Source: a virus
Taxonomy: Duplodnaviria; Caudoviricetes
Direction: 5' to 3' (one strand)
Length of the DNA stretch: 56,143 nucleotides
IMG/VR virus record: IMGVR_UViG_3300019766_000013
Span: 1-56,143 of that record
This document shows positions 1 through 56,143 of the stretch, in pieces. Under the pieces are notes generated by a model, which was given only the letters and a program-made list of their open reading frames with translations, was not told the DNA's origin and did not search any database. Positions within the stretch are counted from its first letter, which is position 1, and the number at the start of each line of letters is the position of its first letter. The position numbers and the translations under genes were made by a program.

Positions 1-284
1 CCAACACTACTTGCTATGGATACAATAGGAGCACTTCCAAATGTATCATATGGATAAACTCCCCCACCTTCCCAGACATCTTCTGGATCTGTACCAACTG
101 TAATTAATGGATTTACTCCAAATTTATCTATTGCACTATATCCTGGAAGCATACCCATCGATATAGATAAATTAGGATCTTGTGCCATTAAAACAGGAAT
201 ATTTATATCATTACCATTTTCATCTACACCTGTTTTAATAGTTCTAAACTCATATCCGCTTAAATGTATATCTCTTGCTTTCAT
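1..284 (-). CDS. Partial phage hypothetical (probably virion-associated) protein running off the window edge; not in the ORF track
   Basis: ATG at 284-282, frame open to position 1: MKARDIHLSGYEFRTIKTGVDENGNDINIPVLMAQDPNLSISMGMLPGYSAIDKFGVNPLITVGTDPEDVWEGGGVYPYDTFGSAPIVSIASSV. Confidence 0.75.
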   Translation of the reverse strand, partial: MKARDIHLSGYEFRTIKTGVDENGNDINIPVLMAQDPNLSISMGMLPGYSAIDKFGVNPLITVGTDPEDVWEGGGVYPYDTFGSAPIVSIASSV

Positions 285-291
285 AACATTG

Positions 292-408
292 TGTTTTTAA
301 AAAAAGGGAGTTAGCATTCACTCCTACCTCCCTTTTTCATATTATTTATCTTCAAGGCTTCATTTAGCCTTTATTTTCTTTTAATTTCAACTTAATCCAA
401 GCTGTATC
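292..408. repeat. 117-bp direct repeat, copy 1 (copy 2 at 56027-56143)
   Basis: Base-by-base identity from tgtttttaaaaaaagggag to ccaagctgtatc at offset 55735; the flanks to the left differ. Confidence 0.97.
301..337 (-). terminator. Intrinsic terminator-like hairpin after 364..1161
   Basis: AAAAAGGGAG...CTCCCTTTTT inverted repeat with A/T tails on both sides. Confidence 0.75.
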
Positions 409-1161
409 GTTTTTCTTTGGATTTGGAACATTTTTTCCAAATGCATTAAAATACATTTCACCAAGAGTAGCTGCATCATCAGGAAGATCATCTTTTTCTT
501 CAGGAGCACCACCTTCAGAATCATCGTCTTTAGTTTGATTGCTTGCAATAAATGCTTTCGCATCAAAGTTAGAATCAGCAAGAGAACTTAAAAAAGCTAA
601 GTTATTAGTAAACTCTCCAGGTATTGGCTCACCATACTTTTCTTCGTATAGTTTACGTGCAGCTTCTGCCTGTTCTTCCATAGTCTTTTGAACATCTCTT
701 ACATCAAGAGGAATAGTTTTTGCTTCTCCTGTCTGAATTTGAACACCCGTTTTAGCGATAACATGAATTCTATATTCTTCAGTCAAAACTTCAACTGGTT
801 TGTTTCCATCAAAAGGAAGATTTATTGCAGCAAATAGATTTCTAAGAGCCATCTTTTTTGCATCTAAAGGAGTAACGTCAAAACGTTCTTGTTTTCTTTT
901 TCCTTCTGGATCATCCTTGTTTACAAAAAGTTTTCCATATCCAGTATCCTGATATAATGCTTTGATTTCAGCTTCATCAGAAGTACTATATTCGGCAGCT
1001 TTTAAACGTGCATTTTTAGTACGTTCCTTTTCACTTACCTTATGTTCTGTGGTAAATGTAATCATCTTATGAAAGATTTTTTGTTCTTTATCTTTCATAA
1101 ATAGTTTCAAAAAATAACGAAACGGTTTTGTCTGCAAGAGTACGAATGTTTGTCTTTTCAT
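364..1161 (-). CDS. Hypothetical protein downstream of the major capsid gene (start may be Met at 1098)
   Basis: 265-aa ORF in the structural operon; acidic linker and a short C-terminal helical domain. Confidence 0.75.
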   Translation of the reverse strand: MKRQTFVLLQTKPFRYFLKLFMKDKEQKIFHKMITFTTEHKVSEKERTKNARLKAAEYSTSDEAEIKALYQDTGYGKLFVNKDDPEGKRKQERFDVTPLDAKKMALRNLFAAINLPFDGNKPVEVLTEEYRIHVIAKTGVQIQTGEAKTIPLDVRDVQKTMEEQAEAARKLYEEKYGEPIPGEFTNNLAFLSSLADSNFDAKAFIASNQTKDDDSEGGAPEEKDDLPDDAATLGEMYFNAFGKNVPNPKKNDTAWIKLKLKENKG

Positions 1162-1196
1162 TTTATATATATTTTAGTTAATAATTTTAAGATTGA

Positions 1197-1220
1197 GGAC
1201 AGGAGCCTAAGCTCCTATCC
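1197..1220 (-). terminator. Hairpin after the major capsid gene
   Basis: Minus strand GGATAGGAGC-TTAG-GCTCCTGTCC; weak U tail. Confidence 0.5.
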
Positions 1221-1240
1221 ATAAAAAGAATGATCAAGCA

Positions 1241-2758
1241 TTACGCTTTCACTTGCATTATAAAGTGAGTATCTGTATTCCTTACCACTAAACCACAAGT
1301 CTCTACCATATCAATTGATTTAGCATCTGACTCACGTAATTTCCAAAGATCTACTTGAGTTTGTCTAAATGGTTGGAAAACAAATTTATCTACAAATTGC
1401 ATATCTAATAAGAATCCTCTATCTCTAAAATCTGATTGATCCATTAAAGGAGCATACATTACATTAATAGTTCCAAAGAAACTGTATAAAACTGTAAATG
1501 ATAATCCATATACTGTGTCATAGTCTTTTTGAACAAATCTAGTAGAGTCATTCATCACTCCCTTATTAAGAGAACTAATAAGCTCTGAACCAGCAAATAA
1601 ATAACGAGTATCTGAACCGTTGTTACCTATTCTCATTTGTTTTGTAAAGTCCACTATATCTGTTTCAGTAATAGTTGTATTTCCACCACCTGTACCATAT
1701 TCAATAAATTGATCTATATATTGTGTTAATCCACCAGTTGTAATGATATCTTCTGAACCACCTGCAGGAGGAGTAACAGTAAATTTAGATCTTACACCAA
1801 ACATAAATGCGAACTCTTGTCCATATCTAAAGTCCTGTAATGCAAGGTTAGTTATTAATGAGAATGAATAGTTAGTAAATAACTGTGTCATCATTAACCA
1901 ATTTGAATACACTACTGATGTAATAAATTTTTGTGCATAATTGTAGTCACTTACAGGAGATTGCATTACTGCTGCATTTTTAACACTTAACTCTGAGTGA
2001 GCTGTACCCATTCTTGTTAGTTTATCATCAATAGCAATAGCAGGAATATTTTCTGCTCCTTCATTTGCGATAGACACAACAGAAACAGTGCTTGTTCCTA
2101 TATTTACATCATTTACGAAAAGAACTAATTCTTCTCCAGGACCATAAGTTTTATCCTGTACTTTTAAAAGACAGTTTCTTGTCCACATCTTGATGTTATT
2201 AACAGTAAATGTACCAGTAGTTGCACCACCTGCAAAAGCACCCGTAGCTACGTCTTGGAAAGGAATTACTGCAATTTCACCCCAATTAAGCTTATAATTA
2301 GCAATTGATTCATTGGTGAACTGCGTATAATTTTTCATTCGCTCCTGATCGATAGCATACTTTTGATTAAATCTTGTTTTTCCGTCAGGTGTCTCTATTA
2401 AGTAATCAGGTAATTTTCCTCCATTTCTTCCAGCATATGAAGCTGCTTCAGCTTTTGCTAAACCTCTAACACCGTCTAATGTTTTCTGAGTTAAAAATGT
2501 ACTTATAGGGAAATTCGCAGGACTTACTAGAACTAATATCTCTAACCATGCTGGAGCAATGAAATCACTTGCATTACTTTCCATTGTAGCAAGATCATTT
2601 ATATCTTGAAATATTTCACCAGGAGCTGCTGTTCCTTGACCAGGGTCTATCCCATCTATATTAACTCCAAACGGAGAAAGGTTATTACTCATCATTTGAG
2701 GAGTAACCGCTAGCACTGCAAAAAGTACTAATAATAAACATTTAATAAATTTTTTCAT
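1241..2758 (-). CDS. Major capsid protein (HK97-fold, SU10/DUF5309-like)
   Basis: 505 aa, directly after a scaffold-like gene; motifs NYAQKF, EFAFMFG, TTGGL and YG...YSFFGTINV..PL are typical of this capsid family. Confidence 0.8.
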   Translation of the reverse strand: MKKFIKCLLLVLFAVLAVTPQMMSNNLSPFGVNIDGIDPGQGTAAPGEIFQDINDLATMESNASDFIAPAWLEILVLVSPANFPISTFLTQKTLDGVRGLAKAEAASYAGRNGGKLPDYLIETPDGKTRFNQKYAIDQERMKNYTQFTNESIANYKLNWGEIAVIPFQDVATGAFAGGATTGTFTVNNIKMWTRNCLLKVQDKTYGPGEELVLFVNDVNIGTSTVSVVSIANEGAENIPAIAIDDKLTRMGTAHSELSVKNAAVMQSPVSDYNYAQKFITSVVYSNWLMMTQLFTNYSFSLITNLALQDFRYGQEFAFMFGVRSKFTVTPPAGGSEDIITTGGLTQYIDQFIEYGTGGGNTTITETDIVDFTKQMRIGNNGSDTRYLFAGSELISSLNKGVMNDSTRFVQKDYDTVYGLSFTVLYSFFGTINVMYAPLMDQSDFRDRGFLLDMQFVDKFVFQPFRQTQVDLWKLRESDAKSIDMVETCGLVVRNTDTHFIMQVKA

Positions 2759-2789
2759 AACTATGTTTTTTTTAATAATTCAACTTTAA

Positions 2790-3677
2790 TTAACCTTTAC
2801 GCTTACGACTACCTATACTTGTTATATCAACCGCAGGGGATTGATATGCACCCATAGACCCCATACCAGGAATATCTTTAGGTTGTGAAGTAGTAGGTGT
2901 TTTAACTTTACTAAGAGCAGCATCTACTGAAGCTTGGTCTGGAAGTATTTCTTTTGCTTCCTGATTACCTATCTGTTCTTTCAAACTTTGAGTATCAGGA
3001 TCATAATTCAGCATCTTATCCACTTCAGAATATTCATCTTCAGTCAATATTCCATCTGCCATTACTTTATACAAATCAAAAACTTTTTGGAATAATTCAT
3101 TTTTACGAGCTTCGTCATATCCCATTTTAGCAGCATAAGCCTCACCTGCTTCTAGGGATTTTTGAAAGTTAGCATCGTACATTGCATCTTCTTCCTCAGT
3201 TTTCTTTTTACTAGCAAAATTATCAGCTAATTCTCTTTGTGCACCTTCGTAATCTTCACTCTCTGCGAGTTGTTGAATTTTCTCAATAGGAATATTTCTA
3301 ACAATAGCGACTTCTACTGATGGTGTTTTACCATCTTCTTTTTGGTCTGCCATATCATCTAGAATTGCTTTCCAATCTGGATCCTCGAACAAATCACGGA
3401 CAAATTTTAATTGCTCAATCAAATAACTAATTGAACCACGTAATGCTTCTGGAACTTCCGTAATTTCACCTTTGCCCCCTTTTTCTTGATCCATAACATT
3501 TAGAAGCATTAGGATATCGCTAATATCTCCCGCATCTGGAATCTCTACTTTAGACTTATCCTCTACAGGTGCTGCAGTAGTTGTTTTTTTAACATCGACT
3601 TTAGGGGTCTTCTCTTCTTCGTTTACGGTTACTGATTTTTCCTTAGTAACTTCAATATCTTTATTTTCTTCTGCCAT
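2790..3677 (-). CDS. Putative capsid scaffolding protein
   Basis: Acidic, helical, low-complexity N-terminus, basic C-terminus, immediately upstream of the MCP. Confidence 0.6.
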   Translation of the reverse strand: MAEENKDIEVTKEKSVTVNEEEKTPKVDVKKTTTAAPVEDKSKVEIPDAGDISDILMLLNVMDQEKGGKGEITEVPEALRGSISYLIEQLKFVRDLFEDPDWKAILDDMADQKEDGKTPSVEVAIVRNIPIEKIQQLAESEDYEGAQRELADNFASKKKTEEEDAMYDANFQKSLEAGEAYAAKMGYDEARKNELFQKVFDLYKVMADGILTEDEYSEVDKMLNYDPDTQSLKEQIGNQEAKEILPDQASVDAALSKVKTPTTSQPKDIPGMGSMGAYQSPAVDITSIGSRKRKG

Positions 3678-3789
3678 GGCTTTCAGTTAATTTGTTATAG
3701 CGTAATATATAAACACAAAATAAAACAAAAACCAAATTCAAATCATAATTATTATATGCCAAATAAGTGCATATTGCGTTTATTTGTTG

Positions 3790-3807
3790 TATATATATAT
3801 ATATATA
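3790..3807. repeat. (TA)9 microsatellite in the divergent promoter region
   Basis: tatatatatatatatata at 3790-3807. Confidence 0.9.
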
Positions 3808-3822
3808 AAACCTTCTATCAAA

Positions 3823-3830
3823 TATCTTTG
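3823..3830 (+). promoter_or_regulatory. Bacteroidota -7 promoter box for the ejection-protein operon
   Basis: TATCTTTG matches TAnnTTTG, just upstream of the ATGs at 3843/3849. Confidence 0.6.
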
Positions 3831-3842
3831 AAAAAAAAACAT

Positions 3843-4682
3843 ATGCATATGAAAATTCTACAATTTATTTTAGATTCTATTGTCAGTATCTTATTTACTT
3901 CTGCTGATCCTAATTTATTTGGTTCTCGAAAGAGACGTAAAGAAAAGGCTAAACTCGCTAAAGAATTTAAAGGATTCGCTACAGAAGCACAGAGAGATAT
4001 TGATGTATTGAAAGCAACAAATCCATTTGAAAGTGCAGCAGCTAAATCTGCTATGGCTACCTCTGCTCGGAAAGCAAAGCAAATGCAACAACGTTATGCT
4101 AATATCTTAGGAGGTCAAGCAACTCCTGAATCTCTAATAGCAGCCCAAGGAGCAACACAAGAAGCTATAGGAGCAACTGCTGGAGATATTGCTACAGGTG
4201 CAGAAGCATTAAGAGCAGGCGAAGTTGCACAACTTAGATCTGAAAAAGCTGGATATAGAGGGCAGTACGGACAAATGAAAAAGAGTTCCATAGAAGAAAG
4301 AGGTTCAGGATGGAGAGATTTCTTTCAAACTGTATTACCTGCTGTCGGAGGAATGATGGAAGGTGGAGGAAGTGCTATGAGTAGTATGGGTGGTATGGGA
4401 GGTATGGGAGGTGCTGCAAGTGGAGGTGCTGCAAGTGGAGCAGCCGCAGGTTCAAGTGGAGCAGCATTGGCTGCATTATCCGACAGAAGAGCAAAAGAAA
4501 ATATTCATTTCATTGGTGAACTTCAAGGAAGAAGAGTCTATAAATATAATTTTATAGGTTATCCTGCTACTGTTATAGGTGTTATTTCACAAGAGATTGA
4601 GAAAACAGATCCTGATATGGTTATAGATGTTGATGGTTTTAAAAAAACATTCTATGACAAAGTTTTTAAAACAGTAAAATAA
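3843..4682 (+). CDS. Putative DNA ejection/pilot protein with C-terminal peptidase S74-like chaperone domain
   Basis: Ala/Gln coiled region, Gly/Met/Ala-rich tract, then SDRRAKENI...VYKYNF...GVISQEIEK..PDMV; start moved from 3756 because the promoter box lies downstream of it. Confidence 0.7.
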   Translation: MHMKILQFILDSIVSILFTSADPNLFGSRKRRKEKAKLAKEFKGFATEAQRDIDVLKATNPFESAAAKSAMATSARKAKQMQQRYANILGGQATPESLIAAQGATQEAIGATAGDIATGAEALRAGEVAQLRSEKAGYRGQYGQMKKSSIEERGSGWRDFFQTVLPAVGGMMEGGGSAMSSMGGMGGMGGAASGGAASGAAAGSSGAALAALSDRRAKENIHFIGELQGRRVYKYNFIGYPATVIGVISQEIEKTDPDMVIDVDGFKKTFYDKVFKTVK

Positions 4683-4688
4683 AATAAT

Positions 4689-5834
4689 ATGCCCTTATTA
4701 GATAACAAAGACAAACGCAAGGAACGTCAAGAAAAAAAAGATATTAAACTTGGTGAACAAGTTACATCTGAAGCAAAAGGATTTGGTGTAAACTTGGATA
4801 AACCTCCTATTGATGTTGGTCCAATGAGTTCTGAAAGGAAAGCAGCTATAGATAAAAGAATTAGCGAAGCTGCTCAAGAAGACCTTAGAGAAGGACTTGG
4901 TAAATTTCAACAATTAAGGAAGGCTCCTGAAATTGCAAGACCAGAAGCTCTAGATAAAGAACGACTAAAACAAAGTTTACGTAGAGAAAAAAGAGCAAGA
5001 ATAGGAGATATACTTACATCTTTTGGAAGAGGTTTACAAAGAAAGTCCACTGACCCTTCTATGTTACAAGCTCCTAGAATACGTAAAGAAAGAGAAGCAA
5101 TGTATGAAAAATACAAAAGTGCATCTCAAGGGGCTAAGCAAAGACTATCAGAATGGGAATCTAAATATACAGATGAACAGATTGCTTATCTTGAAGGTAA
5201 GCTTAAAGATAAAAGTGTATCACCTCTTGAAAAACAGAAAATAAAACTTATCAAGGCTCAAATTGAAAAAACAAAAGCTGAAACTGCATGGAAACGAAGA
5301 CAACCAACAACGGGTGGTATGGAGAAACTTGGTGAAGGTGAATTTCGTTTAAAAGGAAGTACACCTTATACTTCACTTCTTTATTCTCTTACAGATAAAC
5401 CTGAAACTTTATTTCCTCCATTAAAAGGAGATAAGACTTATACTCCTTCTCTCAAAGAAGATAGAGCTAAACAGGTCCTTCTTCAAATGTATGATATTAA
5501 ATCAGATGCTAAAGGTAATCCATATTTAAGCCCTAAAGAAGGTAAAGAAGGTTATCTTGGAACAGTAAGTGAGGATATTGAAAGACAGAAAAGATTAGTC
5601 CCTATAGAAGATAGATTATATATGGCTAGAATGGAATTAGAACAGATGGGGGAACAAGGAACAGCCGGATATGAATTTATCGATAAACCTAAAAGAGAAA
5701 AATTAGTCCAAGAAATTAAAGATTTAGAAGCCGAAAAGGCATCTATCCTTGAACAAGAGTCTACTCCTGCTCCAAAACCAACACCAGGAGCAACAGAATT
5801 AACAACAGAAGAAGACGAACTTTGGGAATCATAA
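4689..5834 (+). CDS. Putative internal virion/ejection protein
   Basis: 381-aa charged helical protein between the pilot-like gene and the giant gene. Confidence 0.55.
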   Translation: MPLLDNKDKRKERQEKKDIKLGEQVTSEAKGFGVNLDKPPIDVGPMSSERKAAIDKRISEAAQEDLREGLGKFQQLRKAPEIARPEALDKERLKQSLRREKRARIGDILTSFGRGLQRKSTDPSMLQAPRIRKEREAMYEKYKSASQGAKQRLSEWESKYTDEQIAYLEGKLKDKSVSPLEKQKIKLIKAQIEKTKAETAWKRRQPTTGGMEKLGEGEFRLKGSTPYTSLLYSLTDKPETLFPPLKGDKTYTPSLKEDRAKQVLLQMYDIKSDAKGNPYLSPKEGKEGYLGTVSEDIERQKRLVPIEDRLYMARMELEQMGEQGTAGYEFIDKPKREKLVQEIKDLEAEKASILEQESTPAPKPTPGATELTTEEDELWES

Positions 5835-5864
5835 AATAAGACCTATTTAAAAAGGCAAGAAATT

Positions 5865-8800
5865 ATGGCTAAAAAACAAAATAAAAAAAGCCTTATGGAA
5901 GACATGAAGGCTTTAAAAAAAGAAGATAGAGTACAACAACAACAACAACAACCAACAGGTATAAAATCCTTTCTGCAAGATGCCTTAAAAAGAACAGGTA
6001 ATACTTACTCCGAAGAAAAAGCCAATAAGCTTTTATCTAAATTCAATCATAACTATGATGCTGTTATAGATTTCGCAGGAAATAAAGCTGGCATAAAAGA
6101 CAAAGATAAATTTAGAGAAGGTGTATATGATAGGTATAAAATAACTAAACCTAGTGATGAATTTATGGCTGAGATAGATTTTATCAAAAAGCCTATATCT
6201 GCAGATCAGGAAGCAGGCTATGATAAATATCAACAACTACAAGATGATTTAACGCTTGCTCAGTCTATGGCAACGCGTCTTCAACCTAAAGAAAAGCCAC
6301 TGCCTATAATGGAAGAAAAAACAGTTGCTAGAGATGTTACAAGGATGGAACAACCTCAATTGACTGATGAATTTCTTTCTCCAGAAGCTCTTCAAGAAAG
6401 AGAAGATGAAGCTCATATGCAAACACGTATGTTTAACATTGGTAAAAAAGTCGATGAAATAAACAAAGCAATTGCAGAACAAGGAGAATTAAATAAAAAG
6501 AAATTTGGTTTTGTTTCCAAAGAACACGAAGGAGTAAGAAAACAATTCGACAAATACTCTTCCATATTACAAAAGGCTATTGATGAAGGAGAGGAAAAAA
6601 GGCTAACTGCACAACAAGAAGCTACAGGACTACAAGCTCAAGCAGGAACTGCATATCAAAGAGCTATGCCTTCCATGCCATATTTAAAAGCTGATAGAGA
6701 GAAAATAGACAACTTAAGAGGTATTAAAGACCTATATGGTAAGATGGGTAAAATACTAAGTTCTCCACATGGGAAAGACTTTGGTTCTCAAATGAGTGGT
6801 CTACTGCATGGATTTAGCGATAACTTCTTTACAAGAGATTTTGCTACTCTTGGATTGAATGAAATGTCAAGATTAATGAGTGTAAAGGATGCATTTGAAG
6901 CACAAAAGAAATTAGAGGAAGAAGGAAAGACACAAGAAGAGATTGCAGAATTAATGCCAGAAGAACAAAAGGCATTATTAGATACATATGAACTATTTCT
7001 TAATATACAAGCTGGTAATAAAGGAAACTTTGGTTCAGTAATAGGAGAGGGATTAAAAGAAATGATTCCTTTCATAGCTCAATTTGCTGCAACCGGTGGT
7101 GTTGGAACAGGTGTAAAGAAGATGGTGAAGGAATTTGTAGAAAATAAAACTAAAAGTGCGGTTGCTGGTCGCTTAGCAGGTGCAGTAGCCAAACCATTAG
7201 CACAAGCTGCCGCTATGATTCCTGCTGAACTACAAAACTATGCTCAGAGAGTAGCCCCTACTATGGATGAAGGAGGAAAGTTAATAGAAGGTGCTGAACC
7301 TCTTAATGCTGCATTCAAAGCATACCTAACTACTATAGCTGAGGTAGCAGGGGAAGATGTTGGTGTGTTTGTTAATAAATGGGCTAACAAAGCTGCTAGG
7401 AAAAACTTTATGAAGCTTATTGCAAGTAATCCTACTAAGGCACAGGAATTTCTTGGTAAGATATCATTAGCTCTTACAAGAGAAACAAACTTTCCTGGTA
7501 TCCAAGGTTTTGTATTTGAAGGACTAGGAGAAGAAGCTACAGGTATAATGCAAGCATCTATAGATCAAGATGGAAGTTTCTTTACCCCAGAAGCACAAGC
7601 TCAACTATGGGGAATGTCTTTTATGGCTAGTGGTACTTTTGCTACATTATCCGCACCAAGCAGAATAGCAACCAGAAGAAATTATAATAAAGCACAGGAT
7701 TTATTAAATGATATACCTAACGAAGAATACTCTAAAGCAATAGAAGATGTTGCTATGAACTATCAAGAACCGCTTGAAGCAATTGAAGCTCTTGATGCAG
7801 TAAGTAAGGAATTTAAAATATCTCAAGAGGATTATTACAAAGCAAGGAACTTTATAGGAAATTCAGTAAGGTATAATCAAATGAATACCGCTAGGGCTAT
7901 TCAGGTTGAGCAGCAAATAGCACAATCTAAAGGAAGTGATGGTAATGTTACATTAACTAGGTACAATGGAGAACCATATAGTATAAGGAATCCTCAAGAC
8001 TTGGGTAAAGAAGGTAGGGTTATATTTCTTAAATCAAGTGATGGATCTAAGGTGATACCTGTTATTAGTTCTAAGGTAACAGAATGGGAATCGAAGACAC
8101 CGGAGCAAATTACTGATGAGCAGGTATCTGGACAAGATGCTCAGGATGAAACACTGGAACAAGAACAACAGATTCAAGAAGAAGCTGCTCAAAAAGGATT
8201 AATAGAAGGTAATACGGTAGAGACTCCTCTTGGAAAAAGAACTCTTGTATCTATTAATCCTGATGGCTCGGCTATTGTAGAAGATACAAAAGGAGAACAG
8301 GCAACTGTTAATTCACATGAAATAGAAGCATACAAAACCCAAGAACAAAAGGATGCTGAAAAGCTGAAGCAAGAAACTGATATGCCTTTAATGGAAGGAA
8401 TTGAAGAAGGTACTGAGATAGTATCTGATGAACCATTGACAGAGGACTCAGATATTAGAGTAGTAGATTTTGCCAATGGACAAAGTAAGATAATTACTCC
8501 AGAAGGAGAACAAGTCTTTAATTCACAAGAAGAACGTGATATTGCTATTCAAGAATTAGTTTCAAGTGAATTAGAAGCTACAGAAGAGAATATAGATGAA
8601 ATGCCTCCTGAGCAAGCCTTCTCGTTAATGCTTAAAGATGATCCAGATATAGCTAAAGAGATATTCTCTGAGGAAATAAGTGATGTAAGGAAACAAGCTG
8701 AAGAAGCAAGGGCACAAGTCAAAGAAACAACTTCTAGGAAACAAAAGCAGGATCTTCTATTGAAAGCTAAACAACTTGAAGCAGAAGCTGAAAGATTAGA

Positions 8801-11800
8801 TGTTATCTTACAAGATCCTACAATGCTTGAAGTAAAAGAAGAAGAAGAGATCATAAAAGAAGAACCTACTACTAATGAACAATTATTTGAGGTTGCTGAT
8901 AATTTACATAACGAGTATACCCAAGAAGAAGAAAACTCTCCTTATAATCTATTAACTCCATGGCAACAAGAATTTCTAGGAACTAAGATTAACCAAGAAA
9001 GTTTTGAACGATTTAGTGATCCTAACTATATTACTAAAACATTAGCTAGTTCATGGTTCACTAGAAAAGGTGAAGGAACAACTAATAATAATATAGATGT
9101 TATCGCTCAGGAACTTTCTGAGATTTTAGGTATTGATGTTTCGGAACAGGAAATAGTAGACTTTATTGTTAATTATCCTACTAATTCAGTAAGGAAGACT
9201 ACGGATAGAATGAGAGAAATCCAAAGTGAATATAGAGATATTACAGGAAGGGCTATTAAAAATCATAATACATTAAGTGATGCTTTAGGATTAGAAGCAC
9301 CTATTACTGAATATGCTGAAGATACTCCTTTTGGCAAAATAGAAGAAGAAGTTCCATTTAGAGCAGAACCGGAAGGTGTTAATGTTTCAGATAAGGCTAG
9401 AGAAGATCTTGCTACAAAGACAAGAATAGAGCCTACATTAAACGAACTACAGGATAAATTTGGTATTCCTATAGAAATAATCCACTCTAGTGAAATGCCA
9501 GAACACGTTAAACGTGCTGCTAAGGGAAAAGAGATTACTGCAACTGGATTCTATGATCCATCAACAGGTGTTGCCTATATTCTTTCAGATAAAGTTAAAC
9601 GTATTGCTGACCTTAAAAAGACTTTCATGCATGAAGCTGTCCTTCATAAAGGATTAGATGTATTATTTAATACTGGTCCTGTTAATATACTTGGTAAATC
9701 ATTTGAAACTAAGAATGATTTATTAGAAGAGGTATTTAATAGGATGGATACTGAGACTATTGCAGATAGAGCTAAGTATTACGGTAAAGCTTTCTTTGAT
9801 CAATACTTTGATGTGAAAGATGGCAAATATATCTTAAAAGAAGGTGCAGACCTTAACGCTCTTCCTGCTAAAACTAAATTAGAACTAGCTGAGGAAGCAT
9901 TAGCAACACTAAACGAAATTGAATCTCCTAGACTACAGGTAATGCTTGATAAGCTTTATAACTACATTAAAAAGCTAATGGGATTCACTTCTAAGCAGTT
10001 TACTAAAGCTGACCTTAGAAACTTATTAAGAGAACATAGAGATTTAGTTATTAAGCAAAAGGAAGAACTAGATGTTAAGCCAGAAGTTATTGAAGAGGAC
10101 AAAGTAAGATTCAGAACAGAAGAAGAAATGTCTGTATTGAAAGATAACAATAAATCAACATGGCCGAAAATTCCAACAGACAATGTATTTACTAATAAAA
10201 AGGGAAAGATACCTTTTAAAGAATCAATGGTTTATGATGAACTTATTGAATCAGAACAAGGAACAATTCAAAATGTATTGATAGATGACATTATTCCTAC
10301 GCAAAATAATCTTAATGCATATAATATAGAAGAGGTTAAAGATATAGACTTAAAACCTGAGCTATCATTATACAATGGTAAGTATTATGTCGTTGATGGC
10401 CATCATCGTATTGCAAATGCTATTATAGATGGAGAAAACAATATTAATGCTATTGTTTATAGTCCTGACATTCGTTTCCGTGTCGCAGAATCTCCAGAGG
10501 AAATAAAAGACTTTATTAAGGATTCAGCTATAAAAGAAACAGTTTATCATGGTACTAATCAAAACATTAAAGAATTTAAACTTGATCAGATTGGACAAGA
10601 TGTTAAAGGATTAACTTCAAAGAGTGGATTTTGGTTTACCAACTCTATCGATGAAGCTCAACAATACGCAGACTATTCAGCAGAAAGAATGGTCCCTGAC
10701 AGCATAGAACATGAAAAGAAAGTTAATGAACTTCTTGAAAGAATAAGTCAAGCAGAAAGAAAAAGAGATTATGATTTAGTCGATAAATTAACGGCAGAGG
10801 TTGAAGATTTAGAATTTGGAGCTATGCAAGCTGAACCGTCAGGACAAAATATTGTTAATACATTTATTAATATTAAAAACCCTCTAGTTGTAGATGCTAG
10901 TAAAAAAGGTTTTGACCAAGTAGAGGTGATTAATGAAGCTAAAAAGAATAATAATGATGGTGTTATATTTAAGAATATCTCTGATTCTCCTAAGGGTGAT
11001 TTGACAACAGACCAATATTTAGTATTTAATCCAGAACAAGTTTTAATTAAAGGTGAGGCACCTAAATTTCGAGTAGCAGAATCTTCCCAAGAGCTAGAAG
11101 ACTTTGTTAAGGATAGCAAGGTTAAGGAGACTGTGTATCATGGAACTGATCAAGAGTTTGAAGAATTTGACCCTACTAAAATAGGAACAGCTACAGATAA
11201 AGGAATGCTAGGCAAAGGATTTTATTTTTCTAAAAATAAAAAGACTGCTGAAAGTTATGGAGATATAATTAAGACAGCTCGTCTTAATATTAAAAATCCA
11301 TTATTAATTGATACTTTTAAAAGTAAAAAAGAATTAGCTGAGCATTTAGGAATAGATGAAAGCACGCTAACTGTAGGCGGTACTGGTATAAAATCATTAC
11401 AACCTTATACTGGCGTTTTTTCAGATGCAGTAAAAAGTAAGGGTTATGATGGAGTTGTAACAAAATTTGAAATAGTTGCATTTAGTCCAGACCAAATCCT
11501 TATAGAACCTAAAGAAGAAGACGTTAGGTTTAGAACTATGCATGAAAAAGACAGAAAGATCTATCAAGATATTACTGATAAAATAACTTCTAAACTTGAA
11601 AAAGCAGGCCACCGTATTTATAAAATTAGTCGTTCTACTACTGATTTCGGGAATAGTTGGTATATTAAACTTGATGATAATTTATACAATCCTCTTCAAG
11701 TAAGAATATCAAATCACGGTGTAGGAGACCGTAGGTTTATTAATGACAGAACTATTTCTTATATAAATAATAGAATATCTGATGAAAACCTTAATGATGA

Positions 11801-14800
11801 AATTGATTATATTATCAATGAACTTAACGTATATCAAAAGAATACAAAAAAAGAACAGGAGGACGCTAAGAGAAGGAAAAAGGAACATGATAAGTATTGG
11901 AATACTGCAATTAAAATAAAAAATAATCTTATTGAAGAAAATAAGATTATTGGTAATCTTCCTCGGACCTCTATGACTATTGAAGAAGTAACAGAAAAGC
12001 ATCCTGAATGGACTAATGTTATGCAAAAAGAAGAAAAAAGAGGGTCTTTAGGAAAGGCATTCTCATATTACTATATAAGACCAGAGGAAAAAGGCGAGCG
12101 TGCAAAAAATGTATCTAGAACACCTAGTGCTGACTACGTTAATTATTTATTAGATAAACAAGAGGATGATGTTAAGTTTAAAGCTATTAAAGAAAATATA
12201 GAAAAATGCCAAGTGTGTGATAAAATGAGAACGACTCCAGAAGGTGAAGCATTTTGGCAAGAAATGATGAAAACTAAGGTTCCTATATCCGAAGAAGAAT
12301 TTCTTGAAAATTCTGATGTCTCAGATATTTTAGATGAAGATGAAACATGGGAGGAATATTTAGAAACACAAATAGCCCAGGACGAAGTTGATTTTTATAA
12401 ATCAGCAAACGGAGCATATTTTTTCCAGACAGCAGGATTTGAATTTATATGGAAAACCAAAGATAGTGATCCTTCATTTTCTACTAATATGAAAGATGAA
12501 GAAATAATTAGATTCAAAGTAGAAGAAGAACGAGACAAAGTAGAAACTAATCCTTCTGAAGCACAGAAAGAAGCAGGAAACTATTCTATGGGGCACGTTA
12601 AGCTTGATGGCTTTGATATATCAATAGAGAATCCAAGAGGTTCTATTCGTTCTGGTGTTTCTCCAGAAGGTAAGAGATGGTCTAATATTATGCCTGCTGA
12701 TTACGGTTACTTTAAAGGAACAGTAGGAAACGACAAGGATCATATCGATGTATTTATGGGTGATAACTTAGATTCTGATAAGGTTTTTGTTGTGGATCAA
12801 GTAGATCCAGAAACATATGAATTTGATGAACACAAAGTAATGATGGGGTATAATTCTATCTCTAAAGCACGTAACGCTTATAATGAAGCTTATGACGAAG
12901 GATGGGAAGGGTTAGGGGCTATTAGTAGAACTACTAAAGATGGATTGAAAGAATGGTTTAAAGGTGATACTAAGAAACCATTTGCACCAGATAAAGTTAA
13001 ATTCAGAGCTACCTCAGAGGATCCTGCAGTTCAAAAGATGCTTGATAGATTACAAGCCGTTCAGAAGCTAAGTAAAGCTACTGAACGGATTAAAGGAATG
13101 GAAGCAGAGAAAAAAATGACACCTAGCAAGCTTTCACGTAAGTTTGCACAAGATAAGATTGATCTACTTAAAGAAGGTATTCAGCTAGGTAGAGAAGAAG
13201 CTAAGGAAACAATAACCGAAGTACAAAAGGCTATTACTGACTATGCAAAGAAAACTCTTCCATTAACTGAAGCAGGAGCAAGAGAGATAGGTCCTGTACT
13301 TACTTTAGTTAAGAATGCACAAACACCAAACGCTATAATTAAAGCATTTGAACGTATTGATGAACTAGCAGGTGTTACTACTGAAAGAACTGAACGCAGA
13401 AAGAATGTTGCTAAAGTGAATCGATTACTTAAGTGGATGACAGGACTTAAAAAGTCAGGACAAAAACGAGTAGGTAAATTTGCCTATGAGGATACTAAAG
13501 CATTCCAAAACCTTAAGGACATAGATAAGAATACAACTCAATTTATTAAGACTATCAATTCTCGCAAGGCAACTGCTGATGAAAAAGCAGAAGCTACTAC
13601 TCAGTTAGACAAGTTATGGAATGAACTTAATGAAAAGGCTGATAAGAACGACTTAGATAACGCTGCAATGAAACTAATAGAGTTAAGAAGATTAGGCTCT
13701 AAGGCAAGCCCTAAGTTAGCTCAAATAGTAAGTGAGGAACTAGAAGCTATCTACACTAAGGCTAAAGAAGCAAAGAATGAGATTGATATGCTTAAAGGAA
13801 TGCAAAGAAAGGCTGATAAGAACTTAGTTCGTTCATTCTTGGAAGACAGTAAAGCTCTTAAGAAACAGCCATGGTATAAACGTGCAATGACTCAAATTAA
13901 TACAGGTGTTGCAGATGTCATGGGTAACTGGGAAACTCTTATGATTATGATAGGAGGAACAGAACTTAGAGATAAAATGTCATTCATGCTTGATGAAGCA
14001 AATATGACAGTAGGAAAACAGGAAACAACTGATAACATTCTTAACTCTGCAAAGGATATCTACGGTGTTAAGTCAAAGAATGGCACTCTTAATAAGATAC
14101 ATGAACTATCTGCTAAAGATTATGAGTTAAGACGACCTAACAGAAAAGGAGAAGCTGGTGCAGGAGAACCAATGTCATTATCTAAACTTCATTTAATGGA
14201 TATTTATAACGCTCTTAAGAATGAAGATGTAGAGAATGACTACTACATGGCTTATGGTGATATCTCACTTAATGATGATGGTTCACGTAACACAGAACTA
14301 CAGAAAGCAGATGGTAAAGCAACTATAACTAAGTTACTTGAAAATCTATCTGATGAAGATAAGGCTTTTGCAGATGCTATGCAGGCAGAACTTGATAAGT
14401 ACTACGATAGACTTAATGAAGTTCATATCAAACTTTACAATAGAGATTTACCACGAGTAGAGAACTATTGGCCATCAACTGCAGAGAGAGAACAGGACAT
14501 TGATGTTATGGAGCAATTCTTCATTGATTCAAGACATCCAAGTGCTACAAAAGAACGTTCTGCTCATAGAACTCCACTACCACAAGATGCTTTTAATAAA
14601 TTTACTAAGCATATTGATGAAGCTGAATGGTATGTTAATATGGCTTTACCTGTCATGGAAGCTAATAAACTGTTTAAGGATAATAACATCAAAACTCTTA
14701 TAGGTGATGTAAGAGGTGAAAAATTCTACAAACATGTAGAAGAATCATTGCAAAATGTTACTTTAACACCTCCTGGCAAGGCACAACAAAAAAGCAAACT

Positions 14801-16136
14801 GACTGCAATGTTAAACCCATTGCTTAACAACTGGGTTGCTAGTAAGATTGGTGCAACTCCTTCAGTTCCATTAAAACAGTTACTATCAGCAGTGAACTAC
14901 GCTGAGAATATGCCAATGGAACAATGGGTAACAGGATTCATTAAGGATCTTGCTAGTCCAAAGGACACATGGGATGAGATGATGAAGATTCCTTATCTTA
15001 AGGCTCGTCTAGGTGATGGATACTCAGAAGCAGTACAGAGAGCATTAAATGGAGATGAACACGTTCATAAATCTAAAGTAACCAATTACCATACTGCATT
15101 TAAGAATCTTATGACGATTGGTACTAGATATGGTGATATAGCAGCTATTATATTTGGAGGTAAGCCTTACTTAGATTATCTTCTTAAGACAGGATTAAAT
15201 GAAAAGGATGCAGTAGATAAGTTCTTACAGGACACTTTACGCTCTCAACAAGCTCCTTTTGCATCTACTCTATCTAAGTTACAGAATAGCAGAAATCCTT
15301 TCTTTAGAGCAGTATTTGCTTTCTCTAACACTCCTTCACAATATATGAGGAAGTTATTTGAAGCTAACCAGAATCTAAGAGTTCAAAAGAAACAATTAAA
15401 TGCAGGAAAGATAACTCAGGAAGAATACAACAAAGCTAGAAAGCAGACTATTAAAGCTCATACTATCTACGCTCTTGTTAATACAGTTTCCTTTACAATG
15501 GTTGGTGCGTTAATCGGAGCATTCATGAAAGGTTCTGGAGTAGATGATGATATCTGGAAAGATATGCTTAACCAACTAGGACAAACATACACAGGTGGTT
15601 TACCAGTTATAAAAGACTTAATTGGAGGTATGACAAGAAGAACTCTAGGTATGCCTATCTACGATGATGCTAAGCCATTCGTTGAAGGACTTGACGAAGT
15701 AGTAACTGAAGGTATTAAGATTGCTAAAGGAGAGTCTAAAGATGAAGCTAAGTCTTATGAGAAGATAGGACAAGGTGTTGCTACTATGCTTGCTATTCCT
15801 TACTATAACATTAAGAAGGATATTGAAGCTATTCCTCCTTTCAGAGAAGAAACATTTAAAGCTACTAGAGAAAAGGAAGTAGAAAGAAAGTTAAACGATA
15901 TTAAGAAAGGTAGTAATATACAGAAAGCCAATGCTGCTACTTCTATAAAGAAAGCCTACAGTAAAGCTAAAAAGCTTTCTAAGAAGCTTAAAGAAGAAGG
16001 ACAAGTTATCAAGTCCAAGAGAATAGATAGAGCAATAGAACTATCTAAAAGAAATCTTTGGAAGTCTAACTTCAATGTAAGCGACATAGATAGTGAATTG
16101 AAAATGTTTGATAAGAGAATAGATAGAGTTAAATAA
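5865..16136 (+). CDS. Large polyvalent protein (zincin-like MPTase, ParB-like, two ART-PolyVal, polyvalent inorganic pyrophosphatase-like, helical C-terminus)
   Basis: 3423 aa; GFYDP...MHEAVLHKGL; IIPTQ...VVDGHHR; two VYHGT...GF[WY]F...NIKNPL...DGV units; PSEAQKEAGNY...IENPRGS...DHIDVF...FDEHKVM. Confidence 0.85.
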   Translation: MAKKQNKKSLMEDMKALKKEDRVQQQQQQPTGIKSFLQDALKRTGNTYSEEKANKLLSKFNHNYDAVIDFAGNKAGIKDKDKFREGVYDRYKITKPSDEFMAEIDFIKKPISADQEAGYDKYQQLQDDLTLAQSMATRLQPKEKPLPIMEEKTVARDVTRMEQPQLTDEFLSPEALQEREDEAHMQTRMFNIGKKVDEINKAIAEQGELNKKKFGFVSKEHEGVRKQFDKYSSILQKAIDEGEEKRLTAQQEATGLQAQAGTAYQRAMPSMPYLKADREKIDNLRGIKDLYGKMGKILSSPHGKDFGSQMSGLLHGFSDNFFTRDFATLGLNEMSRLMSVKDAFEAQKKLEEEGKTQEEIAELMPEEQKALLDTYELFLNIQAGNKGNFGSVIGEGLKEMIPFIAQFAATGGVGTGVKKMVKEFVENKTKSAVAGRLAGAVAKPLAQAAAMIPAELQNYAQRVAPTMDEGGKLIEGAEPLNAAFKAYLTTIAEVAGEDVGVFVNKWANKAARKNFMKLIASNPTKAQEFLGKISLALTRETNFPGIQGFVFEGLGEEATGIMQASIDQDGSFFTPEAQAQLWGMSFMASGTFATLSAPSRIATRRNYNKAQDLLNDIPNEEYSKAIEDVAMNYQEPLEAIEALDAVSKEFKISQEDYYKARNFIGNSVRYNQMNTARAIQVEQQIAQSKGSDGNVTLTRYNGEPYSIRNPQDLGKEGRVIFLKSSDGSKVIPVISSKVTEWESKTPEQITDEQVSGQDAQDETLEQEQQIQEEAAQKGLIEGNTVETPLGKRTLVSINPDGSAIVEDTKGEQATVNSHEIEAYKTQEQKDAEKLKQETDMPLMEGIEEGTEIVSDEPLTEDSDIRVVDFANGQSKIITPEGEQVFNSQEERDIAIQELVSSELEATEENIDEMPPEQAFSLMLKDDPDIAKEIFSEEISDVRKQAEEARAQVKETTSRKQKQDLLLKAKQLEAEAERLDVILQDPTMLEVKEEEEIIKEEPTTNEQLFEVADNLHNEYTQEEENSPYNLLTPWQQEFLGTKINQESFERFSDPNYITKTLASSWFTRKGEGTTNNNIDVIAQELSEILGIDVSEQEIVDFIVNYPTNSVRKTTDRMREIQSEYRDITGRAIKNHNTLSDALGLEAPITEYAEDTPFGKIEEEVPFRAEPEGVNVSDKAREDLATKTRIEPTLNELQDKFGIPIEIIHSSEMPEHVKRAAKGKEITATGFYDPSTGVAYILSDKVKRIADLKKTFMHEAVLHKGLDVLFNTGPVNILGKSFETKNDLLEEVFNRMDTETIADRAKYYGKAFFDQYFDVKDGKYILKEGADLNALPAKTKLELAEEALATLNEIESPRLQVMLDKLYNYIKKLMGFTSKQFTKADLRNLLREHRDLVIKQKEELDVKPEVIEEDKVRFRTEEEMSVLKDNNKSTWPKIPTDNVFTNKKGKIPFKESMVYDELIESEQGTIQNVLIDDIIPTQNNLNAYNIEEVKDIDLKPELSLYNGKYYVVDGHHRIANAIIDGENNINAIVYSPDIRFRVAESPEEIKDFIKDSAIKETVYHGTNQNIKEFKLDQIGQDVKGLTSKSGFWFTNSIDEAQQYADYSAERMVPDSIEHEKKVNELLERISQAERKRDYDLVDKLTAEVEDLEFGAMQAEPSGQNIVNTFINIKNPLVVDASKKGFDQVEVINEAKKNNNDGVIFKNISDSPKGDLTTDQYLVFNPEQVLIKGEAPKFRVAESSQELEDFVKDSKVKETVYHGTDQEFEEFDPTKIGTATDKGMLGKGFYFSKNKKTAESYGDIIKTARLNIKNPLLIDTFKSKKELAEHLGIDESTLTVGGTGIKSLQPYTGVFSDAVKSKGYDGVVTKFEIVAFSPDQILIEPKEEDVRFRTMHEKDRKIYQDITDKITSKLEKAGHRIYKISRSTTDFGNSWYIKLDDNLYNPLQVRISNHGVGDRRFINDRTISYINNRISDENLNDEIDYIINELNVYQKNTKKEQEDAKRRKKEHDKYWNTAIKIKNNLIEENKIIGNLPRTSMTIEEVTEKHPEWTNVMQKEEKRGSLGKAFSYYYIRPEEKGERAKNVSRTPSADYVNYLLDKQEDDVKFKAIKENIEKCQVCDKMRTTPEGEAFWQEMMKTKVPISEEEFLENSDVSDILDEDETWEEYLETQIAQDEVDFYKSANGAYFFQTAGFEFIWKTKDSDPSFSTNMKDEEIIRFKVEEERDKVETNPSEAQKEAGNYSMGHVKLDGFDISIENPRGSIRSGVSPEGKRWSNIMPADYGYFKGTVGNDKDHIDVFMGDNLDSDKVFVVDQVDPETYEFDEHKVMMGYNSISKARNAYNEAYDEGWEGLGAISRTTKDGLKEWFKGDTKKPFAPDKVKFRATSEDPAVQKMLDRLQAVQKLSKATERIKGMEAEKKMTPSKLSRKFAQDKIDLLKEGIQLGREEAKETITEVQKAITDYAKKTLPLTEAGAREIGPVLTLVKNAQTPNAIIKAFERIDELAGVTTERTERRKNVAKVNRLLKWMTGLKKSGQKRVGKFAYEDTKAFQNLKDIDKNTTQFIKTINSRKATADEKAEATTQLDKLWNELNEKADKNDLDNAAMKLIELRRLGSKASPKLAQIVSEELEAIYTKAKEAKNEIDMLKGMQRKADKNLVRSFLEDSKALKKQPWYKRAMTQINTGVADVMGNWETLMIMIGGTELRDKMSFMLDEANMTVGKQETTDNILNSAKDIYGVKSKNGTLNKIHELSAKDYELRRPNRKGEAGAGEPMSLSKLHLMDIYNALKNEDVENDYYMAYGDISLNDDGSRNTELQKADGKATITKLLENLSDEDKAFADAMQAELDKYYDRLNEVHIKLYNRDLPRVENYWPSTAEREQDIDVMEQFFIDSRHPSATKERSAHRTPLPQDAFNKFTKHIDEAEWYVNMALPVMEANKLFKDNNIKTLIGDVRGEKFYKHVEESLQNVTLTPPGKAQQKSKLTAMLNPLLNNWVASKIGATPSVPLKQLLSAVNYAENMPMEQWVTGFIKDLASPKDTWDEMMKIPYLKARLGDGYSEAVQRALNGDEHVHKSKVTNYHTAFKNLMTIGTRYGDIAAIIFGGKPYLDYLLKTGLNEKDAVDKFLQDTLRSQQAPFASTLSKLQNSRNPFFRAVFAFSNTPSQYMRKLFEANQNLRVQKKQLNAGKITQEEYNKARKQTIKAHTIYALVNTVSFTMVGALIGAFMKGSGVDDDIWKDMLNQLGQTYTGGLPVIKDLIGGMTRRTLGMPIYDDAKPFVEGLDEVVTEGIKIAKGESKDEAKSYEKIGQGVATMLAIPYYNIKKDIEAIPPFREETFKATREKEVERKLNDIKKGSNIQKANAATSIKKAYSKAKKLSKKLKEEGQVIKSKRIDRAIELSKRNLWKSNFNVSDIDSELKMFDKRIDRVK

Positions 16137-16142
16137 TTTTTA

Positions 16143-16150
16143 TATCTTTG
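16143..16150 (+). promoter_or_regulatory. Bacteroidota -7 promoter box upstream of dcm-HNH-terL
   Basis: TATCTTTG. Confidence 0.5.
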
Positions 16151-16242
16151 AGGTGCAGTCAGATACTTAGCGGTTCTGTTAAATGAGGTTTCACGTTCCT
16201 GCTGCACTTCTTCTAACAACGTGTATAAAAACGTAAAGTATC

Positions 16243-17277
16243 ATGAAACAAGAAATTATCGTATTAAGCTTATTTAATGGCATGAGTACAGGAACATTAG
16301 CCTTAACTCAGTTAGGTTATAATGTTACGTGTTATTCTTCTGAGTTGTTGAGTAATAAAGCTGCAATAAAAGTAACAGAAGCTAATTTCCCTAGCACGGT
16401 ACAACTTGGAGACATAACACAGTTAAACTACAAGGCCGGTAAACTCTATTCTGAAACAGGAGAATACGAATGTGGTGTGTTTGATGTGGTATTAAGTGGC
16501 TCACCTTGTACTGATTTGTCAATAGCTGGTAAAAGATCAGGGATAAATGGGAAGTGCAGTAGTTTGTTTTATGAGTTTATTAGATTGCTTAACGAGGTTA
16601 GAGTGGATAATCCTAACGTTTTATTTTTCCAAGAGAATGTTGCAAAGGGTGTTGATCCAAAAGATATACTCGCAATCAGTCAAGCGTTAGATATTCTACC
16701 GGTACGCATAGATAGTAAACTAGTAAGCGCACAATTAAGAGATCGTTATTATTGGACCAACATAAAAGTACGTACCGACTGGACGGGGCAAAGATTCACT
16801 GATATACCTCAACCAAAGGATAGAGGAATATTGTTAAAGGATATATTGACAGATGGCTTTGTGGATAGGAAAAAAGCTAGAGCAATATTAGAAAGTGATT
16901 CACGTCCTCTTTTAGATGAAAAATTAATGTATATAAGATATAAAGAAATGGGATTTAATAACATAGTTTATTGTGAAGAAAAATCGCAATGTTTAATGCA
17001 ATCAGAGGCTAAAACGTTTGGATATAAAGACATGGATAAGCTAAAGGGGATGCTTACTAGGAAGATATCAAAAAACAAGAACGCACAGATTCCAGAGTTA
17101 GTTTTAAACAACGATAATTACAACATCAGAATAATAAACAAAACAGAACTAACCAGGCTGCAAACATTTCCAGATGATTATTGCGATTGTTTAACTCGTA
17201 ATCAAGCTGCATCGGTGTTAGGTAATGGTTGGACGTTAGAGGTAGTTAAACATATTTTCTCATTCATGGAATTATAG
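16243..17277 (+). CDS. dcm: C5-cytosine DNA methyltransferase
   Basis: Motif I LSLFNG, catalytic GSPC, ENV, QLRDR, C-terminal LGNGW. Confidence 0.92.
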   Translation: MKQEIIVLSLFNGMSTGTLALTQLGYNVTCYSSELLSNKAAIKVTEANFPSTVQLGDITQLNYKAGKLYSETGEYECGVFDVVLSGSPCTDLSIAGKRSGINGKCSSLFYEFIRLLNEVRVDNPNVLFFQENVAKGVDPKDILAISQALDILPVRIDSKLVSAQLRDRYYWTNIKVRTDWTGQRFTDIPQPKDRGILLKDILTDGFVDRKKARAILESDSRPLLDEKLMYIRYKEMGFNNIVYCEEKSQCLMQSEAKTFGYKDMDKLKGMLTRKISKNKNAQIPELVLNNDNYNIRIINKTELTRLQTFPDDYCDCLTRNQAASVLGNGWTLEVVKHIFSFMEL

Positions 17278-17290
17278 TTATCTTTGATAT

Positions 17291-17881
17291 ATGAGTGAAC
17301 AAGAAGAAATATGGAAAGACATTAAAGGCTTTGAAGAGAGATATCAAGTCAGCAACTTAGGAAGAGTTAAAAGTCTTCGTAGGAAATGTATGACCACTAA
17401 CAATGGTTACAAGATAGTTCCTGAGCGTATACTTTCTTTATCTACTACACATAACGGATATAAGTTTGTTTCTTTAAGAATTGGACGAAATAGTAAATCT
17501 GTGAGAATCAACAGAGCAGTAGCTATAGCTTTTATTCCTAACCCAGACAATAAACCAGAGGTTAATCATATTGATGGAAATAAAACTAATAATCACTTGA
17601 GTAATTTAGAATGGTCTACTAAAAGCGAGAATTGTCGCCATGCTTATAAAACAGGATTACATAAAGGTGCATGGAAGGGAAAGTTTGGCAAGGATAATAA
17701 AGCAAGTTTAAAAGTAAAACAAATAGATATTAAATCAGGAGATGTAATAAAAACTTTTGATTCTATAAATATGGCTTCCGATGCAACTAATATTGATAGG
17801 ACCTGTATTTCTCGTGTCTGTAGAGGAAGTAGAGGATCAAAGTCTGCAGGAGGTTATAAATGGGAATTAGTTAATGAGTAA
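17291..17881 (+). CDS. NUMOD4-HNH endonuclease with C-terminal NUMOD1-like domain
   Basis: EIWKDIKGFEERYQVSNLGRVKS; VNHIDGNKTNNHLSNLEW; FDSINMAS...ISRVC...AGGYKW. Confidence 0.92.
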   Translation: MSEQEEIWKDIKGFEERYQVSNLGRVKSLRRKCMTTNNGYKIVPERILSLSTTHNGYKFVSLRIGRNSKSVRINRAVAIAFIPNPDNKPEVNHIDGNKTNNHLSNLEWSTKSENCRHAYKTGLHKGAWKGKFGKDNKASLKVKQIDIKSGDVIKTFDSINMASDATNIDRTCISRVCRGSRGSKSAGGYKWELVNE

Positions 17882-20135
17882 TGAAGAAAAAATATTAGAA
17901 TTAGAGAAAGAAGCAGCTAGAATAGGTATGGAATGTTTTAATTCTTTCTATACTTTCTTTCTTACCTTTTGGGATTGTATGAGTGGAGAAAAGTTTCAGG
18001 ATGCTCCGCACATTAAGTACATATGCGATACTTTACAGTATTGGGGAATGAAGGTAGTTAGAAGAGAACGTCTAATGAAAACTATCTGTATATCTGTTCC
18101 TCCTGGAAGTTCAAAGAGTACCATAGTAACGATTGCTTTTACTAACTGGTTATGGCTTCATGCTCCTAATTTATCCACTGCAAATATATCTTATTCTGCA
18201 ACCTTATCTCAACAACATTCATACAAAGCAAGAGCTATAACAGATAGCAAGAAATGGCATGTTCTTTTCGACAACATATTCAAGATAGTTCATGGTAAGC
18301 CCTTACAGATTGTTAAGCAAAATCAAACTGAAATGCTTAATAATTTTAAAGGTAATAGATTTTGTACATCTGTTGGTGGTACGATACTAGGAATGCATGC
18401 AGATATATTCTGTAATGATGACTTGATATCTGCCGAACAGGCTCAAAGTGATGTAGAGAGAGAAAAGGCTAATAGATTTAGTGATGAAACGGTATCATCA
18501 AGAAGAAAGGTGCCTGATTGTTATCTTAACATCTATATTAGTCAAAGACTACATGAAAATGATAGTATTGGTCATGTATTGCAAAAGAATCTTGATATTA
18601 CATATATTTGTCTTCCTTCTGAAATAACAGAAGCTAACATAAAGAATGTTAATCCACCAGAAGCAGTAGAAATATACACAGACGGCATACTAGATCCAAA
18701 CAGAAGACCTAAAGAAGTTCTGGATGTTCTTAAAGAAGAAATGGGGCCTAATGGATATGCAGGACAATATCTTCAAGTTCCTTTCAATATAGATGAAATG
18801 GATATAACGCCTAAAATGTTTAGGAAGATTAACAGAAAAGAATTATCTCAAAACATTGTATGGGATTTATTTATTGATGCAGCCTATACAGAGAAAAATG
18901 AGAATGATCCGACTGGTATCGATGTTATGGCTAGAGTTGGAAATGATATTATAATTAAAGAATCGTATAGTGTTCGCAAGAAGCTACCTGATTTGATGAA
19001 GTTCTTAATAGAGCTAGAAAACAAAGGAGTTTTCGACAAGAAAAAAAGTAGATTATTTATTGAGCCTAAAGCATCCGGTTACTCTCTTGCTCAATACATA
19101 GAAGCAGATACTGAATACAATTACGTCTTACTAGGACAAGATAATAAAAATGAGTCTAAACTTATTAATGCTGGCAAAAAAGCAAGACACGAACTAATCA
19201 AACCCAAAGCAGAAAGCAGAAGACTTATGCTTGTAGAGGATACATGGAATGATGATTACATACATGAGATATGTGGATTCCCCAAGGTGCAACATGATGA
19301 AAGAGTTGATAATTTAGGTTATGCTATCAATAGATTCTTTATGAATGAGAATACTTTCCTTGAAGCGTGGGCTTTACGCAAGTTAGAAAAAGAAGTAATA
19401 GACTCTATACCTATTTTACTTACATCTCAGATTACTAAGAGTAGAAATGGTAACTCTACATCCATGTCAGTAGACTACGAAGAGAATGATTCAGGAGATG
19501 TACAACTATTTGACTATCCAAACACACAATACCATAACCGTTATGTTGCAGTAGTTGTAATGAAGTCAGAAGCAGAAAGAGGAGGAACAACTTGTATACT
19601 TGTATATGATAGAGTAAGCAACTTTATTCCTGCTATGTATGATGCTAACTTAATTAATCCAAGAAAAGTAGCACAGAAAGCGTTAGAGTTATCTTATTTG
19701 TACGATAATGCTAAATTGGTAATATCTATCAAGAAAGATGCAGGAACGGCTCAGAACGAAGAAAATGACCTTTCTCACATGGTTATCCAAGAGATTAGAA
19801 GGATAGGATACAATAAACTACACTCTAGGCTATCTGTAAATAACATCAAGAAGAAGAGAGAAAGAGAGTTTGGCTTTGAGGTTAACAGGTCCACTAGTAG
19901 GGAAGTATACTTACATCTGAAGGATCTTGCGGAGACTAACAAGATTAAAGAGCTTCCTTTAGCAGTATATGAAGATATATCTATACTTGAGAGGAAGAAA
20001 GAGTCTGGAGAGATAGATGGACAAGAAGGAAAAGAAGTTAATCGTGGCTTAGCTTACTCTATTGCTCTTAAGGTATCAGATGAATGGACAGATGAACCAC
20101 GAATTAAAAGAGCTTCCAAAGACAAATGGACGTAA
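17874..20135 (+). CDS. terL: Terminase large subunit with an extra C-terminal domain
   Basis: Walker A VPPGSSKS, Walker B FCNDD, QRLHEND, QYLQ.P, nuclease motifs FIDAAY, EPKASG, HDERVD. Confidence 0.9.
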   Translation: MSNEEKILELEKEAARIGMECFNSFYTFFLTFWDCMSGEKFQDAPHIKYICDTLQYWGMKVVRRERLMKTICISVPPGSSKSTIVTIAFTNWLWLHAPNLSTANISYSATLSQQHSYKARAITDSKKWHVLFDNIFKIVHGKPLQIVKQNQTEMLNNFKGNRFCTSVGGTILGMHADIFCNDDLISAEQAQSDVEREKANRFSDETVSSRRKVPDCYLNIYISQRLHENDSIGHVLQKNLDITYICLPSEITEANIKNVNPPEAVEIYTDGILDPNRRPKEVLDVLKEEMGPNGYAGQYLQVPFNIDEMDITPKMFRKINRKELSQNIVWDLFIDAAYTEKNENDPTGIDVMARVGNDIIIKESYSVRKKLPDLMKFLIELENKGVFDKKKSRLFIEPKASGYSLAQYIEADTEYNYVLLGQDNKNESKLINAGKKARHELIKPKAESRRLMLVEDTWNDDYIHEICGFPKVQHDERVDNLGYAINRFFMNENTFLEAWALRKLEKEVIDSIPILLTSQITKSRNGNSTSMSVDYEENDSGDVQLFDYPNTQYHNRYVAVVVMKSEAERGGTTCILVYDRVSNFIPAMYDANLINPRKVAQKALELSYLYDNAKLVISIKKDAGTAQNEENDLSHMVIQEIRRIGYNKLHSRLSVNNIKKKREREFGFEVNRSTSREVYLHLKDLAETNKIKELPLAVYEDISILERKKESGEIDGQEGKEVNRGLAYSIALKVSDEWTDEPRIKRASKDKWT

Positions 20136-20168
20136 AAAAAAGCCTGCTAACTTATATAACAGGCTTTC
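20134..20168. terminator. Terminator hairpin between convergent genes
   Basis: AAAGCCTG...CAGGCTTT, with an A-run on the left. Confidence 0.65.
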
Positions 20169-20176
20169 ATGTTGTT

Positions 20177-20398
20177 TTACTTTACTTTAGTTGTAAACGT
20201 GAGTTTTACTTCTTGCTTTACTATAAATGGTTTACCACAGTAAGGACACCTTCCCTCCATGTTAAATTCATCTATAGGCTTATTGTTGTCATCAAGTCCT
20301 TCATCTTCTCTAAGGCTTACTCTCTTATTACAATGAGGACACTTAAATGTTGGCAACCAGCCTTCCATTTCTTCTACAAATACGTTTTGTTCTGCCAT
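20177..20398 (-). CDS. Small zinc-ribbon protein
   Basis: CPHC...CPYC. Confidence 0.7.
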   Translation of the reverse strand: MAEQNVFVEEMEGWLPTFKCPHCNKRVSLREDEGLDDNNKPIDEFNMEGRCPYCGKPFIVKQEVKLTFTTKVK

Positions 20399-20401
20399 GG
20401 T

Positions 20402-20974
20402 TTACTCCTCCTTTCTGTGCTTTAAAAGGTCTATAAACACGTCTTTTGTGACTTGCTTAAGTTCGTCTTTCCTAGAATTGTTAATACAATCACATAGTTG
20501 ATTTCTTTCTGCATCAAAATACACCATCTTGCAAGAATGTGAAAAAGTACATGTATCAGCAATATAATCTCTATTTACTGAATATATATCTAACTTTTCT
20601 TTAATGTTTAGATTGTCGCAATACACATCTTCCAACTTCAAGAAGTCTTTTTTCTTGTCATCCCAGTATAATCCATTACTCTCCTCGGTTGCTGTTCCTT
20701 TCTTTATTTGCAATGTTTCAGATAAGCAAATTGTACACTCCATAGAAATAGTTACATTTCTTTTTATTTCTCCTGTTAAAAGATTTATATGTGAAAACGC
20801 TTCTAATTCATTTTTGCATCTAAACACACAAGAATCTTCATTTGTATAGGCATAATACCAATTACCTTTGATTAACTCTACTTGTTTTGGCTCTGTAACC
20901 TCACCAGTAACCTCATGACCTCCTTCAACCTTCTTGATTGAATCAAGAGTATTGAATATTATTGTTTGTTTCAT
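20402..20974 (-). CDS. Hypothetical protein
   Basis: ORF in a tightly packed minus-strand run; MKQTII start preferred over 20998. Confidence 0.65.
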   Translation of the reverse strand: MKQTIIFNTLDSIKKVEGGHEVTGEVTEPKQVELIKGNWYYAYTNEDSCVFRCKNELEAFSHINLLTGEIKRNVTISMECTICLSETLQIKKGTATEESNGLYWDDKKKDFLKLEDVYCDNLNIKEKLDIYSVNRDYIADTCTFSHSCKMVYFDAERNQLCDCINNSRKDELKQVTKDVFIDLLKHRKEE

Positions 20975-20981
20975 AACTTTA

Positions 20982-21257
20982 TTATTTAATAGTGTCACCT
21001 ATATTTCTACACTGCATATCAGAAGCAAGACTTACTCCTGATATTGATAATATCTTACCATTACCATCTTTAAATGTTGCGGAATCATAACTTCCTGGTT
21101 GTCTGTCTTTACCTATAAGTATAACAGGAGACTTTAACTCTGACACCTTTTCATCTGTAGATACATACTTACCGCAACCTACGATCATTATCGCAATTAT
21201 AGCTATAAGTAACACCTTAACTCTACTCATTTTTTCCATAAAAATTTGTTTTTTCAC
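20982..21257 (-). CDS. Putative lipoprotein
   Basis: Hydrophobic stretch ending in lipobox-like IVGC. Confidence 0.6.
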   Translation of the reverse strand: MKKQIFMEKMSRVKVLLIAIIAIMIVGCGKYVSTDEKVSELKSPVILIGKDRQPGSYDSATFKDGNGKILSISGVSLASDMQCRNIGDTIK

Positions 21258-21271
21258 GTTTTTAAAAAGAA

Positions 21272-21337
21272 TGCCGAACTTTCCCGGCAGTCATCCACTT
21301 ACAAGACGTTCCTTTCTTGTCAATCCTCTTGTGGCTG
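21272..21337 (-). ncRNA. Structured element/terminator 3' of the tRNA
   Basis: CCAC/GTGG and ACAAGA/TCTTGT stems, then TGCCGG-GAAAGT-TCGGCA followed by TTCTTTTT. Confidence 0.45.
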
Positions 21338-21343
21338 ATTATG

Positions 21344-21417
21344 TGGACCTTGACAGGCTTGAACTGCCGACCTGCTCATTATGAGTGAGCTGCTCTAACC
21401 ATCTGAGCTAAAGGTCC
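21344..21417 (-). tRNA. tRNA with CAU anticodon, most likely tRNA-Ile2 (lysidine type); elongator Met not excluded; CCA not encoded
   Basis: GGACCTT TA GCTC AGATGGTTA GAGC A GCTCA CT-CAT-AA TGAGC AGGTC GGCAG TTCAAGC CTGTC AAGGTCC A folds into a full cloverleaf. Confidence 0.93.
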
Positions 21418-21745
21418 ATTGCCCCTTACGTTAGGGCAGTCCGTTAACCTACGCTGCTACTTTAGCAGGTGAGTTAAATGATTGTATTGTTTTGCCTGTT
21501 AAGCAGTTTAAGCTCTCCATTATTTACTATTCTTATCTGTCAAAGCCAGTCAGCCCCATGGCTCGCAAGGTAAGCGATCATTAATCAATCTTACCTCACT
21601 TGTGTTTTTATACAGTATTTAACTGTTATTGGGCGGGGGCTCAGTGATTCAACCGAGGATCATCCCCCATATGTGGAGCTGGAGAGTCTCGAACTCTCGT
21701 CCAAATAAGTCTTCAATAATTTCAATGAACTTTATTTATTTATCT
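21418..21745 (-). ncRNA. ssrA: Circularly permuted two-piece tmRNA: acceptor piece ~21745-21674, intervening segment 21673-21558, coding piece 21557-~21418
   Basis: The 3' module GGAC-GAGAG-TTCGAGA-CTCTC-CAGCTCC-A precedes the 5' module GGGGCTG-ACTGGCTTTGAC; G3.U70 pair; four inter-piece helices; tag ORF 21496-21449 GKTIQSFNSPAKVAA*. Confidence 0.9.
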
Positions 21746-21751
21746 GAAATT

Positions 21752-21759
21752 CAAATATA
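21752..21759 (-). promoter_or_regulatory. Bacteroidota -7 promoter box for the tmRNA-tRNA transcript
   Basis: Minus-strand TATATTTG just upstream of the acceptor piece. Confidence 0.7.
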
Positions 21760-21799
21760 CAACTATTTAGTTAGTAAATAGTATAATAGTCAATTATTT

Positions 21800-22186
21800 T
21801 TACTCTTCTTTATAGTAATCTCTACAAAAATCAGAACAGAATGGCATCCCATCCTTGTAGAACTCTTTTGTATAACAATACTCTCCACAGTCTTTGCACA
21901 AATCCATTGGTTTCTTAAGGACCTTACTCCAAATTCTCCAACGCATAAATAAAGCTCCAACAGATAGCCTTAACTTTTCTCCTCCTCCTTTATAGTCTAC
22001 ACTAAAACTAAAAAACATGAATGATCTAGCGTTAGAAAACATACATATTTTACCTTCACTTGTTAAGGTGAAAGTAAATATGTGTATTCCGATATTATCT
22101 AAATTACCTAGCTTGATAGTCAAAGGAACAATCTTCACTCCCCTTAGTGCTTTTACTTTCTTTATAAAATCCTTAATTTTCTTCAT
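21800..22186 (-). CDS. Hypothetical protein with C-terminal Cys cluster
   Basis: CKDCGE...FCSDFC zinc-finger-like end. Confidence 0.65.
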   Translation of the reverse strand: MKKIKDFIKKVKALRGVKIVPLTIKLGNLDNIGIHIFTFTLTSEGKICMFSNARSFMFFSFSVDYKGGGEKLRLSVGALFMRWRIWSKVLKKPMDLCKDCGEYCYTKEFYKDGMPFCSDFCRDYYKEE

Positions 22187-22271
22187 TTACTTACAATTTG
22201 AAACTTATTTGACTATTTTGCTTACAATCACCTTTGTTTTACCACTGAGGAAAGTATAAAACTGTAAGCTG

Positions 22272-22847
22272 TTACTTCTTAACTGCATTTATAATATCTC
22301 TTATTGCTTCCAGATTACTGTTTGCTGGTGTATCATCTTTTGCGTATCCTCCATAATGCTTAATTAGCATATCCATGATGTCTTTGATACTCTCTAGCTT
22401 AACCTTCTTTAGTACTCCTGTCTGTATCTTACGCTTCTTCTTCTTTCCTGCAGCATCCTCATACTCTTCCCACTCCCATATCTCTAATACATCAAACGAA
22501 GCTAGAAACATTGCTTGCTCCTGTGTTAGCTTATGGATAGGCTTCATACAATCATCATTATCAAACATCTCTCTTATATCAAGATTAACTCTTTTAGATA
22601 GCTTAATAAGTATTTCATCAAGTGTTACCTTCTCTCTAGCCTTGATTTTACCCTCTATCTCCTTGATTCTTTCCGCTACCTTACCGTTTGACATAAGTTC
22701 ACAACTCTTAACGTATAAAGTGTTCTTAGAAGTCTTAGGAGAGACATTGTAGTTAGCAGCATATGCTTCCCAATGAAAAGTATATTTCTTATTTGCTATA
22801 TCTTTAGCAAATCCTTCTTGCTTTGCTGTTAGTTTATTGTGTCCCAT
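22272..22847 (-). CDS. terS: Terminase small subunit
   Basis: N-terminal KLTAKQEGFA...EAY...Y HTH pattern, KVAERIKEI, later DIREMFD and KKVKL...MDMLIKH.G.Y. Confidence 0.8.
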   Translation of the reverse strand: MGHNKLTAKQEGFAKDIANKKYTFHWEAYAANYNVSPKTSKNTLYVKSCELMSNGKVAERIKEIEGKIKAREKVTLDEILIKLSKRVNLDIREMFDNDDCMKPIHKLTQEQAMFLASFDVLEIWEWEEYEDAAGKKKKRKIQTGVLKKVKLESIKDIMDMLIKHYGGYAKDDTPANSNLEAIRDIINAVKK

Positions 22848-22849
22848 AA

Positions 22850-23053
22850 CTAATTCAAAAATTTAATGTTTTCTGGTTTAACCTGCTCTACAGTTCCATC
22901 CTGTAGTTTAACTAGTGCTACTGTGTAGTGTGCTATTCCACAACCTGTAGGTTTATACTGTATTCCCCAATCTAGGAATATTCCATTGCTAGGAAAATCT
23001 TTTTCCCATTCTCCTGTTCCTTCTACTTTAGTTGCTGGTTTACTCTTTTCTCG
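22850..23053 (-). pseudogene. Start-less remnant of a small phage protein
   Basis: 67-codon open frame (..GTGEWEKDF...FLDWG...YTVALVKLQDGTVEQVKPENIKFLN*) bounded by TGA at 23056-23054 with no start codon near the 5' end. Confidence 0.5.
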
Positions 23054-23283
23054 TCAGTTCCCCACATAATAAAGTTTTTACATGCTTTGGTCCTTAATGT
23101 AGTCTGAGGAGCTTCTTTAAGCTGAGTCTCTGTGTATCTCCTAATCGTATGTACATGACCTTTGAACTCTTCTTTCTCGTATCCATACATACACTTTGTA
23201 ATGGATTTCTTACCTTGGTAAGCTTTCTCATGAAAATGACAGTGCTTACATCTTGCTGGATATCTAATTGTATATACTCCCAT
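23023..23283 (-). CDS. Hypothetical Cys-rich protein
   Basis: CKHCHF...C...ACKNF. Confidence 0.65.
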   Translation of the reverse strand: MGVYTIRYPARCKHCHFHEKAYQGKKSITKCMYGYEKEEFKGHVHTIRRYTETQLKEAPQTTLRTKACKNFIMWGTDEKRVNQQLK

Positions 23284-23285
23284 GA

Positions 23286-23678
23286 CTATTTATTTAATTC
23301 CTTTTCAGTAATATAATACTCTTTTGGTATGCCTATCGCATAACCTTTGGAGCGAAGAAAGTCTATTTCTTCAGCGTGTTTCATAGGATTACAACCTATC
23401 GCACCACTCAATAAAGTCCAATGATACACAAACTTACTTTTATTCTCTGCAATCTGTTCGTCATTCCCATATACAACTTTGCATAGCTCTAAATAATCCT
23501 CGTCGCTTATATCCTCTATCTCTTTTAAAATTAGCTTTCTTTCAAACCTAGAACCATGTTTAGCACCCATTGCTAGTAATTCACCTGCATTTACTTCATT
23601 TATTGCGCTCATAATAGGATAGTAAGTAACAAACTTACACCCTAAATATCTTCCGAACCATTTAATCTTATCTTGCAT
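23286..23678 (-). CDS. Hypothetical phage protein
   Basis: KLILK.IEDISDED...IDFLRSKGYA pattern; operon packing. Confidence 0.7.
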   Translation of the reverse strand: MQDKIKWFGRYLGCKFVTYYPIMSAINEVNAGELLAMGAKHGSRFERKLILKEIEDISDEDYLELCKVVYGNDEQIAENKSKFVYHWTLLSGAIGCNPMKHAEEIDFLRSKGYAIGIPKEYYITEKELNK

Positions 23679-23689
23679 TTTATTTAGTT

Positions 23690-24124
23690 TTAGTCGTGAA
23701 TATTGCCTGTGATTTGCATAGTGGTAAGGTCTAATTCTTCTAAACCGTAACTTTCTATACTAGATAATTCACCACATACTAACTCTTCACTACCTTCGCC
23801 TAGATACACATCGTAACCCATAGAATCAGCTTGAAATCGTTTTGAATAATCACTCCAAACAATTTCAATATGGTCTTCTTCTTCTTCTGTTCCATCGAAT
23901 TTATCACCCTCAAATATCTTATTGCCGTTTATATCTTTAAGTCCTGTATATTGGCAAACTGTTTCAGGTATGACTTCAGTACGTAAATTATCATTTAACA
24001 TTGGCATTGTTTTGCTAACTATGAAACTCTTATTAGTATCAACTAACAAACTACCGTAAACCCAATCACCCAAAGATGTATTATTATCAACTCTCTTTGC
24101 TTTAAATAAAATCTCTCTTTTCAT
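23690..24124 (-). CDS. YopX-family protein
   Basis: MKREILFKAKR...WVYG...TVCQYTGLKDING.KIFEGD...GNIHD. Confidence 0.9.
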   Translation of the reverse strand: MKREILFKAKRVDNNTSLGDWVYGSLLVDTNKSFIVSKTMPMLNDNLRTEVIPETVCQYTGLKDINGNKIFEGDKFDGTEEEEDHIEIVWSDYSKRFQADSMGYDVYLGEGSEELVCGELSSIESYGLEELDLTTMQITGNIHD

Positions 24125-24144
24125 AACTCTATTATTTTAAAGTA

Positions 24145-24531
24145 TTAATATCTACTGCTATCTTCATTATTTTCTTCTCTTATTAATCTATCTATTTCAG
24201 CAGCAATAAGCGCACCAGCTTTTGTTAATTCTCTTATTCTATCATTTGGAATAGGTTTATACATATCTTTTCTAAATGGCCATCTATGATATTTTGGCAC
24301 TAATATTGTAGCATCTGTATTTTCAACTTCTTTTGCTGCTTTTAAAACATCTTCACTATTAGAATAAATATTATCGATATGAAAAATTATACTTGTTGCA
24401 AACGCTGCGTATACAGATGCTGCTTCAGCTAATTCTCCATCTGTATATTTATCATCATGTTTACTACTGTAACCTTCTTTATTTACCTGTCTCTGTCTCT
24501 CTTCTGTTATTAATTCTATTCCTGTTTTCAT
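24145..24531 (-). CDS. Conserved phage hypothetical protein
   Basis: ERQRQ..KEG....HDD....GELAEAA..Y...RELTKAGALIAAEIDRL. Confidence 0.8.
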   Translation of the reverse strand: MKTGIELITEERQRQVNKEGYSSKHDDKYTDGELAEAASVYAAFATSIIFHIDNIYSNSEDVLKAAKEVENTDATILVPKYHRWPFRKDMYKPIPNDRIRELTKAGALIAAEIDRLIREENNEDSSRY

Positions 24532-24537
24532 AATTTC

Positions 24538-24843
24538 TTATTTAAAGATATCTTTATCTGTTATCTCTCCAACTTCATCAAAACGCCAATAAGTTCTACT
24601 ATCGCCACTATGATTAGCTATATACGAATAATCCCTTTTCTTTGTATTATACGGATTAATTAGAAAACAAGGAGTATTGGTTTCGCATAGACTAGCTGCT
24701 GTAATTCTACCCCAGTATCCCTTATATTTTCCAATCAACATTTTAGCATGTTTGCCAATATATTTTGATAACTCTATTTCAATTTTAGCACTTAAATCTT
24801 CATTATGCTTTAATAATTCTTGTAATTCTTTACTTAGTTCCAT
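24538..24843 (-). CDS. Hypothetical protein
   Basis: 101-aa ORF, operon packing. Confidence 0.65.
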   Translation of the reverse strand: MELSKELQELLKHNEDLSAKIEIELSKYIGKHAKMLIGKYKGYWGRITAASLCETNTPCFLINPYNTKKRDYSYIANHSGDSRTYWRFDEVGEITDKDIFK

Positions 24844-24880
24844 AACTATTACTTCTTAAGTTTGTTGTATATCTCTTTGA

Positions 24881-25201
24881 TTACTTTTGCATCCCATAGA
24901 GCGTTGTGTTTGTTTGAATTAAAGGCATTTTTAAACTTCTAACAAAATCATCTATCTCCTTAGGATTATTTCTCAGATAAGAAGACATTAAAGATTTCAT
25001 AAAGTTATTTACCTGTGGCTCTTTAGCCATTTGATTACATATTGATATTGCTAAAGCTCTAATGTCTCCTTTAATAGTTACAAAGGATTTCATATTGTCT
25101 ATATCTCCATGAGCAAACATACTACCTGCTTGTCCTTTGCTCATTTTATTTAACCTGGTAATAGTATCCAGAATATCGTCAGTAAATTCTTCTTCATTCA
25201 T
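24881..25201 (-). CDS. Hypothetical protein
   Basis: 106-aa ORF with ATGA overlap to the upstream gene. Confidence 0.65.
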   Translation of the reverse strand: MNEEEFTDDILDTITRLNKMSKGQAGSMFAHGDIDNMKSFVTIKGDIRALAISICNQMAKEPQVNNFMKSLMSSYLRNNPKEIDDFVRSLKMPLIQTNTTLYGMQK

Positions 25202-25503
25202 TTTGCACGTTTTACATAGCGGATTAACAATCTACTTTCTCTCTCACATGTCCCAAACCTTTTGGAGAATAGCTTTACTTTTTCAGGATGAGAACATTCT
25301 AATCCTTTAACAAAGTCTAACATCTCCTTATTTATTATGCCTTTATAATAGTTATTTACTATCCTCCTGGCACTTACTCCTACTATACAAACAGCATTCC
25401 CTGCTTCTTCATACATAGAATCTACGTCATAATCCATTCCAGAGCGTAGAAGACTCTGGAACTTATTTATGACTCTTGTTTCTTTGGCTTGAGACATTCC
25501 CAT
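25198..25503 (-). CDS. Hypothetical protein
   Basis: 101-aa ORF, operon packing. Confidence 0.65.
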   Translation of the reverse strand: MGMSQAKETRVINKFQSLLRSGMDYDVDSMYEEAGNAVCIVGVSARRIVNNYYKGIINKEMLDFVKGLECSHPEKVKLFSKRFGTCERESRLLIRYVKRAK

Positions 25504-25509
25504 TAAAAA

Positions 25510-26037
25510 TTATTTTTTATACTTTTTGACAACTTTCCTAGTTCCTTTGATGTTCTCTTTTAACATCATACTTCTAGCATACTCATTTGCTTTATCTTCA
25601 AATGTTTTAGATACATATTGAATCATGACTGCACTTCCAATAAATACAACAGCGAACACCCACCAATATGTAAATGACAGAAGTAATGGTATTAATGATA
25701 CCGTAAACCTCATTAATAACACCTTTAACTTATGGTTATGCCTCAAATGATAGTACTCATGATGGAAGGTGAAATACAATGCTTTCTTTCTTTGTATTAT
25801 ATCTTCGAGTAAATTCTCATTCAACCAGATTGATTTGATCCATGCGAAACCGTATAGATTATTATTCTTCTGGAAAGTTCTGATATTTACTTTATACTTA
25901 GTTCTTAAGTTGGCTATCACTTTGCTAGGTGAGTTGGTTTGCATTCCTGCACGAACAAAGTCGCTGAATACTTGGAATACTAAATAATAAGCTAATAGGC
26001 CTATACATATCCATATTGATTTACTTAACTCTATCAT
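25510..26037 (-). CDS. Membrane protein with zinc-metallopeptidase motif (M48/M56-like)
   Basis: N-terminal TM, NGFA-like YGFA, HHEYYH, two TMs, then E.KANEYA. Confidence 0.6.
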   Translation of the reverse strand: MIELSKSIWICIGLLAYYLVFQVFSDFVRAGMQTNSPSKVIANLRTKYKVNIRTFQKNNNLYGFAWIKSIWLNENLLEDIIQRKKALYFTFHHEYYHLRHNHKLKVLLMRFTVSLIPLLLSFTYWWVFAVVFIGSAVMIQYVSKTFEDKANEYARSMMLKENIKGTRKVVKKYKK

Positions 26038-26039
26038 AA

Positions 26040-26705
26040 CTATTTTGTTTGTCCGGTTACACGTTTACCTATCTCCATAAACTTCTCATAATCATCCCCA
26101 CCTGCTTTTTTATACTCTCTTACAAGGTTGAATTTAATAATATGATCATCTGTAAGGTTCATAATATCTCTTAAATCTTCATCAAGGACCTGAATGTTAT
26201 TATGAGCATAAATTAAAGCATTTACTAATAAGGCTTCATTGAAGCCATCTTTAATCTGCTGAGGACAATATACTGCTTTACATTTATATCCTTTTTTTTC
26301 CTCTGGGGTTAGTTCTTTGCCCTCCATTACTTTCTGTGCTATAATGGCGAAGGTTTCCTTTCTTATGCTTTTACGTCTCAGATAAACCCACTTAATCACC
26401 TTCATCTTATGTTCCTCACTCCAATGAGTATGATCATTTAAGAACAATAATAGCCGACCTTGCTCAACATCTCTGACATACAACCAGATTAACTTCCAAT
26501 TCTTAACCATGAATCTACACACTATGAAACCTATTAATAAATAAATTGGAGTTAATGCGAAATGTTTTGGTAAATCAAACACCAAAGATATTATGAAATA
26601 CGCAAGGCCAGCTATAGCACCACATATAATATACAAATACAAAAATCTAGCTTTTGTTACTTTACGATTATTTATAATCGATTTATTTCTTTTAAATAGT
26701 CCCAT
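26040..26705 (-). CDS. Hypothetical membrane protein
   Basis: Two N-terminal hydrophobic segments. Confidence 0.65.
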   Translation of the reverse strand: MGLFKRNKSIINNRKVTKARFLYLYIICGAIAGLAYFIISLVFDLPKHFALTPIYLLIGFIVCRFMVKNWKLIWLYVRDVEQGRLLLFLNDHTHWSEEHKMKVIKWVYLRRKSIRKETFAIIAQKVMEGKELTPEEKKGYKCKAVYCPQQIKDGFNEALLVNALIYAHNNIQVLDEDLRDIMNLTDDHIIKFNLVREYKKAGGDDYEKFMEIGKRVTGQTK

Positions 26706-27025
26706 TAGTCGAATATTTTATCAATGAATACTTTAGTAAACAATCTCAATTTAAACAACCATGCATTCTTACGAATAATAGGCTTAATCTCATTACTTTT
26801 AATAAACTTATTCTTTGAGCATACCGCACTCACTTTAACCTGCCATTGCACACCATGCCCATCTACAAACATTCCTGCAGGCACTTCATACCCATGAAAA
26901 TCTTTCTTAGGAGCTTCTGGTGATGTATTATGCATATGGTTAGATAATAACTTTATTGCAGGTACTACTTTCTTTTCTACTTCCCTAGCCTGCAATCTAG
27001 TTATAGAATTTACTTTTCCTCTCAT
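26705..27025 (-). CDS. Hypothetical protein
   Basis: 106-aa ORF, stop/start overlap with the next gene. Confidence 0.65.
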   Translation of the reverse strand: MRGKVNSITRLQAREVEKKVVPAIKLLSNHMHNTSPEAPKKDFHGYEVPAGMFVDGHGVQWQVKVSAVCSKNKFIKSNEIKPIIRKNAWLFKLRLFTKVFIDKIFD

Positions 27026-27178
27026 TTACTTAATTTTACGTTCTTTACAATCTTTATTTATTAAGGCCTGTATGTAAGTTGAAAACTTTCTATCGCTTCC
27101 AAACATATCTTTTGAGGCCTTTCGTCCATTCTCATTTACCTTTTTAGGTAAAGTTATTGTTACTGTTTTACATGTCAT
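27026..27178 (-). CDS. Small ribbon-helix-helix-like regulator (50 aa; not in the ORF track)
   Basis: MTCKTVTITLPKKVNENGRKASKDMFGSDRKFSTYIQALINKDCKERKIK*; first gene after the leftward promoter, stop abuts the next ATG. Confidence 0.65.
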   Translation of the reverse strand: MTCKTVTITLPKKVNENGRKASKDMFGSDRKFSTYIQALINKDCKERKIK

Positions 27179-27194
27179 ATCTTTATTTTATTTT

Positions 27195-27278
27195 CAAATA
27201 TACGAAAATTATTCTATTTATGGAGTAAATATTTACCAAATAGTTTTGTTTTGTGCTTTTAATGTGCCATATTTGTGC
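27195..27278. promoter_or_regulatory. Divergent promoter pair with candidate operators
   Basis: Minus TATATTTG 27202-27195; plus TTTG(27245)-N19-CATATTTG(27268); palindrome GTAAATATTTAC 27225-27236; TGTGC at 27252, 27263 and 27274. Confidence 0.7.
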
Positions 27279-27306
27279 TTAGAAGTTAAACACTAAATAA
27301 CTTAAT

Positions 27307-27498
27307 ATGTATAAAACAGTAATATTATCAACACTTGCTATGATTATCGTAGCAATAATAGTTTGTATAACTGTAAACAGTTATATAACAGTTTCAGAAA
27401 GTGTAATAATCTCTGCAGTTATTTGTGGAGTTCTGCTGGAAGCAGTGTTTGCTTCTATTATGAGTAAAGAATTAAATAAACATTTTAAAAATAAATAA
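27307..27498 (+). CDS. Small two-TM membrane protein
   Basis: 63 aa, two hydrophobic segments; first gene of the rightward arm. Confidence 0.6.
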   Translation: MYKTVILSTLAMIIVAIIVCITVNSYITVSESVIISAVICGVLLEAVFASIMSKELNKHFKNK

Positions 27499-27501
27499 TC
27501 T

Positions 27502-27660
27502 ATGGCAAACGTGAGAATACCTATTACAGCAAGCGAAAAACTTCGTGATAAAGCTAAAGAAGATAGTAAGAAATATTTTGGTGGAGAACCAAATGTTTCT
27601 GCTTTAGCAAGACTACTCCTAAAGAATTATGATCCTAAAACTAGAACATCTAAAATTTAA
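27502..27660 (+). CDS. Small ribbon-helix-helix-like regulator (52 aa; not in the ORF track)
   Basis: MANVRIPITASEKLRDKAKEDSKKYFGGEPNVSALARLLLKNYDPKTRTSKI*; fills the gap with 3-nt spacing on each side. Confidence 0.65.
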   Translation: MANVRIPITASEKLRDKAKEDSKKYFGGEPNVSALARLLLKNYDPKTRTSKI

Positions 27661-27663
27661 GCT

Positions 27664-28479
27664 ATGAGTGAAGAAGTAAACATTATACAGGTTGATCCTG
27701 TTCAGCTACAAGCTGCCGAAAAAGCTATGCTAGATACTCAAGTAGTAACTGCAAAGCAATATCCTAGAGATATACAACGTTCTGTTAATGATTCAGTTTC
27801 TATAGTTACCATGAGTACGAAAGCTGCTGAAAGTTGTGGCTATGCTCTTCCAAGAGGAGGTAAAGTAATTACTGGTCCTTCTGTTCATCTGGCACGTGTT
27901 TTGGCTCAAAATTGGTCTAATATTAGAGTAGAAGCAAAAATAATTGACATTACAGCTACTCAAATAGTTTCTCAAGCTGTTTGCTTTGATCTTCAAACTA
28001 ACTATGCTGTCAAAGTAGAAGTAAGAAAATCTATCATGGGTAAGTATGGAAGATACAAAGATGATATGATAACTGTTACAGGTAATGCTGCCAATTCAAT
28101 AGCTTTCAGAAATGCAGTTTTCAATGTGATTCCTAAATCTGTTACAGAAACAGTTCATCAAGCAGCTAAAAATCATTTAACTGGTGATTTAGAAAAAGAA
28201 GAAAAGCTTATTGAAAAAAGAAATAACTCTATCAAGTTCTTTAAGGATAATTATAACGCTACCGAAGCACAGATTTTAAAATCTATTGGAGTTAATTCTA
28301 TTGATGCAATTCGTCAGGATCAGATTATTATAATGATAGGTTTAGTTCAAGCTTTTAAAGATGGTGATTCTACACCAGCTGAAGTGTTTGGAGGTAAAGC
28401 TACCACTCCTAAAAAAACAGGTACTGAAAAGAAACAAGATTTAAAAGACAATAAGTCTAATAAAGTAGATTTACCATGA
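27664..28479 (+). CDS. Putative single-strand annealing/recombination protein
   Basis: TAKQYPRD...GYALPRGGK.ITGPSV.LA...AFRNAVF.VIP; directly upstream of a RecB-like nuclease. Confidence 0.5.
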   Translation: MSEEVNIIQVDPVQLQAAEKAMLDTQVVTAKQYPRDIQRSVNDSVSIVTMSTKAAESCGYALPRGGKVITGPSVHLARVLAQNWSNIRVEAKIIDITATQIVSQAVCFDLQTNYAVKVEVRKSIMGKYGRYKDDMITVTGNAANSIAFRNAVFNVIPKSVTETVHQAAKNHLTGDLEKEEKLIEKRNNSIKFFKDNYNATEAQILKSIGVNSIDAIRQDQIIIMIGLVQAFKDGDSTPAEVFGGKATTPKKTGTEKKQDLKDNKSNKVDLP

Positions 28480-30581
28480 TAAATAAATATTCACTATTTA
28501 GCGATGATCAATTAGAGGAATTATTTTCTTCATTTTTGATAGATTCTTGGAGTTACAGTTGTACTAACACTTACTCAAGGAATGAAAAGGATTTTGAAAA
28601 ATGTTACATATATAGAGAGAGATCTAGGAAATCTGCTACTAGTGTTTCTGGAAATGGATATCATAAGGGATTAGAATTATTCTGGGATAACCTTCATAAC
28701 GGAGTTGAAACATCATTAATAGATATGGAGCAAGCATCTTTTAGTTTTATTGATGAAGTTCCTGCTAATTCTTGGAAGTTGCAAAAGACAACACCTACAA
28801 TAGAAGAGTGTAAGCTAAAATCAACTAAAGTCAGTACTCAACTATTAACCAACTTCATGACAGAGAAAGATATCTATTTAGAGGATCTTGATGAGATACT
28901 AGGAGTTGAAATGTATTGCGATGAATGGCTTACTATTAATGGAGTTGATATTCCTCTTCCTTGCCATGCAGTCCTTGACTTAGTTATTAAGTTAAAAGAT
29001 GGTAGAGTTATCATTATTGATCACAAGAGTAAAAATAAATTTACTGACGAAAAGGAAGTATCCTTAGTATTTGGAAAGCAAGCTATTACCTATATGAAAT
29101 CATTTGAATCAAAGACTGGTATCAAAGCAGATGAAGTATGGTTCATAGAAAATAAATACTCTAAAAACAGAGATAATACCCCTCAGTTAATGAAACATAT
29201 CATTGTTTTAGATTCTGACACTAGAAAGTTATACGAGGCTCTTTTATATGAACCACTTAAGAGAATGCTAGAAGCGGTACAAGATCCTGATTACGTATAC
29301 ACTATTAACGATAGTGATAACTTTGTAGACAAAGCAGAACTATACGACTTCTGGATGAAAACAATGATTGCAGAAGTAGACGACTTTGATATACCAGAAT
29401 CTAAAAAGGAAATGGTATCTAAGAGACTTAGAAAAATACGCGATGCTTCATTGGCATCCATAAATCCAAAAACCATAACAGCATTCAAAGAAAATGCTGC
29501 TTCATTTATATCATACGATTTAAGTAAAACAAACATGAAAAATACAGAAAAGATTGAACACGTTCTTAGAACATTTGGAATATTAGTACAAGTAGCACAC
29601 GAAATAAGCGGATTTAGTTCAAATACATACTTACTAGAAGTATCTGCTGGTGTTAAGATATCTAATGTAATGAAATATAAATTAGATATTGCAAACGCTT
29701 TAAATGTTTCTTCTGTACGTATTTTGAAGGATCTTATGGTATATGAAGGCAAATCATATCTTGCAATAGAAACATCTAAGAAGCGTACAGAGGATCTTAT
29801 ATTTGATCCTAAGTATCTTGATGGTGAAAATCTTCCTGTAGGTATTGACAACTTCGGAAGAGTTGTAAGATGGAATCTAAATTCTCATTCTACACCTCAC
29901 GCTCTTATATGTGGTGCTACAGGATCAGGAAAATCAGTATTGATTAAATCCACTATAGCATATGCTCAATTAGCAGGTATTGCTGATATCGTTATCATGG
30001 ATCCAAAGTTTGAGTTCTGTGATCTCAATAGTAAAGGAGTAAGGGTTTACAATGATATTAAAGACATTGAGGAGCAAATGAAACTTCTTGTTGAAGACAT
30101 GCAAGCTAGAGCTAAGAATGGTAGTAAATCTAAAACGCTTATTGTATTTGACGAGTTTGCCGATGCTGTTTCCGCTTCCCGTTCTGGAAAAGAACTTGAT
30201 ATTAAAGAACAGGTTCAAGTTGGTTTTTACGCTCCTAAAAAAGTTGCTGGTATAGAGCTTCCTGCTCAACCTAAATTTGCTATTCAAGTAACAGGAAGAC
30301 ATAAATCTCTTGAAGAAAACCTTAAGATATTACTTCAAAAAGGTCGTTCTCTTGGGTTTAGAATTATAGCTGCTACTCAAAGAGCTTCTGTTAAAGTCAT
30401 TACAGGAGATGCTAAAGTGAATTTCCCTGTTCAAATCTGTTTCCGTGTTCCTAAAGAAATCGATTCAAAGGTTGTTTTGGATGAAGCAGGTGCAGAAACA
30501 TTATCTGGTATGGGAGATGGTCTTATGCGTTCTCCTGAATATAATGATATTGTTCGTTTCCAAGGATTTTATAAAGCTTAA
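28476..30581 (+). CDS. PD-(D/E)XK nuclease fused to an FtsK/SpoIIIE ATPase
   Basis: N-terminal WSYS, G..YH..LE, LDL, IIDHKS, Q...Y; C-terminal PHALICGATGSGKS, VFDEFAD, QKGRSLG, ATQR, GAETLSG.GDGL. Confidence 0.85.
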   Translation: MINKYSLFSDDQLEELFSSFLIDSWSYSCTNTYSRNEKDFEKCYIYRERSRKSATSVSGNGYHKGLELFWDNLHNGVETSLIDMEQASFSFIDEVPANSWKLQKTTPTIEECKLKSTKVSTQLLTNFMTEKDIYLEDLDEILGVEMYCDEWLTINGVDIPLPCHAVLDLVIKLKDGRVIIIDHKSKNKFTDEKEVSLVFGKQAITYMKSFESKTGIKADEVWFIENKYSKNRDNTPQLMKHIIVLDSDTRKLYEALLYEPLKRMLEAVQDPDYVYTINDSDNFVDKAELYDFWMKTMIAEVDDFDIPESKKEMVSKRLRKIRDASLASINPKTITAFKENAASFISYDLSKTNMKNTEKIEHVLRTFGILVQVAHEISGFSSNTYLLEVSAGVKISNVMKYKLDIANALNVSSVRILKDLMVYEGKSYLAIETSKKRTEDLIFDPKYLDGENLPVGIDNFGRVVRWNLNSHSTPHALICGATGSGKSVLIKSTIAYAQLAGIADIVIMDPKFEFCDLNSKGVRVYNDIKDIEEQMKLLVEDMQARAKNGSKSKTLIVFDEFADAVSASRSGKELDIKEQVQVGFYAPKKVAGIELPAQPKFAIQVTGRHKSLEENLKILLQKGRSLGFRIIAATQRASVKVITGDAKVNFPVQICFRVPKEIDSKVVLDEAGAETLSGMGDGLMRSPEYNDIVRFQGFYKA

Positions 30582-30582
30582 T

Positions 30583-30765
30583 ATGTACCTACTGTCAAAC
30601 AAAGATAAAGAGGAGATAATTACTCTCCTCTCAATTCTACAAGAACGAGATAAGTTTATTCCTGAGGATCTTAAAAATACGAAGGAAAAGAATTTTACTC
30701 GTAGGGCAGCTCTATTGAAAAGAAAACTAAAATCTAAGAAAAATTTAACATTAAAAAAGGAATAA
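30583..30765 (+). CDS. Small basic hypothetical protein
   Basis: MYLLSNKDKEEII...; ATG 2 nt after the previous stop. Confidence 0.55.
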   Translation: MYLLSNKDKEEIITLLSILQERDKFIPEDLKNTKEKNFTRRAALLKRKLKSKKNLTLKKE

Positions 30766-30772
30766 AATACAA

Positions 30773-31357
30773 ATGAAAAAGGAACAATTTTTAAAAGTTG
30801 CAAACATTACAGAGAGAGAATTTTCAGGAATGGATGAAATAAAAGGCTCTCCTTACCTAAGCAGTCTAACAAGCATACCTGAGGGATTCAATAAAATAGA
30901 TCATGAATATCAAAACATCTCTCCTATTACGCATTTTTCTTGGCAAGATGGCAAGTATATAAGGGCTGATGATATGTTTACAGAGGTATTGCACATTAAG
31001 GGAAATATCAGAAAAGTAAGGCAATTAAATAGAACAAAGGAATTTTATCTAATTACTGATGGAAAAGGTAATTACGCTCACGGAGATACAATTAAAGATG
31101 CTCAACAAGATTTATTATTCAAGACCAATAACAGAAGCAAGGAAGATTATAAAAATTTAACTTTAGATAGCAAATTAGATTTCGCTGATGCGGTTATTTG
31201 TTACAGAGTAATCACTGTAGCATGTTTATTTGGCACAAAAGATTTCTTAGAAAACAGGCTAGAACACAAGCAAGAAAAATATTCTATCAAAGAAATAATA
31301 AAATTGACTAACAGCGAATATGGTGGAAATTTTTTTAAAAGTTTTTTCGATAAATAA
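30773..31357 (+). CDS. Hypothetical protein with a single LRR-like unit
   Basis: GSPYLSSLTSIPEGFN, then YAHGDTIKDA..DL.FK and YRVIT.AC.FGT. Confidence 0.7.
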   Translation: MKKEQFLKVANITEREFSGMDEIKGSPYLSSLTSIPEGFNKIDHEYQNISPITHFSWQDGKYIRADDMFTEVLHIKGNIRKVRQLNRTKEFYLITDGKGNYAHGDTIKDAQQDLLFKTNNRSKEDYKNLTLDSKLDFADAVICYRVITVACLFGTKDFLENRLEHKQEKYSIKEIIKLTNSEYGGNFFKSFFDK

Positions 31358-31368
31358 TTAATCTACAA

Positions 31369-31421
31369 AGCAAGTGGAATGTATTTTTAACCAATTTATT
31401 AGATATTATATTCCTCTTGCT
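31369..31421. other. Long imperfect intergenic inverted repeat
   Basis: AGCAAGTGGAATGTA ... TATATTCCTCTTGCT. Confidence 0.5.
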
Positions 31422-31457
31422 ATTACAATATAATGCAGTTACTTAAAAATTTTAATA

Positions 31458-31709
31458 ATGTGTAGTAAAACAATATTTAACGGCGAAATGGAATTGAAAT
31501 TAACTCTCAGTGAGTTTTTCGATGAACAACAAGCAATGGAAGCTTTAGTATGGGGTTTGTTAGAAGTAAAAAAACAAGCAGAAGAAAGATGCAAAGAAGA
31601 TCAACATAGTTTGGTTGCAATGTCTGCTTATGGAATTTTAAAAAAGATAAAAGCTCTATATCCTAATGAATACAAAATAGTTCTAGAAGAATATAACGAA
31701 ATATATTAA
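31458..31709 (+). CDS. Hypothetical protein
   Basis: 83-aa ORF. Confidence 0.6.
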   Translation: MCSKTIFNGEMELKLTLSEFFDEQQAMEALVWGLLEVKKQAEERCKEDQHSLVAMSAYGILKKIKALYPNEYKIVLEEYNEIY

Positions 31710-31720
31710 AATCTAATACT

Positions 31721-32095
31721 ATGAATTATCAAGTTACAGGAAAACTTATCGTTAAAGATGATGTACAAGCAATCTCTGATAGATTTAAGAAGAGAGAGTT
31801 TGTTATCGAAGTAGAGAATGAAAGAAATTCTGATTGGAATGACTTTGTAAAAGTTCAATTAACTCAAGATCGCTGTGATTTAATTGAACCAATTGATCTA
31901 AACGAAACTATTACAGTTTCATTCAATCTAAGAGGTCGTAAATGGGAGAATAACGGACAAACTTCTTACTTTACAAACCTAGAAGGATGGAGAGTTGAGA
32001 AAGCTACTCAAACAGAAAATGAAATCCCTCCTGCTACCGAATATGATATGCAGGATATACCTTCTGCTTCAGAAGCTGATGATCTTCCATTTTAG
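31721..32095 (+). CDS. DUF3127-family ssDNA-binding-like protein
   Basis: FKKREFVIE...VSFNLRGRKW...YFTNLEGWR; acidic tail DDLPF. Confidence 0.88.
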   Translation: MNYQVTGKLIVKDDVQAISDRFKKREFVIEVENERNSDWNDFVKVQLTQDRCDLIEPIDLNETITVSFNLRGRKWENNGQTSYFTNLEGWRVEKATQTENEIPPATEYDMQDIPSASEADDLPF

Positions 32096-32129
32096 ATAAA
32101 TAGTTAGAAATAAAATAAAATATTAATTT

Positions 32130-32351
32130 ATGCAATACAAAGGTAAATTATACGGTAGAGTCGGTCTTAATAAATATTTCGACACAGGTAAAACATCAGA
32201 TGATTACGATATATTAGAAAAGAGTAACGCTGAATTGTTATAAGCATTACAAACTGTAATGGGAGATACTGAAAGAAGTCCCGACAGGTTTACTAAACAA
32301 GAAAAAATAAAAATTGCTAGAAAGGCAATAGATAATAACACTAAAAAATAA
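32130..32351 (+). pseudogene. Small gene interrupted by an in-frame TAA (32241-32243)
   Basis: MQYKGKLYGRVGLNKYFDTGKTSDDYDILEKSNAELL*ALQTV...ARKAIDNNTKK*; the frame continues to 3 nt before the next ATG. Confidence 0.6.
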
Positions 32352-32354
32352 GTT

Positions 32355-32837
32355 ATGAATACACATAATTGGTTTGAAGGCAAAGTAAAGTACGTTAAAA
32401 CGTGCGACGATGGTAAAGAGAAGAAAGTCTCTGAGACTTATTTAGTAGATGCTATTTCTTATACAGAGGCAGAAGCAAGGATATTCTCAGAGATGGAACA
32501 CATTATTTCTGGACCATTCATTTTATCTTCTCTTAAGAAGTCTAATATAGTTGAAATTGTTGCATCTGGAGATGAGAATGATGATAGATGGTATAAAGGT
32601 AAGGTTGCAATTCTTGATGCAGATGAGTTAACTGGGAAAGAAAAACGTACTAATCAGTATGCTCTTGTAGCTGCTAAAGATATTCAAGTTGCTCTAGCTA
32701 ACCTAGAAGAAAGTATGAGTACTTATATTATTCCTTATGAGATATCTTCTATCTCTGATACTAATATCTTTGATGTGTATCCTTACTTTGAAAACGAAGA
32801 AGAACAAACTGAAAAAGAAAGGGAAGATTGTGAGTAA
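32355..32837 (+). CDS. DUF4494-family protein
   Basis: WFEGKVKY.K...G.EKKVSETYLVDAISYTEAEAR; DRWYK.KV. Confidence 0.85.
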   Translation: MNTHNWFEGKVKYVKTCDDGKEKKVSETYLVDAISYTEAEARIFSEMEHIISGPFILSSLKKSNIVEIVASGDENDDRWYKGKVAILDADELTGKEKRTNQYALVAAKDIQVALANLEESMSTYIIPYEISSISDTNIFDVYPYFENEEEQTEKEREDCE

Positions 32838-33243
32838 GAAGAGAGCAATTAGTAGAAAAACTGCCCAACGTAAACTTGATGATATATTCTCTAAGTTTAT
32901 TCGGTTAAGAGATGCAGATAAAAACGGTATATGCCGTTGCATCTCTTGCGGTAAGCCTATATATTGGAAAGAGCTTGATAACGGACACTACGTCAATAGA
33001 AAGCATATGAGTACCAGATTCAACGAAAAGAACTGTAATGCACAATGTATTAAGTGCAACAGGTTCGATGAAGGTAATATGCTTGGGTACACTAAAGGAC
33101 TCATTAAAAAGTACGGAGAAGGTGTTCTGGACGAATTAGAGGTTTTAAAATATCAAACTTCTAAGATGTCTGTCTTTGAAATGGAAGTACTTATTGATGA
33201 ATACAATAAGCAAGTTAAAGAATTAATGGAAACTAAAGGTTAA
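32830..33243 (+). CDS. NinG/Rap-like recombination endonuclease
   Basis: FSKFIRLRD...CISCG...DNGHY.NR...TRFNEKNCNAQC.KCN; GTG start at 32830 preferred over 32737. Confidence 0.85.
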   Translation: MSKKRAISRKTAQRKLDDIFSKFIRLRDADKNGICRCISCGKPIYWKELDNGHYVNRKHMSTRFNEKNCNAQCIKCNRFDEGNMLGYTKGLIKKYGEGVLDELEVLKYQTSKMSVFEMEVLIDEYNKQVKELMETKG

Positions 33244-33248
33244 ACACT

Positions 33249-33770
33249 ATGTTTTTCAAAATCGAAAATAAGGAAAGTCAATTATATAAAGATGTAATGG
33301 ATTTTATTAATAAAAGAAGAACTATTAAGATTTCAAATATGAATAAAGCTGAAAGATTAATAGAAGAATTAACAGGATTAAATTGTACTCAATTTGATTT
33401 ACTTGTGTCAAGCAATGGATTTAGATTAATTCCTTGGCCTAGTGGTATTCAATTAAAAAATAATACTCCTATACCTGAAGGATTTATTATGAGTAAACAA
33501 CGAGGATTTGTATGTCCTAATGGAAGATCTAAAATTGGAAAACAACTTAATAAACTCTTTGATTCTCTTCCTAATCTCAACTATTCCTTAATTCTTGAGG
33601 TTCTTAAAATTAAAAATAAACATCTTAGAAGCTTTACTATTCCGTACTTGGAAGAATTTAATGCAGTCATTATCGCGCGAGTAGATTCACAATTAAAACC
33701 TAAAGCAACAGATGACTTCATAGAAATAACAGAAACAGAGTTTTTAAGGATTGCTGATTCTGAAAAATAA
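33249..33770 (+). CDS. Hypothetical protein
   Basis: 173-aa ORF, operon packing. Confidence 0.7.
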   Translation: MFFKIENKESQLYKDVMDFINKRRTIKISNMNKAERLIEELTGLNCTQFDLLVSSNGFRLIPWPSGIQLKNNTPIPEGFIMSKQRGFVCPNGRSKIGKQLNKLFDSLPNLNYSLILEVLKIKNKHLRSFTIPYLEEFNAVIIARVDSQLKPKATDDFIEITETEFLRIADSEK

Positions 33771-33792
33771 CTGACTCCATCAAATAACCATC

Positions 33793-33831
33793 AAATAAGG
33801 AAACTTAATGATAGCGTTGGTTTCCTTATTT
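33793..33831 (+). terminator. Terminator-like hairpin
   Basis: AAATAAGGAAAC-N15-GTTTCCTTATTT followed by Ts. Confidence 0.6.
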
Positions 33832-33868
33832 TTCACTTAATTATTAACACTTTTCATCAAATAAGAAT

Positions 33869-34039
33869 ATGACAAAGAAACAATTTAATAACACTAATTT
33901 CGCTTGCGGAATGGTGTTCAGATATAAAAAGAGAATATATCGTATAGCTTCTTGTGATTTCTTTACAAGAAAGATAGGATTAGATGTAAGAAAAGGTATT
34001 AAATGGGTTGCATGTCAAGATGTAATATTAATTAAATAG
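33869..34039 (+). CDS. Small hypothetical protein (56 aa; not in the ORF track)
   Basis: MTKKQFNNTNFACGMVFRYKKRIYRIASCDF...KWVACQDVILIK*; stop 2 nt before the next ATG. Confidence 0.6.
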   Translation: MTKKQFNNTNFACGMVFRYKKRIYRIASCDFFTRKIGLDVRKGIKWVACQDVILIK

Positions 34040-34041
34040 CC

Positions 34042-34572
34042 ATGAATATGTCTGTCTTAACGCATTCCGATGTAATTAACTATGCTTCTAAATGGGTGAA
34101 AAGAAAATTTCCGTTAGTCTTTAAAGAATGGGCTTGGAGTGGTCAGGAACAACCTGATATATTTGCTGTTAATTACAGTAATTCATGCATTGTGGAAGCT
34201 AAAGTTTCCAGATCTGATTATCGTGCTGATTTCAAAAAACCCTTTAGAAAGGATATAAGTCTAGGTATGGGAGATTTTCGTTTTTATGCTTGTCCTGAAG
34301 GACTAATAACTTTAGATGATTTCACAGAGCAAATGAAGTCTAATTGGGGATTATTATATATAAACGAAAAAGGTAAGGTAAAATGTATTCATAATCCTTT
34401 TTGTGAGCATCCTGATGGCAACATTTGGCATAATCAAAATATAAAATGCAAAAAAGCTGAATATGGTATCATGTACTCAATTATGAGAAAGTTCACTGAA
34501 ATAAATAAACAACAAGAATCAATAATAAATAAATTACACGATTTAGAACAACAAGAAATAATTACATCATGA
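34042..34572 (+). CDS. PD-(D/E)XK-like (MmcB-related) nuclease-fold protein
   Basis: EQPD...VEAKVSRSDYRAD.KK...GMGDFRFYACP...WGLL. Confidence 0.7.
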   Translation: MNMSVLTHSDVINYASKWVKRKFPLVFKEWAWSGQEQPDIFAVNYSNSCIVEAKVSRSDYRADFKKPFRKDISLGMGDFRFYACPEGLITLDDFTEQMKSNWGLLYINEKGKVKCIHNPFCEHPDGNIWHNQNIKCKKAEYGIMYSIMRKFTEINKQQESIINKLHDLEQQEIITS

Positions 34573-34796
34573 GATGTCATTATACAATAGATAAAAAAAC
34601 AGGTAATAAAGTTCTTATTCCTGGTTGTATGGCAGTAGCAGTCAGTAATGATATTGATGATTGTACTTGTTTACCTAATATACATAGGCATAGAGATAAA
34701 TCTATAGACATAGAATTGAATGAGCGTGATCTAAAGGAATTAATTGAACAAAGAGAATATAAAAGAGAAAATTTACAAATTAAACTTAAAGGATAA
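34569..34796 (+). CDS. Hypothetical protein
   Basis: MRCHY...VLIPGC...CTC; ATGA overlap. Confidence 0.65.
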   Translation: MRCHYTIDKKTGNKVLIPGCMAVAVSNDIDDCTCLPNIHRHRDKSIDIELNERDLKELIEQREYKRENLQIKLKG

Positions 34797-34805
34797 AAAT
34801 CAATA

Positions 34806-34836
34806 AAGACTGTCAGAAATGATGGTCTTTTTTATT
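34806..34836 (+). terminator. Intrinsic terminator
   Basis: AAGACTGTCA-GAAA-TGATGGTCTT followed by a T-run. Confidence 0.8.
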
Positions 34837-34842
34837 ATTTAT

Positions 34843-34873
34843 TTTGGATATATTTAATATTTACGTATATTTG
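34843..34873 (+). promoter_or_regulatory. Bacteroidota promoter of the replication operon
   Basis: TTTG-N19-TATATTTG. Confidence 0.75.
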
Positions 34874-34908
34874 ATGCAATGTTAAGTTTTACAATTTAAA
34901 ATATAAAT

Positions 34909-35094
34909 ATGGCAAAAATTAAATTCTCTCAGTTATTAGACACTGAACTTAAAAAAAGAGGTATTTCTAAAACGTGGTTATCTGAATCACTACCTATGAA
35001 TTATGATACTCTATTGTATAAGTTCCGAAATAATTCTTTCTCTGAATTAGAGCAGAACTATATCAAGAGTAAGTTAAATATCAAAGATGACTAG
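34909..35094 (+). CDS. Small Cro-like HTH protein
   Basis: LKKRGISKTWLSESL.MNYDTL.YK..NNSF. Confidence 0.7.
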   Translation: MAKIKFSQLLDTELKKRGISKTWLSESLPMNYDTLLYKFRNNSFSELEQNYIKSKLNIKDD

Positions 35095-35097
35095 TTT

Positions 35098-35742
35098 ATG
35101 AAAACAAACGTGGTAATGATACGAAAGATGGATATATTCGAGATTCATCAAAGGACTAAAGACGGTATGTTTAATGCTACATATCTTCTTAAGCAATGGA
35201 ATAAAAACTCTAGTTCTGCATCTAAAACTATGGGTAACTTTATTAGAAAAGATTCTACAATAGAGTTTATTGATGCTCTTGAAAATGATGATAATCTTAA
35301 AGATGTAAAAACGCATCTTATAAAAACAAGAGGTAAACATGGTGGTACCTGGATGAGCCCTCTTTTATTTATAGATTTTGCTATGTGGTTAAATCCGTCT
35401 TTTAAAGTTAAAGTTTTACAATTTGTTTATGACCAACTTATAGAGAATAGACATTTAGCAGGAGATAATTATAATATATTAACTTCTGCCATTGTTAAGT
35501 TAAAAGGAGTCAATTATTCTTTAGTTGCTCAAGCATTAAACTATATAGTTTTTGGGCGACATGAAAAAGAACTTCGCCAGAATGCTACTCAAGCACAGTT
35601 GGACGAATTAATAAAGCTTCAGGAACAATACGCTTTTGCTATCAATATGGGCTACATAAAAACTTTTGATGGACTTATGAAAGAACTTCGTAAGAGCTGG
35701 AACTTGAAGTATAACCCTGTTTATAAATTTATTAATAAATAA
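35098..35742 (+). CDS. KilA-N domain protein
   Basis: QRTKDGMFNAT.LLKQWN...RGKHGGTWM.PLLFIDFAMWLNP.FK. Confidence 0.9.
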   Translation: MKTNVVMIRKMDIFEIHQRTKDGMFNATYLLKQWNKNSSSASKTMGNFIRKDSTIEFIDALENDDNLKDVKTHLIKTRGKHGGTWMSPLLFIDFAMWLNPSFKVKVLQFVYDQLIENRHLAGDNYNILTSAIVKLKGVNYSLVAQALNYIVFGRHEKELRQNATQAQLDELIKLQEQYAFAINMGYIKTFDGLMKELRKSWNLKYNPVYKFINK

Positions 35743-35748
35743 TATTAA

Positions 35749-36633
35749 ATGGCTGCTGAGTTACCTTATTTTAAATTCTACAGTTCTAAATGGACTGATG
35801 GAGATATAACCTTAGAGGATTTTGATGTGCAAGGATTATTTATTAATCTCTGCTCTCAATACTGGTCTAAGGATGGAGTAATTAAGCTATCTAAAATGAA
35901 AAGACGTTTTAAACATGCGAGTAAAGAAATGTTTAAAACTCTGATAGATAGCGACCTTATAAAAGTTGAAGATGATATAATTTCCATATCATTTTTAGAT
36001 GAACAACTAGAAGCTAGAAAAAAGCTATCTGAAACCAATTCACTTAACGGTAAAAAAGGGGGGAGACCTCCAAAGAAAAGCAAGAAAAAACCCACCGCTT
36101 TAAATTCGGATGCCAAAAAGAAACCGAATGAAAGCAATATAGAAGAGAAGAGAAGAGAAGAGAGTAGAGAAGAAGAGAATAGAATAGAAGATATAGAAGA
36201 AGTGTTTATCAACCCTGTTAGCCCTCTCTTTGACAAAATTAGATATAAGCATAAAAAAGAATTTCTCATTTGTGCTGAAATGTTTGATAAGGATATCATT
36301 CCAAAAAACGAAGAAGGAAAAATGAACTGGGTGCAAACCTTTGATCGACTTGTTCGTATAGATAAGTATTCTCCTCAAAGAATTGTTGATCTTGTGACAT
36401 TTGCGAGAAAAGATAAATTCTGGAGAAAGAACCTTTTATCTTTTTTAGCACTTAGAAAGAAAAACGACTCTGGAGTAATGAAAATTAAATCAATTGAAGC
36501 TCAATACAAACCTACGTTAAATAAAAAGAAAGAAAATAATGGAGAGTCTAGAGGAAATAACAAACAGGCATCTACTTTCTTACCAGAAGGCGAAAGAGAC
36601 TATAATGCTACATCCTTTACGCCTAAACAGTGA
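35749..36633 (+). CDS. Phage replication initiator (DUF1376/YdaU-like N-terminus)
   Basis: LPYFKF...W..G...QGLFINLC..YW; NGKKGGRP; repetitive E/R linker; D.FW..N C-domain. Confidence 0.75.
   Translation: MAAELPYFKFYSSKWTDGDITLEDFDVQGLFINLCSQYWSKDGVIKLSKMKRRFKHASKEMFKTLIDSDLIKVEDDIISISFLDEQLEARKKLSETNSLNGKKGGRPPKKSKKKPTALNSDAKKKPNESNIEEKRREESREEENRIEDIEEVFINPVSPLFDKIRYKHKKEFLICAEMFDKDIIPKNEEGKMNWVQTFDRLVRIDKYSPQRIVDLVTFARKDKFWRKNLLSFLALRKKNDSGVMKIKSIEAQYKPTLNKKKENNGESRGNNKQASTFLPEGERDYNATSFTPKQ
36141..36202 (+). repeat. Purine-rich AGAAG/AGAAT pentamer tract, candidate origin element
   Basis: agaagagaagagaagagaagagagtagagaagaagagaatagaatagaagatatagaagaag inside the initiator gene. Confidence 0.5.
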
Positions 36634-37189
36634 TTTAAAAACTTTAAAACATGCATATAATATTATTGCAAAGAGTATATGTTTTAATCGCTCAGCAACA
36701 GAATATGAGTACGATAATGACAATAAGGATCAAATCGTAGAGATACTTAAATATTTGATATGTGATACGACTTGCAAATATGAATTAAACAAAGGATTAT
36801 TTTTGATGGGTGGAGTTGGTACAGGAAAAACTATGATAATAGAAATTATAAGAGAGGTTGTTATTAGCATTCGTAAAAATATTGAAATATTTGATGCAAG
36901 AAATATAAACTCTATGTACAAAAATGAAGACGATATAAGACATCTATGTGACGGTCTGATTTGTATTGATGATTTAGGGACAGAAGATGATATAATAAAA
37001 GATTTTGGAACTAAGAAAACACCAATGCACGAATTAATTAGTGCTAGGTATAGAAAAAAAAGGTATACCATAATGACAAGTAATCTTACTATTGAGATGA
37101 TGAACCAAAAGTATGATATTAGATTTATGGATAGATGCAATGAAATGTTTAATATTATCAATTTTAATGGTAAAAGCAGAAGAAAATAA
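36539..37189 (+). CDS. DnaC/IstB-like AAA+ helicase loader
   Basis: Walker A GGVGTGKT, Walker B ICIDDLG, RY...TIMTSNL, DR..EM. Confidence 0.85.
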   Translation: MESLEEITNRHLLSYQKAKETIMLHPLRLNSDLKTLKHAYNIIAKSICFNRSATEYEYDNDNKDQIVEILKYLICDTTCKYELNKGLFLMGGVGTGKTMIIEIIREVVISIRKNIEIFDARNINSMYKNEDDIRHLCDGLICIDDLGTEDDIIKDFGTKKTPMHELISARYRKKRYTIMTSNLTIEMMNQKYDIRFMDRCNEMFNIINFNGKSRRK

Positions 37190-37212
37190 ACTAAAAACCA
37201 GGAGGAAAAACA

Positions 37213-37377
37213 ATGAAAAAAGGATTTATTGATTTAGCAAAAGAAAAGTTAGAAATTTTAAAAGATTTAAGACTTAAGTATTCTGTCGAGCTTAATTATG
37301 CAGAATCAGTGAGAGTAAACGATAGGATTGAGTTTATTAAAGTTAATCCAGATTTATTTAAAGTTTGCTTAAACTAG
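37213..37377 (+). CDS. Small hypothetical protein (54 aa; not in the ORF track)
   Basis: MKKGFIDLAKEKLEIL...FKVCLN*, preceded by GGAGG. Confidence 0.5.
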   Translation: MKKGFIDLAKEKLEILKDLRLKYSVELNYAESVRVNDRIEFIKVNPDLFKVCLN

Positions 37378-37382
37378 TTGAT

Positions 37383-37640
37383 ATGCCAGAGAAGATTCCA
37401 TTGGAAGCCTTACTAAAGTATGCAAATGAAAGCATAAAAAAGAAGGATATTGAACTAGGAAAGCTTAAAGCTAGAATAGAAGAGCTATAATACTTATCTA
37501 AGGAAGAGTTACACGAGATTAAAACACATGAGGTGTATAATGAACTCAGAAACCAGTTAAAGACTGCGAGAAAGAGTATTAAAGCACTTAGAAAAGAGAA
37601 TAGAGAATTAGTTATTAAAAACCTAAATATTATATCATGA
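37383..37640 (+). pseudogene. Coiled-coil gene interrupted by an in-frame TAA (37488-37490)
   Basis: MPEKIP...IELGKLKARIEEL*YLSKEEL...NLNIIS*; the final TGA overlaps the next ATG (ATGA). Confidence 0.6.
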
Positions 37641-37888
37641 ATGTATCTGAACAAGTAATTTTTGATGCAGCTAAAATTACATTAATAGATTGTAAGATTG
37701 CGCAACTAAAGGAAGAAGTAAGAATTGCTAATCACACAAAGTTTACAACTACTTCAAAAGAAGTCAATACAGAATTAAACGAGAATGAAATAAGAATATT
37801 TAATAAAATAGGTATTCTTGAAACTCAAAAAGTTAAAATCATCGAGTATTCTAAATATTTAAACAAAATTATAAGAGAGGACAAGTAA
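37637..37888 (+). CDS. Hypothetical protein
   Basis: 83-aa ORF with coupled stop/start. Confidence 0.6.
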   Translation: MNVSEQVIFDAAKITLIDCKIAQLKEEVRIANHTKFTTTSKEVNTELNENEIRIFNKIGILETQKVKIIEYSKYLNKIIREDK

Positions 37889-38460
37889 TGAAAAAGGCAT
37901 TAGAAAATTTAGAGAAATCTATAGTATTGCTATCGTTTTCGTTTGTAGTTTGTATGATAGTAAATTATACTTGTATTTTGCTTGGATTATCAGACTATGA
38001 CAGAGGGTTATTCGTAGGTCTTATTGTTATGTGGGCTAATGGATTATTCTATAACTTTATGAAAGAGTTTAAGGCTAAAAAATGGGTAGATAGCAGCAAA
38101 AAGGCATTTGGTGTTAAATGCAAATTATTTTTTATTATCAAATCAGGTACAGACAATAGACATATTTATTATATTAGAATAATAGGCAAAGGCGAGAAAT
38201 TCTACAGAATATTAAAATCAAAAAAGCGAGTTGCATTCTTAAGTAAATATGTATTATCATTTATAGCAATACTCGGTATGATATTTACTTGTGTTTTATT
38301 TCCTCTGTATTGTATCATCAACGGAATATATTTATATTTCTTAGGATTGAAAAACTTTATTACTGATAGTTGTTGGTGTGAAGGAGTAAAATTCTTTGGT
38401 TGGGTTAATATTATTATTTCATTAGCAGCAATTGCTTGCTTAATTATATTGGAGGTTTGA
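37888..38460 (+). CDS. Hypothetical multi-pass membrane protein
   Basis: About four hydrophobic segments. Confidence 0.6.
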   Translation: MKKALENLEKSIVLLSFSFVVCMIVNYTCILLGLSDYDRGLFVGLIVMWANGLFYNFMKEFKAKKWVDSSKKAFGVKCKLFFIIKSGTDNRHIYYIRIIGKGEKFYRILKSKKRVAFLSKYVLSFIAILGMIFTCVLFPLYCIINGIYLYFLGLKNFITDSCWCEGVKFFGWVNIIISLAAIACLIILEV

Positions 38461-38461
38461 G

Positions 38462-39274
38462 ATGGAAACAACAAACTTATACAATGACCATTTCCAAAAC
38501 TTTAAAACTTACGGAATACCAAAGGCGCAATTGATTATTGCAGATATTCCTTATAATATTGGTAAAAACGCATACGGATCCAATCCTAGTTGGTATGTTG
38601 ACGGAGATAATAAAAACGGAGAATCAGAATTAGCAGGTAAAGAGTTTTTTGATACAGACAAAGACTTTCGACCTGCTGAGTTTATGCACTTTTGTAGTAA
38701 GATGCTTAAAAAAGAACCCAAAGCAAAAGGACAAGCACCTTGTATGATTGTGTTTTGTGCTTTTGAGCAACAGTTTAATTTAATAGAACTTGCCAAAAGA
38801 TATGGATTACCAAATTATATAAATTTAGTTTTTCGTAAGAACTTTTCTGCACAGGTTTTAAAAGCCAATATGCGTGTTGTTGGCAATTGTGAATATGGAT
38901 TATTATTTTATCGTGATAAGTTGCCTAAATTCAATAATAATGGCAAAATGATAATGAACTGCATCGACTGGGAGCGTGATAATAAAAATATACCTAAAAT
39001 ACACCCTACTCAAAAGCCAATAGAACTACTTAAAAAACTAATAGAAATATTTACAGATGAAAATGATGTAGTTATTGATCCGTGTGCTGGAAGTGGCTCA
39101 ACTTTAGTAGCTGCAATAGAATCTAACCGCAAGGCATATGGGTTTGAGATTAAAAAAGATTTTCACAAGTCTGCTACTGAGTTTATAGATTCAGTAAAAC
39201 AAAAGAAATCAGATATTGAGCAATTTGGTTATGCTAAATCAGAAGTAGAAAAAGATTATCCAGTTTTATTTTAA
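38462..39274 (+). CDS. Amino (N6-A/N4-C) DNA methyltransferase, beta-class order
   Basis: IADIPY, HPTQKP, VIDPCAGSGST, GFEI. Confidence 0.92.
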   Translation: METTNLYNDHFQNFKTYGIPKAQLIIADIPYNIGKNAYGSNPSWYVDGDNKNGESELAGKEFFDTDKDFRPAEFMHFCSKMLKKEPKAKGQAPCMIVFCAFEQQFNLIELAKRYGLPNYINLVFRKNFSAQVLKANMRVVGNCEYGLLFYRDKLPKFNNNGKMIMNCIDWERDNKNIPKIHPTQKPIELLKKLIEIFTDENDVVIDPCAGSGSTLVAAIESNRKAYGFEIKKDFHKSATEFIDSVKQKKSDIEQFGYAKSEVEKDYPVLF

Positions 39275-39291
39275 AATAATTATAAAAAATA

Positions 39292-39732
39292 ATGAATAAG
39301 TTAAAACTAACAAAACGACCAAATCATAGTTATTTCTATATCAAAGATGAAATACTATGTGAGCGTTATGAAAAATTCGGTAACGCTCTATCAACTCAGA
39401 TAATAAAGGTAGAAGGAATGAAAGACATAAGTAAATGTTATGAAGAAGATATTACTAATCTTGAAAATAATTGTGTTGCTTGCAATTGTGGTATAATGTT
39501 ATTTGAGCCAGCTACGGACAAACCTAAGCGTTCTGAAGATGTTCCAGAGTACAGTGTAGATGTTTGTGTTATTGATGAAAATAATATAAATGGCTTAGCG
39601 TTCTACGACTTTGAAGATGACGAATGGCATTTTCATACTGATACTCTAATAGATTATAATGAGACAGGAAACGAAACTAAATGGAGATGGTATTATCCAT
39701 CAGTAACAAGTAAAGAAATTATTAATTTATAA
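39292..39732 (+). CDS. Hypothetical protein
   Basis: 146-aa ORF. Confidence 0.65.
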   Translation: MNKLKLTKRPNHSYFYIKDEILCERYEKFGNALSTQIIKVEGMKDISKCYEEDITNLENNCVACNCGIMLFEPATDKPKRSEDVPEYSVDVCVIDENNINGLAFYDFEDDEWHFHTDTLIDYNETGNETKWRWYYPSVTSKEIINL

Positions 39733-39743
39733 AGAGGAAAATA

Positions 39744-40331
39744 ATGCCAACTACAAAACATACACTAAAAGTTGCTAGAGCAACCAAAGAAGAGATAGAC
39801 AAGGTTAGAGATATATTAAATGAGATAGCTTCACTTGATAATTATTTTTCTCATGAATATTATGACGAAGCAATCAAAGATAATAAAGATGATTTCCCTT
39901 TCCTTTCAAAAATACTTACAGATGATAGAGATGATTTTATTACTTCTCTAGTTAGATTAATTAACAACATAAGTCATGAGAAAGTTATATTTAATCTTGA
40001 TGTACTTATGGATAATTGTGCAGATCTAAGTGCAGATACCCTAGAGTTTAACAAACATATTACTAAAGGGCTTGAATTACTTGATAAGCACCAGTGGATT
40101 AGTGTTGAAGATGAATTGCCAATTCCGGAAAAAAACATAGAAGTTATAGGATATAATTCTGAATGGATTAACGAGGATTTTAATCCTAATGGTACTCGTA
40201 TTTGTTGTTTTATAGATAATGAAGAATGGACTACTGCAAAGTGGAATGATATTCATGATTGCTATATTTCTACATCAAAAGATAGTCCTACTCATTGGAT
40301 GCAAATACTGAAATCTCCTAAAAATAATTAA
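39744..40331 (+). CDS. Hypothetical protein with C-terminal DUF551-like domain
   Basis: QWISVEDELP...PTHWM. Confidence 0.75.
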   Translation: MPTTKHTLKVARATKEEIDKVRDILNEIASLDNYFSHEYYDEAIKDNKDDFPFLSKILTDDRDDFITSLVRLINNISHEKVIFNLDVLMDNCADLSADTLEFNKHITKGLELLDKHQWISVEDELPIPEKNIEVIGYNSEWINEDFNPNGTRICCFIDNEEWTTAKWNDIHDCYISTSKDSPTHWMQILKSPKNN

Positions 40332-40435
40332 AGAGGAAATTATGGACCAGAATACACAATTTACACTAGGAGCCATTACTGCAGTTGCATTAGTTGCATT
40401 TGCTTATTATTTAGCAAAAAGAAAGGAAAAGAAAA

Positions 40436-40768
40436 ATGACTAAACAAATATACGAATTAGTACCATTAAGTACAGAAAAGCCTAAGAAGGGTTCTCTTCA
40501 AACCATTCAGATAAAAGTAATTGAAGTATGTCCAAAATTAGATAACCGAATACATGAAGGTTTATCAGGTTTATTTCCTTGGGATGGAAAGATGTTTTAT
40601 GTAACAATATACGAAAACGGAGAGTATAAAAAATATAATGCAGTTGAGTATATGATCAAAAAGAATCTTAAAGATCTTTCTCTTAATAAAAAGGTTGAAG
40701 TATCCTGGTTTAAATTAATTGAAAATACAAACAAATTAGTATATGAATGGGAAAATGAAATATTATAG
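40436..40768 (+). CDS. Hypothetical protein
   Basis: 110-aa ORF, last of the plus-strand arm. Confidence 0.6.
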   Translation: MTKQIYELVPLSTEKPKKGSLQTIQIKVIEVCPKLDNRIHEGLSGLFPWDGKMFYVTIYENGEYKKYNAVEYMIKKNLKDLSLNKKVEVSWFKLIENTNKLVYEWENEIL

Positions 40769-40808
40769 ATCATAAGTAAATCAGTAGTTCGGGATTTCCG
40801 AACACCTT

Positions 40809-40841
40809 AAGGACCTCATTATTAATTTAGTGAGGTCTTTC
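40809..40841. terminator. Terminator hairpin at the convergence of the two arms
   Basis: AAGGACCTCATTA...TAGTGAGGTCTTT; a second hairpin AAAAGCTG...CAGCTTTT at ~40870-40903. Confidence 0.7.
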
Positions 40842-40936
40842 TTATATCTATACTATTAATTAAAGATAAAAAAGCTGAATGCAAACTAATACACCCAGCT
40901 TTTAAAATTAACCTAAATATGAATTATATGAGCAAA

Positions 40937-41530
40937 TCAAAATTTTATACCATAACTCAAGAAATGTATATTAGTATCCCCATACCTAACAAAGTCATAA
41001 CTATAGGTAGTTTGTTTCTTTGTTAAATACATAAAACCTAATTTACCTGAGAACTCATTACCATAACCTAACCCTGCATTGAAAAATATTCCTTGTTGAG
41101 GTATATTTACCGTTTGAAATACATCTACTGGATACGGTATTGGCTTTTCTATTATCTTTTCTTGATATTTATATATAGGTTTATACGTATAATCTATTGA
41201 AAAAAGCTCTTTTGCTTTGATTTGAAGCTTTAAATCGATAGAATCGTTCATTATACTATCCATATATGTTTTAGTGTCTTTAACAGGCTTATCTCGCCAT
41301 CTTGTTCTATATATTATAGAATCCTTTCCTTTTATTATCTTAGGAGGTAAAGTGATAGTATCTGGAGGAAGAGCAAGAATAGAATCATACTTGAATTTTA
41401 ATGATTTTATCTCCTGACTCAATAAGTAACATTTATCTTTATAGTTTGAACATGATTTATAAGATATCATATTTAAAACTATAAGTCCAATAAATACTAT
41501 TAATCCTATTTTTTGAAAGAAGTTTTTCAT
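40937..41530 (-). CDS. Lysis-associated membrane-anchored protein (possible spanin-like)
   Basis: Start MKNFFQKIG (41530) with N-terminal TM; beta-rich end ...SYGIKF; last gene of the lysis cassette. Confidence 0.55.
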   Translation of the reverse strand: MKNFFQKIGLIVFIGLIVLNMISYKSCSNYKDKCYLLSQEIKSLKFKYDSILALPPDTITLPPKIIKGKDSIIYRTRWRDKPVKDTKTYMDSIMNDSIDLKLQIKAKELFSIDYTYKPIYKYQEKIIEKPIPYPVDVFQTVNIPQQGIFFNAGLGYGNEFSGKLGFMYLTKKQTTYSYDFVRYGDTNIHFLSYGIKF

Positions 41531-41721
41531 TATTTCTTCTCCTCTTTTTTTCTTCCAGGATACATAATGAATGTAAACATTACAGGCAAACCTAAACAAA
41601 CCTGTGTAAGTGTTGCCTTTTCAAACCATACTAAAACCATAGCCATTATAAAAATAAGTATAGCTACAATATTAGATTTCTTATGTTTTAATCCATTTTT
41701 AATTATTTCTATTGCTTTCAT
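41530..41721 (-). CDS. Putative small holin
   Basis: 63 aa, two TMs, charged tail; near the endolysin. Confidence 0.55.
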   Translation of the reverse strand: MKAIEIIKNGLKHKKSNIVAILIFIMAMVLVWFEKATLTQVCLGLPVMFTFIMYPGRKKEEKK

Positions 41722-41731
41722 ATCTCTTTAT

Positions 41732-41941
41732 TTATGGTTTAATAATCCATGCTTTAGATTCATACTCTTCTGGAGTTAATTTCCTTTCTTTCTTAGTCAT
41801 TATATTACGAACTCTGAAGTGAAGAAAATAGTTTTCATCCATTCTTAATTTTAAAACTTCTTTACTTGTAAAGTGAGGGAGCTTTATTACGTTACCACAA
41901 GCAAAACTAAGTACTTTATTTATTACATCTCTTAATTTCAT
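41732..41941 (-). CDS. Hypothetical protein
   Basis: 69-aa ORF overlapping the endolysin stop. Confidence 0.55.
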   Translation of the reverse strand: MKLRDVINKVLSFACGNVIKLPHFTSKEVLKLRMDENYFLHFRVRNIMTKKERKLTPEEYESKAWIIKP

Positions 41942-42432
41942 ACTTCCACGTTATATATAATCTCACTTAATCTTTTTGCTCTTATTCCCACCTGTTCAGC
42001 CCATAAGCTATTAAGCATCTCCTTAGCAGCATCTTTGTATCGTTGCTCTTTTAATGCTTTTAAGGTGTTTGTAAATTTCATTAATCCATTTACACCCATA
42101 TTAAAAGACATATCAATTAAAACGCTTATAACCTCCTCAGGATATCTCTCCAAGTTCTCTATCTTATCATCAAGTTCTAAAATAGTTTTTGTTATATCAT
42201 TCTGTAATAAATAACCTGCATCTTTTTCAGATATAGGAAACTTATCAAAATGCGTTTTCACATCTTTAGGGGATAAATTACTATAGCCTATAATACGTAT
42301 TTGTTCCTCGTTTGTCAAAGGATTAGTTTCAAGATTACGTCCATATCCTACACTCCAGTATCCCATAGTACACTTATAAGGCTTAGAAGAAAATCCTTCT
42401 TCTCTTTTTAATCTATCTATAGTTGTTTCCAT
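41938..42432 (-). CDS. Endolysin, T4-like lysozyme (GH24)
   Basis: EEG....PYKC.MGYWSVGYGRNL; DMSFNMG..GL.KF; AAKEMLNS.WA.QVG.RA.RL. Confidence 0.9.
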   Translation of the reverse strand: METTIDRLKREEGFSSKPYKCTMGYWSVGYGRNLETNPLTNEEQIRIIGYSNLSPKDVKTHFDKFPISEKDAGYLLQNDITKTILELDDKIENLERYPEEVISVLIDMSFNMGVNGLMKFTNTLKALKEQRYKDAAKEMLNSLWAEQVGIRAKRLSEIIYNVEV

Positions 42433-42439
42433 TCACGTT

Positions 42440-42733
42440 TTAGTTTGATTTTATTTCATTTGGTGGTATGTTATTTATTGGCATATTATCAACTTTCCTA
42501 CGTATATATCTTAATTCAACTAAGATTAGTTGATCTAACTCTTTTCTTTGAGCTTCCTGTTTTTGTATTTCTGAATCAACATATGTTTTATCAGCTTTCT
42601 TATCTTTAAGTTCTGAAACGTCATTTAGTGCTTTTTTTCCAAAGTAAGAAAACACACCCACAAGTATATAAACTACATACTGAAGAGCTTCACGAATAAC
42701 ATCTATATTATTATTTCCTCCGCCTAAGTCCAT
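42440..42733 (-). CDS. Single-TM plus coiled-coil lysis-associated protein (holin-like)
   Basis: One TM followed by a coiled coil, directly upstream of the endolysin. Confidence 0.55.
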   Translation of the reverse strand: MDLGGGNNNIDVIREALQYVVYILVGVFSYFGKKALNDVSELKDKKADKTYVDSEIQKQEAQRKELDQLILVELRYIRRKVDNMPINNIPPNEIKSN

Positions 42734-43139
42734 GTATAATTAATTTTAATATAGCAATTAGACCTAAAACAGAAGCATAAAATACAGCTCCTATACAATT
42801 CCCCATTATTGCCATGTATTCGTCATAACTTCTTGCATGTATACCTATAATTATCAAAAAGCCAGTAAACGCCAAAAGATAAATTAAATAAAACTTTATA
42901 GCATTCTTTGCATTATCAGTTAATTGTTTCTTTTTAAATGCCAACAAAAACACCAAACTAACTACAGATAGATTAGTTAAACTAAAATAGATTACACTAA
43001 ATAAGATAGATCTACTTTCGTCTGCAAAATGATATATAGTCATACACGTAAAAAATACGTATATGACTAATTCTATCACTTTTGAAATGTATTTATCCGT
43101 TACTTTCATCAGTTTGTGGATTAATCTTTTCATTTCCAT
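42711..43139 (-). CDS. Four-TM membrane protein in the lysis cassette (start may be 43109)
   Basis: Four hydrophobic segments. Confidence 0.6.
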   Translation of the reverse strand: MEMKRLIHKLMKVTDKYISKVIELVIYVFFTCMTIYHFADESRSILFSVIYFSLTNLSVVSLVFLLAFKKKQLTDNAKNAIKFYLIYLLAFTGFLIIIGIHARSYDEYMAIMGNCIGAVFYASVLGLIAILKLIIHGLRRRK

Positions 43140-43179
43140 CTTTAGGATCTGTAGGTACTTCTGGAACTCCGTTTGGCAT
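43093..43179 (-). CDS. Possible 28-aa Pro/acidic leader ORF
   Basis: MPNGVPEVPTDPKDGNEKINPQTDESNG*; first ATG-initiated ORF of any length after the lysis promoter. Confidence 0.35.
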   Translation of the reverse strand: MPNGVPEVPTDPKDGNEKINPQTDESNG

Positions 43180-43209
43180 GTCGTAAATATTTATAGGTTA
43201 AACATATAA

Positions 43210-43240
43210 CAAATGTAAAGGTTTTTTGCTTAAATACAAA
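43210..43240 (-). promoter_or_regulatory. Bacteroidota promoter of the lysis cassette
   Basis: Minus strand TTTG-N19-TACATTTG. Confidence 0.75.
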
Positions 43241-43316
43241 ATTGTTAATTTTTAAGAAACTGACAGTTTATCGTCTGTTATCAGCTTCTTGCCTCTTGTG
43301 AATTCTTAAGTATTTT

Positions 43317-45983
43317 TTAAAAATTAAAAAAAATATTTGATATAAATTTAAAAATATTATTGGCGACAACTAATCCACCTTTGTCGTTAGGGTGTAACTT
43401 GTCTTGCGAATATTCATTTGATATATCTATGTTTTTAAAATCTAAACCAGAATAAGAATATAAATCACAAACTGGAATAGAATAAAAAGAACATATTTCT
43501 TTAATTGACGAAACAAAATCTTTCAAATAATCACCATTCAAATTTGACTCTGCTGACGTTGGTCGTCCTGCTGAATATGTCGACCGATGCAAAGGTGTAA
43601 CAAACATAAAAGGCATTAAGGGTTTAACTGCTTGAATTTCTAATATTAATTCATGCAATGCCCCCGAAAATGTGTCTTTGTCTACTGGGGGTGTCAACTT
43701 GGTTGTACCTATATAAGTTCCTCCTGATATTGGACTTATTGTATAGTAGTCGCCTATGGGTTTTGAATCATAAGTAAAGTCATTTGTGCCACCAAAGACT
43801 ATTAAGAAATCTACATCTGCTAAGTTAGCAGGAATAACTCTTGTTATAAATCTTGATGCCCCTAGTCCATTTAAAGGGTTGTCAGCTATGGTTGTTGAGC
43901 TTACCCCTAAATTTACTATTTTAGCACCCAAAGCAGCTGCTAAATACATGACATATAGATTCTGCTCAGTTATACTATCCCCTAAAAATCCAATTGTTTT
44001 CCCTGAAAAATCGACACCAAGTGTCTTTTTAATACTTAATAAAGATGCGACTGTTTCAAACGAATCCAAAGAATAATCTATTAGCAATCTTGGATATGGA
44101 AAGCTTAATAGCCTGTTACTTAAAAATAATTCTGTCGCAGTGTCTGGTATTCGACCTGTAAATATATTATTTGTAGTTCTGAATGTTGATAGTATGGTTC
44201 CGCCACCATCTTTAAAAACACAATATCCACTATCCGTAGTATCAACTCTGCCGCTAAAAATAAAACTCTTACCCTGATGAGAAGTGACATCTATAGATTT
44301 TGCGTTTGCCCAATTCTCTTGAGATGCCTCTACTCCTAAGTTGGTGTAATATTTTCCACCCCTCCAATCAATGTCTATATCTGTATAAGGCAATTTTTCA
44401 GGACTTAACAAATATTGAAAATTTAAAATAGGAAATTCAACCGACGTATGTCTATTGCTTAACAATAGTGTTTTTGCATCAAGCGGTATAAATAATTCAA
44501 ATCTGTCACCAACTGTCTGAAATGACAAAATAACATCATTAGAAGAATCCAAAATATGACACCAAGCAGCCAACTCGCTCTTCCCTTCATATCTAAATAT
44601 TGAAATACCGGCATATTTTTCAATATCAATACTGACACTTGAGTAAGTTGCAGTGTCAAAAACTTCCACCGCTGATGAATTATAATAGGATGTAAGTTTC
44701 CAATCATATACATTTGCTGATTTTTTTAGATTCTCTACTATATATGATGAAGGTATAGTTTTATCAATAAGATTTCCAATTTTCACAGATGGATTCGGTA
44801 TATCCGCATGACGATTACTTAGGAATATCTGATAAGTGCTATCAGGGATAATTCCTTTGTAAAAATCATCTGTTGTTTGAAATGATGATATAATATTTCC
44901 TGAATTATCTACAAAGTGGCAAAAAGCAGATTCTTCACTTTTCCCAATCATACTTATTTTGCATCCTTGATATCCTCTTGCATCAAATGAAATTCTTGAA
45001 TAAGTCCCAATACTACCAACATCCGCATTAACGTCATAAAATTCACCAGAAATCCAATTCAAATTTAAAGTAATTATATTATTAAGTCCTTTTACTATGC
45101 TCTTTGTCCATACGGAAGATTGATACACAAATACACAAAGTTCCTGATTTCTTTCTAATCCTCCAAAATTAGTATATACCCCATCTTCCAATGGCAGTAC
45201 TGTTGCACCATCAACCAATCCTGTTTTAGCAGGAGAACTTAAATTTATTTCTCCATAATAATTCGCCCCATTAGTAAGTTTATTAAGTTGTTCTGGAGTT
45301 AAATTACCCTGCCCTAAATTAGTCCATGATCCACTTGCATTCCATACGATTGATTCACCTGCTAAAAATGACTGCCCTGTGTTAGTTTTAGTTGGATCAT
45401 TATCCGTAACATTTGCAGTAATGTAATACAAATGACCTACTTGTACCTCAAGCGGTGTTGGGAAATCTGCAGCAACAGCTATATCTCCTTGAGGTTGATA
45501 TCCATTAATACTGTTTTGTAAAGTAACTATATCATTTTCATTAACTGCAATCCTAGCAATATTATTATCAATATCTGACTTATTAGAATCAGTAACAGCT
45601 TTTACTGCATTTGAATCTGGAACTTTACCAGAATCTCCACTAAGACTTGTTTCAATAGATTTACCACTATCCGTAGGATTTTTGTTTGCATCAAATACAA
45701 CCAAGTTATCTTCTGTAGCTGTTATTGGCTTGTCTGATTTATTATTACCTAAATTTACTACATCCGTTTCTACTTCACCTAAACGAGTTTCAGCATCATC
45801 TAAACGAGTTTCAGCATCATCTAAACGAGTTTCAGCATCATCTAAACGAGTTTCAGCATCTTGTGCATTTTTATTAACAACTTCCTTTATTTCGTTTAAA
45901 TCTTCTGCTGCTACTTGTTTCTCCCTTTCTACTATAGGGACTTTATTCGTTTTATCATTAAATGTAATTTCTTGTTGTGCCAT
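43317..45983 (-). CDS. Tail fibre/spike with C-terminal SGNH/GDSL esterase
   Basis: N-terminal coiled coil, three ~115-aa internal repeats, FLGDSIT, GVSS, GGTND, DKLHPN. Confidence 0.8.
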   Translation of the reverse strand: MAQQEITFNDKTNKVPIVEREKQVAAEDLNEIKEVVNKNAQDAETRLDDAETRLDDAETRLDDAETRLGEVETDVVNLGNNKSDKPITATEDNLVVFDANKNPTDSGKSIETSLSGDSGKVPDSNAVKAVTDSNKSDIDNNIARIAVNENDIVTLQNSINGYQPQGDIAVAADFPTPLEVQVGHLYYITANVTDNDPTKTNTGQSFLAGESIVWNASGSWTNLGQGNLTPEQLNKLTNGANYYGEINLSSPAKTGLVDGATVLPLEDGVYTNFGGLERNQELCVFVYQSSVWTKSIVKGLNNIITLNLNWISGEFYDVNADVGSIGTYSRISFDARGYQGCKISMIGKSEESAFCHFVDNSGNIISSFQTTDDFYKGIIPDSTYQIFLSNRHADIPNPSVKIGNLIDKTIPSSYIVENLKKSANVYDWKLTSYYNSSAVEVFDTATYSSVSIDIEKYAGISIFRYEGKSELAAWCHILDSSNDVILSFQTVGDRFELFIPLDAKTLLLSNRHTSVEFPILNFQYLLSPEKLPYTDIDIDWRGGKYYTNLGVEASQENWANAKSIDVTSHQGKSFIFSGRVDTTDSGYCVFKDGGGTILSTFRTTNNIFTGRIPDTATELFLSNRLLSFPYPRLLIDYSLDSFETVASLLSIKKTLGVDFSGKTIGFLGDSITEQNLYVMYLAAALGAKIVNLGVSSTTIADNPLNGLGASRFITRVIPANLADVDFLIVFGGTNDFTYDSKPIGDYYTISPISGGTYIGTTKLTPPVDKDTFSGALHELILEIQAVKPLMPFMFVTPLHRSTYSAGRPTSAESNLNGDYLKDFVSSIKEICSFYSIPVCDLYSYSGLDFKNIDISNEYSQDKLHPNDKGGLVVANNIFKFISNIFFNF
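45779..45860. repeat. 21-bp perfect tandem repeat x3.9 (heptad DAETRLD)
   Basis: CTAAACGAGTTTCAGCATCAT at 45779, 45800, 45821 and 45842 (partial). Confidence 0.97.
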
Positions 45984-45989
45984 AATCTA

Positions 45990-48674
45990 TCATCTTAAAA
46001 TGTTATTATCTATCGGAATTGCTACTATTTCAAATCCACTTAAACTACTATTAGGAAGTAATTTCCCTCCCTGTAGAATAGTTATTGTTTTATATTTACC
46101 TTTTTGCATTCCAACTGGTATATCCTGACGTATATTATTAGGAAATGCTTCTGTAGAATTATCTTTATATGCTATTAAAGGTATGTTAATTTTATCTTTA
46201 TTCAAATCCTGTTTGCCCCATAATCCAAAAGTAAAATATCCTCTCTCTCTATACAATTCACATCTTGAAATCAATCTTTGTATTTTTTTATATTGATCAG
46301 GTGTCTGTATTTTAATAGGCCTTGTAAGCAAATGAGTTTCTACTTCTTGAGAAGGATCTTCTCCACTTAATACATCTAACTCTTCATCATTATTTAAGAC
46401 TAAAAAACGACTATATATCTCACCTTCTACAGTGTTAATAATTGAAAGAAAGTCTACTGCTTTAGTAAAGACATATGTACTCACATCCCATTGCCCTGTA
46501 AAAAGATTATAGATTAAAGAAAAGTTTTTTAATGCGTTACTACACCATATATTATTTCTTCTTCCGTCATAAGCAAATATTGCTCCTTTCATATAATCCA
46601 CAATATCAGAAATAATATAAGGATTAGCACCTCCAAAAAACTCATTTGTCAAAATATCGTAATTTGGATACACTATATTAGCATCAGGGAAATTTCCATT
46701 ACCTTGTTCTGGGAAATAGTTTTTAGTAAGATTATCTAATTGTCCATTATTAATAACTATTAAACCTTTGTCACTTATATATATAAGATTCTGGTCTATC
46801 TGTATATTTTCAGAAGACAATGCAGGCATATTTGCTGCCTTTGTTATTGATTGAATAAAACTTATACCAGAAGGATCAAAATTAACCGTATAGACTCCAT
46901 CAGATGTACCAATTAAAAGAGGAGCTAAAAAATCATTATTTGCCGGATCAACTGAATTACTCCCAACAAATTGAATTTTACCTTCTCCTACTCTATAAGA
47001 GTTGATAGCTGGCCATACACTAAATTCTCCTGATTCTGAAAACTGAAGTCTATTTTGTGAATTATACAAAGACTCTGAATTAAATTCTCTTTCTTGAATA
47101 GATAAGTAATTGTATATTAATTCAACTCCATAAGTGATAGTAAAAGTAGTTGTTTCATTTCCATCAAATTCTATATTATTTAGAGAAAATTTATCATCTA
47201 TATCATAGAAATCTAAATTACATGATAAATTCTTAGTTTCTAACTTCTTTAATTCTATTGAAAGAAATTGATCTGACGTAGGTGGTAAATAACTTGTATT
47301 ATCAAATATATTAAATAAAGCTTTTGAAGCTCTTTGATCTGGATATGCTATAACACCCCTTGTTCTAAATCTAAGTTCTCCAGTTTCTTTTGTAGGATTT
47401 AATGATGAAACACTCATTCCAACTTTTATAGATCCATCTTCTGTCTCTACATCATATCCTTCTCTACCTTGTGAAGGAAAGGAAGAATTTAAACCTATTG
47501 TACTCACATATCCATTGCTTAAAACAGTAGTAGGTTTATTTACACTTAATCTTCCATTATAAGATGTAAGATTTCCATATAATTTATGATAACTAAAATT
47601 ATCAATAGGCATTACTTCTCCTGCTGCTATTGTAGAAGCATTTACAGAATATTCACTATTTTGTTCCTTTAATAAGTTATATGCACCTATTTTAGATTCT
47701 ACATACAAAAATATACTTTTTTGAACTGAACCGTATCTACTTCCTAAATCTTTTGAACCAACAGTTTTTATTAAATAAAAGTTTTCATCTGAGAGTCTTT
47801 GAATATCACTCTTCATTTCAGAATTACTGTACGCTTCATGAATGCCAGCTTTAAGTTGCGATGTTGCTTCATAAGATGGACCTTCATTAAACTGTGTCTT
47901 ATAAACTGGAATTGTTGCATAAACATTTACAGCAGAAATATCATCATTATCTATTTCTGTATCAAATCCATCTAAATTTATTCCTATATATGAATGAATG
48001 TTTTCTATTAAGTCATCTTTAACGACTGCACTTCCATTATTAACTGAATTATATCCATATATACTATGAACAAATATTGTAGAAGGAAGAATAACTTCAC
48101 CTGTTTTTAATTCTAAAGCATATCTAATTAAAACAACACCACATCTCGTAAGTAATCTATAATCATTTCCATCTCCTCCTGATACACCTATAATTATATT
48201 ATTTGTATAAAATGCAGGTTGCAAATTTTTCCACGAGTACATATCTGTACTTTCATATGTGTTTTTAACTTCATCAAATTGTACGTTATAATAGAATTTA
48301 TCTGTACTATTCATAAAGTATATAATACCATTTAATATAATAAAGGATAAAGTACTAAAGTCTGAAACAATTGGAAAGTTATGAATACTTTCTGGAGTTA
48401 TTTTTTCTGTATACACTCCATTCTCTATAGTTCCAAACCATTTTAATACTGATGAATCAAACATTAATACATTGATTTTATCTTCGTCAGATACTTTATG
48501 AAGTATTATCTCATCTTTATCGGATGTATTTAGAATACCAGAAAATAATCTTTCAGGAATAGGTCTATAAACACCATCTCTCCATTGTAGATTAATGGAT
48601 TCTTGCAAGAACCCATCAGGTACATTACGTTCATTTTGCCTTATATTTATTCCTTTTGGTTTTACTGTGTACAT
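45990..48674 (-). CDS. Putative tail hub/DNA stabilisation protein
   Basis: 894-aa beta-rich protein next to the portal; DG.LQESINL N-terminus, NRLQFSE...F..WP and LLTRPIK motifs. Confidence 0.6.
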   Translation of the reverse strand: MYTVKPKGINIRQNERNVPDGFLQESINLQWRDGVYRPIPERLFSGILNTSDKDEIILHKVSDEDKINVLMFDSSVLKWFGTIENGVYTEKITPESIHNFPIVSDFSTLSFIILNGIIYFMNSTDKFYYNVQFDEVKNTYESTDMYSWKNLQPAFYTNNIIIGVSGGDGNDYRLLTRCGVVLIRYALELKTGEVILPSTIFVHSIYGYNSVNNGSAVVKDDLIENIHSYIGINLDGFDTEIDNDDISAVNVYATIPVYKTQFNEGPSYEATSQLKAGIHEAYSNSEMKSDIQRLSDENFYLIKTVGSKDLGSRYGSVQKSIFLYVESKIGAYNLLKEQNSEYSVNASTIAAGEVMPIDNFSYHKLYGNLTSYNGRLSVNKPTTVLSNGYVSTIGLNSSFPSQGREGYDVETEDGSIKVGMSVSSLNPTKETGELRFRTRGVIAYPDQRASKALFNIFDNTSYLPPTSDQFLSIELKKLETKNLSCNLDFYDIDDKFSLNNIEFDGNETTTFTITYGVELIYNYLSIQEREFNSESLYNSQNRLQFSESGEFSVWPAINSYRVGEGKIQFVGSNSVDPANNDFLAPLLIGTSDGVYTVNFDPSGISFIQSITKAANMPALSSENIQIDQNLIYISDKGLIVINNGQLDNLTKNYFPEQGNGNFPDANIVYPNYDILTNEFFGGANPYIISDIVDYMKGAIFAYDGRRNNIWCSNALKNFSLIYNLFTGQWDVSTYVFTKAVDFLSIINTVEGEIYSRFLVLNNDEELDVLSGEDPSQEVETHLLTRPIKIQTPDQYKKIQRLISRCELYRERGYFTFGLWGKQDLNKDKINIPLIAYKDNSTEAFPNNIRQDIPVGMQKGKYKTITILQGGKLLPNSSLSGFEIVAIPIDNNILR

Positions 48675-48680
48675 TTGTTC

Positions 48681-50768
48681 TTAAATTATTCCTGATACTT
48701 TTTCCATTTGTTTATCTGCTAAACTCTCTGCTGATACCTCTTGATTAATACCAGGCATAGCAGGTGGTTGTGCTCCTCCTCCTTGTATAGGAGGTGTTGC
48801 CATCATTTGATTTTTCTTATACTCTTGTAATTTCTGTTTTGCCTGAACCATTACAGGATTATTAGAAATATCTAAGAATACCTCGAAAGGCATTAATTGA
48901 TTATAAACAAGTTGCAATAATTCTTGTTCTAAAGCCATTCTATGAGCAGGAGAGTTAGTTCCTTTACTTTGCTCTATACTAAATTCAAATTGTTTTAATT
49001 CTTTTGGATCTATATCTTTTCCAGTTATTTTAAGATAATCTTGCTTAGTATATCCTTCTTCAATAAACATTAAAATAAGTTCATCTCGTTGAAGTAATAC
49101 ATCAAGATAAGTCTCAAATGTATCTCTGATATTAAGACCTGCATTTTGACTTTCCAGTGCATATCCTGTAGCTGTTTTAGCAGAACTGTCAGAACGTCCT
49201 TGTGCTGCTCCATAGTTACCACTTATTTCATCTACTAATCCAGAATAAAGTTGAACCATCTGTTGTACTTGATTACCTACATTTGCAGCATTTGCATATA
49301 CCTGTTTAGGCATCACTTCTTGAGGATCTACACCATCTCTAGTTTGAACTATTACAGCTCCATCTGTTTTTTTAATTTGAGAAATGTATTCTTTATTAGT
49401 CATATCATCAGGAACAGCATCTGAAGGTATTAACCATACTCCTTTTGAAGCATTAGAGATTATTGAGTCTGCTTGTAAGATTTGTCTATCAAGACTTAAT
49501 TGTGCATTAAGAACCTCTTCTATCAATCCCCACATCTCTCCATTAATATCTGGAGCTGGCATCACGTAAGGCATCATACCATTTTTGTATGGACTTTCTC
49601 TTACATCTAAAAGATAACCCCAAGGAGTTACATAAGAGACATACCATCTACTTCTGAATTTAGTATCAAATTGTATAAGTAACTCTTCTGGATCTATATC
49701 TGCTTCTGAATTGTTTATACGTTCTTGATTAAGTGCGTCTATTTCTTTCTTGACGTTTTCTGGATTTTGCCATTTATATGTTTTGAAATCATTACCTGGC
49801 ACCTCTAATGGATCATACGTGGAAGCTTCATAATCGCTAATCTTTGTCCATATCTCAAAATAACGATATGATGAATTTCCTACTCCTTGTGTATAGAATG
49901 ATAAATTTCTTAATTCTGAACCATCATATGACTGAGAACTATATGTAGACTGTTTACGTTCATCACCTTGATATTTAACGTAAGCTTGTCTGATTTCTAT
50001 TCCACGTTCATAATCATCTTTTGCAAACATCTCCACAATATCATTAAGATCTGTATCGTGGATTTCATAAGCAGTATTTAAGTTAGCAAAGTCTTCATCA
50101 GTTATGCCAGGATTAACTCCGAATTTTGAAGTATTAACTACACGAAAACGTATGTCGGTTTTCGTCATGTTATTCTTATTACCCCATAAAACCTTGAATA
50201 TAGGTCTTCCAGAATGAAGCATCTCCTTCATATTCCTAGCATCCTTTTGCTTGGCTTTGTTTTGGTTTTTAATTCGATTTAAACACTCAGTAAGGATATG
50301 AGCTAATTCTTGACCTCTAACATCTTTACTTTCACATTTAACTACATTGCCTGTATTTACTTCTCTGAATTGACCTACAATAGAACGTCCTAACTTCGAT
50401 ACTACATTATATGTCAAAGGAGGCATATTTCTTCTCTGAAGATATTGCCACTGTGTAATATGTCTTTTTAATTCTGCATCATACACTAATTCCCCAAAAT
50501 GTCTACCTCTAGTAAAATCTATATTTCTTTGTCTTCGTTCTCGAAAATCTTGTTCAGCATAGTATTGATGCTCCAAGCTTCTTAATAAAGCACTTGGAGT
50601 CATTCCTAATTTTTCAAACACATATACCTCCAGAAACTCTGAATAATCATTTCTTGGCTTTATGGCATTAATAGGGAGGCCAATTTTTCTACGACCTTGC
50701 ATTTTGTTTCTACGTAATGCATCTTTAATCCCTTCTGGGGTATGTATGTAATTATTAAACTCCGGCAT
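48681..50768 (-). CDS. Portal protein (P22-like)
   Basis: 695 aa; R.RN.DF..G.HF, PPLTYN, G.F, PYV, ISGNYGAAQG...TATG, Gln/Pro-rich tail. Confidence 0.8.
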   Translation of the reverse strand: MPEFNNYIHTPEGIKDALRRNKMQGRRKIGLPINAIKPRNDYSEFLEVYVFEKLGMTPSALLRSLEHQYYAEQDFRERRQRNIDFTRGRHFGELVYDAELKRHITQWQYLQRRNMPPLTYNVVSKLGRSIVGQFREVNTGNVVKCESKDVRGQELAHILTECLNRIKNQNKAKQKDARNMKEMLHSGRPIFKVLWGNKNNMTKTDIRFRVVNTSKFGVNPGITDEDFANLNTAYEIHDTDLNDIVEMFAKDDYERGIEIRQAYVKYQGDERKQSTYSSQSYDGSELRNLSFYTQGVGNSSYRYFEIWTKISDYEASTYDPLEVPGNDFKTYKWQNPENVKKEIDALNQERINNSEADIDPEELLIQFDTKFRSRWYVSYVTPWGYLLDVRESPYKNGMMPYVMPAPDINGEMWGLIEEVLNAQLSLDRQILQADSIISNASKGVWLIPSDAVPDDMTNKEYISQIKKTDGAVIVQTRDGVDPQEVMPKQVYANAANVGNQVQQMVQLYSGLVDEISGNYGAAQGRSDSSAKTATGYALESQNAGLNIRDTFETYLDVLLQRDELILMFIEEGYTKQDYLKITGKDIDPKELKQFEFSIEQSKGTNSPAHRMALEQELLQLVYNQLMPFEVFLDISNNPVMVQAKQKLQEYKKNQMMATPPIQGGGAQPPAMPGINQEVSAESLADKQMEKVSGII

Positions 50769-52095
50769 AATTATAGTTTGTTTGTAATCCTTTTTCGCTT
50801 CTTACCCAAAATTTAGCATTCTTACGACTCTTTTCGTATTCTGAATTGTAATATACAGCTTTTTTATCATATCCTATAGTTAAATATAACTCTTTAAGAA
50901 TATAATTCTTTAACGCATCTTTTAGATATTTTAATACCTCATCAAAGATATTAGGATCTACTCTAATATCTTTTAATGTTTCAGATGTATAATTAAGTTT
51001 ATTTACACGAGTATCCATATTTTGATATCTATAAATAATCTTATTAGGATTCCAGTTTGTATCAAATTCAAATCGTGGGCTTGGTATTACCTTTGGAAGT
51101 TCTGTATTAATTATGAAGTCATAATTAAAATCATCTGTAGCATCTCTCAATTCAACAGAAACAGAAGTAATATCATCTGCTATTCCAAAATAATCTTCAC
51201 CTACTGTATTTCTATCTATAAATCTTTCTGTCCCTGATATTCCATTATAACTTATGGTAACATAAGCACTTCCACAATTATGCTTTATAGTAGCTCCATT
51301 TACCTTTACTAGGTTTTTATTATTCCAACAGAAATCATGAATCAAATGGCTTATTCTGATATTATCTTTATATGAAGGAAGATACGCATCTCCAGCTTGA
51401 GTAAGTGCTTTTATCCATCCGATTGCATCATATTTAACTGCACATATTTTAACATCGTAAACAAAAGCTCCATTAGTCTCAGATATTAAACATTCAATAA
51501 GTTGAGATAAATTATTATTCCTTAGATTTTTATTATTTGTCCAATTTACATAATTACCTATTCCTCCTAGATATCCACCTAAATCATACGCTATATATTC
51601 CTCAGTAACACCATTAGTTACAGGTAGAGATATGGTACCAAGATCTATACCATCAACTTTATATGTTATATCTCCATATCCACTAATACACTTTATCTGA
51701 ATACTATTTACAAATATATTACTAGGATCAGGATTTGTCCAACTAAAATCAGAAGTTTGTCCTTTAAACTCATACTCTAATGGTGTTGAGTCATAAGAAC
51801 CTTCTGGAATTAATCTTTGTAATGGACTGAATATAGGTAATAATTCCCTTGCTCCTTCTTCTAGAAAATCTCTAGTAATCCTATCTCCTTCTCCATGTGC
51901 TTCAGCGAATCTTTTCTGAGCCTCTGTATGGTTACTAAACCAAATATCTGATTGTACTGCTAAAGAACTTATACGAGCAACCTTCTTATAAACATCACTT
52001 ATATCTATTTCAGCTTCTACAATAGGTATTCCATTTAGATAACAATGATCTAAACCTGTATTAACAATTTGTAAATTATTCCCTGCCATAATCAA
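50755..52095 (-). CDS. Putative virion structural protein
   Basis: 446 aa; helical adaptor-like ends with a beta-rich middle; next to the portal. Confidence 0.55.
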   Translation of the reverse strand: MIMAGNNLQIVNTGLDHCYLNGIPIVEAEIDISDVYKKVARISSLAVQSDIWFSNHTEAQKRFAEAHGEGDRITRDFLEEGARELLPIFSPLQRLIPEGSYDSTPLEYEFKGQTSDFSWTNPDPSNIFVNSIQIKCISGYGDITYKVDGIDLGTISLPVTNGVTEEYIAYDLGGYLGGIGNYVNWTNNKNLRNNNLSQLIECLISETNGAFVYDVKICAVKYDAIGWIKALTQAGDAYLPSYKDNIRISHLIHDFCWNNKNLVKVNGATIKHNCGSAYVTISYNGISGTERFIDRNTVGEDYFGIADDITSVSVELRDATDDFNYDFIINTELPKVIPSPRFEFDTNWNPNKIIYRYQNMDTRVNKLNYTSETLKDIRVDPNIFDEVLKYLKDALKNYILKELYLTIGYDKKAVYYNSEYEKSRKNAKFWVRSEKGLQTNYNYAGV

Positions 52096-52553
52096 TCGTG
52101 TAATCTATGTAAATGTCCTTGTATATCTGTTATTAGCTTTTTATGTTTGCTCATTAAAGCAGATACATGATAATCATTTCCTTTGTGCTTGAACCACAAA
52201 TAAGCTACCCATGAAAATATTGCATTTTTAACATCTTCATTTAAGGCACTTTTTATTGATAATGCTTGTTTTAAAATCGGTTCGCATTCATTGAATCGAT
52301 AAACTGCATTCGTGCCATCATATTCAAAAGGAACACCATTCACATCTCCTTGTCTTGATATAAAATATTTAGCAACCTCTCTTGTTGCCTCATCTAAGAA
52401 ATTTATAAACGCATCCTCTTGATCTATTCCTAATTCAGTTTGTTCAACATTAGGAGTCCCTGCATCAGATACTAATGATAATCCAATGTAAGATGTCCTC
52501 AACCATGTGGTATATTGGACATTTGATACTGGTATGTTTATAACTACATCCAT
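52092..52553 (-). CDS. Putative head-tail adaptor-like protein
   Basis: 153-aa helical ORF in the structural operon. Confidence 0.5.
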   Translation of the reverse strand: MDVVINIPVSNVQYTTWLRTSYIGLSLVSDAGTPNVEQTELGIDQEDAFINFLDEATREVAKYFISRQGDVNGVPFEYDGTNAVYRFNECEPILKQALSIKSALNEDVKNAIFSWVAYLWFKHKGNDYHVSALMSKHKKLITDIQGHLHRLHD

Positions 52554-52909
52554 TAGTTTTCGTCCATTTGATCACTAACTAATGCAATTCCTATTTTAGG
52601 TCCATTTTCTTTTTTCTTCTCTTTAGGCTTTTCTTCACCAGAGACAAATTTATTTTTAGACTCAAAATCTTCTGAAGTTACTATTTTTGGATAGCAAGAA
52701 TCTTCGCCTACAACTACATAACTACCTTCTGGAACTTTTAATGTAAGTTCTTGGTCGTTATAATCCTTGTATTTGATTTCTTTATCCTCTTCAACTTTAA
52801 CGGCATAGCCGTCACATTTGCGCAAGAATGGCTTTGCTTTGCCATCAAGAATTTTCAACAATTCTTTTTCCTTACCCTCTTCCATATCTTCTATTTTCTT
52901 TGAAAACAT
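52553..52909 (-). CDS. Hypothetical protein
   Basis: 118-aa ORF, coupled stop/start. Confidence 0.6.
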   Translation of the reverse strand: MFSKKIEDMEEGKEKELLKILDGKAKPFLRKCDGYAVKVEEDKEIKYKDYNDQELTLKVPEGSYVVVGEDSCYPKIVTSEDFESKNKFVSGEEKPKEKKKENGPKIGIALVSDQMDEN

Positions 52910-52927
52910 ATTTTTGAATTTATAAAG

Positions 52928-53524
52928 TTATGATATAGTTTTCCAAACAATAGTAATCTCACCATTAGCAAGTAAGTTTCCTACGTTATCTTCATTCCAA
53001 GTACCTGCACAATTTAAGTAAATTGTTTTTGCATCACTTGATTTATTAAGAGAAATACCAGTAAGAATACCAGCAGTTGCACCTACAGGACCATTTTCAA
53101 CTTCTGCACCTGTTTCTGTATCAGCAACATCAAATCCTTCATGGATATCTTCTAATGTTGCTCCAGCAGTACCTAAATCTGCATTTGCACTACCATCTCC
53201 AATAACTGAACCTAATCCAAGTTCTGGTGTTACGGCAGTACCTGCACATGATAGACCTACATTAATATGACTCACTTCTAATACTTGTGAGCCTGCTGGT
53301 AATGTATAAAGAGGTGTTCCTGGCACTAATACTAAATCAGCAGCAGCACCTGCTAAAGGACCTACTATAAAGTCTTCTAATTTAATCTTAGTTGTATGAG
53401 ATAATCCTTCTCCATACTCTTTAATTCCTAACGTAGAAGCACCTTGTACTCCTTTGTTGTTCTCTGATTGTAAACCTATTCCATTAGAGAAACGATTTAC
53501 ACCATTGGCTTTTACTACTTCCAT
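52928..53524 (-). CDS. Putative virion structural/decoration protein
   Basis: Gly/Ala/Thr-rich beta protein, LYTLPAG, G.ITIVW. Confidence 0.55.
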   Translation of the reverse strand: MEVVKANGVNRFSNGIGLQSENNKGVQGASTLGIKEYGEGLSHTTKIKLEDFIVGPLAGAAADLVLVPGTPLYTLPAGSQVLEVSHINVGLSCAGTAVTPELGLGSVIGDGSANADLGTAGATLEDIHEGFDVADTETGAEVENGPVGATAGILTGISLNKSSDAKTIYLNCAGTWNEDNVGNLLANGEITIVWKTIS

Positions 53525-53543
53525 ATAGCTTATCTTTATTTAA

Positions 53544-54212
53544 TTATTCGTGTTGTTCTATTGCATTACTAATTTCTTGTCCTTTTACTCCTGCTTCATT
53601 CAATCTTCCTTTTATTAAATGAAGCTCTGTCGCTAATGCCTTTGTAACCTCATCAAAAAGTTCGTCTGGCCACGTATTGCTTATATCATCAGGTACATTA
53701 TCAAATGATACGTATTGAAAATTAGCTAATGTTTTTACATCTCCACTATTAACAGAAAAACATTCTATTCGTGCATTACCACCAGAAGCTGTATTGTTTA
53801 ATGCCACTACAGGGGATTGTTTACCTGCCCTTGTGAAAGGATTATTCTGTTTTGGATAGTTTTCACTATTGATATAAATATATTCAGTTACAGGTCTCGA
53901 CCACACTGTTAATCTTATTGATACTAATTCCCAAAAATCAGAAGGTGCTTGAAACGCTACCTTTTGTTTATAATAAGCAGATTGATCTTCTCCACTAGAT
54001 AATGGATCCTCAACTAATATTCCTGGCTGAGCCAAGTATCTCTTTAATCCCCAAGGTAATTCTTTAATCAAGTCTCTACAAAGCTCAGGCAATATTTCTA
54101 ATGCCTGCTGCCTTATAGATGTTTCTGTAGTTGCAGCCGTAGCAAAAGAAGTTGGAACCTCATCTATTAAGGTCAACGCTCTATCTACTATTTGTGATGC
54201 TGTTTTTGGCAT
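53544..54212 (-). CDS. Putative tail tubular/adaptor protein
   Basis: IVDRAL.LIDE N-terminus, PSDF.ELVSIRL..W.RPV, QNNPFTRAG...PV. Confidence 0.55.
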   Translation of the reverse strand: MPKTASQIVDRALTLIDEVPTSFATAATTETSIRQQALEILPELCRDLIKELPWGLKRYLAQPGILVEDPLSSGEDQSAYYKQKVAFQAPSDFWELVSIRLTVWSRPVTEYIYINSENYPKQNNPFTRAGKQSPVVALNNTASGGNARIECFSVNSGDVKTLANFQYVSFDNVPDDISNTWPDELFDEVTKALATELHLIKGRLNEAGVKGQEISNAIEQHE

Positions 54213-54245
54213 ACTATTATGGTGTTTTAAATATTAAATAATATT

Positions 54246-55745
54246 TTAATAATACAATCCAGTGGCAACCCAATATCCTAATAGTGAACTATAAACAAGT
54301 GTGCAGCCACCATAATCCATTAGTGTTCTATCCGCATCCCCAGGAGTAGCTATTGATTGTCCTGAATAAGAGTCAGGGTTCTTAATCTTCAAATTGTTAA
54401 GTGATAGATGTATCAGGTGTATAATATCCCCATCAACTCCTCCTGCAAGACTTCTTAATTCTCTGTTGGATGCATTATTCACAAATAAAACACCTAATGG
54501 AGATAAGCTTGATACATCTAAATTCTCTATATTGGATGTTGGTTCTATTGTCATTTTGTTGACAACAGTACCTCCCGAAGGTACTTTTTCCCATGCCCCA
54601 TCCTTTCTAGCATATAAATCCCCATCAACAGGAGCTTCAGGAAAACTTACTTTACCTGTATTAGCAGCTATTTCTTGCCTTTCTATATTTGTAAGGACTT
54701 TATTAGAAGAAGTTTCTTCCATGTTTCCCATACTAAATGCATCCGCAGCTTTGCCAGAAGGATCATATACAGCTTTAAGCATATCACCTACGTATCCAGT
54801 TCCTGAATCTTCCCATGCAGGTGTATCATTATTCCAGAAGAACATATTGTTATTTGGTGATACAACAGTTGCAGTATCTCCGATATTACCTGTTGGATAT
54901 GCTGTTTGTAATGCAGTCAAATCAGCAAACTTACCTAAAAATCTTCCATCTGTAAGTCCTGATACTATATTATCAACATATTCTTCAGTAGCAATATTTT
55001 TAAATTCAAATATTTGGAAATCATACTCATAATATGCTATGCCATCTGATCGGCCTAATAGCGCATTTACTCCTGTATCCCAGTCAAGCGTAACCTCGAA
55101 TTGTTGACCTTGTAAAAACCTATCTGGTGTTGCACCTTCTACAAAATAAAGATCAATTTTATGGATAGCAGCTCCTGTTAATTCAATACCTTCACCTTTT
55201 TCATATTTGAATTTATCAGGATATCTATCTACAATTTCGCCTGTAGTAACACTTACAACTTTGTATCTAAAATTTGTAAGTGTTCCATTCGACTTAAAGA
55301 AAACCGCATTTATAATATCATTTGATGGAGAAGTTATTACAAATGGAACGCCAGGAGATAGTATAGTATCATCAACTGGCTGTCTAACTGCATGTGCTTC
55401 TGGGCCTACTTCAATTTCAACTGTTTTTTGTGTACCAGTTTTATCAAGTTCTTGATAAGGAATCTGATATTTTACACCTGTAACTTTTGACTTATTGACT
55501 TGCTGTGGACCTGAAGCACCAATTCCAAGACCATCACCTAATTCAATTGTATTTTGAATAGTATCTATACCTTGTTCCGCTACTATTTGTGTAGTAGCTC
55601 TTAATTTACCATCAGGGTCTTGAGATAGATTACTATCCTCAAAAGCACCTGCTTTCTTATACGGAAAATTTGGTTCTGTGGTATTGTCTGCTATTGAGGA
55701 TCCACCTCCAAAACCTTTGCCTAGTAATAATCCTTTTTCTGCCAT
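54246..55745 (-). CDS. Putative virion structural/fibre-like protein
   Basis: GDMLKAVYDP, FPEAP.DG..YARKDGAW and L.TAYPTG fibre-type micro-motifs. Confidence 0.6.
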   Translation of the reverse strand: MAEKGLLLGKGFGGGSSIADNTTEPNFPYKKAGAFEDSNLSQDPDGKLRATTQIVAEQGIDTIQNTIELGDGLGIGASGPQQVNKSKVTGVKYQIPYQELDKTGTQKTVEIEVGPEAHAVRQPVDDTILSPGVPFVITSPSNDIINAVFFKSNGTLTNFRYKVVSVTTGEIVDRYPDKFKYEKGEGIELTGAAIHKIDLYFVEGATPDRFLQGQQFEVTLDWDTGVNALLGRSDGIAYYEYDFQIFEFKNIATEEYVDNIVSGLTDGRFLGKFADLTALQTAYPTGNIGDTATVVSPNNNMFFWNNDTPAWEDSGTGYVGDMLKAVYDPSGKAADAFSMGNMEETSSNKVLTNIERQEIAANTGKVSFPEAPVDGDLYARKDGAWEKVPSGGTVVNKMTIEPTSNIENLDVSSLSPLGVLFVNNASNRELRSLAGGVDGDIIHLIHLSLNNLKIKNPDSYSGQSIATPGDADRTLMDYGGCTLVYSSLLGYWVATGLYY

Positions 55746-56017
55746 CAGAATGTAATTTTTAAATCTTCAACACTCATTCCAATTATCTCTATAGAATCTG
55801 CAGTACCTGAAAAATAAACATACTCAGGAAGCATAGAAAAAGACCATGAACCATTATCTAAAACTGCTCCATCTGTACAATCTTCCATATCGGTTAATTG
55901 ACTAGGTTTAGCTTGACTACCTAACACCTGTACGCTTGCAGTTTCTCCTTTTATAATCAAACCTACTGTTTGTGCTTGATTACCTCTTTTTAGTCTGTAT
56001 ACTTTATCTACTTCCAT
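55745..56017 (-). CDS. Hypothetical protein (start MEVDKVY at 56017)
   Basis: The ATG at 56056 lies inside the terminator hairpin, so 56017 is preferred; stop overlaps the next start. Confidence 0.65.
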   Translation of the reverse strand: MEVDKVYRLKRGNQAQTVGLIIKGETASVQVLGSQAKPSQLTDMEDCTDGAVLDNGSWSFSMLPEYVYFSGTADSIEIIGMSVEDLKITF

Positions 56018-56026
56018 CCTATTGTA

Positions 56027-56143
56027 TGTTTTTAAAAAAAGGGAGTTAGCATTCACTCCTACCTCCCTTTTTCATATTATTTATCTTCAAGGCTTCATTT
56101 AGCCTTTATTTTCTTTTAATTTCAACTTAATCCAAGCTGTATC
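56027..56143. repeat. 117-bp direct repeat, copy 2 (circularisation overlap)
   Basis: Identical to 292-408 and runs to the window end. Confidence 0.97.

What the first reader, a model, noticed from the sequence alone, without database searches (positions are those of the whole stretch)
21418..21759. Phage-encoded, circularly permuted, minimal two-piece tmRNA
Seen (minus strand): promoter TATATTTG; then the tmRNA 3' module (T-arm GAGAG-TTCGAGA-CTCTC, acceptor strand CAGCTCC-A at 21674); 116 nt later the 5' module GGGGCTG-ACTGGCTTTGAC (21557). The halves form a 7-bp stem with the G3.U70 alanine determinant. They pair further as CAGATAAG/CTTATTTG, AATAGT/ATTATT, TAATG/CATTG and GAGCTT/AAGTTC. 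A tag ORF ending VAA* follows, with a hairpin (TTAAC..CTGCT/AGCAG..GTTAA) over its end. The mature pieces total only ~210 nt versus ~350-400 for one-piece tmRNAs, leaving little room for the usual pseudoknots. Established: two-piece tmRNAs are known from Alphaproteobacteria and some cyanobacterial and betaproteobacterial lineages, while Bacteroidota ssrA is normally one-piece. No smpB is present here. Inference: an independent phage permutation that uses host SmpB, AlaRS and the CCA-adding enzyme to keep ribosome rescue running or to redirect tagging during infection, possibly against tRNA/mRNA-cleaving defences. I cannot verify whether this lineage is already catalogued.
Basis: partly seen in the sequence, partly recalled or inferred. 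Interest (0 to 1): 0.92.

Follow-up and report, generated by a model that had tools for sequence, protein, structure and literature searches.

The report
Split tmRNA gene in a phage
This phage carries a real, unusually small ribosome-rescue RNA gene whose two halves are encoded in swapped order, and it belongs to a widespread but barely described family found in phages of Bacteroidota, including gut crAss-like phages.

Summary
On the minus strand at 21418-21746 lies a circularly permuted (two-piece) tmRNA gene. Rfam's general permuted model RF04321 scores it 57.7 bits (cut-off 47). ARAGORN misses it.

All parts are present:
- an acceptor stem with G3.U70 and a T arm;
- a three-part connecting helix;
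- a UUAACA|GGC resume context;
- a 15-codon tag, GKTIQSFNSPAKVAA*;
- a terminal hairpin abutting tRNA-Met.

The window is a 93%-complete virus record. Its terminase and portal are nearest to those of phages of Bacteroidota. It encodes no SmpB.

The gene is not unique. Pattern scans of viral contigs gave 35 distinct CCA-less relatives. Helices covary and tags stay in frame.

The family fails the alpha, beta and cyano models. Its resume codon sits at nt 59-68 of the coding piece, leaving no room for pseudoknot PK1.

RefSeq crAss-like phages cr10_1 and cr50_1 already carry annotated members. Phage two-piece tmRNAs are also in print (PMC9004378).

So this is a new member of an under-described, minimal variant. 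An independent origin of the permutation is plausible but not shown.

The parts
21752..21759 (-). Promoter-like -7 box TATATTTG (the Bacteroidota-type TAnnTTTG consensus is recalled, not from a call)
   Evidence: Sequence. The flank 21754-21785 is 93.8% identical to relative L003, which carries other cargo. The motif is not enriched in the window, but 8 of 30 family members have it upstream, against a 5% background. The transcription start is not known.
21674..21746 (-). Acceptor piece (5' end assumed). It holds the 3' strands of P2c (21732-21727), P2b (21720-21715) and P2a (21709-21702), the T arm (21698-21682), the acceptor 3' strand (21681-21675) and discriminator A (21674). No CCA is encoded.
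   Evidence: covariation among relatives.
21558..21673 (-). Intervening segment (116 nt), expected to be removed during processing. It folds into three hairpins.
   Evidence: Fold -33.3 kcal/mol, z = -3.43, 0 of 200 shuffles as good. Loop motif at 21589-21575 is shared only with L020/L063.
21418..21557 (-). Coding piece (140 nt). It holds the acceptor 5' strand GGGGCTG (21557-21551), the D-loop analogue (21550-21540), the 5' strands of P2a (21539-21532), P2b (21524-21519) and P2c (21515-21510), a 13-nt linker ending UUAACA (21509-21497), the tag ORF and the terminal hairpin (21437-21421).
21449..21496 (-). Tag reading frame GGC...TAG encoding GKTIQSFNSPAKVAA*
   Evidence: Translation. Homologous tags: GKTVNIFGYEAKVAA (L020) and GKTIQVNFAPAQVRAAA (L016), called by ARAGORN. 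Resume context and position are conserved in 28 of 28 relatives with a called tag.
21343..21417 (-). tRNA (anticodon CAT) directly abutting the coding piece. RNase P cleavage at its 5' end would set the 3' end of the coding piece (inference).
   Evidence: ARAGORN; Rfam tRNA 66.5 bits. The same layout is seen in L079, L094 and crAss-like cr10_1/cr50_1.

Best explanation
This is a genuine, probably active, two-piece tmRNA (ssrA) gene carried as an accessory cassette by a phage of a Bacteroidota host.

Proposed pathway:
1. One transcript is made, probably from the TATATTTG box. It runs acceptor piece - 116-nt spacer - coding piece - tRNA(CAT).
2. Host tRNA-processing enzymes cut it. RNase P cuts 5' of G21557 and 5' of the tRNA. 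A 3' endonuclease such as RNase Z cuts after A21674. The CCA-adding enzyme then adds CCA, because none is encoded.
3. The two pieces stay together through the 7-bp acceptor stem and a three-part helix 2 (P2a, P2b, P2c).
4. Host AlaRS charges it through G3.U70.
5. Host SmpB and EF-Tu bring it to stalled ribosomes.
6. Translation resumes at GGC (21496), 13 nt after P2c, and adds (A)GKTIQSFNSPAKVAA before the stop TAG.

The extended helix 2 sits where pseudoknot PK1 lies in other tmRNAs, and there are no pseudoknots.

Shown: the gene anatomy, family membership, covariation and tag conservation.

Inferred: processing, charging, tagging, and the benefit to the phage. That benefit would be keeping ribosomes free when infection produces many broken mRNAs, with a tag of the phage's own.
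For: Detection and fold:
- RF04321 scores 57.7 bits against a cut-off of 47.
- All sequence parts are at the stated coordinates.
- The two-piece cofold gives -57.9 kcal/mol against -48.0 for shuffles, 0 of 200 as good.

Size of the family:
- 105 viral loci matched the permuted pattern.
- With the window that makes 106 hits: 62 encode CCA and 44 do not, and 35 of the 44 are distinct.

Covariation on the 30-sequence alignment A1 (28 distinct rows):
- 78.9% of cells pair, against 44-53% when partners are slid. The covariation score is 0.372 against at most 0.153, and 0 of 500 shuffles reach it.
- Positions left free in the search pattern covary. Acceptor pair 5 is paired in 28 of 28 rows with 5 pair types. 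T-arm pair 2 is paired in 27 of 28. The P2a pair at columns 57:303 is paired in 28 of 28.
- P2a alone: 72.8% paired against 37-48% slid.
- P2b and P2c together: 62% against 35-54.5% slid.
- Cognate acceptor/coding duplexes average -15.65 kcal/mol, against -11.21 for non-cognate pairs.

Tags:
- A frame was called by a loose rule in 30 of 30. It ends AA in 25, VA in 4 and VV in 1.
- A stricter rule places the resume codon at nt 59-68 behind a UAA-type context in 28 of 30.

Other support:
- ARAGORN of 29 relatives permuted tmRNA.
- 11 of 13 relatives tested reach RF04321's cut-off.
- Coding pieces end at a terminator-like hairpin or at a tRNA.
- Phage context. Relatives infect Bacteroidota.
- No integrase was found, so an attachment-site reading is unlikely.
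Against: - There is no RNA evidence of any kind, so processing, charging and tagging are untested.
- ARAGORN misses the window's gene.
- Its Rfam score is only 10.7 bits over the cut-off. CCA-encoding viral permuted tmRNAs score 75-147 bits.
- G3.U70 and much of the acceptor stem and T arm are invariant among relatives by construction of my search pattern.
- Support for P2b and P2c is modest. The MAFFT alignment is out of register for some rows, and only 59-65% of cells pair.
- In the window itself the cognate P2 duplex (-12.1 kcal/mol) is matched or beaten by 7 of 29 non-cognate partners.
- PK1 matters for function in E. coli tmRNA (recalled, not from a call), and it is missing here.
- No SmpB is encoded, so function depends on a host protein accepting a divergent RNA.
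- Close relative L003 carries protein genes in the same slot, so the cassette is dispensable.
Confidence: 0.75

Rival explanations
1. The RNA is made and charged but acts as a modifier or decoy of host trans-translation rather than a like-for-like supplement. It could compete for host SmpB, or add a tag that host proteases read differently. Rescue would then be uncoupled from degradation, or host tagging blocked.
For: - Tags in the family differ strongly from host-type tags. Examples are GKTIQSFNSPAKVAA, GEQFNEYRIAA and a 29-residue tag ending SVV, against ...YALAA or ...YAMAA in the Bacteroidota sample.
- No SmpB is encoded.
Against: The tag frame, the resume context and the C-terminal AA are kept across the family: 25 of 30 end in AA. 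That is what a degradation tag needs and what a pure decoy does not.
Confidence: 0.15
2. The gene descends from one of the three described permuted lineages (alpha, beta, cyano), for example from the beta-like forms common in viral contigs. It would have been reduced in phages and moved into Bacteroidota phages, rather than arising by a new permutation of a one-piece gene. This rivals only the 'independent origin' part of the reading.
For: - Beta_tmRNA is the best sub-threshold lineage model for the window (30.8 bits) and for several relatives (up to 44.2 bits).
- In the comparison of the tRNA-like domain, 9 of 26 family members have their best match among CCA-encoding viral permuted forms.
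- A CCA-encoding viral form (L005) also has an early resume codon, at nt 66.
Against: - None of the lineage models reaches its cut-off.
- Family tags start with G or D, while 12 of 12 CCA-type tags start AN.
- No CCA is encoded, as in the Prevotella one-piece genes seen here.
- 15 of 26 best matches are to Bacteroidota one-piece tmRNAs.
- The one-piece tmRNA of Cellulophaga phage Calle_1 shares the UAAAC|GGA resume context.
Confidence: 0.4
3. The locus is a remnant: a captured 3' end of a host tmRNA serving as a phage attachment site, plus chance complementarity. It would not be a working gene.
For: - Phages often integrate into tmRNA genes and carry their 3' ends (stated in PMC9004378 and PMC11590407, passages read).
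- Contigs from the same habitats carry a 39-nt match to the T arm and acceptor strand.
Against: - No integrase is found in the 93%-complete record.
- The matching 5' half, helix 2, the resume context and the tag are all present and covary in relatives.
- The full-length Rfam match is above the cut-off.
Confidence: 0.03

Closest known systems
Permuted tmRNA of RefSeq crAss-like phages cr10_1 (NC_055875.1) and cr50_1 (NC_055868.1), annotated 'transfer-messenger RNA, SsrA'
   Same: - Permuted gene order; ARAGORN calls both tmRNA*.
- Only RF04321 is passed, at 49.6 and 60.3 bits.
- No CCA is encoded.
- Short coding piece with the tag soon after helix 2.
- G-start tags: GNNFVTDYTQLAVA and GNNFVTDYTAIGA.
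- A tRNA directly behind the coding piece.
- The phages belong to an order that infects Bacteroidota (abstract of PMC10136315 in the listing).
   Different: - Different phage group: Crassvirales, about 99 kb, against this 56-kb phage whose terminase is nearest to flavobacterial phages.
- The 5' end reads GGGGCTGC..., so my GGGGNTGA pattern missed them.
- The sequences are too far apart for blastn from the window.
Two-piece tmRNAs of marine phages (Melnitz, pelagimyophages, cyanophages; PMC9004378) and the CCA-encoding permuted tmRNAs in viral contigs
   Same: - Phage-encoded, permuted, and processed into two pieces.
- 18 of 18 tested reach RF04321's cut-off.
- Intervening segments are 100-130 nt.
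   Different: - They score 75-147 bits, and 12 of 18 also pass beta_tmRNA.
- They encode CCA.
- Their tags start AN... in 12 of 12.
- Their resume codon is at nt 83-109 in 11 of 12, which leaves room for PK1.
Alpha-, beta-proteobacterial and cyanobacterial two-piece tmRNAs (Rfam RF01849, RF01850, RF01851)
   Same: Circular permutation with the break downstream of the tag. The acceptor piece comes first in the gene, and the tRNA-like domain is formed in trans.
   Different: - The window gives no alpha hit, beta 30.8 of 84 and cyano 36 of 70.
- The known coding pieces 'typically' keep PK1 and PK2 (PMC3985003, passage read). Here there is room for neither.
- Model lengths are 288-355 positions, against about 213 nt here.
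One-piece tmRNA of Bacteroidota and of flavobacterial phages (e.g. Cellulophaga phage Calle_1)
   Same: - G-start tags occur in part of the phylum: GENNYALAA, GEYNYALAA, GNNEYALAA.
- No CCA is encoded in the Prevotella genes.
- Calle_1's resume context is UAAAC|GGA.
   Different: - Standard gene order, about 350-400 nt, with pseudoknots.
- RF00023 scores 86.6-197.6 bits on them, against 16.5 for the window.

Membership tests
tmRNA (any form) | tRNA-like domain: a 7-bp acceptor stem with G3.U70 and discriminator A, a T arm with a TTCGA-type loop, and a D-loop analogue | tested here: met
   Sequence at 21557-21540 and 21698-21674. Aligned to the RF04321 consensus without non-standard pairs in these stems.
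tmRNA (any form) | Helix 2 joining the tRNA-like domain to the mRNA-like part, kept by compensatory change | tested here: met
   P2a: 72.8% of cells paired against 37-48% slid, all 8 pairs changed on both sides, 0 of 500 shuffles. P2b and P2c are weaker: 62% against 35-54.5%.
tmRNA (any form) | Tag reading frame with a resume codon behind a conserved -6 to -1 context, ending in hydrophobic residues plus a stop | tested here: met
   UUAACA|GGC ... GCA GCG TAG gives GKTIQSFNSPAKVAA*. The context and position are shared by 28 of 30 relatives. Tags end AA in 25 of 30. The need for positions -6 to +1 is stated in PMC3985003.
tmRNA (any form) | Pseudoknot PK1 upstream of the tag and further pseudoknots downstream (typical, not universal) | tested here: not met
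   Only 13 nt lie between P2c and the resume codon. The resume codon is at nt 62 of the coding piece, against 83-109 in 11 of 12 CCA-type viral forms. Only about 30 nt with one hairpin follow the stop. No dedicated pseudoknot search was run.
tmRNA (any form) | Alanylation, SmpB binding and tagging activity | not testable with these tools
   No SmpB in the record. No RNA runs available.
Permuted tmRNA (Rfam RF04321) | Score at or above the curated gathering score (47 bits), with the acceptor piece upstream of the coding piece | tested here: met
   57.7 bits, model positions 1-213, 21449-21731(-).
alpha_tmRNA (RF01849) | Gathering score 50 bits | tested here: not met
   No match at E <= 10.
beta_tmRNA (RF01850) | Gathering score 84 bits | tested here: not met
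   30.8 bits, on model positions 76-172 only. Relatives reach at most 44.2 bits.
cyano_tmRNA (RF01851) | Gathering score 70 bits | tested here: not met
   36 bits.
Standard one-piece tmRNA (RF00023) | Gathering score 47 bits; 5' and 3' halves in standard order | tested here: not met
   16.5 bits on the acceptor piece only. The order is permuted.

The most novel reading that the evidence does not exclude
Phages of Bacteroidota, whose hosts use one-piece tmRNA, carry their own lineage of permuted tmRNA. It would have arisen by a fourth independent permutation among bacterial-type tmRNAs. It would also be the most reduced tag-encoding tmRNA known: about 210-230 nt, no pseudoknots, and an extended helix 2 standing in for PK1. 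Its spacer can even house a complete tRNA gene. If so, PK1-PK4 are dispensable for natural trans-translation, and abundant gut phages (crAss-like) reprogram ribosome rescue with their own tags.
Probability: 0.35. Interest if true: 0.75.

Novelty: new variant of a known kind. Interest (0 to 1): 0.55.

Why it matters
tmRNA biology has long asked which parts of the molecule are truly needed. A natural family of about 213-nt two-piece tmRNAs with no pseudoknot, a conserved resume context and conserved tag ends would be a ready-made minimal system for that question.

For phage biology, the family shows that phages of Bacteroidota, including crAss-like gut phages, bring their own ribosome-rescue RNA with tags unlike the host's. 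That points to control of ribosome rescue or of protein tagging during infection.

For annotation, ARAGORN missed 7 of 29 relatives as well as the window's own gene. The three lineage-specific Rfam models miss all members tested. Only the 2025 general model finds them, and only weakly.

The instance itself is ordinary within that family.

Tried and rejected
1. blastn of the locus against 50,697 phage records matched only the tRNA. An exact 29-mer of the T arm and acceptor found nothing in viral contigs.

2. Close relatives by terminase. L003 has the same flanks but protein genes in the slot. L004 ends inside the tRNA, so it says nothing about the tmRNA. My first impression that both lack it was wrong for L004.

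3. The genome contigs pattern scan gave 29 hits. All are one-piece tmRNA 3' ends followed by a chance GGGGNTGA, or in L113 by a second tmRNA 5' end. No family member was found in bacterial genomes, but only spacers of 70-100 nt and CCA-less forms were covered.

4. The sub-threshold RF04321 hits in Bacteroidota genomes that I inspected (L172-L174) are one-piece tmRNAs.

5. Identity of the tRNA-like domain to reference groups does not resolve the origin. I built no tree, because about 66 alignable bases carry too little signal.

6. A family covariance model could not be built (forecast too long). P2b and P2c therefore rest on a MAFFT alignment.

7. Expression: no RNA holder is listed among the public runs. 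The contigs laid are DNA. Two runs carry the stretch without differences and may be the source or the same campaign. Other runs cover only the tRNA and a 39-nt part. None of this bears on expression.

8. Host checks of other family contigs. The L098 group's 616-aa protein is nearest to Prevotella Lak phages at 43% identity. L016 found nothing. L087's ligase is nearest to Bacillus phages and says little. 'Bacteroidota phages' is therefore shown only for the window, the L098 group and the crAss-like phages.

9. Literature searches found no paper describing a permuted tmRNA lineage of Bacteroidota phages. Sharkady and Williams 2004 is not held.

Full report
**What is there.**

Read on the minus strand (coordinates), the region holds in order:
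- a TATATTTG box (21759-21752);
- an A/T-rich leader;
- three 3' strands of a long helix;
- a T arm, GAGAG-TTCGAGA-CTCTC (21698-21682);
- the acceptor 3' strand CAGCTCC (21681-21675), with discriminator A at 21674 and no CCA;
- 116 nt of spacer;
- GGGGCTG (21557-21551), which pairs with CAGCTCC to give G3.U70;
- a D-loop analogue;
- the three 5' strands of the helix;
- a 13-nt linker ending UUAACA;
- a 15-codon frame, GGC...GCA GCG TAG (21496-21449), encoding GKTIQSFNSPAKVAA*;
- a small G+C-rich hairpin (21437-21421);
- directly behind, from 21417, a tRNA with anticodon CAT.

Rfam's general permuted-tmRNA model RF04321 matches 21449-21731 end to end at 57.7 bits. Its cut-off is 47, and E = 1.2e-08 for the whole window. 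ARAGORN finds only the tRNA. With an assumed 5' end at 21746, the two pieces are 73 and 140 nt. Their joint minimum-energy fold recovers every helix at -57.9 kcal/mol. Shuffled acceptor pieces average -48.0 (sd 3.2), and 0 of 200 fold as well.

**Context.**

The window is an entire IMG/VR virus record, estimated 93% complete, with G+C of 0.30-0.36. It encodes a large terminase, a portal, tail proteins and a small terminase.

The terminase is nearest to phages of Riemerella, Croceibacter, Cellulophaga and Chryseobacterium, at 31-38% identity. The portal matches only three Bacteroides phages. No SmpB and no tyrosine integrase are found in six-frame searches.

In relative L003 (terminase 82% identical), the same flanks are present: 21279-21344 and 21754-21785, at 88-94% identity. 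There they enclose two protein genes instead of the tmRNA-tRNA cassette. The cassette is therefore exchangeable cargo. The other relative, L004, ends inside the tRNA and is uninformative.

**Relatives.**

A two-module pattern was scanned over viral contigs with three spacer ranges. It requires T loop through acceptor strand, then a spacer, then GGGGNTGA. The scans returned 74, 18 and 13 loci. The second and third scans were restricted to genes without CCA.

With the window that is 106 hits. Of these, 62 encode CCA and 44 do not, and 35 of the 44 are distinct. I dropped five before aligning:
- L095 has no tmRNA-like 5' part;
- L030, L042 and L102 resemble the CCA type;
- L080 is cut at the contig end.

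I aligned the remaining 30, which give 28 distinct rows (A1).

The two groups differ.
- CCA-encoding forms: 18 of 18 tested reach RF04321's cut-off, at 75-147 bits, and 12 of 18 also pass beta_tmRNA. Of 13 put to ARAGORN, 12 were called, and all 12 tags start AN. The resume codon lies at nt 83-109 of the coding piece in 11 of 12.
- CCA-less forms, the window's family: 11 of 13 tested reach RF04321's cut-off, at 47-73 bits, and 2 fall short (39.3 and 41.2). None reaches the alpha, beta or cyano cut-offs; the best is beta at 44.2 of 84.

For the window itself there is no alpha hit, beta gives 30.8 of 84 and cyano 36 of 70. ARAGORN of 29 family loci permuted tmRNA.

**Structure by comparison.**

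On A1, the five helices pair in 78.9% of cells, against 44-53% when partners are slid by 1-3 columns. The covariation score is 0.372 against at most 0.153, and 0 of 500 shuffles reach either value.

Much of the acceptor stem and T arm, including G3.U70, is fixed by my search pattern and proves nothing. The positions left free do covary:
- acceptor pair 5 is paired in 28 of 28 rows (CG 13, UA 7, GC 6, AU 1, UG 1);
- T-arm pair 2 is paired in 27 of 28 rows with four pair types.

P2a alone pairs in 72.8% of cells, against 37-48% slid, and all 8 pairs change on both sides. P2b and P2c are weaker, at 62% against 35-54.5%. Part of that is because MAFFT puts some rows out of register.

Intermolecular folding of each acceptor/coding pair shows the same P2a-loop-P2b-loop-P2c layout in most members. 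Cognate pairs average -15.65 kcal/mol, against -11.21 for non-cognate pairs. The window itself is a weak case: 7 of 29 non-cognate partners do as well.

The window's distal pairs are AATAAT/ATTATT and GAGCTT/AAGTTC.

**Tag.**

By a loose rule, all 30 sequences have a frame. It ends AA in 25, VA in 4 and VV in 1. By a stricter rule, 28 of 30 have a G-start resume codon at nt 59-68 behind a (U)UAA(A/C)N context. L047 and L091 fail that rule.

The window's tag is clearly homologous to those of L020 (GKTVNIFGYEAKVAA) and L016 (GKTIQVNFAPAQVRAAA). Other members carry GEQVEMAMAA, GENVYEMKMAA, GNKTSYAMAA and similar tags.

The coding piece ends at a terminator-like hairpin with a T run, or at a tRNA. 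With only 12-13 nt between P2c and the resume codon, and about 30 nt after the stop, there is no room for PK1 or PK2. A review says known two-piece tmRNAs typically keep both (PMC3985003, passage read). I ran no dedicated pseudoknot search.

**Hosts and origin.**

In a sample of the GTDB phylum that contains Prevotella:
- 57 of 61 genomes have a one-piece tmRNA above the cut-off;
- 0 of 151 have a permuted match above the cut-off;
- the three best sub-threshold hits are one-piece genes.

A pattern scan of 185,579 species genomes found no family member. It covered spacers of 70-100 nt only.

Part of that phylum uses G-start tags: GENNYALAA, GEYNYALAA, GNNEYALAA. The Prevotella genes encode no CCA. 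The one-piece tmRNA of Cellulophaga phage Calle_1 has the same UAAAC|GGA resume context. These points fit descent from a Bacteroidota-type one-piece gene.

Identity over the tRNA-like domain does not decide the matter. Best matches are Bacteroidota one-piece in 15 of 26, CCA-type viral in 9, and high-G+C bacteria in 2. An independent permutation remains an inference, at roughly even odds.

**What is already known.**

Two-piece tmRNAs in phages are published. The Melnitz paper reports 53 two-piece forms among 133 unique phage tmRNAs by ARAGORN, mostly marine (PMC9004378, passages read). RF04321 itself comes from the 2025 tmRNA database paper, which lists 79 bacteriophage sequences (PMC11915505, passages read).

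Searching phage records with relatives led to three RefSeq crAss-like phages annotated 'transfer-messenger RNA, SsrA': cr10_1, cr50_1 and cr60_1. Of these, cr10_1 and cr50_1 are permuted. They are ARAGORN tmRNA* with tags GNNFVTDYTQLAVA and GNNFVTDYTAIGA, and RF04321 scores 49.6 and 60.3 bits. They are CCA-less and short, and a tRNA follows each.

Seven literature searches found no description of this lineage or of its architecture. Flavobacterial phage papers only count tmRNA genes.

**Verdict.**

This is a real permuted tmRNA gene and a new member of a widespread, minimal, CCA-less and pseudoknot-free family in phages of Bacteroidota. The family is present in reference annotation but not characterised in print as far as I could search. 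The mechanism is by analogy with known two-piece tmRNAs and is untested. No RNA data were available.

Noticed in passing
L082:3674-3748 and L085:5855-5927: In two family members, the spacer between the acceptor piece and the coding piece is a complete tRNA gene. ARAGORN calls tRNA-Ala(tgc) in L082 and tRNA-Glu(ttc) in L085. A tRNA is thus nested inside a permuted tmRNA gene.
   Followed up: partly
window 21575-21589 (-); L020:2044-2058; L063:8824-8838: A 15-nt loop motif, ATTGATTA(A/G)TGATCG, sits in the spacer of the window and of L020/L063. It lies on hairpin stems of different sequence (GGTAAG/CTTACC against CTAAAGG/CCTTTAG). It occurs in no other of the 182 loci. Its function is unknown.
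   Followed up: partly
L003:4824-5713 (-): The slot that holds tmRNA and tRNA in the window holds, in a close relative, a 187-aa protein with a long alanine-rich repeat and a 76-aa Cys-rich ORF. The flanks are the same. The repeat causes a false isrG RNA hit.
   Followed up: partly
L181:123-301 and L182:870-1036: RAGATH-9 (97 bits, cut-off 75.2) and RAGATH-22 (155.6 bits, cut-off 120.3) RNAs lie a few hundred bases upstream of the permuted tmRNA genes of crAss-like phages cr10_1 and cr50_1.
   Followed up: no
L005:3901-4033 and similar loci (L007, L033, L037, L049, L052): A second short group of viral permuted tmRNAs encodes CCA. It has an AN-start tag (ANDDSYFGEYRLAA) and its resume codon is already at nt 66. 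It passes only RF04321 (83.8 bits). A manA RNA lies nearby in L005.
   Followed up: partly
window 5865-16136 (+): A single 3423-aa ORF takes up 18% of the phage genome. It was not analysed.
   Followed up: no
L113 (Actinomyces provencensis contig): A tmRNA 3' end is followed 96 nt later by a complete-looking tmRNA 5' end (GGGGATGATCGGTTTCGAC...). This looks like a tandem arrangement left by an integrated element.
   Followed up: no
window 21672-21710: Contigs of four public DNA runs match these 39 bases (T arm plus acceptor strand) with 5 differences. They then continue into sequence resembling the 3' region of Bacteroidota one-piece tmRNAs. This may be a co-occurring host's tmRNA.
   Followed up: no
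L086:3622-3656: A DUF805b RNA motif matches above its cut-off (41.6 bits against 35.6), about 600 bases upstream of that phage's permuted tmRNA.
   Followed up: no
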